Part shown: positions 1 through 34,301 of the stretch, piece by piece | Numbering within the stretch: the stretch's first letter is position 1 | How the letters are laid out: each line of letters starts with the position of its first letter | DNA from: a virus | IMG/VR virus record: IMGVR_UViG_3300025880_000003 | Location: 1 to 34,301 of that record | Strand: one strand, 5' to 3' | DNA: 34,301 nucleotides | The notes under the pieces: generated by a model | What the model was told of the DNA's origin: nothing | The model's input: only the letters and a program-made list of their open reading frames with translations | Databases searched by the model: none | Translations under genes and position numbers: made by a program

Positions 1-103
1 TGACAGAGCTGTACAACCGTTAAAATAATGTCGTAGTACCCAGCGCGCCACATAAACGATCTGGCATCTACATCGCCCTCACGCTCAACGTGGTCAGACG
101 CCT
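1..103. repeat. Direct terminal repeat, copy 1. Identical to 34199-34301. Likely an assembly overlap or terminal redundancy of a circular or circularly permuted genome.
   Basis: I compared the first 103 nt (tgacagagctgtacaaccg...gtcagacgcct) base by base with the last 103 nt and they are identical. Confidence 0.95.
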
Positions 104-356
104 GCCACTTCAAAATAGCATTTGACAGCAGCGGTACTAATGCCGCGCTCTTCTGTGCAAAGAATGCGTTGGAGTATTGTCCAACCATCATGTGCCATAG
201 AACGTGGTCTAAATCCTTTCTGTCTACCTTGTCGCCATCGGCAACGTCATCAAAAAATTGTATGGATCGGTAAAGGTCGATTAGCCACTGCGTGGCCTCT
301 TCTGGTAGGCAGAACACTTCAACGAAATTACGCCTTAACCAGTCAACATCTTCCAT
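1..356 (-). CDS. Hypothetical 147-aa protein, 5' portion. The gene wraps over the window ends and continues 34198 to 34111.
   Basis: ATG at 356 with AAGGA 8 nt upstream. My translation is MEDVDWLRRNFVEVFCLPEEATQWLIDLYRSIQFFDDVADGDK...SFMWRAGYYDIILTVVQLC, open through nt 1. It is absent from the ORF track because the window edge cuts it. It sits between the needle-position genes and the ejection proteins. Confidence 0.6.
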   Translation of the reverse strand, partial: MEDVDWLRRNFVEVFCLPEEATQWLIDLYRSIQFFDDVADGDKVDRKDLDHVLWHMMVGQYSNAFFAQKSAALVPLLSNAILKWQASDHVEREGDVDARSFMWRAGYYDIILTVVQLC

Positions 357-407
357 CAAGCAATCCTTTTCACCCCATTGTCTCACATATTTGCGTTAAT
401 TCAATTC

Positions 408-749
408 TTATGCTATCTCGCTGCCGGTCGCGCTCAGGACCAAAGAGTTAGCGGTTCCAGCCTGCGTCACAATCGCTCCGCCATCGGGTATCACCTGACC
501 AATCAACTCTGGGCAGGAATAGGTCTCCCGAGGCGCAATTGTCCTAGCGTTAATCACCGTATTAGACGCCAAAGGATTACCGGCAGAGTTAGGGTTGGGC
601 AGGTAGACAGTGATAAAGGTATTGCTTGCGCCCACGTTTGTAACCGTGAACTTGTCAATTATCGTCGTCACGCCGGTCGCATTGTACTGAATGGTCGCCG
701 CCGTCTCTGCCAGCCTTCTTGAAATAATGTTTGTTACTGTAATAGCCAT
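408..749 (-). CDS. Hypothetical small beta-rich protein (113 aa), probably virion-associated.
   Basis: ORF 408-824, trimmed to the ATG at 749 (MAITVTNIISRR...), 7 nt after the upstream stop. It lies in the tail module. Confidence 0.5.
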   Translation of the reverse strand: MAITVTNIISRRLAETAATIQYNATGVTTIIDKFTVTNVGASNTFITVYLPNPNSAGNPLASNTVINARTIAPRETYSCPELIGQVIPDGGAIVTQAGTANSLVLSATGSEIA

Positions 750-756
750 AATAAAC

Positions 757-1938
757 CTACTGTTGTACCTGAGTGACGGCGACCAAGACCGCAGGGGCTG
801 CTGGAGCAAAAGCCGTTGCCGCACTAGCGTCTAACCATAAATTCGTATCGTCAACGGCAAACATAATCTCAACGTAGTCACTAGCGTTTAAAGAAATAAA
901 ATCCGTTTTATGCAAAATGCTGTATTCGCTGTTAGCCGATAGAGTAAGTCTGTTTGATGAGTCAGCTATGTCAACACCATTCTTGCGGAACCAGAACCAA
1001 CCATTCTTTGAGCTTGCGCTGTTTGACAGCACCTGAAAGTTTACCGCGAAGCTGTAAAGCCCTGAATTAGCCGCGACCAGTCTGGATGCTGGCGTCCCCA
1101 AAGTTATTCCGTTAGCGACCTCTGTCGTGTCGAATACAACTGAAACCGCAGTATTGATTGACCCAGCAACCTGATCAGTGGTCCGGGCAAACTGACCGTA
1201 ATACTTCTGCTGCTCAACAATTGGGTTAACGAATATCTCGCCCTCAGTCGCGCTAACAACGACCACAATCGCAACGGGTATCGATATATTCGGGGCCGTT
1301 GGCTTCACCTTCGTAAAGGCTCCAGCCGTGGTTGGGCTTGCGTATAATTCGTCACCCTCAGCCCATGACTCGCCCTCTGCGCTGCCGGTAGTGTCAATGC
1401 CTCGAACATTGCCGAAGGTCGTTACGAACCCTATCTCGCCATTTAAAATGTCCTGAGTAGCCACCCCAAAAAAGTATTCAGACCGATACGTCCCGTCTGC
1501 AATGTAGTCCAGAAACTCAAGCCTGTTCTGCCCGTTTACCCCAGCAAACCCAATCGTTGATCCGTTGGTAATCGTGGATCCTGTGTTGTTGCGTCCGTAG
1601 ATATAGGTCTCTTGGCCTACCTGCTGGACTACACCACCAGAATGATGGAGGTTTAGAGTGTCATCAAACGCATTCCAAACCACGCGAGCATCTTTGTCCG
1701 CGTGTGGTGCGGAAGGATTAAAGTCGATGTAGTCGGTCTTGAGGTGATTAGTGTCTACCGCCTGATTCGCGGTGTTGGAGGCCAACTGAGCGATGATCTC
1801 AACGTCAACAATCGTGTTATCGCTGCTGCCAGCGTCCACAGTGTCAAACAGCTTTTCAAACTGGATGATCTGCTCGTGATCCTTCAGGAAAACCGCTAAC
1901 TGATCCCGGGTTAGTCCTAGTCTTGACTTTCTAGCCAT
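757..1938 (-). CDS. Tail needle or central fibre candidate with a C1q/TNF-like C-terminal jelly-roll domain (393 aa).
   Basis: It directly follows the gp10-like hub gene, the position of P22 gp26. The C-terminus VVFDTTEVANGITL...SGLYSFAVNFQV...FRKNGVDIA...DYVEIMF follows the C1q-type pattern. Confidence 0.5.
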   Translation of the reverse strand: MARKSRLGLTRDQLAVFLKDHEQIIQFEKLFDTVDAGSSDNTIVDVEIIAQLASNTANQAVDTNHLKTDYIDFNPSAPHADKDARVVWNAFDDTLNLHHSGGVVQQVGQETYIYGRNNTGSTITNGSTIGFAGVNGQNRLEFLDYIADGTYRSEYFFGVATQDILNGEIGFVTTFGNVRGIDTTGSAEGESWAEGDELYASPTTAGAFTKVKPTAPNISIPVAIVVVVSATEGEIFVNPIVEQQKYYGQFARTTDQVAGSINTAVSVVFDTTEVANGITLGTPASRLVAANSGLYSFAVNFQVLSNSASSKNGWFWFRKNGVDIADSSNRLTLSANSEYSILHKTDFISLNASDYVEIMFAVDDTNLWLDASAATAFAPAAPAVLVAVTQVQQ

Positions 1939-1939
1939 C

Positions 1940-3349
1940 TTAGTAGGCCAACGGCTCTACCTGAGCCTCTAGTCGTGCAAATGATATGTGAGCGTCAGAC
2001 TCGCCCCTGAAGCGTTGTATGCGCCAGTTAATCATTGACCCCTGTTGAAACCAAACCAGACGCTTGTTTCGGTTGCCCTGAGTACCAACCTTGATTGATC
2101 TCGATTGTGACCAATTCTCACCGTCAACAGAGTAGCTTGTCGTGATCACAGGATTAGTCCCAAACGCAACCCGCCCGGTCAATGCAACCAGCTCTAGTTC
2201 GTGGAATATCGCGCCCCGACCCTCGTTGTAAACAATGTTCGTGCTGAACTCCCAGCTAACCTTCTCGTCATAATGCGATCCGATGGTGTTCTCGAAGTAA
2301 CCTATCGTCGATGACGTTGGGTCACCAATGAGCCACTTGTTATAGCACCAAACAATGTCCCGGGCCTTATACCGCGCCAATCCAACCGTTGAGCTGGACA
2401 GTACAAACCAGACGGGAGTATTTGTCGCCTGCGTAGCCGTCAGGTCGAACACAATAGTCTGATCTGGAAGATGAACGTATAGGTGCTGATGGTTTCGGTC
2501 GTTTCGGGCCTCAAGCTTCACCGTAGATAACTGGACCTCGGTGTAGTCGGTCAAGACCTCGTCAATTTCTTTGGTGGATATTTTGTTGGCCTGAGCGTTA
2601 ACGCCCATGAAGATACCCGGGCTTTCGTTCCTACCGCTGCCCAAAAACGCAATTGTCTCAACAAAAACACAACACGCCTGAGTGCCTATGACGCCCTTCT
2701 GAATCTGAGCGCCCTCAACCCTTTGGAATGGGAACAGATTGCCGCCCACGTTATCAAACACCTCAATGGTGTGCCGGTTGAGCGCGTATATCTCGTTTCT
2801 AAGCTTAACCAAAGCCACCACGGGGTCAGGATCAATTTCAGATGATCCGTACTTCAGAGGATTGACAGCAAACGGGTCCAGAAGCTCAGTGACCACTAAG
2901 AATTCACCGTCCGTGGTCATGAAGTAGCCGTCAACCCAAACGACATCGAGAACCGGACCCAGATCTGGATCGGTTACCTGATCAACCGTGGTGCCGTTCC
3001 AATAAAAAAGCTTTTGACCGCTGGCGATTGCTAAAAGGTCAAACGAGTAGGTCATCGTGACCAGATTATCATCAGTACCACCTACGTCACCTAAGACCGT
3101 AACAGCTCCGTCAGCAGCGATAGAGCAGAGCTTGGTGCCCATAACCCGGTAGCAGACGCCGTCTCGTTCGATTCCACCGCGATTAACGCCCGGACCCTCA
3201 CCGTTCTTCACCAGACCGTCAGCGGGGCGCAGATAGCCGTTGCTGATCCCTGACTGCTTAGGTACAGGAATTAAGTTTCTAGGATAACTTGTGCGGATCT
3301 CTGCCTGAGTGTCATCAGTAAAAATACCGTTAAGGATTGGTATCTGCAT
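1940..3349 (-). CDS. P22 gp10-like tail hub / packaged-DNA stabilisation protein (469 aa).
   Basis: The size matches P22 gp10. Its N-terminus (SNGYLRPADGL...GVNRGGIERDGVCYRVMGTKL) resembles my recollection of P22 gp10 (SSGYLRSFPG...GVSRGVEYN..VYRVCGGKL). It has a beta-propeller-like repeat character. Confidence 0.7.
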   Translation of the reverse strand: MQIPILNGIFTDDTQAEIRTSYPRNLIPVPKQSGISNGYLRPADGLVKNGEGPGVNRGGIERDGVCYRVMGTKLCSIAADGAVTVLGDVGGTDDNLVTMTYSFDLLAIASGQKLFYWNGTTVDQVTDPDLGPVLDVVWVDGYFMTTDGEFLVVTELLDPFAVNPLKYGSSEIDPDPVVALVKLRNEIYALNRHTIEVFDNVGGNLFPFQRVEGAQIQKGVIGTQACCVFVETIAFLGSGRNESPGIFMGVNAQANKISTKEIDEVLTDYTEVQLSTVKLEARNDRNHQHLYVHLPDQTIVFDLTATQATNTPVWFVLSSSTVGLARYKARDIVWCYNKWLIGDPTSSTIGYFENTIGSHYDEKVSWEFSTNIVYNEGRGAIFHELELVALTGRVAFGTNPVITTSYSVDGENWSQSRSIKVGTQGNRNKRLVWFQQGSMINWRIQRFRGESDAHISFARLEAQVEPLAY

Positions 3350-3358
3350 TTTTTCAAC

Positions 3359-3421
3359 TCAGTAGCCGGGTTTAGGTTTAGGCTTAGGCTTTCGCTTAAT
3401 TACTTTCTGCTTGGGCCACAT
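3359..3421 (-). CDS. Possible 20-aa lysine/proline micro-ORF (MWPKQKVIKRKPKPKPKPGY).
   Basis: Its ATG overlaps the upstream stop as TAATG (3419-3423). It is below the ORF-track cutoff. The KPKPKP part is encoded by a TTAGGY x3 tandem repeat. Confidence 0.25.
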   Translation of the reverse strand: MWPKQKVIKRKPKPKPKPGY

Positions 3422-3570
3422 TACTTTTTCTTCGCGGTCTTAGCTGCCTGCTTAAATGCCTTAGAAGATGGAGCGCCTTTAGCGCCGGGCTTCCGCATCT
3501 TCTCACCTGAACCTGCCGCGATTCTTTTCTTCTTCGCCGCGATGTTTGCGTACAATCCTTTACTAGCCAT
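3421..3570 (-). CDS. Small highly basic protein (49 aa, MASKGLYANIAAKKKRIAAGSGEKMRKPG...AKTAKKK).
   Basis: ORF 3421-3606, trimmed to the ATG at 3570, which overlaps the upstream stop (TAATG). It has about 13 Lys and 2 Arg against 1 acidic residue. Confidence 0.5.
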   Translation of the reverse strand: MASKGLYANIAAKKKRIAAGSGEKMRKPGAKGAPSSKAFKQAAKTAKKK

Positions 3571-3824
3571 TACGATCTCCTTGACTTGGTGCCTGAGCAC
3601 TTCCAACGCTGCCGAGATAATCTCAGCGGTGAGTTTGGGTTTGCAGCCGCCTTCGGGTTCTTCTTCATCTGACCGGCAGATCTAGCGCAGTATGCGTCAC
3701 CCTTCTTAGTCCCGGGCTTAACTCTAGCCCCGCCACCGCTGGCCTGACCGGCCTGACCGTAGCTGACCTTCTTGCCTGCTGCGGTTACCTTGACCTTTGC
3801 CTTACCCTTTGCCGGTGTAACCAT
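3570..3824 (-). CDS. Small highly basic protein (84 aa).
   Basis: ORF-track entry. It begins 1 nt after the upstream stop. It has about 14 Lys and 7 Arg against 1 Asp. C-terminal part: CARSAGQMKKNPKAAANPNSPLRLSRQRWKC. Confidence 0.5.
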   Translation of the reverse strand: MVTPAKGKAKVKVTAAGKKVSYGQAGQASGGGARVKPGTKKGDAYCARSAGQMKKNPKAAANPNSPLRLSRQRWKCSGTKSRRS

Positions 3825-3825
3825 T

Positions 3826-4260
3826 TTACAATCCTGCGGTTACGCTCATGAAGATGGATGCAGACGCCAAAATATTTGAGAGAACCGCTGTCTCTGCAAT
3901 TTCAATAGTGTATGTGCCGTTTGTATTTCCTACCGCCGTCCGCTCAAGACCCCAATAATAATCAACACTCAGAGGCAACCATGTCCCGACCAAAGCTGAT
4001 CCGCTTTCATTTGGCCCAGTGCCACTGGCTACCGTCAAACGTATTGAGTAATTTGAGCTAGTGCCACCTCCAATAAGCCAAGTGTACGTTTCACCGCCAA
4101 CCGTTGCAGTCACAAGTATGCTTCCGCTGGCGTTAGCGCGAAAATTAGCTGTCGCCGTAAATGGCGAAACTGCAAGCGCCGAGTAGTTGTTATTCTTTAG
4201 ATACGCGGCCAACGCACCAGAGGATGCAGTACCAGATGCTGTGCGAGCAGCAAAACTCAT
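3826..4260 (-). CDS. Hypothetical beta-rich protein (144 aa). May be a fibre-associated or distal fibre component.
   Basis: ATGA overlap with the upstream 386-aa fibre gene. Ser/Thr/Gly/Ala-rich composition typical of fibre modules. Confidence 0.45.
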   Translation of the reverse strand: MSFAARTASGTASSGALAAYLKNNNYSALAVSPFTATANFRANASGSILVTATVGGETYTWLIGGGTSSNYSIRLTVASGTGPNESGSALVGTWLPLSVDYYWGLERTAVGNTNGTYTIEIAETAVLSNILASASIFMSVTAGL

Positions 4261-5417
4261 GAAAGATCCTTGATCATCGAAGCGTACCAGTCCGTCCCTA
4301 TGTAGGTGATGACTAGCAAATCAACTGCGTTTGAGTTAGTTGACAGGACCGATGCCGTACCGCCGGGCCACTTAAAGCTCGCAGGCCACGCCATCGTTCG
4401 ACTGCCGGTTGCGTCCTGAGTGAACAGAATATTCACGGTCTGACCCTGAGCCGGGTTATTCAAAGTTAGCGTTGTTACGTTCTCAGTTAACGTGCTGGTG
4501 AACACGTTGCTCTCGGTCATGTCTAAGGTCAAGACCCCACCAGTGCTTGAGCCAGCCACTGGGGCCGTCTGAGCGTGTCCAGTGAAGTTAGCCCCGTCGA
4601 TGGTTGGGTTTGTGTTAAATACCGCCGAACCAGTCCCAGTTTCGTCTGTGAGCGCAGTCGCTAAGTTCGCGCTGCTTGGGGTTGCCAAGAATGTTGCAAC
4701 TCCTACGCCCAGTCCACTTAGTCCGGTCGTTGGTAGGCCCGTACAGTTCGTCAGGGTGCCCGAGGTGGGCGTTCCAAGAAGCGGAGTGACCAATGTAGGG
4801 CTAGTGTTAAACACCGCCAGACCAGAACCAGTCTTGTCTGAGAGCGCGTTAAATAACTGCAACGAAGTAGCTGAGAAGGTGTTGTTGCCAAAGCTCATCG
4901 TCTTGTTGGTAAGGGTTTGAACGGCTGTGGTCGTTACAATGTCGATACCAGCAATTTGCAGGCTGTTTACGATGGTGTACCACGTTGACTGTAGTTCATT
5001 GAACCGAATCGTGAATGAGCTACCCGCCCCCAAGGAGGCAGGAACACCCACCAACGTCCCGCCATTGCCGTTGATCGTCAGCGCGCTAATGGTTTGGGTT
5101 GATATGATGATGATCTCTTGACCATCGTAGCAGTCAGCTACCGGAGGCAGTGTCACCGAACCCGCAGCAAACGTGCCAGTTGGGTTCATGATTAGCCAGA
5201 TCGATTGAGATGACGCAGCCAGCGCAATGTTAAAGCCCGAGTTGGTCGGCGCATTAATTACTACCGTGTAATTTGGGTCGGCAAAGGTCTTCTGAAAGTA
5301 ATCAACCAGAGTCGTAATGGAAGCCTTGCGAGCGTCACCGTTGCTTGTCGCGTAAACTGGTAACTGATCACCACCGGATAGGGTCGTAATCGTTGGCAGT
5401 TGGTTAATCGTGGGCAT
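4257..5417 (-). CDS. Tail fibre-like protein (386 aa).
   Basis: Strong RBS (AGGAGG). The N-terminus MPTINQLPTITTLSGGDQLPVY...ARKASITTLVDYF is typical of fibre attachment domains. It has an internal repeat: LSDKTGSGLAVFNTSPTLVTPLLGTPTSGTLTNCTGLP and LTDETGTGSAVFNTNPT. Confidence 0.55.
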   Translation of the reverse strand: MPTINQLPTITTLSGGDQLPVYATSNGDARKASITTLVDYFQKTFADPNYTVVINAPTNSGFNIALAASSQSIWLIMNPTGTFAAGSVTLPPVADCYDGQEIIIISTQTISALTINGNGGTLVGVPASLGAGSSFTIRFNELQSTWYTIVNSLQIAGIDIVTTTAVQTLTNKTMSFGNNTFSATSLQLFNALSDKTGSGLAVFNTSPTLVTPLLGTPTSGTLTNCTGLPTTGLSGLGVGVATFLATPSSANLATALTDETGTGSAVFNTNPTIDGANFTGHAQTAPVAGSSTGGVLTLDMTESNVFTSTLTENVTTLTLNNPAQGQTVNILFTQDATGSRTMAWPASFKWPGGTASVLSTNSNAVDLLVITYIGTDWYASMIKDLS

Positions 5418-5426
5418 CTTAGCCTC

Positions 5427-5909
5427 CTAGTTGTAAATCAATACGCCGTCATCGCCTGCAAGTACAGGGTCAACGGGTTGTGGTACAAACGGATCGTCAT
5501 ATCGTCGCCAAGGCTTGTTGCCTGCGCCCAAAGGCATAGTCCGTGGCAACTGCTGTGGAATCGGTCCCGCAAACGCCTGAACGACCGTATTATACGCCAT
5601 CTTAGCGATGCCCTTGGTGTCAGGCATAATGCCCTTGCCAAATGACGGTGCGATCCGAATACCTAGATTGGTGTAAATGGCCTCATTCGCCAGATCTGGG
5701 ACGTAGGTCTGCTCATCGAGCCTGCTGTCCTGAGGTGATGACGGCAAAGGATAGCCAAGTCGTAAACCCTTGGCGTTCCACTCAGCCATCATGGCGTCAA
5801 GCTTTCTGAGCGCGCTCTGGAGCTGCTCTGGGGTCAAGTCAAAGACGTATGCTGCTAAACCAACCTCTTCGAAGGCTTGCTCAATGTACTGACGTTTCGT
5901 CCATCCCAT
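5427..5909 (-). CDS. P22 gp4-like head-to-tail adaptor (160 aa).
   Basis: LRKLDAMMAEWNAKGLRLGY and YTNLGIRIAPSFG resemble my recollection of P22 gp4 (DDLEAMMAEW..., HNLACRIAPDY). Size and position fit. Confidence 0.65.
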   Translation of the reverse strand: MGWTKRQYIEQAFEEVGLAAYVFDLTPEQLQSALRKLDAMMAEWNAKGLRLGYPLPSSPQDSRLDEQTYVPDLANEAIYTNLGIRIAPSFGKGIMPDTKGIAKMAYNTVVQAFAGPIPQQLPRTMPLGAGNKPWRRYDDPFVPQPVDPVLAGDDGVLIYN

Positions 5910-6213
5910 CTTGTTGTCCTAGTGCGTCAATGATTCTTTGGCCCAGCTTACTGTCTGAGGTTCTTCCGTCAAACTTTAAGCCCAACTGACCGGCCTTCTC
6001 TTCAAGCTCTGAGCGGGTAGGTGCTGAGTCATCTGCCGGGATCTCTGGCTGCTTTTCCTTGGGTGCAATGGCCTCACCTAGTGTTAGGTGCCAACCGTCT
6101 GCGAGCTTGCCGTCCAACTCCTCTTGAGTCTTGACGCCAACCCATGAATATGTTTTGCCTTCCGGTCCATGCTGATCGCCGGGGGACTTGTATACCAGTT
6201 TAGGTTCAAACAT
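5881..6213 (-). CDS. Hypothetical protein (110 aa) with an HeH/SAP-like motif (LGLKFDGRTSDSKLGQRIIDAL).
   Basis: ORF-track entry. Its 3' end overlaps the gp4-like gene by 29 nt. Confidence 0.45.
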   Translation of the reverse strand: MFEPKLVYKSPGDQHGPEGKTYSWVGVKTQEELDGKLADGWHLTLGEAIAPKEKQPEIPADDSAPTRSELEEKAGQLGLKFDGRTSDSKLGQRIIDALGQQDGMDETSVH

Positions 6214-6356
6214 TATTTCTTCTTTGCCTTCTTCTTAGCGGTCCGAGCGGTGCTCAGTGCAATGGCAATGGCCTGCTTCTGCGGCCTGCCTGACTTCATC
6301 TCGGTCTTAATGTTCTTTGAGATGGTGCCCTTAGAATAACCCTTTTTCAACGGCAT
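6213..6356 (-). CDS. Small basic protein (47 aa, [47 protein letters not shown]).
   Basis: Not in the ORF track (below 60 aa). Good RBS: AGGAGCG 5 nt upstream of the ATG at 6356. Its stop overlaps the next ATG (TAATG at 6211-6215). Confidence 0.55.
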
Positions 6357-6367
6357 ATCACGCTCCT

Positions 6368-6393
6368 AAAAAGAAACGAGGGGCCGAAGCCCC
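6368..6393 (-). terminator. Intrinsic terminator-like hairpin downstream of the coat gene.
   Basis: On the minus strand it reads GGGGC-UUCG-GCCCC (6380-6393) followed by UCGUUUCUUUUU, 10 nt after the coat stop. Confidence 0.55.
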
Positions 6394-6403
6394 CCGCCAT
6401 TTT

Positions 6404-7681
6404 TTACACCTGTCCGAACAACATGATTCCAGACATTTCTGGCTGCTTGTTCACTACACCGAACAACGTGTCGCACCGATACTTGGTGGTCATCGTGTTG
6501 ATGTCGTAGAACTTCTGCATAACCAGCTCAATGCCGTTATCAGTGGTTCCGCGCATTACCGCAGTGCCTGCGTCAGAGGGTACAGCGTACCGTCCGGGGA
6601 GCAGTTCCAAAGCGTCACGCTGCCAGAACGGGTTTGCGTAGGCAGTGGTCGTGTTCAAGAACACGATTGCCGCAGCAGCCGCTGGGGTAACGATACAGTT
6701 TTGGTACTGAGCCGAGGCATCAGATGCTACTTGGTTTGAGATGATCCCGGGTGAGATCACCATAGTCGTGCCGTTGGTTACCGAGATAACTCGGAACGTC
6801 TTGAGCTGACCAGTACTCTGCTTAGTGATGTGATGAACGGCTTCAACCCCAGCGATTGTGAACGCGTCACCAGCGGCTACGTTAGTAGTGCTAGAGACAG
6901 TTACAGTCTGGTATCGGTTGTCAACGTTGATCTGACCACCAACCGCGTTGCTAGTTGCAGCAGGAACGAGGTAGTTCGTAGCAGCATTTTGCGTGTCGAT
7001 AGTGATCGCACCACCGCCAGCAGCAGCAGTGATTCGGTTAGCGTAGTCAAGCTTTAACGTATCAAAGCCAGCTACCATGCCAACACGGCTGCGCTCATAG
7101 GCTGAGTCAGACTTTTCGTTGCCGAAAGATCGTGAAGCCTTAGACAGATCGTTTGCCATACCGTTGTAGTCACGGCTAGACAAAGCCAAAGTCCGCTCGT
7201 AGTCGGGCACACCCTGCTCGTTCATGATCGCGTCAGCTTGTGCAACGTCATCATAGCCAGAGGCAGCAGCAGTCCGCTTAACAACCAACGTGCCCTGCAA
7301 AGCAGCAACATTCATAATTGCTACGTTGATGTCAGAGGCAAGCTTGTTCTTAGCAGCCGCACCGAGTCGGTCTTCTTGCAAGGCATCGCGCAATTCCAGA
7401 GCGTTCATTGTGAACGGTACTGCTTTGCTGAAGCCAATGGTAGAAGGCACTGACAACTGAGTGAAGTTTTGGTAGTCAGCAGCAATATCTACACCGGGAG
7501 CGGCATCGATAGAGGTGCCGATGTAAGGCTGAGGGCGCCAGATAACGTCATTGGTGCGCTCCATCATTACCTGATCGGTGGTGTAAATACCGACGTTTCT
7601 GCTTAACACTAAGGCATCGTGGAAACCTTCCAAGATGTTTTCGAACGCTACGCGCTCTTCTTTACTAAACGAATTAGCCAT
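6404..7681 (-). CDS. Major capsid protein, P22 coat (gp5)-like (425 aa).
   Basis: Blocks NDVIWRPQPY, ALELRDALQEDRL..AKNKLASDINVAIMNVAALQGTLVV, INVDNRYQTVTVSSTTNVAAGDAFTIAGV and NPFWQRDALELLPG parallel P22 gp5 as I recall it. It follows a scaffold-like gene. Confidence 0.8.
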   Translation of the reverse strand: MANSFSKEERVAFENILEGFHDALVLSRNVGIYTTDQVMMERTNDVIWRPQPYIGTSIDAAPGVDIAADYQNFTQLSVPSTIGFSKAVPFTMNALELRDALQEDRLGAAAKNKLASDINVAIMNVAALQGTLVVKRTAAASGYDDVAQADAIMNEQGVPDYERTLALSSRDYNGMANDLSKASRSFGNEKSDSAYERSRVGMVAGFDTLKLDYANRITAAAGGGAITIDTQNAATNYLVPAATSNAVGGQINVDNRYQTVTVSSTTNVAAGDAFTIAGVEAVHHITKQSTGQLKTFRVISVTNGTTMVISPGIISNQVASDASAQYQNCIVTPAAAAAIVFLNTTTAYANPFWQRDALELLPGRYAVPSDAGTAVMRGTTDNGIELVMQKFYDINTMTTKYRCDTLFGVVNKQPEMSGIMLFGQV

Positions 7682-7698
7682 GATTGGCTCCTTTTAAT

Positions 7699-8559
7699 TT
7701 ATTTCGCCGCTCGTTTCTGCGCGCGCTTATAGGCCATGACCTTATCCATGTTACCTGTCCGCGCCGCTTCTTCTCGCAGCCGTTCTAGGGTTGAGTCCAC
7801 AGCTCCGCTCGATGGTGCCGTTGCCGATACCGTTCTCTCGGGCTGTGTTGCAGCCTTGCGATTTCCAATCTTCAAATTACTCTCCAATTTTGCCACCGCA
7901 AAGGCAAACTTTACGGGATCGTCTATTGCAGCAAGCTCTTTAGCCTTCTTGGGGTTCTTACCCAAAGCGTAAATCACTAGCGCAGGGTTCTCAGCACCTT
8001 GAATTACAACGCCCTGTTGAACTACGTTAAACATCTGCTGCGCGACTTCCTCAGCATCGTCATAGTCCCTGACCTTTAACTTGGTCTTGGCCTCAACGTA
8101 ACCCTCCAGCTTCGCGTTCCAAGCCTGTTGCTGCTCCTCTTCGGCGCGGCGGGCTTGGCTCTGCTGCTCATCGACGAGTTTCTTACGCTCGTACCAGTCA
8201 GCCAGCGACTGCTCGTATTTCTCGGTGTCGTAATCTAAAGCTTCAAGATTCGGCTTCGGTCCCAAGTTAACAACTGGATTGGTCTCAGTTGACTGGTTTA
8301 CCCGGCTCTCTAATTCTCGATTACGTTTCTTCAACTCCCTGTGTTCGCGTCTAAGCTCTCGGACCCATTCGGGTGCGGCTTGCTCTTCTTGAGGCGGCGG
8401 TTCCTCACCGTCAATGGATACGACTATTTCGTCAGGCTCTTCTGATTCAGCTTCTTCTTCAGGCTCGCCCTCATCGACTTCATCGATGGCTGCGTCCTCA
8501 ATCTCAAGCTCCTCTTCAACGTCCTGCTCTTCTTCGTATATCTCCTCGACTTCTGCCAT
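7699..8559 (-). CDS. Scaffolding protein candidate (286 aa).
   Basis: It lies immediately upstream of the coat gene. It has an extremely acidic N-terminus (EEIYEEEQDVEEELEIED...) and a coiled-coil, charged middle. Confidence 0.6.
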   Translation of the reverse strand: MAEVEEIYEEEQDVEEELEIEDAAIDEVDEGEPEEEAESEEPDEIVVSIDGEEPPPQEEQAAPEWVRELRREHRELKKRNRELESRVNQSTETNPVVNLGPKPNLEALDYDTEKYEQSLADWYERKKLVDEQQSQARRAEEEQQQAWNAKLEGYVEAKTKLKVRDYDDAEEVAQQMFNVVQQGVVIQGAENPALVIYALGKNPKKAKELAAIDDPVKFAFAVAKLESNLKIGNRKAATQPERTVSATAPSSGAVDSTLERLREEAARTGNMDKVMAYKRAQKRAAK

Positions 8560-8616
8560 TTTGTTTGATCCCTGTTAACTCACCCAAGTTCTCGGCTGGG
8601 CGGTTGCCGTAGACCA

Positions 8617-8644
8617 ATTATCACCCTTGTGCAAATTATTTCAA
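8617..8644 (-). promoter_or_regulatory. Sigma70-like leftward promoter for the scaffold-coat unit.
   Basis: On the minus strand: TTGAAA (8639-8644), 16-nt spacer, GATAAT (8617-8622). It lies about 58 nt upstream of the scaffold ATG. Confidence 0.45.
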
Positions 8645-8663
8645 CTTTTTTACATTAAGGGGG

Positions 8664-8688
8664 TTGTTATCTTACCAGTAAGATGAGA
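8664..8688 (+). promoter_or_regulatory. Conserved 25-bp motif TTGTTATCTTACCAGTAAGATGAGA (copy A). Candidate promoter/operator of the counter-oriented gene.
   Basis: 22/25 identical to 21115-21139. It contains inverted arms CTTAC-NN-GTAAG. TTGTTA, a 17-nt spacer and GATACT could act as -35/-10. Confidence 0.45.
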
Positions 8689-8742
8689 TACTCTCTTTGT
8701 CGTCGGGGTTCGGCGGCACTTAACCAGCAAGGAGATATACCA

Positions 8743-9072
8743 ATGGCAACACGAGCAACTTATCAATTCATCAGCGAATGGTCAGGCACTCATACGGCTT
8801 ACATTCACCATGACGGCTACCCTGAAGGTGCGGCGGAATACTTTTATGGCACTTCAACAATTTTAAACATCAACGCTTTTATTCGGTCGAACATTAGAGC
8901 TGAGATGACCGCTTCGCACGAAATCCACGGCGACACTGAGTACCGTTACACAGTTGAAGGCACCCGCCTTATTGCTCAAAATCGCGTTGGTTTCACCGAT
9001 AAATTTGACACGTTTTTTGACGGCAGCGTTGCTGATTTTGTCCAAGGATATCGTTTATCAAAGAGCGCCTAA
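8743..9072 (+). CDS. Hypothetical 109-aa protein. A counter-oriented moron-like gene inside the head module.
   Basis: ATG at 8743 preceded by AAGGAG (RBS). Sequence: MATRATYQFISEWSGTHTAYIHHDGYPEGAAEYF.... Opposite strand to all neighbours. A hairpin follows 10 nt after the stop. Confidence 0.6.
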   Translation: MATRATYQFISEWSGTHTAYIHHDGYPEGAAEYFYGTSTILNINAFIRSNIRAEMTASHEIHGDTEYRYTVEGTRLIAQNRVGFTDKFDTFFDGSVADFVQGYRLSKSA

Positions 9073-9081
9073 TCACACAAC

Positions 9082-9095
9082 GGGGCTTCGGCCCC
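9082..9095. terminator. GGGGC-TTCG-GCCCC hairpin between convergent genes.
   Basis: Perfect 5-bp GC stem with a TTCG loop. It lies between the plus-strand gene stop (9072) and the minus-strand 885-aa gene stop (9109). The U-tracts are poor on both strands. Confidence 0.4.
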
Positions 9096-9108
9096 TTAAC
9101 CTAAACCT

Positions 9109-11766
9109 TTAACGGCCTTCTTGTGAGGTCCAGTCTGGCATTAACCCGGTTTTTTGTTCTGCGAAAACCGTACCCTCTAGCTTGGCTGTCCTGTTTTTGT
9201 CTCCATAAGGACCGTAGTTCAGCCAGCTATTTTGACCCCTAGTTTCTGTCGTCAAAGCTTTTAAAGCATCGCCTGTAAACAACCTAGCGTGAGCCTGCCA
9301 AGCGTTCTCTTCTCCTCTAGCCCTAAAGCCAGCCCCTTCTAAACCATGACCGAAAGCGTCATGAACAGCCCTAAACAAGTCGTTAGCGGTAACCACTTGC
9401 TCTACGCCATCCTGATCCTTCCAGCGTAGCCCGGTATCTTTTAGCATTGGATTCTTAGCAATCGCTGCGCCTGTGATGCCTTTCGTTCCATATCCATCAT
9501 AAGTGCCATAAACAGCCATGCGCTTATTTTCTCGCAAATCGCGCATAGCATTTAATGGATTCCCGTCATACGGGTCGCTGTTTGAATCAAAAAACGAAAA
9601 TTCATAACCGTCATCTGCCAACGCCTGATATTGATAATTCGTTTGCCGAATCAAATCTTCGTAAGCGGCTTTGACTTTCGGGTTGGTTGGGTCATGCGGC
9701 ATATCTTCGTATGCTTGAGCAATCCTTTCTGAACGCTCCCTGTTTACTTTGTAGTATTCCGGTTGTCTGGAGAGGGGGATCCCGGCTGCCTCTGCATATT
9801 TTTCTGCGACTGAGACTAGCCTTGGGTCGGGTCCGGTCGCTCCTGAAATAACCGGCGCACCTTCAAGCGGCGCAAGGCCTCCGCTCGAATAGCGTCCTCC
9901 TCCGTTTCCGGTCCGTTTGGATCCCATTCCATCTCTTGCCTCAAGTCTCCTCTGGGCGCGGACGGATCTCTGACTGGGGCTAATTGCTCTGAACCCGCTG
10001 AGCGTTGCTCCCGGTTCAGCCGAAGTTTCAATGCCATCGCTTCGGCGAACTGCTGGTCGTACTCCGAGTTGCTCATTAACCTTCTCCATACCTTTTGAAA
10101 ATGATCCGGGTCTTGATACCACACCAAGATCCGTAAATAGGTTCTGCTCATAGAACCACAGAACAGCCTGTATATCCTGTTCAGACAAGCCTGTATCCTC
10201 AAGCTTGGCTTTCATCGCTGTAGTGAATTCTTCCATCCTACGGCGTTCTGTTGCGCTTCTAGGGCCGCCCATCGGCAACCCTTTGTTGTCTTTCATATTG
10301 CCAAAGTGACGGTTGTAGGTTCGACTAAACCAAACGTCCTTTGTCGGACCCTCATAACCGTTTAGGTTTAACGAATATTTCCCGGTCTTGTCACCGAGAA
10401 CCATTGCACCTAAATGCATACTGTTCTTGCCGCCACTTAAACCTGAAGGGGCGCCACTTAAACCAGCAGCTTTTCTGACTGCCGTCAATTCTCCTAAAGT
10501 GTGAGGGGACAACCACCAATCGGCAAAGCCTTCTTCACCTAAATCTGTGATCAGCCTGTCGATTACTTTCATACCAGCAGCAACTGACTGTTGCTTTGCG
10601 CCCCAACCGGCTCCCTTCAACCCTTCGGTGACTGCGCCAGCTTTTGGCGGAGAGGTGGGTATCTTACCAGTTTTTTTGTATTGAAGCATCGCTGCTGTTG
10701 CAGCTTTTGTGTTTAGGTCTACGTTATTACCGATTGACGTTGGTGCTGCAATGGCGGTCCAGATCACTCGATCCGTTTCGTTGTTACGCATACTCTTCAG
10801 CGCGGGTATTTCTGCCATCGACTCAAAAGTTGTTTTAACGTCCGTGTCATACCAGCCAGCGCCTGTTTCAGATTGTTTTAGCTGGTAACCGACCTCGTCT
10901 GCTGCGGCGTCTATCGCTGTTCTAAAGTCTGTTTCATCGTATGGATCTAACTGCCGACCATATCGAGCCAAATGATCTTCTTCAAAGTAATCAACTAAGT
11001 CTTGAATTTTAGGTTTTTTGTTGCCCCTAGCCGCAGAAATATTTTTGACCTTCTGAAGCTCCTGCTCTCGGATCGTTTCATCGAATCGTATGGGGGCCGA
11101 ACTGCCGGGTAATTGCGCCCCCAACATCGCTTCTTGTTGAACCTGAACGCCGGGAGTTGATGGCATTTCAAAGTTGACAGGTTGTGCTGTTTCAACAATG
11201 CCGGTTCCCTCGAACACCTCATCGCCTGACATCAAAGAGGTTGGCTTTTCCGCTACATCAGCAGTTGATGAACCTTTACGCCCAGCTCTGCCTATTAACG
11301 GGGCCATCGCGCCCAATCCCTTTAAACCTAGCAAGTTTAACGGGTCACCGATCATTTCAACGCCTGTTGCGTACAGCGGGCTTCCTGTGATGTCCATTGC
11401 CTGCTGGCCCATGTATTCTGCCGGGGCAGTTAGCGGTGACAGTGTTTCACCAAACCTTTGGACGTATTCTTGGCCTTTCTCTGATTGCGGCATGTAAGTC
11501 ATAGCGCGCTGTACGTCTTGAACTGCCTGAGCTGCCTGAGCAGGATCTCGGGTCATTGCCAATTGACCTAAGCCAGCCAATCCAGCAGGAACTGACGCCG
11601 GGAGTGCTGTGCCGATGGTTGCAGCAGCTTCGCCCAATCCGGTCATTGAAGGCGCAGCGTCACGCCGAACTGGTCCGTAAGGCGTCATTATGTAGTCTTC
11701 TGTTCTGCGATCAGTTAGACCGCTCGAACTCAAGATCTGCATCGCTAGTTCGCGCATTGAAGCCAT
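9109..11766 (-). CDS. Large multidomain putative virion/injected protein (885 aa) with an unassigned C-terminal HDAFGH-containing domain.
   Basis: It lies between the portal and the scaffold. Its N-terminal block is shared with the 681-aa protein. It has disordered Gly/Ser/Arg linkers. The C-terminal roughly 230 aa (AYEDMPHDP...NDLFRAVHDAFGHGLEG...GEENAWQAHARLF...TTETRGQNSW) look like a globular enzyme-like domain. Confidence 0.5.
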   Translation of the reverse strand: MASMRELAMQILSSSGLTDRRTEDYIMTPYGPVRRDAAPSMTGLGEAAATIGTALPASVPAGLAGLGQLAMTRDPAQAAQAVQDVQRAMTYMPQSEKGQEYVQRFGETLSPLTAPAEYMGQQAMDITGSPLYATGVEMIGDPLNLLGLKGLGAMAPLIGRAGRKGSSTADVAEKPTSLMSGDEVFEGTGIVETAQPVNFEMPSTPGVQVQQEAMLGAQLPGSSAPIRFDETIREQELQKVKNISAARGNKKPKIQDLVDYFEEDHLARYGRQLDPYDETDFRTAIDAAADEVGYQLKQSETGAGWYDTDVKTTFESMAEIPALKSMRNNETDRVIWTAIAAPTSIGNNVDLNTKAATAAMLQYKKTGKIPTSPPKAGAVTEGLKGAGWGAKQQSVAAGMKVIDRLITDLGEEGFADWWLSPHTLGELTAVRKAAGLSGAPSGLSGGKNSMHLGAMVLGDKTGKYSLNLNGYEGPTKDVWFSRTYNRHFGNMKDNKGLPMGGPRSATERRRMEEFTTAMKAKLEDTGLSEQDIQAVLWFYEQNLFTDLGVVSRPGSFSKGMEKVNEQLGVRPAVRRSDGIETSAEPGATLSGFRAISPSQRSVRAQRRLEARDGMGSKRTGNGGGRYSSGGLAPLEGAPVISGATGPDPRLVSVAEKYAEAAGIPLSRQPEYYKVNRERSERIAQAYEDMPHDPTNPKVKAAYEDLIRQTNYQYQALADDGYEFSFFDSNSDPYDGNPLNAMRDLRENKRMAVYGTYDGYGTKGITGAAIAKNPMLKDTGLRWKDQDGVEQVVTANDLFRAVHDAFGHGLEGAGFRARGEENAWQAHARLFTGDALKALTTETRGQNSWLNYGPYGDKNRTAKLEGTVFAEQKTGLMPDWTSQEGR

Positions 11767-12297
11767 TTAGTAATCCTCTGGATTCAAGTAAAAGTGACGG
11801 CCCGGTACCAATGACTCTGGACCACCCTCGCGCATTGCAGCTTGAGTCTCATAAATCACGCCCAACATGGCCTCTAAAGCTTCTTCTTCGGTCATTCCTT
11901 GCTCTCGTAGGGCAAAGCCAACCTCGTTGTTCATGCGGTCTATATACTGCGTTCTTGGGTCTCTGCCAGACAAAAACTCTTGGCCCTGTTGCAAGTATTC
12001 TTTGCCCTGCAACAGACCACGCATCATTGGTGAGTCTCCGTACCTGTATGACAGCAATCCGTGATTGATTGCATTGAAGTAGTCACCGTAGCGTCCGTCC
12101 TCAACCCGCTCGCGAGCATCAATTATGCCCTCATCGACCTGACGGTTTATAAAGTTCTTTGCAACCTCGCCAATATCTTGACGCTCTTCACCCCTGATTC
12201 CAACCATATTACCCGCAGAATCTATGACATCGTAAATGCCTCGGTCAACCGCCTGCATTATCGGTCTTAAAAACCGTTCTCGCGGGTCTTGGGCCAT
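11767..12297 (-). CDS. Hypothetical protein (176 aa).
   Basis: Its start overlaps the portal stop (TGATG) and abuts the 885-aa gene (TAAATG). I recognised no family. Confidence 0.5.
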   Translation of the reverse strand: MAQDPRERFLRPIMQAVDRGIYDVIDSAGNMVGIRGEERQDIGEVAKNFINRQVDEGIIDARERVEDGRYGDYFNAINHGLLSYRYGDSPMMRGLLQGKEYLQQGQEFLSGRDPRTQYIDRMNNEVGFALREQGMTEEEALEAMLGVIYETQAAMREGGPESLVPGRHFYLNPEDY

Positions 12298-14399
12298 CAG
12301 CGCATGTCTCGGATCATGTCTTGCAGCAGCCGGGCGCTTCTGACGGACTTCTCTTCAGTCTCGTTCTCAACCCGGACGTTGGACTGCTCAATACCGGCTA
12401 GGGTTTCCATCGTTCGCGCCTGCTCAAGCTCAGTGCTAGCGCCGGTTTCTAGGACTCTGGCCTGCTGTAACTCAGCATCTGCAATAGTCTTCACAACGTC
12501 CGCCCGGGCCTTAGCCGCCTTAGCCGTGGCCTCTTCAGCCGCAGCTTGTAGGAACACCGCGTTTGGATCTGGCTGCTGATTCTGCATCGCCGCCATCATT
12601 TCCTCTGCCTCGGCCTCTGTGGGCTGTACAACGCCCATTCTGATCAGCTTCTGACGGAAGAAGTCACGAACCTCACTGATACCTTCTCCCTCCATATTCA
12701 TCATCGCCATCGAGCCTAGAACTGACTGCATCTCAGGGTCGCCAGTGATCTGCATCATCCCGGTCAAAGCCCTAACTGTCGCGCTGCGCTTGCTAGATGA
12801 TGACGGACCAACGTCAACGTCAACGTCAAAGCTTGCCTTAGTAAGATCGTTCTCAGTGATCACCTCGCCAATTTCACTGATCGCTGGGGTCATCAGGGTG
12901 ATCGAGTCAACCGTATCGGTCACATCGATGACCTTCATTCGGCGGTCCTCTTCGACGTACAATTCTTTTGCCATACTCAGCCAAACTTGACCACAGCGCC
13001 GCATGGCCTTGGAAAAGTTGGACATATAAATAAACGTCTGCATGTCTAAACGCGTCTGGATCAGCTCTACGGCCTTACCACTAAGGTTTGACGCCATCTC
13101 GTCGCCCTGAGTCTGGTTGCCCATGATTTCCATCATATCCTGCTCAGTAACTTGCAGTAGCGCAGCCAGTGTCGGCGGAATAGCGGGTGGCTTCGTGTAT
13201 CCAACGGGACCGGCAATCGCCTGCTGACCATTCGCGTCAGTGATTGGGTTTACCAGAAGGTAGGGGTAGTCAACCAAGTTATCTTCTGACCACATCACCT
13301 GATGACCGGCGACCTGTTCGGGTAGCAGAATTGGTTTTTCAATGCTTGAAAGTGCTGAGATCTCTGCGAGCTTGGATAGCTGCATGTTCTTCAGCCTCTG
13401 TGCGTCCTTAGCCAAACGAACGTGTCCCATACATCTTTCGACGTTGTCGATGTACCATCTCTTTCCAAAGGTCGGGATGATTGGGATGCACTTACCAGCA
13501 ATGTAGCCGCAGTCCTCAAGGATCTTAGCGCCGCTCATGACGTACTTGTGAACCTTTTTCTTCTTGACCCGCTTCTGTCGAATCTCGCGGGTTCCAACTG
13601 CTGCGAGCATTTCTTCTAGCTGCTCGTCCTCTTTGAAGTCGTAGGTGGTGTACCGCTCTTCGGATCCGTCTAGCGTCTCAAAGATTCTGACCGTCTCGCT
13701 GATCGTCTCGACCTTGTAATACTCGGCAACGTAAACAACGTCAGGAGTTAGCCAGTCGAACTCTGATTGGTGAACCGTCTTAGGCCAGCTTGCCGGGTCA
13801 TCACCATAGGTCTCGATGTATGATTCATACGTCATCGCGCTGATCACGAAACATTCCGTGGCGTCAGCCTTGTCTTGGCGCTTGGCGTTCAGGTCAAAGA
13901 ATACTGAGGTGTCGGCATCGTATATCGGCTCCATGCGGATCCGCTGCCGGTCGTCTTCGTCGTTCTCCTCGTCCTCGTAACAGGCTCGCAAACGCCAAGC
14001 ACCAAAGCCACCACCCACGGCCTCCTCGAATGCATTGTCGTAAGCTTCGTTAGCGGTTGAGTCCTTCTCATCCGCCCGGTATAGGCCATCACAGACCTCA
14101 GCCAACTTATCATTCGGCTGACCGTCCTTGCTTGTGAAGTCAACGGTGACCCGGTTGTTGCGGTACTCGTTGATGATCCGAATGACACTCAACGCAATCT
14201 TGTTGACCTCAAGCTTAGGCTTGTTTTCAAACTGGCTGCTCAATGGGCCTTCCCACTGGGCACCGTTGATTGAATAAAACCGGCGGTCCTGCAAGCACTG
14301 CAAACGCTCGTCGCGCAGGGCAGACTGGATGGTGTTAAAAGATTTGAGTGCGTCAGCGTGTACGTTGGATAGCCGCTGATCGGTTGTCATTCGAGCCAT
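12297..14399 (-). CDS. Portal protein, P22-like (700 aa).
   Basis: It is downstream of TerL and its size is close to P22 gp1. The long Ala/Glu/Gln-rich C-terminal helix (AEAEEMMAAMQNQQ...AAEEATAKAAKARADVVKTIADAELQQARVLE) is consistent with a portal barrel. Confidence 0.8.
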   Translation of the reverse strand: MARMTTDQRLSNVHADALKSFNTIQSALRDERLQCLQDRRFYSINGAQWEGPLSSQFENKPKLEVNKIALSVIRIINEYRNNRVTVDFTSKDGQPNDKLAEVCDGLYRADEKDSTANEAYDNAFEEAVGGGFGAWRLRACYEDEENDEDDRQRIRMEPIYDADTSVFFDLNAKRQDKADATECFVISAMTYESYIETYGDDPASWPKTVHQSEFDWLTPDVVYVAEYYKVETISETVRIFETLDGSEERYTTYDFKEDEQLEEMLAAVGTREIRQKRVKKKKVHKYVMSGAKILEDCGYIAGKCIPIIPTFGKRWYIDNVERCMGHVRLAKDAQRLKNMQLSKLAEISALSSIEKPILLPEQVAGHQVMWSEDNLVDYPYLLVNPITDANGQQAIAGPVGYTKPPAIPPTLAALLQVTEQDMMEIMGNQTQGDEMASNLSGKAVELIQTRLDMQTFIYMSNFSKAMRRCGQVWLSMAKELYVEEDRRMKVIDVTDTVDSITLMTPAISEIGEVITENDLTKASFDVDVDVGPSSSSKRSATVRALTGMMQITGDPEMQSVLGSMAMMNMEGEGISEVRDFFRQKLIRMGVVQPTEAEAEEMMAAMQNQQPDPNAVFLQAAAEEATAKAAKARADVVKTIADAELQQARVLETGASTELEQARTMETLAGIEQSNVRVENETEEKSVRSARLLQDMIRDMR

Positions 14400-14428
14400 G
14401 ATAAGTCCTCGGTTGTCAAGACCATTAT

Positions 14429-15709
14429 CTACCAGCGATTAGCGGTTGGCAATGGCACAAAATCTTGGGCTGGCGTGACCGGATTGGCTCGCCTAATAGC
14501 CTCGCAAGCGTATCTTAGCGCATCGATCACATGATTCTTCTTGTCCTCAAGAATCGGCAGCACCTGATTGGTTGATGGGTCGGTCTTGTAGCTGTACAGC
14601 ATAAGCTCGTCGATTGTGTGAACACACCTTGGGTGAACCACGATATCGAATGACTTCAGCCACTCGATGCCCTCCTCGACCGACTTCGGACCCTTCACCG
14701 CTGACATGATCTTAGGAAACCCATTTCTCCGCATGTGGCTAATCGTCTCAGGTCTAGCCGAGTCAGCCACGATGGGCCACTTCTCGGATTCAGGGATCTG
14801 CATGAACAGGTCAGGCGTGTCAGTGATCTCACACCCAACCATATACGCCTCAAAATCGACGTAGAGCTTTCTGCCCTCGATATGGCACCGCACCAATACG
14901 GTTGGGTCAACTGCGAAGCCCCAGTCCGCGCCAAGCCTGTGGATCGCATCAGGTGGTGCATCAAACTCCTCAATGCACCAATTCCTAAACACCCGGCTCT
15001 GGCTGTTTTGCAGGTAGGCACCCTTCCAGACGTGCTGGAATTTGTCAGGATCCCGGCGCATGTCGTATTCCATCTCGTCCTTCAGGACATCGGGGAACCA
15101 AGGGTTGTCTTGAAAGTTGACCTCAATAACGACAGATTGAGGCGGCGGATTGTCACCACGCAACAACCAGTTGACCGGGTCGTTTTCGTTTCTGGGGTTC
15201 CAAGTGAACCAGAGTTCGCTGCCGGGCTTTCTGATCGTGGGTCGAAGTAAGCTGAGCGAGGTTTCAGAAAAATTTTGAGCCTCCTCTACCCAAGCCCTGT
15301 CGTAGCCCTCAAGCGATTTTATGGAGTCTGCGGTGTGATTTTGCATACCTTGGAAGATTATTCGCCCGGATCCGCGCCTAGATTTGATGACCGCGTCTTG
15401 AACCTCAAAGAACTCACCCGCGTTAAGCTCCTCAATCTTCAGTTCGAGCAGCCGTTTAACGGATTGGTTCAGGGATTTTTGGATCTCACGAACGCAAACC
15501 GAACTCTGATTCGGGTTCATGATGTGCTCTTCAATCAGCATCTCAGCGAACATATGCGACTTGCCTGAGCCTCGACCACCAAACGCGGCCTTGTACCGGC
15601 AGGGTTCAAACAGGGGCAAAGCCCACTCAGGCGTCTGGATTTCCAGCGTTTTATTTTTTAACGATGACACGCTCAATCCTTTGGATTGAAACGGGAGCCT
15701 GCTCGTCAC
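14429..15709 (-). CDS. terL: Terminase large subunit (426 aa).
   Basis: Walker A GGRGSGKSH. WVEEAQ (Walker B-like). The C-terminal nuclease-like part contains ADWGFAVDPT. The start is uncertain: the ATG at 15709 overlaps TerS by 59 nt. Confidence 0.9.
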   Translation of the reverse strand: MTSRLPFQSKGLSVSSLKNKTLEIQTPEWALPLFEPCRYKAAFGGRGSGKSHMFAEMLIEEHIMNPNQSSVCVREIQKSLNQSVKRLLELKIEELNAGEFFEVQDAVIKSRRGSGRIIFQGMQNHTADSIKSLEGYDRAWVEEAQNFSETSLSLLRPTIRKPGSELWFTWNPRNENDPVNWLLRGDNPPPQSVVIEVNFQDNPWFPDVLKDEMEYDMRRDPDKFQHVWKGAYLQNSQSRVFRNWCIEEFDAPPDAIHRLGADWGFAVDPTVLVRCHIEGRKLYVDFEAYMVGCEITDTPDLFMQIPESEKWPIVADSARPETISHMRRNGFPKIMSAVKGPKSVEEGIEWLKSFDIVVHPRCVHTIDELMLYSYKTDPSTNQVLPILEDKKNHVIDALRYACEAIRRANPVTPAQDFVPLPTANRW

Positions 15710-16067
15710 CGCTCAACTCAAGCTTGTCGCCGTACTTCTTGGGTGCCAGCTTGGACAACAACCACTTGCGGGTATCAACCCTAAGCCGTTGTTTCTGGAC
15801 CATCGCGCTGTCAACCTTGCCCTCGCCGGTCGGGATTAGATCCTCATCGGCAATTGTCATGATGTCATCAGCGATTTTGTCGATCATCGCAGCTCTCGCG
15901 TGTGCGTAGTGTCCGGATAATTCTTGATCTTTATCCACCCAATCCAAAAAGGTTTGCCTTGCGACTCCTGCCATTTGCGAAGCCTGTCTCAAGCTCTTGC
16001 CTTCTCTCATTTGAGTTAGGACTTCAGTAATCTTCTGCTGTTTGTCTGTCTTCGTTGTCATGTTCAC
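15651..16067 (-). CDS. terS: Terminase small subunit candidate (138 aa, N-terminal HTH).
   Basis: It is immediately upstream of TerL. HTH: REGKSLRQASQMAGVARQTFLDWV. The rest is charged and helical. Confidence 0.6.
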   Translation of the reverse strand: MNMTTKTDKQQKITEVLTQMREGKSLRQASQMAGVARQTFLDWVDKDQELSGHYAHARAAMIDKIADDIMTIADEDLIPTGEGKVDSAMVQKQRLRVDTRKWLLSKLAPKKYGDKLELSGDEQAPVSIQRIERVIVKK

Positions 16068-16581
16068 TCTCTTTGATTTTTGCTCGGTACGTTTTGACTA
16101 ATCCTTTGAGGTCGTCAATCGTGTACTTCACTGGATGGTGAGGCCCATCCAACCGTTCTAGTTTTTCCAGCCCAATTCTGTACTCCAGTCTGGGTCGGTA
16201 CTCCATGATGTTACCAGATTTGAAATTATTACACTGCGCGCATTGTTTGTGTACGTTTAGCTCTTCAAACCTTAATTCTGGGTGGCCTCCAACTGACTTA
16301 AAGTGACCCGCGTGCCACTGGCATGGCCCCCAAGTCCCGCAGCTAATGCAGGGCTGTTTGTCATCACGAAGCCGAATCCATTGGTTAAACACCTCCTGAG
16401 CCTTCTTGACCCAGTAACTTCGATCCTTGTCTCGCACCCGTTTCTTCATCTCCCGGGTCTCGGCCTTGACCTTCTTGACTTTGTCTTGGTTAACCAGATC
16501 AATCGAACAGGTTAGGCTGCACACTTTTTGCATCGGTCGCCGGGGTTCAAATGGTTCCTTGCAGGCTTTGCAATTTTTCAT
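16024..16581 (-). CDS. ninG: NinG/Rap-like recombination endonuclease (185 aa).
   Basis: CKACKEPFEP...QKVCS, CISCG...WHAGHF and HKQCAQCN cysteine/histidine clusters are typical of lambda NinG. I set the start at MKNCKACK (ATGA overlap with the upstream ORF). Confidence 0.7.
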   Translation of the reverse strand: MKNCKACKEPFEPRRPMQKVCSLTCSIDLVNQDKVKKVKAETREMKKRVRDKDRSYWVKKAQEVFNQWIRLRDDKQPCISCGTWGPCQWHAGHFKSVGGHPELRFEELNVHKQCAQCNNFKSGNIMEYRPRLEYRIGLEKLERLDGPHHPVKYTIDDLKGLVKTYRAKIKESEHDNEDRQTAEDY

Positions 16582-16790
16582 AATTCTAGGTAATCCAAGT
16601 ACCAGTCCGCATCGGTTTCGTTCCAAAATACAAAGTCGTCAATGGTCTCGTGCGGCTGCATTGATTTTAAAACAAACCAACGCTTGTATTCTTTAACGCA
16701 CCAGAGCATTTGATTCTCAGCCATATCCTTGTCGCTGTAAAACCCGTCGATCAGGCCAGAACGAATATCCTCGATGTACCAGTCGCTCAC
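16578..16790 (-). CDS. Hypothetical small protein (70 aa).
   Basis: ATGA overlaps at both ends (with NinB and NinG) indicate translational coupling. Confidence 0.45.
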   Translation of the reverse strand: MSDWYIEDIRSGLIDGFYSDKDMAENQMLWCVKEYKRWFVLKSMQPHETIDDFVFWNETDADWYLDYLEL

Positions 16791-17281
16791 CCGAACATCT
16801 CATCGGTGTTGGTCAGGACGAACCCTTCGGACTCCAGCCAAAACCTTACCGCGTCCAACCACTCAACCATTTGTTTTTTGTTGAACGCTGAACTGACCGG
16901 GAATTCCATTGGCTCGACCATCAGCTCGCGCTTAACTGGATAAGGCAAAGGTTTAACAATGCGGTCGTATTTTTCTTTGTAGCTCTCCGAATCCCGCCGC
17001 AGAATCGGCACACCAAAATGTAACTTGGCATAACTCCGGTACTCCCAAGCTTTCATCGATCCCTGCTTCTCGGCATCACGAAACCATTGCCAGACCATCC
17101 GGTTCTGCATCGTTGACCGGTCTTTGCCGACTGGCTTGATTGATACCTCCATCGCCTGATCGAAATCAACTTGCTTCAACAACGTCCAAAGCTTGTCCTT
17201 TTCACTGGCATTGTGGATGACAATGTGAAGCTCCTCTGCGGTTAGTCGGTCTGGTAATGGTAAACGTCTGATATTGCTCAT
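16787..17281 (-). CDS. ninB: NinB-like recombination protein (164 aa).
   Basis: SIKPVGKDRSTMQNRMVWQWFRDA resembles lambda NinB ...IQERNRSLDQNRKLWACLGDV. It sits in a nin-region position. Confidence 0.65.
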   Translation of the reverse strand: MSNIRRLPLPDRLTAEELHIVIHNASEKDKLWTLLKQVDFDQAMEVSIKPVGKDRSTMQNRMVWQWFRDAEKQGSMKAWEYRSYAKLHFGVPILRRDSESYKEKYDRIVKPLPYPVKRELMVEPMEFPVSSAFNKKQMVEWLDAVRFWLESEGFVLTNTDEMFG

Positions 17282-17290
17282 GATTATACC

Positions 17291-17632
17291 TCAATGAAAG
17301 TGTGATGGCATTAGTTCTGGCAGATTTACTGGTGCCAGATCCCGACTCTTCTGCTCCCGGGTTCTAAAAAATCCATAGTGCTGTGGGTACTTCCGCATAA
17401 ACGCCCTTGCGTAAAATGCTCGGTAGTTGTTGTTCAGCTTAAAGCTGGTAACCCCATCGCCACCGGCATCGATTTCCCATCGGATCCGCTCAAAAATTGC
17501 GTTGACACTGTAATTCATAAAACCCCGGTTGATCATGTCAAACGTGAATCCGCAGAACAGCCTCCAAACATCGGGGTGCTTTCGATTAAACTGAATAACG
17601 TCCTGCCGCATTTCTTCAAATCGATCTACCAT
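17291..17632 (-). CDS. Hypothetical protein (113 aa).
   Basis: ORF-track entry, in the replication/nin region. No confident family. Confidence 0.5.
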   Translation of the reverse strand: MVDRFEEMRQDVIQFNRKHPDVWRLFCGFTFDMINRGFMNYSVNAIFERIRWEIDAGGDGVTSFKLNNNYRAFYARAFMRKYPQHYGFFRTREQKSRDLAPVNLPELMPSHFH

Positions 17633-18072
17633 CCTAGAAGCTCCGCTAAGGCCTTCCTAGCCTCTTTCGGCTCAACCCTTGGGAAGACCTCTGGTTGGAC
17701 AGAACCCGTCTCACAGACATCGTGGTGGCGCTGAGTGATCGTATATGACCTGCACTTTGGGCAGATCGGCAGACCTTGAGGCGGCTTCTCAGCAGACGCC
17801 TGTCCTCTGCACAATTTCTTAAACTCACCAACGGTCGGAGCAAACTTCGGATACTCGTCAACCATGTCGCGTAGAGCCTTCTCGATCTTGACCGGGTCAA
17901 TGTTCTCGATGTGGGTCCACCAAAGCCGCTTGGCGGTTGTTTCATCTTGGTCCCTCAAGAAGTTTGGATATGTCACCTTCATCATCCCAAACACCTTGTT
18001 GATCAGGTTCAGTTTGAATGAATCCGATTGCCCAGTCGGTGTTCGTTGCGAGTTGTAGTGCTGTGGGTTCAT
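17626..18072 (-). CDS. Lambda P-like replication protein (helicase loader) candidate (148 aa).
   Basis: LINKVFGMMKVTYPNFLRDQDETTAKRLWW...FAPTVGEFKKLC parallels lambda P (IINGVFSQLLATFPASLANRDQNE...FLPSPGQFVAWC) as I recall it. It overlaps the upstream gene by 131 nt. Confidence 0.5.
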   Translation of the reverse strand: MNPQHYNSQRTPTGQSDSFKLNLINKVFGMMKVTYPNFLRDQDETTAKRLWWTHIENIDPVKIEKALRDMVDEYPKFAPTVGEFKKLCRGQASAEKPPQGLPICPKCRSYTITQRHHDVCETGSVQPEVFPRVEPKEARKALAELLGW

Positions 18073-18766
18073 GCTTTTCTTCCTTTGCTGAATAAACTGT
18101 TTTCCAACCTTGCGCGTTGGCCTCTTCGATCATGCCTGTAGCGTCTTGACCTTGCCGAACTAATTTTTCAATGCGGTTCAACAAAGTGTTAACACCTCGG
18201 CTTGAATTGTTTGCCTTTAACTTTTTTCTAACACCTAAAAATTCATTCCAAAGATCCATCTCGACCCCAAGCGCATTTATGCGCGCGGTAGTTTCTTTTT
18301 GGTTTACTTTTTCTTTATCTGTTTCTGTATCTGTATCTGTATCTGTATGGCATTGCGACTGCAATGCGACCGCATTAGTCGTTTCGTTGATTTTATTAGG
18401 TTTTTTAGGTCCAGATTGATCCGGTAAGTTCCACCGTTTGTTCGCGTTCTCAACATTTTTTTGAGATTTTTGTCGAAAAAGTTTCAGTTCTTCGCTCAAA
18501 CGCGGGTTAAACCACTGTTCATTCTCAAGGTAAAAGGCACCATCTTCAGCAAATAAAACTTCTTTTATGCGCTTCCATTGCGATGGCTTGCACCGCAAAA
18601 CATTACAGATCCAGCGATCATTGTCTGGCAATCCGCCGCCCATCTTCCAAGCTGCTGACAGCAACCGGATGTAGGCACCTTCCTGCTCAAGTGTGTAATT
18701 GAAGATCTGATGACTGTCTAACCAGTCGGTCGGATAAAACGGAAAATACGGACTACTTTTCGACAT
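17942..18766 (-). CDS. Replication initiation / replisome organiser protein with an N-terminal DUF1376-like domain (274 aa).
   Basis: The N-terminus YFPFYPTDWLDSHQIFNYTLEQEGAYIRLLSAAW is the DUF1376 signature. It has a TDTDTDTETD linker. Confidence 0.6.
   Translation of the reverse strand: MSKSSPYFPFYPTDWLDSHQIFNYTLEQEGAYIRLLSAAWKMGGGLPDNDRWICNVLRCKPSQWKRIKEVLFAEDGAFYLENEQWFNPRLSEELKLFRQKSQKNVENANKRWNLPDQSGPKKPNKINETTNAVALQSQCHTDTDTDTETDKEKVNQKETTARINALGVEMDLWNEFLGVRKKLKANNSSRGVNTLLNRIEKLVRQGQDATGMIEEANAQGWKTVYSAKEEKHEPTALQLATNTDWAIGFIQTEPDQQGVWDDEGDISKLLEGPR
18317..18346. repeat. Tandem hexanucleotide repeat (ATCTGT/TTCTGT) x5 inside the replication gene.
   Basis: It reads atctgt ttctgt atctgt atctgt atctgt and encodes the (TD)n linker on the minus strand. 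Confidence 0.9.
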
Positions 18767-18899
18767 TACGACCTCACTCTAGGTATGTCTGCATATGCAG
18801 GAGTAACTGTACGTTGCTCTACGTCCGCAGATGAACTAGAATAGGCATAGTTAACCTTGCTGGATAACGCTCCGCCCATCCCTTTGTGGGCATAAGAAG

Positions 18900-18921
18900 G
18901 CCCCCTCGTCGGGGCTTTTTT
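18900..18921. terminator. Hairpin GCCCC-ctcgtc-GGGGC with a T6 tract. A strong terminator in the plus orientation and a partial one in the minus orientation.
   Basis: It lies directly after the cro-like stop codon. The plus strand is followed by TTTTTT. On the minus strand an A-tract precedes the hairpin and CUUCUUAU follows it. Confidence 0.45.
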
Positions 18922-19117
18922 ATGCACGTTCGAAAACTTCTCGATGAATAACCTCAAGCTTCAACAGCTTAAAATCCTCGTCGATTGAAACCAAAAGTTC
19001 AGACCCATCTTTTCTTGATCGATTCCGAATCTTCTGCTCCGCAACACCCAACTCAAGGCTAATTCGCCGGATGTTGCTGTTGAACCGTTGCATGTAAACT
19101 TCGATTGGTAATTGCAT
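18920..19117 (-). CDS. Cro-like small HTH regulator (65 aa).
   Basis: The ATG at 19117 is preceded by AGGAGGTGA. HTH: NIRRISLELGVAEQKIRNR. It is the first gene of the leftward array, next to the divergent control region. Confidence 0.55.
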   Translation of the reverse strand: MQLPIEVYMQRFNSNIRRISLELGVAEQKIRNRSRKDGSELLVSIDEDFKLLKLEVIHREVFERA

Positions 19118-19156
19118 ATTTGTCACCTCCTGAGCGGATCCTAGCACCGAATTAAT

Positions 19157-19185
19157 TTGAAAAAAAGCTTTTCTTCAGTTAAATT
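19157..19185 (+). promoter_or_regulatory. Candidate rightward early promoter.
   Basis: TTGAAA (19157-19162), 17-nt spacer, TAAATT (19180-19185). Confidence 0.35.
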
Positions 19186-19194
19186 TTAATTTAA
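19179..19194. promoter_or_regulatory. Perfect palindrome TTAAATT-TT-AATTTAA. Candidate operator.
   Basis: 7-bp inverted arms with a 2-bp spacer. It overlaps both candidate -10 elements. Confidence 0.4.
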
Positions 19195-19211
19195 AGTTAG
19201 GTTTCCAGCAA
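19183..19211 (-). promoter_or_regulatory. Candidate leftward early promoter.
   Basis: On the minus strand: TTGCTG (19206-19211), 17-nt spacer, TAAAAT (19183-19188). Confidence 0.3.
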
Positions 19212-19228
19212 TTTAAGAGGTTGACAAC

Positions 19229-19615
19229 ATGCCATTAATTTTAAACCGCCGTCATTATTACTATGATGAAACTCAAGAGCCTTGGTACGCATTGTGGTCC
19301 CATTATGACGCCGTCAAAAGATCGCCATCAATTAAAAAAAGCGACCTTGATCCATTCGCTAAAATGAAGGCTAAAGGTGCGGCATTGAAATTTGCTAAGG
19401 ATACATTGATCAATGATTATCCTGAATTTTTCCAATGGATAGAATGGGGTTTAGATGACTTAACTGGTCACGGCGATCCAATCGCTGACGAGTACATTGA
19501 CCGGTATTTCAAGGACGGAATCCCAAAAGAATTTAAGTTTAAATTTGATTCAACTCAAAAAGATTTTGAAGATTATTGGGAAGAAACAGGCGCATTCACA
19601 GGAGAAATTTCATGA
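19229..19615 (+). CDS. Hypothetical protein (128 aa), first gene of the rightward operon.
   Basis: RBS AAGAGG 8 nt upstream. ATGA overlap with the ERF gene. Confidence 0.55.
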   Translation: MPLILNRRHYYYDETQEPWYALWSHYDAVKRSPSIKKSDLDPFAKMKAKGAALKFAKDTLINDYPEFFQWIEWGLDDLTGHGDPIADEYIDRYFKDGIPKEFKFKFDSTQKDFEDYWEETGAFTGEIS

Positions 19616-20292
19616 AGATGAGCGAACAAATCAACGAACTGGCAACTGCATTAGTGGTTGCCCAAGGTCTTATCCAAAACCCAACCAAGTCTGTGAAAAA
19701 CGACTTTTTCAAATCAAAATACGCGGACCTCGCCGGTGTGATCGATGTGGTCCGTCCAGCTTTCACTGAAGCAGGCATAGCCGTCATACAAGCGCCGTCA
19801 ACCGGCGCAGACGGTGAGATAGCTGTTACCACTACCTTAGTCCATACATCCGGTCAGTGGATGTCAGATCAAGTCTCAATGGCTATTGACCCGTCAGCCA
19901 AGAACCCGGCACAAGCTGCTGGCAGTCTTATCACCTACCTCCGCCGGTATTCTTTGTCGGCATTTGCCAATGTCGCGCAAAATGACGATGACGGAAACAG
20001 TCTTGCCGGGAACGTCAAAGCCGTTGAGCAGAAGCCGGTTGATAATTCGGTGCTCGATATTGACGCTTACAAAGAACTTTGCTGGAAACATAAAGACACC
20101 ATTATCGCTGTCAAGGAAGGCATAGCTAACGATGACCTTAGCAGCGCATCCGAAGCTTGGTACGAGTTGACAAAAGATGAGCAAGAACAATTGTGGCGCG
20201 CTCAAAGTAAAGGCGGTTGTTTTACCACGAACGAACAAAAGACGATTAAAACGTCAGAATTTAGAATTTCACATTACGGAGTAGAAGCATGA
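19612..20292 (+). CDS. erf: ERF-family single-strand annealing recombinase (226 aa).
   Basis: NDFFKSKYADLAGVIDVVRPAF...TTTLVHTSGQW...AQAAGSLITYLRRYSLSAFANVAQNDDDGN matches the ERF signature. I set the start at MKMSEQ (ATGA overlap). Confidence 0.7.
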   Translation: MKMSEQINELATALVVAQGLIQNPTKSVKNDFFKSKYADLAGVIDVVRPAFTEAGIAVIQAPSTGADGEIAVTTTLVHTSGQWMSDQVSMAIDPSAKNPAQAAGSLITYLRRYSLSAFANVAQNDDDGNSLAGNVKAVEQKPVDNSVLDIDAYKELCWKHKDTIIAVKEGIANDDLSSASEAWYELTKDEQEQLWRAQSKGGCFTTNEQKTIKTSEFRISHYGVEA

Positions 20293-20594
20293 GCACAATC
20301 GGCATTAATTTATCAATCGATGTAAGCAAGTTGGACAAGTCGCGCCTGTACAAAGGCGCTAAGGGCACCTACGCCAACCTAACGGTTTTCATCGACAGCA
20401 ACCCCGACCAGTACGGTAAGAACGGTGGGGTCAAAGAGCAGGCCACCAAGGACGAGCGGGACCAGAAGGTCAAGATGCCGTTCGTTGGCAACGCCACAAT
20501 ATTCTGGAGCGACAATCCAGATTTTCAACAGGCCCGGGTTGAACAAGCTCAAGAGCCAGCAACCGACGAGTTCGACGACTCAATTCCATTTTAA
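20289..20594 (+). CDS. Putative ssDNA-binding protein (101 aa) with an SSB-type acidic tail.
   Basis: The C-terminus ...TDEFDDSIPF resembles the DDDIPF tail of bacterial SSB. It lies directly downstream of ERF (ATGA overlap). Confidence 0.45.
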   Translation: MSTIGINLSIDVSKLDKSRLYKGAKGTYANLTVFIDSNPDQYGKNGGVKEQATKDERDQKVKMPFVGNATIFWSDNPDFQQARVEQAQEPATDEFDDSIPF

Positions 20595-20602
20595 GGTTCC
20601 AC

Positions 20603-20869
20603 ATGAAACAGCAAGGAAACGTCATGAGAAAAACATCAGTCCACTGGACCGCAAAAGAACTAAACCTTTTGTTCAACATGGTTGAGCAAAGCACTCCAAT
20701 CTCTGAGATGGCAGAGCGGCTTGGTCGTAACGAAAAGGCTGTCAGCAACAAGATGTACCGGATCCGACAGCAGATGGCGCACAAGTCTATTCGCAAGCCC
20801 AAGGCCACGCTTGAGAACGTAATGAACGAGCAAGAGTGGATGCCGTTCTGGAAGAGGCTGTTTAAATGA
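20603..20869 (+). CDS. Small DNA-binding protein, Myb/SANT-like HTH (88 aa).
   Basis: WTAKELNLLFNMVEQSTPISEMAERLGRNEKAVSNKMYRI. Confidence 0.4.
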   Translation: MKQQGNVMRKTSVHWTAKELNLLFNMVEQSTPISEMAERLGRNEKAVSNKMYRIRQQMAHKSIRKPKATLENVMNEQEWMPFWKRLFK

Positions 20870-21108
20870 ACTCCTCTTCAACGCTCCCCATGAAAAAGGG
20901 TCGCCCTCGGATCCACAAGATCAGAGAAAAGCTTGGCCTGCCGGGGCGGCCCAAAGCCACTGGCATCTTTGAGACCCGGGCAGAGTTTGAGGCTGCTTGC
21001 TTGGACAAGCACAATCAGGGCTGGTCGCTGAGGCGGATTGGCGCGCGGCTTGGTAGCTGTTACCTCACCGTAAAACGCGCCATTTCTGATGCTAAAAAAA
21101 ATTGCTAA
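20866..21108 (+). CDS. Small HTH protein (80 aa) with AT-hook-like GRP motifs. Possible controller of the downstream methyltransferase.
   Basis: KKGRPR and GRPKA motifs. C-terminal HTH: WSLRRIGARLGSCYLTVKRAI. It lies immediately upstream of the conserved motif and the MTase. Confidence 0.4.
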   Translation: MNSSSTLPMKKGRPRIHKIREKLGLPGRPKATGIFETRAEFEAACLDKHNQGWSLRRIGARLGSCYLTVKRAISDAKKNC

Positions 21109-21114
21109 AACATA

Positions 21115-21139
21115 TTGTTTTCTTACTGGTAAGATGAGA
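21115..21139 (+). promoter_or_regulatory. Conserved 25-bp motif TTGTTTTCTTACTGGTAAGATGAGA (copy B), upstream of the methyltransferase.
   Basis: 22/25 identical to 8664-8688, with the same CTTAC-NN-GTAAG arms. It is followed by CAGCAAGG (21159-21166), as in copy A (8725-8732). Confidence 0.45.
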
Positions 21140-21173
21140 GGATTGTTGTTAATTTAATCAGCAAGGCAAACAA

Positions 21174-22082
21174 ATGAAGATTCTTGATTTATTCTCGGGC
21201 ATAGGCGGGTTTAGTCTAGGGCTAGAAGCCGCCGGGTTTGAGACCGCAGCCTTTTGTGAGTACGACAAAGAAGCGCAAAAGGTGTTACGCAAGAACTGGC
21301 CTGACGTTCCAATATTTTCAGATGTTAAAACTTTGACCAAGCAGGAGCTCCACGACAATGGAATACAGGACATCGGACTTATTTGCGGCGGATACCCATG
21401 CCAACCCTTCAGCATCGCAGGACAACGGCGTGGCGCAGAAGATGACCGCCATCTCTGGCCTGAAATGTTTAGGCTTATCCAAGAACTCAGGCCCACTTGG
21501 GTCATTGGAGAAAATGTTGCTGGGCACATCAATATGGGCCTCGACGAAGTGCTCACTGACTTGGAAGCAGAGGGCTACACCGCAAGGACGTTTGTTATTC
21601 CAGCTTGTGCCGTCGATGCTCACCATAGACGAGATCGAGTCTGGACTGTTGCACACGCCAACAGCGAAAGCGAATCAGATGGCCCCAAGCATGAACAGCG
21701 GATGGTGGAGAACGCCAGCAGCGGATCAGGGCGGGACTCCGAAAGCATTATTGGAAGGCAAGACAACGAGGCCGAGCGGTCACAAGATACAGATACGATT
21801 ACAAGATCAGGTGAAAATGTGGCCCACACCGCTTTCGGGATCAGCAAAAGGCGCTCCAAAAAACAGGTACCGGGGATCGGAAACTTCTCACGGGAATCTG
21901 GAAGAAGTGGTCAGGACCAGCCCAGAAGATGGTCAGTTGAACCCAACGTGGGTCGAGTGGCTAATGGGGTTCCCAGAAGGTCACACAGACTTAAACAGCT
22001 AGGCAATGCGGTAGTGCCTCAAGTGGTTGAACAAATTGGTAAGGCAATATGGAGCGTAGAATATGGAACCAACCAGAGTTGA
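21174..22082 (+). CDS. DNA (cytosine-5)-methyltransferase, main frame (302 aa).
   Basis: Motif I DLFSGIGG. Motif IV GGYPCQPFS. Motif VI ENV. Motif VIII-like HHRRDRVW. Motif X LGNAVVPQV. The segment between VIII and X is low complexity. Confidence 0.8.
   Translation: MKILDLFSGIGGFSLGLEAAGFETAAFCEYDKEAQKVLRKNWPDVPIFSDVKTLTKQELHDNGIQDIGLICGGYPCQPFSIAGQRRGAEDDRHLWPEMFRLIQELRPTWVIGENVAGHINMGLDEVLTDLEAEGYTARTFVIPACAVDAHHRRDRVWTVAHANSESESDGPKHEQRMVENASSGSGRDSESIIGRQDNEAERSQDTDTITRSGENVAHTAFGISKRRSKKQVPGIGNFSRESGRSGQDQPRRWSVEPNVGRVANGVPRRSHRLKQLGNAVVPQVVEQIGKAIWSVEYGTNQS
21358..22002 (+). CDS. Nested +1-frame ORF (214 aa) carrying MTase variable-region / motif-IX-like peptides. Status uncertain: overprinted gene, recoded segment or remnant.
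   Basis: The frame is open from 21337. AGGAG lies 10 nt before the ATG. Peptides: LLHTPTA, WWRTPAAD, MWPTP, LNPTWVEWLMGFPEGHT. The stop TAG (22000-22002) abuts motif X of the main frame. Confidence 0.4.
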   Translation: MEYRTSDLFAADTHANPSASQDNGVAQKMTAISGLKCLGLSKNSGPLGSLEKMLLGTSIWASTKCSLTWKQRATPQGRLLFQLVPSMLTIDEIESGLLHTPTAKANQMAPSMNSGWWRTPAADQGGTPKALLEGKTTRPSGHKIQIRLQDQVKMWPTPLSGSAKGAPKNRYRGSETSHGNLEEVVRTSPEDGQLNPTWVEWLMGFPEGHTDLNS

Positions 22083-22218
22083 GTTATTGGAGGCTTGGAT
22101 CACAATCCAAAAGCTTCTGCAAACGGATCCGAAGCTTGACGAGTATCACAAGCAGATTCTGCCTGATGTTCTGAGCCTTCTGAACCACCGTCAGGACAAG
22201 TTAAAGGGGGTCGAGTGA
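22063..22218 (+). CDS. Hypothetical 51-aa protein.
   Basis: GGAG lies 8 nt upstream of the ATG at 22063. My translation MEPTRVELLEAWITIQKLLQTDPKLDEYHKQILPDVLSLLNHRQDKLKGVE is open. Its stop overlaps the next ATG (TGATG). It is below the ORF-track cutoff. Confidence 0.45.
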   Translation: MEPTRVELLEAWITIQKLLQTDPKLDEYHKQILPDVLSLLNHRQDKLKGVE

Positions 22219-22400
22219 TGGTCAAGGTTAAACGGTTTGCGGGGCTGGTAGTGGCCCTGCTGTTCATCTGGCTAGTGAGTTGGGCCGGTAACGCAGATTA
22301 CGAAGAGGCACTGCGTCAGGAACGCCAGTACGTTGAAGATGTCTGTTCAGGATTCAGGCCAAACTGGAAGGATCAACAGGTAACATGCAGGGAGGATTAA
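22218..22400 (+). CDS. Small membrane protein (60 aa, N-terminal transmembrane helix).
   Basis: FAGLVVALLFIWLVSWAG is a hydrophobic segment. It is coupled to the upstream ORF. Confidence 0.45.
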   Translation: MVKVKRFAGLVVALLFIWLVSWAGNADYEEALRQERQYVEDVCSGFRPNWKDQQVTCRED

Positions 22401-22567
22401 AGTTTATGACGCACCCGGACAATAATAGCCATCAAAGAGCTTACAAAGAGCGGATGGTCGAAAAGGGTTTTAGGCAGCTAACGATATGGGTGCACAATGA
22501 CCTGCGTGAAACTGTTAAACAACAATTCCACAAAAAGGAGCCAGCCAGTGACATTGAACGAACTTAA
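22385..22567 (+). CDS. Small protein resembling DUF3018/MazE-type antitoxin-like proteins (60 aa; the alternative start is 22406).
   Basis: QRAYKERMVEKGFRQLTIWVHNDLRE resembles the hR..lR..Gl+.vqiWV pattern I recall for DUF3018. No cognate toxin is seen. Confidence 0.35.
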   Translation: MQGGLKFMTHPDNNSHQRAYKERMVEKGFRQLTIWVHNDLRETVKQQFHKKEPASDIERT

Positions 22568-22652
22568 AAATATTCTGCGAAACCACCAGCCCACTTGGGA
22601 TCACATCGGAATTTTCTGTTTTGGGTTTGTCATCGGAGCAATAATTCTGTGA
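22548..22652 (+). CDS. Possible 34-aa membrane micro-protein (GTG start).
   Basis: AGGAG lies 7 nt upstream of the GTG. The hydrophobic C-terminus is HIGIFCFGFVIGAIIL. It is below the ORF-track cutoff. Confidence 0.3.
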   Translation: MTLNELKNILRNHQPTWDHIGIFCFGFVIGAIIL

Positions 22653-22789
22653 GCAAACTAACCCTAGAACTCGATGAGCGGGACATGGATATTGATTCGT
22701 TGCTCGACATCGTGCGGACCCAAGAGCAGATCTTGGAAACCCTTGAACAAATACTTGAAACGCTCAATAAGACCAGTGCATCGGGGTAG
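22649..22789 (+). CDS. Possible 46-aa coiled-coil peptide (GTG start, GTGA overlap).
   Basis: It is in frame with track ORF 22595-22789. It contains the tandem EQILETLEQILETL. Its 3' end overlaps the convergent endolysin gene by 26 nt. Confidence 0.3.
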   Translation: MSKLTLELDERDMDIDSLLDIVRTQEQILETLEQILETLNKTSASG

Positions 22790-23117
22790 TCTCACGCAAA
22801 TCAACGTGAACGAAAGTCTTGGCAGTGCCCACCCCTGAAAATCCCATTGCAAGCGCATGTTTAACAATAATAAACCGCTGCGCTCCACCGCTAACCGCAA
22901 TATCCGCTGCAATCCCGAGGCAGTGCTGACCCGGCTGAGACTTGTTTATTTCGGCGCTGTGGCTCTGATCACGATACCCTGACGTTATTACGAACGGAAA
23001 GCCGCAAGCGTCTCTGAGGTCATCTAGGGCGTGTACAAACGACTCTTGGATCAGGTTGTTGCCGGTTTCTTTGCAGGCAAACTCTGACAGGTCATTCTTG
23101 AAGTATCGTAGGTTCAT
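22764..23117 (-). CDS. Endolysin, zinc peptidase M15 (D-Ala-D-Ala carboxypeptidase fold) family (117 aa).
   Basis: SGYRDQSHS...GQHCLGIAADI...FVHVDL fits the H..D...H zinc-ligand pattern of M15 peptidases. It follows the holin (ATGA-type overlap). Confidence 0.7.
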   Translation of the reverse strand: MNLRYFKNDLSEFACKETGNNLIQESFVHALDDLRDACGFPFVITSGYRDQSHSAEINKSQPGQHCLGIAADIAVSGGAQRFIIVKHALAMGFSGVGTAKTFVHVDLRETTPMHWSY

Positions 23118-23512
23118 TTGTTGCGATTAACCCCTGAATGCTTTTCAAAGGTCCGCATCCCTCCAAGGCCCAACATGCCCAACAAAACCGGCATCATGGT
23201 CTCCAGAGGTATCAGGGGCACTTCAATCTCGGACCCGGCAAGTGCGAGTACAAAGTTTGCAAAGGGTATGGTAATGAAGTTTCCAAACATACCAAGTACA
23301 CAAACCCAGCCAACAGCAGGACGCCAACCAGATACAAACAAAGATTTATGAGCCGCCTCAACCTTGTTCACCTCCAACTGTTCGCGTGACAGTTCTCTAG
23401 CGTGGTTTTTAGCCATTGTAGCGACTTCGTGCGCTAGGAGTGCCTTCTGGTCCTTGTCCTCAATAAACTTGTCTAGAAGGTTCGTAACTGGCCCTATAAG
23501 CTTGTCAAGCAT
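23114..23512 (-). CDS. Holin candidate, 3-TM GTA-type holin family (132 aa).
   Basis: It has an N-terminal amphipathic region, then WRPAVGWVCVLGMFGNFITIPFANFVLALAG and MMPVLLGMLGLGG hydrophobic segments. It lies directly upstream of the endolysin. Confidence 0.55.
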   Translation of the reverse strand: MLDKLIGPVTNLLDKFIEDKDQKALLAHEVATMAKNHARELSREQLEVNKVEAAHKSLFVSGWRPAVGWVCVLGMFGNFITIPFANFVLALAGSEIEVPLIPLETMMPVLLGMLGLGGMRTFEKHSGVNRNK

Positions 23513-23514
23513 AG

Positions 23515-23949
23515 CTACCTCACAATCGCATATATTATAGTAAAGCAGGCATACAGGCCGACAGCAACCAAGACGCAGCTAACTGCAAGTCCAGCATAAT
23601 GCATTCGCTGGTTAATCTTCTGGGTGTGTGCATTCTTAGCCTCTAGTCTTGCTTTGCGAGCTTTAGCCTGAAACACAATAAAGTCGTCCCACAATCCAGC
23701 CCTGCCGTAATACACCATAAAATCTTGCAGCTCCTGCTCTGCCCGAGCTATCTGCTCCAAAGCCATAAATTCTTCGGCATCAGAGGCAAACAAAGACTTC
23801 TTGTTCTTTTGCTGGCGTGATTTCAGGTCTTCTTTTGCGTTGACCATCTGGCCGATCTGACCAAAGCAATCGTGCAGCTCTCTGCCGTTCGCGATGAAGC
23901 CTTTGACAACCCCGAAGGCGGCATTGAACGCTGCTAATTCAGCAATCAT
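23515..23949 (-). CDS. Membrane-anchored coiled-coil protein (144 aa, C-terminal TM). Possibly lysis-associated.
   Basis: The C-terminal hydrophobic helix is YAGLAVSCVLVAVGLYACFTIIYAIV. It is adjacent to the holin. Confidence 0.4.
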   Translation of the reverse strand: MIAELAAFNAAFGVVKGFIANGRELHDCFGQIGQMVNAKEDLKSRQQKNKKSLFASDAEEFMALEQIARAEQELQDFMVYYGRAGLWDDFIVFQAKARKARLEAKNAHTQKINQRMHYAGLAVSCVLVAVGLYACFTIIYAIVR

Positions 23950-23950
23950 T

Positions 23951-24178
23951 TTAGTCAGATATCAGTTTAGCGCCGATACCGGCCCAAGCAGCCACGCAGA
24001 GGCCAACTACAACCGTACCGACGAACGCCATCGTCCCGTGGTCCGCCGCTTTACGAAGCTTGCGACCAAACCTGAGATCCTCTCGAAACTCCTCGATGGA
24101 TTCGGGCTTGTCAATGTCAACACCTAGAATGGCGAAGACCTTCTTGACAGCCCGATCAGCAGCGTCCTGCTCGTTCAC
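23951..24178 (-). CDS. Small membrane protein (75 aa, C-terminal TM).
   Basis: TMAFVGTVVVGLCVAAWAGIGAKLI. Confidence 0.4.
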   Translation of the reverse strand: MNEQDAADRAVKKVFAILGVDIDKPESIEEFREDLRFGRKLRKAADHGTMAFVGTVVVGLCVAAWAGIGAKLISD

Positions 24179-24519
24179 TACAACCCTTGACCGGGCGTGA
24201 TGTATACCGTGGCAGTACCAGAGGTTGACTTGCCAGTGAAGAAGGCGTCAGGACTAAACCGCAAAACCTCGTCCGTACCCGGGAGCAAAGGAATCGAGGT
24301 TGCCACCGCGCCAGCATTAGCAATCGCATCAGCAGAGGTTGAACCAACGCCCAAGAACACCGTGACGGTGCTGTCGTTGATGATCCTGAACTGACCCGCG
24401 CTAGTGTTAGTCGTGGGGTGAACGGGTGCCTGTAGCGCGGTAGGAGCCGTAGGAGTTGCCGCCGCAAAGGTGATCGTGTCACCCAGTGGCGCAAATGGGA
24501 TTTGTGAACTACTAGCCAT
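24178..24519 (-). CDS. Hypothetical beta-rich protein (113 aa).
   Basis: ORF-track entry, coupled at both ends by 1-nt overlaps. Confidence 0.45.
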   Translation of the reverse strand: MASSSQIPFAPLGDTITFAAATPTAPTALQAPVHPTTNTSAGQFRIINDSTVTVFLGVGSTSADAIANAGAVATSIPLLPGTDEVLRFSPDAFFTGKSTSGTATVYITPGQGL

Positions 24520-24782
24520 TATTCTTCTCCTTCAGCAGCCTGAGCCGCCGCGTATGCAGCCTGTGACTCAGCCGTAAATACAGCTTGTACGATTGCCAAT
24601 ACATCTGGCTCTTCGTTCAAAAAATCATCGCCCGGTGTTACCACTCGACGGTGAAAGTTGCGTGAGATCTCTACGTCATCACGCTTGATGATCGTTGCAG
24701 TACGAACTTGGATTACTGGATAGCCAGCAGCTAGTTGTACTACTTCGATCTTGTCGTTCAATGTTACTTCTGTAAGTGCCAT
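24519..24782 (-). CDS. Hypothetical protein (87 aa).
   Basis: ORF-track entry. Its start context GGAAATAAACATGGCA is identical to that of the 584-aa tailspike gene. Confidence 0.45.
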   Translation of the reverse strand: MALTEVTLNDKIEVVQLAAGYPVIQVRTATIIKRDDVEISRNFHRRVVTPGDDFLNEEPDVLAIVQAVFTAESQAAYAAAQAAEGEE

Positions 24783-24837
24783 GTTTATTTCCTATTTTAT
24801 CGTGGCGAAAGTGCCACCTGTCCACCCGCTAGGGGCA

Positions 24838-26592
24838 TTAAAGATTACCTTCTGAAACCCAAGTTCCAGCATTTCCTGAAACTGTGCAATACCACCCTTT
24901 GGGTTGGCCGACAACAGGCTTGATCTTTTTAATGTATTGACCAGCTACGCCTGTACCATTTACAGGACTTATTTTATGTCTCCTATCACTTGCGTAGTGT
25001 GGGCCAAGATCAGTAACCGCAACTGATTCAGTAGGAACATACCCACCCGAATAAAATGCGCCATATAATCCAGCTGACTGGCTATCCCCAATAATAACCT
25101 GATTACCATAGAACTCTAGACCTGATCCGCCAACTGCCGCAATAGCACACACATTAAAATCTGTATATGCAGATGTATCAGTCTTTGAAAACAAGGATAC
25201 CCTTACAAACTTAGTATCTGGGATATTGATAGTGTCTACTGTTACTAACGAAGCTAACCTGCCCATCTGAAATACTACATCTTCGCCACCTGATGTAAGT
25301 GATCGGACAAACACTGACCACCCTATAACTGTATTAGCGGCAGGAGATCCCATTAATGGAAATACATCTTGATACCATCTTCTATTGCCAGTGGGTGAAG
25401 TAAATTTTTCAATTAACCCTTCTTCAAATGGGCCTGTCCTACTTGGCGCACCTACTACTGTTGCTTGCGTTAGGCCGTCTGTAGTAACAGATGACATATC
25501 GGTACTTTCACTAAAGTAATTAGTAACAGGAAACTCTGACCAAGTTGTTTGATTATCATAAGTAAAGTCACTATTGTTGCAATTAATTAAATTATTGTCT
25601 CCGTAGTCCACCCATAAATTCTTTAGTATGGTATTACTAAGTCCTGTTGTACTAAACTTAACTTTGCAATTATTGGCCGATGCGGTAAGTTCAAGCACCC
25701 TGATCCCGGCACCCATTTCTATTCCATCTACTTCGCAACTCGTTCCTGTAATTTGCACAAGGTAAGTTTTGCTTGCAAGAGCCTCTACACCTAACTGCGT
25801 TACTAGGGGATGAATTATTCTGTTGCGATTACCGCCCAGAATTAAATACGGATTAGTGCTAGATCTTGCAGTACATGACTCAAATCGGGGTTGGATAAAC
25901 GTATTTCCACTACCATCATACAGCTTAGTGCTTGCCATTTGCTCCGAGCCTTCAAATATACAGTTAATGAACGTGCTATCACTCATGCCATTTGTATAAA
26001 GTGGCACAGCGTTATTATCTGTATTGCCACCAAAGAAGTGCATACCAGTAAATGTTTGATTGTTGGAAGTTAACGAAAAGTTTCCTTGAATGCCTACCCC
26101 ATACTGCCTGAAGAAAATATCAGAGAAAGATACACCAAAGGTATTGCTTAAATAAATACCATGCCCAACATCGTTAATTTCAAGCCCTCTAAAACTACCT
26201 GATTTAACATTGGCTAAATAGATTGCGTGGTAATTATTGACCCTATCCCCTGTAATTGACATATCTTCTATCCCAAATGACATGGGTAGTTTTGTAGTAT
26301 TTTGAGCGCCAAGGTCTACATTAATAGCATACGTTCCAGCTAATGATGTATTGTTAGAAATTTGAGTTGATCTTTTCCCTGCCCCTTTAAGGATTATGTT
26401 GTACTGCGTAATTGTAAGCGCACACTTATAAATTCCTATTGGAAAGAAAACAGTGCCTCCAGAGGGAAGCGAGCTGATGGCATTATGAATAGCCGCAGTG
26501 TCATCTGTAGCACCATCGCCAGTAGCGCCAAAGTCAAGCACATTGACTAAAGCCCCTGAGATCATATTGTTTGTTGCTTTAGTTAATGCCAT
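24838..26592 (-). CDS. Tailspike / depolymerase-like protein with a pectate-lyase-superfamily beta-helix (584 aa).
   Basis: The N-terminus VNVLDFGATGDGATDDTAAIHNAI is the Pectate_lyase_3 signature. It has a repetitive beta-helix-like body and is AT-rich. Confidence 0.65.
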   Translation of the reverse strand: MALTKATNNMISGALVNVLDFGATGDGATDDTAAIHNAISSLPSGGTVFFPIGIYKCALTITQYNIILKGAGKRSTQISNNTSLAGTYAINVDLGAQNTTKLPMSFGIEDMSITGDRVNNYHAIYLANVKSGSFRGLEINDVGHGIYLSNTFGVSFSDIFFRQYGVGIQGNFSLTSNNQTFTGMHFFGGNTDNNAVPLYTNGMSDSTFINCIFEGSEQMASTKLYDGSGNTFIQPRFESCTARSSTNPYLILGGNRNRIIHPLVTQLGVEALASKTYLVQITGTSCEVDGIEMGAGIRVLELTASANNCKVKFSTTGLSNTILKNLWVDYGDNNLINCNNSDFTYDNQTTWSEFPVTNYFSESTDMSSVTTDGLTQATVVGAPSRTGPFEEGLIEKFTSPTGNRRWYQDVFPLMGSPAANTVIGWSVFVRSLTSGGEDVVFQMGRLASLVTVDTINIPDTKFVRVSLFSKTDTSAYTDFNVCAIAAVGGSGLEFYGNQVIIGDSQSAGLYGAFYSGGYVPTESVAVTDLGPHYASDRRHKISPVNGTGVAGQYIKKIKPVVGQPKGWYCTVSGNAGTWVSEGNL

Positions 26593-26614
26593 GTTTATTT
26601 CCCTTGAATAAAAT

Positions 26615-27619
26615 TTATACTGCCGTAATGTATGTCAAGCTAACTGCATACTCGTAGGAATTTGTCCATGTAATAGGATTATTGGTTGCACCATTTATCT
26701 GAATGCTAGTGGCTAAACGTCCGTACCAATTATTGCCAGTTATTGCTTCTTCCCTAGCTACTCCAAGGTATACGGCGGTGGCGACTGGTGCAAATGGCAA
26801 GCTGGATATAAACATTTTTCCTGCGGCAGTACCTACATCTGTCAATACAACACCAGCTGTAATCGTCACGCTACGACCTATTTTGGTGTAGGTTCCAGAT
26901 GATGTATACGTTGTTATTGCGCCTGTTTGTGAGGTAGCCGTCGGCGTCCATACACCCTCCTCGTAATCATCGAGCAGCTCAGAGGTGCCAGTGCCAGCGG
27001 TAGCAGAGAAGTCGATGCCTTTGCCAGATGTGCCTATTACTAGGTTGCCAGTGACAAGCTTTACATCTCCACCAGTATTAATGCGAAGCCTCTCACCACC
27101 ACCATTTTTCCACTGGAATTGCCCAACACCAGAATCAGATTCAATAATTAAGGTATCATTGTCATAGCCGCCAACATTTGCTTGTTTTATGAAAAAAGTT
27201 CTAGAACTTCCGTCTCCAAGTTTGGCAATAGTTCCGTTAGATGGTGCGCGAACAAATACATATCCAGTTCCATTAGGCTGAAGATTAATAAGGCCATTGG
27301 TATCAGTACTGCTAATGGTGTTAACAGTTGACTTTATATTCCCAACGGTAGCTTCACCAGTTACGGTTAAATTAACAAAATTACCATCCGCACCACCTTC
27401 AACACGCTGCCATACGGAGCCGTTAAACGCTGCCCAATCGCCTATACCCCAGTTGGTAATACCATCTAGGTCTGTGGCCCCGGCAACGCTGACAACATAG
27501 TAATCGCCCTGAGTACCGACTCCAGACGCAAGGGTCGGAGTGTTGGTGCTTGCGTCCCAAGTGCCTTTGTAATTCAACGCGCCTAACGCGTTTGCAACGG
27601 ATGAGACTGTCTTTAACAT
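26615..27619 (-). CDS. Tail fibre protein (334 aa).
   Basis: The N-terminus YKGTWDASTNTPTLASGVGTQGDYYVVSVAG...GDWAAFNGSVWQRV is a common fibre N-terminal motif. It is Gly/Thr/Ser-rich. Confidence 0.5.
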   Translation of the reverse strand: MLKTVSSVANALGALNYKGTWDASTNTPTLASGVGTQGDYYVVSVAGATDLDGITNWGIGDWAAFNGSVWQRVEGGADGNFVNLTVTGEATVGNIKSTVNTISSTDTNGLINLQPNGTGYVFVRAPSNGTIAKLGDGSSRTFFIKQANVGGYDNDTLIIESDSGVGQFQWKNGGGERLRINTGGDVKLVTGNLVIGTSGKGIDFSATAGTGTSELLDDYEEGVWTPTATSQTGAITTYTSSGTYTKIGRSVTITAGVVLTDVGTAAGKMFISSLPFAPVATAVYLGVAREEAITGNNWYGRLATSIQINGATNNPITWTNSYEYAVSLTYITAV

Positions 27620-27628
27620 TTTATTCTC

Positions 27629-29965
27629 CTAAGATTCTAGTTGCTTAACGCGGTTGGCTAAATACTGAACAGCCGCTACTAATTCTGGCACCAGCTTGCT
27701 GTAGTCAACGCCCTGTGGCTCTATCTCGCCATTACGCATTGCATCCTTTTCTCCCGATACTGCCTTTGGCTTAACGGCCTCTAGTTCGTGAGCAATAACG
27801 CCTATGTCTTGACTGCCATCAGCAATCCACTCAAAGGTTTTGATAGGCCAAGACATTACACTTGCTAATGCGGCTTCACCGTTAACCTCAGACACGTTTG
27901 TTTTTAAACGATAGTCAGAGCTTACGGAATAACTGGTTGCCGTTCCATTGGTAGAAATGCTCCCTACCTGCCCATTGGCGTTATAAAAGGAAAATTTGGT
28001 ATCTGCCGATGTGCCAGCTCCAACCATGTTTATTCTAGTATTGCTGCCAGAACCAGAATCACCAATTTGAATGCCAGCAGTTGTTGTATCAATAACGGTT
28101 TTGCCAACAAGGATTCCATTACCAGTAGTATTTTGAAAAATAGCAAGGCCATTATGATTTATCGAGAAACGATCAACGCCAGTATTTCCATCCCGCTTAG
28201 TTCTAATAGTAAATTTTCCGCCTGTAGTGCCTGATTCTTCAGCAAAGATTGCAGCAGATAGTCCAGCATTGGTATCAGCATAAAAGTCTAACGCTGGCGT
28301 ACCACCAGATGCAAAGTTCTTAATAGCTAAAGCTTTATTGACCGCATACGCATCAGAGATATTACCGTTATGCTCTAGGATAAAATTAGCCGTTCCATTG
28401 TCTACCCATCCACTGTTAGTGGTGACAAATCTGTTTCCAATCACAAGGTTTTGATTAGCACCAGAGTCAATAGTCATCTCAGAAGTTGAATTTGCCTCAG
28501 TGTACAAGCCATAAAAGTTATGACCCCGAGCGTATTGCAGTAATTTAACGCCGTTGCCACCGTTGTTTTGGGCTACCGTTCCGTAAAACTTGTTATCAAT
28601 AGCATTGTAGATCCTAAGACCATCACCACTATTCTGCCTCAAATCCAATTGTGTAGCGGTTCCAGCATTTACATCCGGTACACCTAATGGATATGTAGGA
28701 GATGGGCGGCTGTTTGTATGATGAATGTATAAACCGTGGCCTGTGTTGTAGATTGACATTACATTGTCTAGCCGCCACAGATTTACATTGATAGCATCAT
28801 TGTTATCGTCACCAATTCTAATGCCATCCCCGCCATGCTTGTTTGATTGGATGTTTCTTAAAACAGATCGGCCCCCTAAAACCTGAATACCGTCACCAGT
28901 GTTTCCAGTATCACCCTCAACCTGAAAGTCAGATGCAACACAGTTACCACCAACAATTAAGCCAACACCGTTAAATGATTTTAATATAACAGTGGCCGCT
29001 CTAGCGCCTGTTCCATTTTCAGAAGTGTGTCCAGCGCCTTTTAAAGAGTAGTAGTCAGCAATAGTAATGGTTGAGGTTATCTTGTACACACCAGCGGGCA
29101 TATACACTTGATTCTTCCCAACAGCAAATGCCGCTTGTATAGCCGCAGTATCATCCGTAACCCCATCACCAACAGCACCGAAGTCCTTGACCGATACTGA
29201 CTCTTGCAGCTTGGCCTGTACGCTGGTATTGACCGCGCCAGCACTGCCCTCGTTGTAGCTAACATTGGACGAGTCAACCGTACCCAGCGATGCAATTGAA
29301 AACGTGACCACCTCAATCCCGCTGAGGTTAGGCGGTGCGGTGCTGAAGTTAATCGTGGCACCAGAAACCGTATAGGTGTCCTTCTGCTGGTAAACGCCGT
29401 CGATGTATATCTGCGTGTTGTTCTCAGCGACCGGGGCAGAGGCGAGGTTAAACGCCGTCTGTGCGCCGGTTCCGGTGAAGTTTTGAACTGTTATCGAGCC
29501 GGGTGATGACGGAACCCATGCGGTGCCGGTCCAAACCTTCAGCTCGTTAATCACTGTATTGAAGTACAAATCACCAACCTGTAGCGGTGTGCCGTCATTC
29601 CTAGCAACCGGATCCGTGGCGTGTGCGCCTTGATACTGCGTAATTTCCTCAACATTGTTGGTGACGTTCGTAATCACCGCGCTAGGCGCGTTGTAGACCG
29701 TTACAAGGTTCTTGTTCTGTACCAGAATGGAGTAAGCCGCCCCGGTGTAAACCGCCGCGGGTGAGCCGTCACGGACAACGTAGCCGCCTGACGTTCTTAG
29801 GGGTTGGTCAGCAGGAATCCGAAAGTCCTTGTCCCAAAACGCGGTGGTAGGGGCCGTGATCGGGTCTTGGTACTCTAGCCCAATGTAAACGTAGCCATCA
29901 TTCAACGGCGACCCGTCAGTGTCCGCAAACGTGGGGTATCCGGGTGTTATGCTAATTGCGGTCAT
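27629..29965 (-). CDS. Tailspike with four parts: a P22-type head-binding N-terminal domain, an Ig-like segment, a pectate-lyase beta-helix and a C-terminal peptidase S74 intramolecular chaperone (778 aa).
   Basis: The N-terminus NDGYVYIGLEYQDPITAP...QPLRTSGGYVVRDGSP parallels the P22 tailspike N-terminus. VSVKDFGAVGDGVTDDTAAIQAAF is the beta-helix signature. The C-terminus has SDYRLKTNV...VIAHELEAV...GVDYSKLVPELVAAVQ (S74). Confidence 0.8.
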   Translation of the reverse strand: MTAISITPGYPTFADTDGSPLNDGYVYIGLEYQDPITAPTTAFWDKDFRIPADQPLRTSGGYVVRDGSPAAVYTGAAYSILVQNKNLVTVYNAPSAVITNVTNNVEEITQYQGAHATDPVARNDGTPLQVGDLYFNTVINELKVWTGTAWVPSSPGSITVQNFTGTGAQTAFNLASAPVAENNTQIYIDGVYQQKDTYTVSGATINFSTAPPNLSGIEVVTFSIASLGTVDSSNVSYNEGSAGAVNTSVQAKLQESVSVKDFGAVGDGVTDDTAAIQAAFAVGKNQVYMPAGVYKITSTITIADYYSLKGAGHTSENGTGARAATVILKSFNGVGLIVGGNCVASDFQVEGDTGNTGDGIQVLGGRSVLRNIQSNKHGGDGIRIGDDNNDAINVNLWRLDNVMSIYNTGHGLYIHHTNSRPSPTYPLGVPDVNAGTATQLDLRQNSGDGLRIYNAIDNKFYGTVAQNNGGNGVKLLQYARGHNFYGLYTEANSTSEMTIDSGANQNLVIGNRFVTTNSGWVDNGTANFILEHNGNISDAYAVNKALAIKNFASGGTPALDFYADTNAGLSAAIFAEESGTTGGKFTIRTKRDGNTGVDRFSINHNGLAIFQNTTGNGILVGKTVIDTTTAGIQIGDSGSGSNTRINMVGAGTSADTKFSFYNANGQVGSISTNGTATSYSVSSDYRLKTNVSEVNGEAALASVMSWPIKTFEWIADGSQDIGVIAHELEAVKPKAVSGEKDAMRNGEIEPQGVDYSKLVPELVAAVQYLANRVKQLES

Positions 29966-30033
29966 TCTTTGGCTCCTTCAGAGCGTCTCTAATCCAAGTT
30001 TACGATTTTTTATCTGCTCAATCGATTGTTTTA

Positions 30034-32079
30034 TTATTCGGCTACTTCACTTCCGGTTGGCTCTTGTTCCTGCCTTCTGAGGATCTCCTCGATGGCCCTG
30101 ATGGCGTTTTCTTCGTTTATGCCTCTAACGGCCTCGCCTAACTTGCCAACAAGCATTACGGCCTTCTCAGCGGCGCTACTGCGCGCAAAATCAGAACCCT
30201 TTTGCAATGCCTGCTCGATTTGGCCCTTGAATGATCCCGGGGCTACTGCGCCGAACATTCGGTCAATTTCGTTAACAAAAATAATCTGATTAATCAAGTC
30301 ATCTTTGATTTGTAAGCCGTATTTTTTAGCAATCGTTTCAACCCTGTCTATCGAGTCTATGATTGTATTTCTTGACCCGTAGTTACTTAAAACCTTTCTT
30401 AGCGCAGTGCCAAACGCTTCGCCTGCCCGATCGCTTTCAAAGTTTACCTTCTTGCCAACAGCTTCCTGAATATCGTCTAGCGCCTGCAATGATTCGCTGA
30501 ACCGGGTGTTTGCCTCTCGGTACTGAGGGAACGTATCACCTAACGCTGTGTTTAGGTTTCGACGTAACTTTTTAACAACCCTCTCGGCCTGCTGCGTTAA
30601 CGGATTGGCCCGTCTTTTACCGTAATCAACCTGCGTATCAATGTACCTTTTAGCCGTATGCACACCATAAGCATCAGGCACATCAGTGTCACCCAATCTT
30701 TCAAGGACTCGGTTTAACAGGGTTGCTCCTGCCCGGTCGCCCTCAATGTCTGAGCCTTTCAAGTTAACTTTAAATTTGCCATTAGAACCGCGCTCTACCG
30801 CAACACCTATATCAGCCAAGTCACTAATGAACTGTGACATTGGTTGATCAAAATTAACAGGCTGTCCTCTAAGCTGAGTCTGGGCAATCCTATCGACCTG
30901 TTTACCGCTTTCTTTTCGTACATTCATCAGGAAATTGACACGCGACATCATTGAGTCGCCAAGAACCCCTGACGGCCTGTTCTTAGCGGCGAAGGCTGCG
31001 CGCTTCTTGCCCAGCTTTAAAATGTTAAGCATCTTTTGCATCTGACGCTTATCAAGATTACTAGACGCCTTTATTGACCCCAAAACCGCTGGATCAAATC
31101 CCTGTTTGATTGCTTCAGTTGCTTGAGGGTCTGCCTGCACCCGGTCGTTAACAAGTCGGAACTCAACAACCTCTGAGCTGTCAGGCTGACTTTTCAGCGT
31201 GTCTCTAGTCTGTTGCGTTCTGCGCTGCTGCATCGCCTCAATGTTAGCGGCTACAGCCTCACCAGCTCGTCTGACTGGCTCCATTGTCCTTGTCGCAGCG
31301 GCTGCAACGGGCTGAATAACGCCCTGCTGTACTGCTTGTCGAACGGGTGGCGGGACCATTACGTCCATAGCCTCTCGACCAGTTTCTTGAATCAGTTGAC
31401 CACCCATTCTTTGAACAGCGGGTGGACCACCGGCCCTAGCAGCTTGAGCCGCACCTGCCAATCCAGCACGAATCGCACCGGCCTCAGCCGCGAGTGGAGC
31501 CATTGCAGGCAACTGACCTAAAACGTCTGCGGTTTCCTGAACGTATTCTTGCCCTAGCTCTGTGCGAGGCATGTAAGTCGCTTCACCAGCGCGGCCCATA
31601 GCCTTTTCCTGAATCATTTGAGCCGCCTGTGGCGTACCAAACTCACCGGAAAGTATTTGTTCAGCAAGACCCTCTAAGGTTCCCCGAACCATCCCGCCAG
31701 CGCCAACGGTAGCGCCTGAAGCCAAGGTCATTAAGACCTCTGCCGCACCAATTAGCTTGTCTTGAAGTGCGGGGTCAACTTGTGGCTCAGGAGGCGGTGG
31801 CATGATCGGACGCCCGTATGCGTCAAGTATCGGTGTCTCAGTCTGGGCGGCAAACATTTGCTCTTCTAAAGTGCCACCTGTAACGCCAGAAGGCTCGGGC
31901 GGAAAAACTTCATCGCCCCTCATCAGCGGAGTTGCGGCAGGACCAACGTCACCAACGACTTGCTCAGTCATAACCTCTTGAGAAACTTCTTCTACGGGTA
32001 TGCCGCCAAATTCATCGCGCATACCGACAGAAACTTCAGTCTCTTCTTCTACTTCGATTCCACCAAATTGATCAGGCAT
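30034..32079 (-). CDS. Putative internal virion / ejection protein (681 aa).
   Basis: By position it is analogous to the P22 ejection proteins. N-terminal tandem: DQFGGIEVEE / DEFGGIPVEE. It shares motifs with the 885-aa and 457-aa proteins. Confidence 0.45.
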   Translation of the reverse strand: MPDQFGGIEVEEETEVSVGMRDEFGGIPVEEVSQEVMTEQVVGDVGPAATPLMRGDEVFPPEPSGVTGGTLEEQMFAAQTETPILDAYGRPIMPPPPEPQVDPALQDKLIGAAEVLMTLASGATVGAGGMVRGTLEGLAEQILSGEFGTPQAAQMIQEKAMGRAGEATYMPRTELGQEYVQETADVLGQLPAMAPLAAEAGAIRAGLAGAAQAARAGGPPAVQRMGGQLIQETGREAMDVMVPPPVRQAVQQGVIQPVAAAATRTMEPVRRAGEAVAANIEAMQQRRTQQTRDTLKSQPDSSEVVEFRLVNDRVQADPQATEAIKQGFDPAVLGSIKASSNLDKRQMQKMLNILKLGKKRAAFAAKNRPSGVLGDSMMSRVNFLMNVRKESGKQVDRIAQTQLRGQPVNFDQPMSQFISDLADIGVAVERGSNGKFKVNLKGSDIEGDRAGATLLNRVLERLGDTDVPDAYGVHTAKRYIDTQVDYGKRRANPLTQQAERVVKKLRRNLNTALGDTFPQYREANTRFSESLQALDDIQEAVGKKVNFESDRAGEAFGTALRKVLSNYGSRNTIIDSIDRVETIAKKYGLQIKDDLINQIIFVNEIDRMFGAVAPGSFKGQIEQALQKGSDFARSSAAEKAVMLVGKLGEAVRGINEENAIRAIEEILRRQEQEPTGSEVAE

Positions 32080-33452
32080 TACGGCTTCCTGTATATTTTT
32101 CCATCAGTCCCTCGATACCTTTCTCCAGACTGTAATTGATCAAAATCTGTTTGCGTGGTAACGGTTATGAATACTTCTTCGCCAGACATCAAAGGCGTTC
32201 TGGGAGCGCCAGAAGCCACGGCTTGTATCTTCGACATATCACCATACTTGTCTTTAATCAAAGCTTGGTTATCAACGGCTAACTTTTGAATCTCAAGCAA
32301 ATTATCATAAAACCTTTGGGGACTTTGCCTTAACTCTAAACTACGCATCGCAGTTTCTAACTTGGCACCCTCTCGGTCGGACAATGGACCCGTACCTCGC
32401 ATCAACGCGACCTTGTCCAAGTAAATCTTGGATTTCAAGGTATTGATCATGGCCTCAAAGTTAACATTTGCTTGCTGAACGGTTGGCAATGCCCCAGCGT
32501 AAGATCCAGTCGTTTCGTGAAGCGCAGATCCTGTATCTTTAGGATCGCCACCAGCCTTTATAATTTTGTCAATAAACCCTATCAAATCTTCTGAGCCAGA
32601 CATTGCGTTGCTGACATCGTTGACCTTGGTCTGAGCCTTCTCTTGCGCCGCGTCTTTCAGGTTTGCAATTTCTAGCTCTAGCTTCTCAGCGGCCCGGGCA
32701 TTGCCAGCGCGCTCTGCTAAGTTTAACTGACCCTGCCGCTTTGCGATCTGCTGCAACGGTCCGCGTATCTCTGAGTCATCAGCGACCATTGCCATAATGT
32801 CAACGCCAGCCTCTGCAAGATTTTGAAATCCTTCAAACTCCTGAAATCTAACCTTGTCTGCAAGCTCTTTAATCTTTCCGGGTTGTAGTGCCGCTGCCCT
32901 AGCCTCTTCGCCTACAGTCTTCATCGTGGCGAAGTAGTCTTTACCGCCGGGTAGCGTAGCTATTCTTGTTCCTACCATCGCCTCAGCGCCTTCAGGGTCA
33001 AGCTTTGCAAGCTCTCTAGCGTCAACCCACATCTTGTTTAATCCGGGGTCGTTTCTAGTTGCCTCTACTCGGCTGGCAAAAATTTGATCAACAATTTCTG
33101 GGTCAGTTTCGCCTGCCAAAAAATTTCTGAGCGCAGTATGGATTTGAGTTGCATCCCTGAAGGCTACCTGCTGCCTTTCCGCTGATAATGCGTCAAATTG
33201 ACTTTGCGCTAACTCAGCAATTTGAGGGTTGATCATGCCCAACCGTAGATAATCCTCAGATGTCCTTTGTTCTAGTGGCTTTTCAAAAAAACTTTCAACC
33301 GCAAGCCTTTCTGTTTCCCTTTGCGCTATTGCGGCCTCTCGATCTTCTCTAGCAAGCCTAGCCCGTTGACCGGCAGCGCCCACGTTAAAGGCTTGACCGA
33401 AAGCCTGCATCGGACTTGGTACGTTTAACGAATAGTTGTATGGTTGTGCCAT
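32079..33452 (-). CDS. Putative internal virion / ejection protein (457 aa, largely helical and coiled-coil).
   Basis: Position. Its start-stop is coupled with the downstream gene. It has a C-terminal TPLMSGEEVF motif. Confidence 0.45.
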   Translation of the reverse strand: MAQPYNYSLNVPSPMQAFGQAFNVGAAGQRARLAREDREAAIAQRETERLAVESFFEKPLEQRTSEDYLRLGMINPQIAELAQSQFDALSAERQQVAFRDATQIHTALRNFLAGETDPEIVDQIFASRVEATRNDPGLNKMWVDARELAKLDPEGAEAMVGTRIATLPGGKDYFATMKTVGEEARAAALQPGKIKELADKVRFQEFEGFQNLAEAGVDIMAMVADDSEIRGPLQQIAKRQGQLNLAERAGNARAAEKLELEIANLKDAAQEKAQTKVNDVSNAMSGSEDLIGFIDKIIKAGGDPKDTGSALHETTGSYAGALPTVQQANVNFEAMINTLKSKIYLDKVALMRGTGPLSDREGAKLETAMRSLELRQSPQRFYDNLLEIQKLAVDNQALIKDKYGDMSKIQAVASGAPRTPLMSGEEVFITVTTQTDFDQLQSGERYRGTDGKIYRKP

Positions 33453-33466
33453 TGTTAACTACCTTT

Positions 33467-34111
33467 CTAAAATTTTAAGAAATCGCCTATGCTCATTCCG
33501 GCGCCAGACGCCATACCTGCTAATTGCATTGGCATGTTCGCAAAGTTAGCAAAGGCCGCGCCCTGACCCAGCGCAGCACCAGCCCGAGCCTGACCCTGCT
33601 GACCGTACAAGTTAGCGATGTTTCCTGCCGTCTGCTGACCATATCCAGCCTGACCAGCCGCTGAAGCCTGACCTAACGAAGTTAAACCGGCAAGGTTTTG
33701 ATATTGATTCTGAATCATGCTCTGAAGCATCTGGGGTCTAAATTGACCCAGAGCGGCTTGGATGTTTCCACCGCGTAAACCACCAGTTGCGGATGCACCG
33801 GCTAATATTCCAGCCTCGCCCTGCTCAACCAGAGACTGGAACATTGGGCCTTGTTCAATCCCGGCGTAGGCTTGTTGCTGCGCCTCTGGCCCTAACAACC
33901 CAAGAATCGCTTGCTGCGCCTCTAACGACCCAGTGCCAGCTTGAACATACGGGGCCATTAACCGTTCAGTCGCTAATCTTGCAGCCCTCTGCTCTTGAAT
34001 GCCCATCTCAGCAGAACGCTCTTGCGCCCGACCAGCCTTTCTCGCTGCTCTTGACTGAATAGCTGAACTAGCAAGCCCCCCGCCTACCATAGCAACCGCT
34101 GGATGTGGCAT
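33467..34111 (-). CDS. Putative internal virion / ejection protein (214 aa, Gly/Ala/Gln-rich).
   Basis: Low-complexity G/A/Q composition (GQASAAGQAGYGQQTAGNIANLYGQQGQARAGAALGQGAAF) is typical of small podovirus internal proteins. Position. Confidence 0.45.
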   Translation of the reverse strand: MPHPAVAMVGGGLASSAIQSRAARKAGRAQERSAEMGIQEQRAARLATERLMAPYVQAGTGSLEAQQAILGLLGPEAQQQAYAGIEQGPMFQSLVEQGEAGILAGASATGGLRGGNIQAALGQFRPQMLQSMIQNQYQNLAGLTSLGQASAAGQAGYGQQTAGNIANLYGQQGQARAGAALGQGAAFANFANMPMQLAGMASGAGMSIGDFLKF

Positions 34112-34301
34112 TATGAAAACTCCTCTAAATAATCTTCTAATTTTTCGCCGTACATTCTCATCACCATGTGGGCGCTGTCTTTAGCAACCTCAGCCCCATG
34201 ACAGAGCTGTACAACCGTTAAAATAATGTCGTAGTACCCAGCGCGCCACATAAACGATCTGGCATCTACATCGCCCTCACGCTCAACGTGGTCAGACGCC
34301 T
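34111..34301 (-). CDS. 3' portion of the same wrapped 147-aa gene (34199-34301 duplicates 1-103).
   Basis: The frame continues ...HGAEVAKDSAHMVMRMYGEKLEDYLEEFS. The stop TAA (34111-34113) overlaps the ATG of the next gene (TAATG). Total length is 356+88 = 444 nt, in frame. Confidence 0.6.
   Translation of the reverse strand, partial: ASDHVEREGDVDARSFMWRAGYYDIILTVVQLCHGAEVAKDSAHMVMRMYGEKLEDYLEEFS
34199..34301. repeat. Direct terminal repeat, copy 2. Identical to 1-103.
   Basis: Same 103-nt string as 1-103. Confidence 0.95.

Follow-up and report, generated by a model that had tools for sequence, protein, structure and literature searches.

What does a phage make from a cytosine methyltransferase gene that appears to lack part of its enzyme? 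Within the window, a 34,301-nucleotide stretch of viral DNA, one open reading frame carries the catalytic motifs of a C5 methyltransferase, while a second one, lying entirely inside it in the +1 frame, was proposed in a preliminary description to encode the segment that the main frame is missing. That description left three mechanisms side by side: an overprinted second protein, an enzyme assembled by recoding from the main frame to +1 and back, and a trans-acting specificity subunit. The main-frame gene is here called alpha and the nested one beta; their features are collected in Table 1.

Table 1. Positions of the alpha and beta genes and of their features in the window
Feature	Position	Strand	Basis or remark
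Alpha gene (main frame, 302 aa)	21174..22082	+	C5-cytosine methyltransferase large subunit, motifs I-VIII and X
Alpha residues 1-164, catalytic and AdoMet-binding domain, folded	21174..21665	+	AlphaFold2 pLDDT, pN/pS
Alpha motif I, DLFSGIGG	21186-21209	+	
Alpha PCQ (motif IV)	21396-21404	+	
Alpha ENV (motif VI)	21510-21518	+	
Alpha HHRRDRVW	21621-21644	+	
Alpha residues 165-277, G/R/S/E-rich spacer from catalytic domain to motif X	21666..22004	+	
Alpha motif X and C-terminal helix	22002..22073 (GNAVVP 22002-22019)	+	pLDDT, PF00145
Beta gene (+1 frame, 214 aa), wholly within alpha	21358..22002	+	phrog_1008, homologues
AGGAG, predicted ribosome-binding site of beta, inside alpha codons	21343..21347	+	10 nt 5' of ATG
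Beta residues 1-103, sharing their DNA with alpha motifs IV-VIII (zone B, dual-coding)	21358..21666	+	
Beta variable region, repeated [W/L]xTPxA units	21646..21921	+	pN/pS, conserved residues
Beta unit LLHTPTA	21646-21666	+	
Beta unit WWRTPAAD	21703-21726	+	
Beta unit MWPTP	21817-21831	+	
Beta LNPTWVEWLMGFPEGHT, motif-IX-like; alpha pre-motif-X peptide EPNVGRVANGVPRR on the same DNA	21937..21987	+	
Beta stop TAG, from alpha Leu-Gly codons (cTA Ggc), at motif X start	22000..22002	+	
A_AAA_AAC heptamer	21858..21864	+	in +1 phase; judged not functional

The products of the two reading frames

Alpha, with a calculated mass of about 34 kDa, scores 168 bits against PF00145 (cut-off 22) and 291 bits against phrog_363, and the motifs of C5 methyltransferases follow one another in the order I, IV, VI, VIII (RxR) and X, all within this one polypeptide. 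Its best PDB match by sequence is M.HhaI (3e-20), over alpha residues 2-160 and 268-291, while Foldseek aligns the alpha model with M.HaeIII and M.HhaI in the large domain only, over about 168 columns. Using AlphaFold2, residues 1-164 are predicted with a pLDDT of mostly 77-96, the exception being the catalytic loop at residues 76-91; residues 278-300 are again confident (79-87) and helical from 282 to 300, and the motif X region corresponds to PF00145 profile positions 299-322. Residues 165-277, which lie between these two parts, stay below 50 throughout and are predicted to be disordered. Neither AlphaFold2, pN/pS nor Foldseek gives any indication of a folded small domain, consisting of target-recognition domain (TRD) and motif IX, between alpha motifs VIII and X; the model of the main-frame product alone thus bears out the earlier remark that nothing recognizable as either was to be seen there. 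The boundaries of the main frame and the positions of motif I, PCQ and GNAVVP were reproduced as first described; ENV had been placed at 21507-21515, letters that read GEN, and lies one codon further on. A megablast search of the locus against a phage collection gave no match, and the phage is known through metagenomic relatives alone.

The +1 frame has a TGA at 21334-21336 and is open from 21337 to the beta stop, with its first ATG at the position given in Table 1, as had been reported along with the AGGAG in front of it. The predicted product, of about 23.5 kDa, matches phrog_1008 with E=4e-31 and has 1125 homologues among predicted proteins, of which very few have a Pfam domain and most are database entries with no name or called "hypothetical". 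No Pfam or NCBIfam model matched beta, the beta profile found nothing among PDB sequences, methyltransferases included, and AlphaFold2, given 107 homologues, produced a poor model of beta alone (mean pLDDT 52). In those same 107 homologues T100, T119, P120, P156, T157 and P158 are nearly invariant, as is LNPTWVEWLMGFPEGHT, and the number of [W/L]xTPxA units varies from 1 to 8 across the homologues. The three units and LNPTWVEWLMGFPEGHT were found where they had first been located, and the main-frame peptide EPNVGRVANGVPRR was verified to be the other-frame reading of NPTWVEWLMGFPEG.

Beta also carries start signals of its own. Of 59 non-redundant loci, 49 have a Shine-Dalgarno (SD)-like motif 4-18 nt 5' of the start codon of beta, as against a background of 14% in the same genes (binomial p=4e-32). 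The start codon in these 59 loci is ATG in 45, TTG in 11 and GTG in 3, and an in-frame stop is usually found within 0-10 codons upstream of it. At the other end of the gene, 23 of 57 non-redundant loci have the beta stop directly beside the glycine codon of motif X. Judged by these signals, beta is probably translated independently of alpha.

The relationship of beta to motif IX is a matter of pattern. An hhalign comparison of the beta profile with E. coli Dcm gives its sole match on Dcm motif IX, RRLTPRECARLMGF, with a weak E=0.18, and the L-x-P-x5-L-M-G-F/Y-P spacing of beta is that of Dcm LTPRECARLMGF. A BLASTP comparison with Dcm of P0100, a natural fusion of beta and motif X, was not significant, and when short motif IX-X constructs are scored with PF00145, motif X scores and LNPTWVEWLMGFP does not. 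LNPTWVEWLMGFP may be designated a putative motif IX by pattern and position, an assignment that is statistically weak.

Openness and constraint in the overlap

The likelihood of two such open frames arising by chance was estimated from synonymous codon shuffles in one frame, with protein and codon usage preserved, the stops being counted in the other. In the window, main-frame shuffles create on average 3.4 +1-frame stops over motifs IV-VIII, and not one of 300 lacked a stop; +1-frame shuffles create on average 3.0 main-frame stops in the downstream part, where 3.7% of them lacked a stop. Each of the two parts contains 5 stops in the third frame. Across loci the corresponding expectation is 2.9 stops for beta in zone B (its overlap with alpha motifs IV-VIII) and 3.4 in the alpha spacer, with 5.8 and 7.8, respectively, in the third frame. 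There are no stops in any of 77 analyzed loci, against a chance of about 5% per locus of having none; the related loci were gathered by beta similarity, so that openness is a biased measure for the +1 frame, though not for the main frame. The overlap of alpha and beta is selected and not due to chance, as had been surmised from the length of the off-frame run.

Beta lies in the +1 frame relative to alpha in all 165 related loci, drawn from viral contigs and genomes, and in 156 of the 165 alpha is one unbroken ORF from motif I to motif X; the spacer is stop-free in 156 loci as well. The nested stretch runs from 180 to 354 codons, and beta identities range from 32% to 99%. Hosts include Bacillota, Bacteroidota, Pseudomonadota, Planctomycetota, Patescibacteria and archaeal MAGs, and assemblies made independently show the layout, as do the genomes of both phage and bacterial isolates; many Paenibacillus phage records have beta annotated as a second CDS. 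The nested pair recurs in hundreds of phages and prophages.

Substitution patterns separate the two frames along the gene. Upstream of the overlap the main frame has a pN/pS of 0.15 (pS 0.72) and the +1 frame, serving as a control, 1.76. In zone B the main frame stands at 0.30 (pS 0.24) and the +1 frame at 0.74, compared with 1.7-2.4 for off-frame controls. In zone C, the overlap downstream of motif VIII, the order is reversed, with 1.50 for the main frame and 0.32 for +1. The spacer as read in the main frame, at 1.4-1.5, behaves like a third frame, while at motif X and the C-terminal helix the main-frame value is 0.32. For the beta variable region the +1-frame value of 0.32 goes with a pS of 0.59; at LNPTWVEWLMGFPEGHT the beta pS falls as low as 0.20, which is consistent with constraint on both frames at that point. 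After motif VIII, then, beta is under purifying selection and alpha is evolving like an off-frame sequence. The alpha spacer is a tether for motif X, its protein sequence unconserved and its frame kept open.

The N-terminal part of beta, overprinted on motifs of alpha, calls for separate treatment, its similarity among homologues being open to interpretation as a mere echo of alpha conservation. That reading was rejected because the synonymous sites of alpha are themselves constrained: alpha pS is threefold lower over motifs IV-VIII than upstream (0.24 vs 0.72), and the entropy of alpha third codon positions is 1.05 bits in zone B as against 1.66 and 1.74 outside the overlap (Mann-Whitney p=2e-17). 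At alpha Leu130, 58 of 59 loci use TTG or CTG, which are the codons that beta Trp69 demands; elsewhere 35% of Leu codons are one of these two. The comparison across homologues that had been proposed as a check thus finds both frames open, the +1 frame constrained and the spacer not.

A probable two-subunit enzyme and its alternatives

The locus most likely encodes a two-subunit DNA cytosine-5 methyltransferase, specified by two fully nested genes on one mRNA. Translation of alpha from 21174 would yield the AdoMet-binding and catalytic large domain with motifs I-VIII, followed by an unstructured spacer of about 110 residues, whose sequence would be unimportant provided that its frame stays open, and by the motif X helix, which would fold back onto the large domain. 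Beta, translated separately from the internal AGGAG-ATG at 21343-21360, would supply in trans what single-chain enzymes carry between motifs VIII and X: a variable region of [W/L]xTPxA units, probably DNA-recognizing, and a motif-IX-like helix, LNPxWVEWLMGFP. Its first 100 or so residues, encoded over alpha motifs IV-VIII, probably mediate association with alpha. We infer the assembly of alpha with beta, the need for both subunits and the roles of the beta regions because of the precedent of M.EcoHK31I, the natural gene fusions and the motif pattern. Of the mechanisms first offered, these data favor a subunit that acts in trans and is encoded by an overprinted ORF. The view that the +1 ORF encodes the segment missing from the main frame is likewise supported, by the pN/pS of 0.32 vs 1.5 and by a family of more than 1100 members, with the motif IX label on it remaining one of pattern and position.

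The fusions come from loci in which the layout has been rearranged. Two independent lineages, L002/L003 and L164, have beta and motif X joined in one frame; alpha ends there just past motif VIII, and the former spacer frame is full of stops. In P0239, P0215 and P0219 the alpha N-terminal domain and the beta C-terminal half are joined in one chain, and in P0142, P0154 and P0162 the frame switches at odd positions; these last three may be errors or pseudogenes. Among 240 retrieved proteins there are partial fusions and frame-switched entries only, and none that combines motifs I-VIII, TP repeats, IX and X in a single frame.

A less likely possibility, one to which we would give only a small chance, is that beta is a real overprinted protein with a job unrelated to methyl transfer, such as a regulator, an anti-defense factor or a DNA-binding protein. 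The failure of beta to match any Pfam, NCBIfam or PDB-sequence entry would fit such a protein, as would the statistical weakness of the link to motif IX and the lack of a fold predicted by AlphaFold2. It would, however, leave alpha with nothing folded where its small domain and motif IX belong. It also fails to account for the two independent lineages that join beta in frame to motif X, for the three proteins that join the alpha N-domain to the C-terminal half of beta, and for the constant company that beta keeps: in 165 loci it was not found without a neighboring C5-methyltransferase N-domain. That the best hhalign position, weak as it is, falls exactly on motif IX, and that M.EcoHK31I provides a precedent (PMC2836561), also speak for beta as part of the methyltransferase.

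Much less probable still is a single chain produced by two programmed frameshifts, +1 after motif VIII and -1 before motif X. The resulting chimera does resemble a complete C5 methyltransferase, and on phrog_116 it scores 204 bits vs 198 for the main frame, but it falls below the main frame on PF00145 and phrog_363. Both candidate frame junctions lie in CACAC contexts, and the A_AAA_AAC heptamer noticed at the outset does exist in +1 phase; two relatives whose beta is 99% (L005) and 93% (L006) identical, however, read AAAGAAC at this place, the heptamer is missing in other close relatives, and an in-phase X_XXY_YYZ heptamer of any kind occurs in just 12 of 59 loci, at scattered non-homologous positions. 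Recoding would need neither a main frame that stays open over some 110 spacer codons nor a +1 frame that is open for some 100 codons upstream, yet both superfluous stretches are kept, against an expectation of about 5% each, and the upstream 100 residues of beta are constrained. The conserved SD and start codon of beta point the same way, and M.EcoHK31I, the analogue studied experimentally, yields two polypeptides (PMC2836561). With its slippery site unconserved, the main frame kept open downstream and +1 upstream, programmed frameshifting was rejected. That there is no second gene at all, the +1 frame being a by-product of codon composition or conservation, of compensating indels or of assembly errors in a decaying gene, is scarcely credible: gene callers do normally give just one of the frames, and the three oddly switching entries may indeed be errors or pseudogenes, but shuffles that preserve protein and codons still predict about 3 stops per zone, the +1 pN/pS is 0.32 exactly where the main frame has 1.5, the layout is found in independent assemblies and in isolate phage and bacterial genomes, and loci whose beta identities extend from 32% to 99% are not copies of one misassembled sequence.

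The probable two-subunit methyltransferase lies in an early or recombination module of the phage. The genes scanned include no recognizable restriction or endonuclease gene, which makes an orphan enzyme with a protective role the probable interpretation. As to its origin, a tentative scenario, which could well prove wrong, is that two frameshifts, one compensating the other, arose on either side of the small domain in a single-chain C5 methyltransferase. Beta would then be what survives of the original TRD and motif IX, with a domain of about 100 residues for subunit association, encoded over motifs IV-VIII, newly added at its N-terminus, while the old small-domain reading of alpha would have decayed to the disordered tether. 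Among the same-strand overlapping genes of prokaryotic viruses, alpha and beta would rank with the longest pairs and with the most widely conserved. If this is true, the 1-8 [W/L]xTPxA units of beta would be a modular DNA-recognition element, and specificity would be set in trans, swappable or expandable with the catalytic subunit untouched.

There are practical consequences as well. Gene callers that forbid nesting report alpha or beta, never both; the calls for two metagenomic loci that were checked, L002/L003 and L004, comprised the beta-frame ORF alone and overlooked the N-terminal domain of the methyltransferase. Alpha expressed alone would probably be an inactive enzyme, and assignment of methylomes to genes, for example by REBASE-style matching, needs both ORFs. 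The hundreds of diverged copies form a natural data set for overprinting and dual-coding constraint, in which the un-nested variants, with their stop-filled spacer frame, provide a built-in contrast.

Relationship to known C5 methyltransferases

With the single-chain enzymes of PF00145, such as M.HhaI, M.HaeIII and Dcm, alpha shares the large domain and the motif order, I-VIII and then X; unlike in those enzymes, the segment from VIII to X is a separate, predicted +1-frame protein. The C5 methyltransferases of Bacillus phages SPR, phi3T and rho11s are orphan, multispecific enzymes with tandem recognition modules in their variable region. The present enzyme resembles them in being phage-borne and in the 1-8 repeated [W/L]xTPxA units of beta, a likeness that is a lead only; it differs in that theirs are single chains with the TRDs in frame, and beta repeats as specificity modules are conjectural.

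Two further enzymes consist of two polypeptides. In M.AquI the two ORFs have a short overlap only, and the small subunit is not known to carry a part overprinted on motifs IV-VIII. This enzyme of Agmenellum quadruplicatum (Karreman and de Waard 1990) is described as a natural heterodimeric C5 methyltransferase split at the variable region (PMC3404938). Its type of split is that of L002/L003 and L164, with motifs I-VIII in alpha and the variable region, IX and X in beta; the window, unlike M.AquI, has motif X on alpha and a fully nested beta, and so does not belong to that type.

M.EcoHK31I of E. coli HK31, which recognizes YGGCCR (Lee, Kam and Shaw 1995), is described as a C5 methyltransferase of two polypeptides, with the beta gene wholly inside the alpha gene in a different frame (PMC2836561, PMC3404938). 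By the same accounts, alpha-silent loss of the beta start codons abolished in vivo methylation, protection was complete when a second plasmid supplied beta, and N-terminal deletions of beta weaken subunit association (PMC2836561, PMC3404938), both polypeptides being needed for methylation (PMC2836561). To judge from the plasmid names pET3a-M38 and pET3a-C23, its products would have masses of about 38 and 23 kDa. A blastn search of the present locus against E. coli complete genomes gave no match, and the likeness is one of architecture, as described: beta lies inside alpha on the same strand in another frame, and alpha here carries motifs I-VIII and X. In enzymes of the M.EcoHK31I type motif IX lies on beta, which is where the putative motif IX of the present pair, LNPTWVEWLMGFP, would be. 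There are also differences. M.EcoHK31I belongs to a restriction-modification system, while the present genes lie in a phage early module with no recognizable endonuclease among the genes scanned; and its TRD has been published as lying in alpha, while here the variable region of alpha is disordered and the conserved one is in beta. Either the present beta family differs in this respect, or the older M.EcoHK31I assignment was made by position only. Known since M.EcoHK31I but rarely recognized, and usually missed by annotation, this architecture is, judging by the related sequences, apparently common among the C5 methyltransferases of phages and prophages in many phyla.

Two open frames in the methyltransferase gene

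Re-reading of the window has placed two overlapping frames in its C5-methyltransferase gene: alpha, the main-frame product, and beta, the product of a nested +1 ORF. The ORF limits, AGGAG and peptides quoted in the preliminary description were all found where it had put them; the ENV motif, given there as 21507-21515, has been corrected in the table. Alpha is clearly a C5 cytosine methyltransferase by its scores on PF00145 (168 bits) and phrog_363 (291 bits). Beta has no match in Pfam or NCBIfam, and its residues 7-212 match the PHROG family phrog_1008, "DNA methyltransferase" (E=4e-31). The window is a tailed-phage genome, encoding portal, major head, tail fibre, Erf-like annealing and primosomal proteins; the neighbours of the methyltransferase gene are small early genes, and no restriction enzyme was recognised among the window genes scanned.

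Features of the window, with three large ORFs of the structural region
Feature	Position	Size	Remark
Alpha main ORF	21174-22082	302 aa	read from window sequence
Beta +1 ORF	21358-22002	214 aa	frame open from 21337; read from window sequence
AGGAG upstream of beta start	21343-21347		read from window sequence
ENV motif of alpha	21510-21518		read from window sequence
Structural-region ORF	9109-11766 (-)	885 aa	PHROG match absent or marginal
Structural-region ORF	757-1938 (-)	393 aa	PHROG match absent or marginal
Structural-region ORF	30034-32079 (-)	681 aa	PHROG match absent or marginal

The gene was divided into four zones (see the pN/pS table). When the synonymous codons of the better-conserved frame are permuted, keeping protein sequence and codon usage, the expected number of stops is 2.9 for beta in zone B and 3.4 for alpha in zone C, and a stop-free outcome has a chance of about 5%. 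None occurs in 77 of 77 analysed loci -- the openness of beta being partly ascertained, because the loci were collected through it, and that of alpha not so biased -- and the third frame carries 5.8 stops in zone B and 7.8 in zone C. The off-frame openness is unlikely by chance, as had been proposed, and beta is present in all of the best phage matches found by alpha alone. The beta start has a Shine-Dalgarno-like motif upstream of it in 49 of 59 non-redundant loci, the background rate being 14% (p=4e-32); the start codon is ATG in 45, TTG in 11 and GTG in 3, usually with a stop a few codons upstream.

Selection, motifs and predicted structure

pN/pS by zone and reading frame (Nei-Gojobori estimates, 55 pairs of close relatives)
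Zone	Extent	Main	+1	Third
A	alpha residues 1-61, no overlap	0.15 (pS 0.72)	1.76	2.43
B	beta residues 1-103 over alpha motifs IV-VIII, dual-coding	0.30 (pS 0.24)	0.74	1.74
C	beta residues 104-213 over alpha variable region, dual-coding	1.50	0.32 (pS 0.50)	1.16
D	motif X, no overlap	0.32	1.40	1.29

Up to motif VIII the dominant reading is alpha. Its synonymous sites over motifs IV-VIII evolve at about a third of the zone A rate, and a constraint on beta is measurable there. Third-position entropy of alpha is 1.05 bits in zone B, as against 1.66 and 1.74 outside the overlap (59 diverged loci, p=2e-17). The near-invariant alpha Leu130 is TTG or CTG, the sole Leu codons that yield beta Trp69 (TGG), in 58 of 59 loci; outside the overlap these two account for 35% of Leu codons. 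Past motif VIII the coding reading is beta, and alpha evolves as a non-coding frame, barred only from gaining stops. Since zone C selection sits in the +1 frame, the central reading of the preliminary description, that this ORF encodes the conserved variable and motif-IX-like segment, was right; the sole conserved variable region of the enzyme is in beta. Beta pS drops to 0.20 over its final 25 codons, the stretch in which the motif-IX-like segment and the alpha pre-motif-X peptide overlap; this suggests constraint from both frames.

Beta LNPTWVEWLMGFP and Dcm LTPRECARLMGF share the spacing L-x-P-x5-L-M-G-F/Y-P, and hhalign aligns the beta profile to Dcm just once, exactly on this segment of Dcm (E=0.18). 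BLASTP, Pfam and PDB profile searches for a motif IX identity were all non-significant; the assignment is uncertain and rests on pattern. In some relatives (phage Tadhana, 1266-2336, and protein P0229) the alpha peptide over this segment is SRLGGVLDGLSDWLD, followed by a second, non-overlapping pre-motif-X copy, EPARIETGVQNRVGRLKALGN, with a large insertion between the two in P0229. From this, the alpha C-terminal module seems to begin at "W.PEP", the extent of beta overlap differing among lineages.

With AlphaFold2 (75 homologues), alpha residues 1-164 form a confident domain and helix 278-300 is confident, while residues 165-277 have pLDDT 24-43. The model matches M.HaeIII and M.HhaI over about 168 columns, large domain only (Foldseek); M.HhaI, the best PDB sequence match, aligns at residues 2-160 and then at motif X. 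The model of beta alone is poor (mean pLDDT 52); it contains a hairpin (66-86), and WVEWLMG forms a short helix. This fits a subunit folding on its partner and proves nothing.

Distribution and natural variants

In Paenibacillus larvae phages both frames are conserved at the same place, with about 39% identity each (tblastn); many records annotate two overlapping "DNA-cytosine methyltransferase" CDS, and a comparative paper on these phages lists both genes and does not discuss the overlap (PMC6070908). Weaker beta matches lie in phages of Lacticaseibacillus, Burkholderia, Escherichia, Erwinia, Vibrio, Bacteroides, Porphyromonas and a cyanobacterium, and on Bacillus and Paenibacillus plasmids. 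A search of 5.8 billion proteins gave 1125 beta homologues, of which nearly all lack a Pfam domain; at least 589 loci are found in IMG/VR and at least 478 in GTDB (one genome per species; many bacterial phyla and a few archaeal MAGs). The beta frame is +1 relative to alpha in 165 of 165 analysed loci, and in 156 of them one alpha ORF spans motifs I to X. Beta is complete even where the enzyme is short, as in phage Harrison (260 aa), and in the distant enzyme of a P2-like E. coli phage.

In the P2-like Escherichia phage ESSI2_ev129, two DNA methyltransferase genes are annotated side by side (415-1266 and 1263-2273); the second encodes a distant C5 enzyme extended at its N-terminus, and a complete beta-like +1 ORF with three GWPTPT units lies within it. 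Nested-layout beta homologues on contigs binned as archaeal (L154, Methanotrichaceae MAG; L163, Methanoregula MAG) may come from archaeal viruses or mis-binned phage contigs. Five alpha/beta copies with identical match statistics (L101-L105) straddle the record start of an uncultured Roseovarius MAG chromosome (OX638333.1), at about 33 kb, 80 kb, 166 kb, 4.48 Mb and 4.53 Mb (spacing about 46-86 kb); they might represent prophages in tandem, or concatemeric phage DNA that assembly joined to the chromosome.

In loci L002/L003 (two independent samples) and, independently, L164 (Bacillota MAG), alpha ends just past motif VIII, beta runs in frame into "...PRVA.G...R..R.K.LGNA.VPQ", which is motif X, and the old spacer frame is full of stops. 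These variants show that beta and motif X would function within one enzyme, the alpha spacer serving solely to hold motif X on. P0239, P0215 and P0219 join the alpha N-domain to the C-terminal half of beta in one chain; no protein with all elements in one frame was found among the retrieved database proteins. Three further single proteins, P0142, P0154 and P0162 (contigs of 34.5 kb, 40 kb and 0.8 kb; alpha N-domain > 90% identical to the window), each change from the alpha to the beta frame at a different place, terminate with the beta stop and lack motif X; natural frameshifting, pseudogene formation or faulty assembly could account for them.

A metagenome gene caller gave only the beta-frame ORF in L004 (2829-4133, ENA contig NODE_1042) and L002 (2474-3091), missing a 434-aa alpha and a motif I-VIII ORF, respectively; the methyltransferase on contigs of this kind is masked by an unnamed ORF that has no recognised domain. 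The significance of the family lies in broad, deep conservation and in annotation that routinely omits one of the two genes.

Mechanism and known two-subunit enzymes

The simplest model would be a heterodimeric enzyme: alpha would supply the catalytic core, a tether and motif X, and beta an N-terminal association region, the variable region of TP repeats ([W/L]xTPxA) and the motif-IX-like helix, beta being translated off the shared mRNA at a ribosome-binding site inside the alpha gene. Among the three mechanisms proposed in the preliminary description, a trans-acting subunit from the nested gene is most likely, ahead of recoding; the start signals, openness and constraint of both frames, and the precedent of M.EcoHK31I, argue for it. 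Recoding, in which one chain would be built by two frameshifts, is not supported: its suggested slippery site, A_AAA_AAC, reads AAAGAAC even in L005, which has 99% beta identity to the window; few related loci have any in-phase slippery heptamer, and the positions are scattered; and recoding needs none of those three properties of the frames.

The proposed trans-acting architecture is the same as that published for M.EcoHK31I, the two-polypeptide E. coli enzyme: there, alpha-silent removal of the beta start codons abolished methylation in vivo, beta supplied from a second plasmid gave full protection, and deletion of the beta N-terminus weakened subunit association (PMC2836561, PMC3404938). 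The literature places the target-recognition domain of M.EcoHK31I in alpha, whereas the conserved variable region of the window family is only in beta; the window family may be different in this respect, or the earlier placement may have gone by position. L002 and L164 resemble M.AquI, a known split type. The two-subunit kind is already known from M.EcoHK31I, and the window locus adds no new principle to it.
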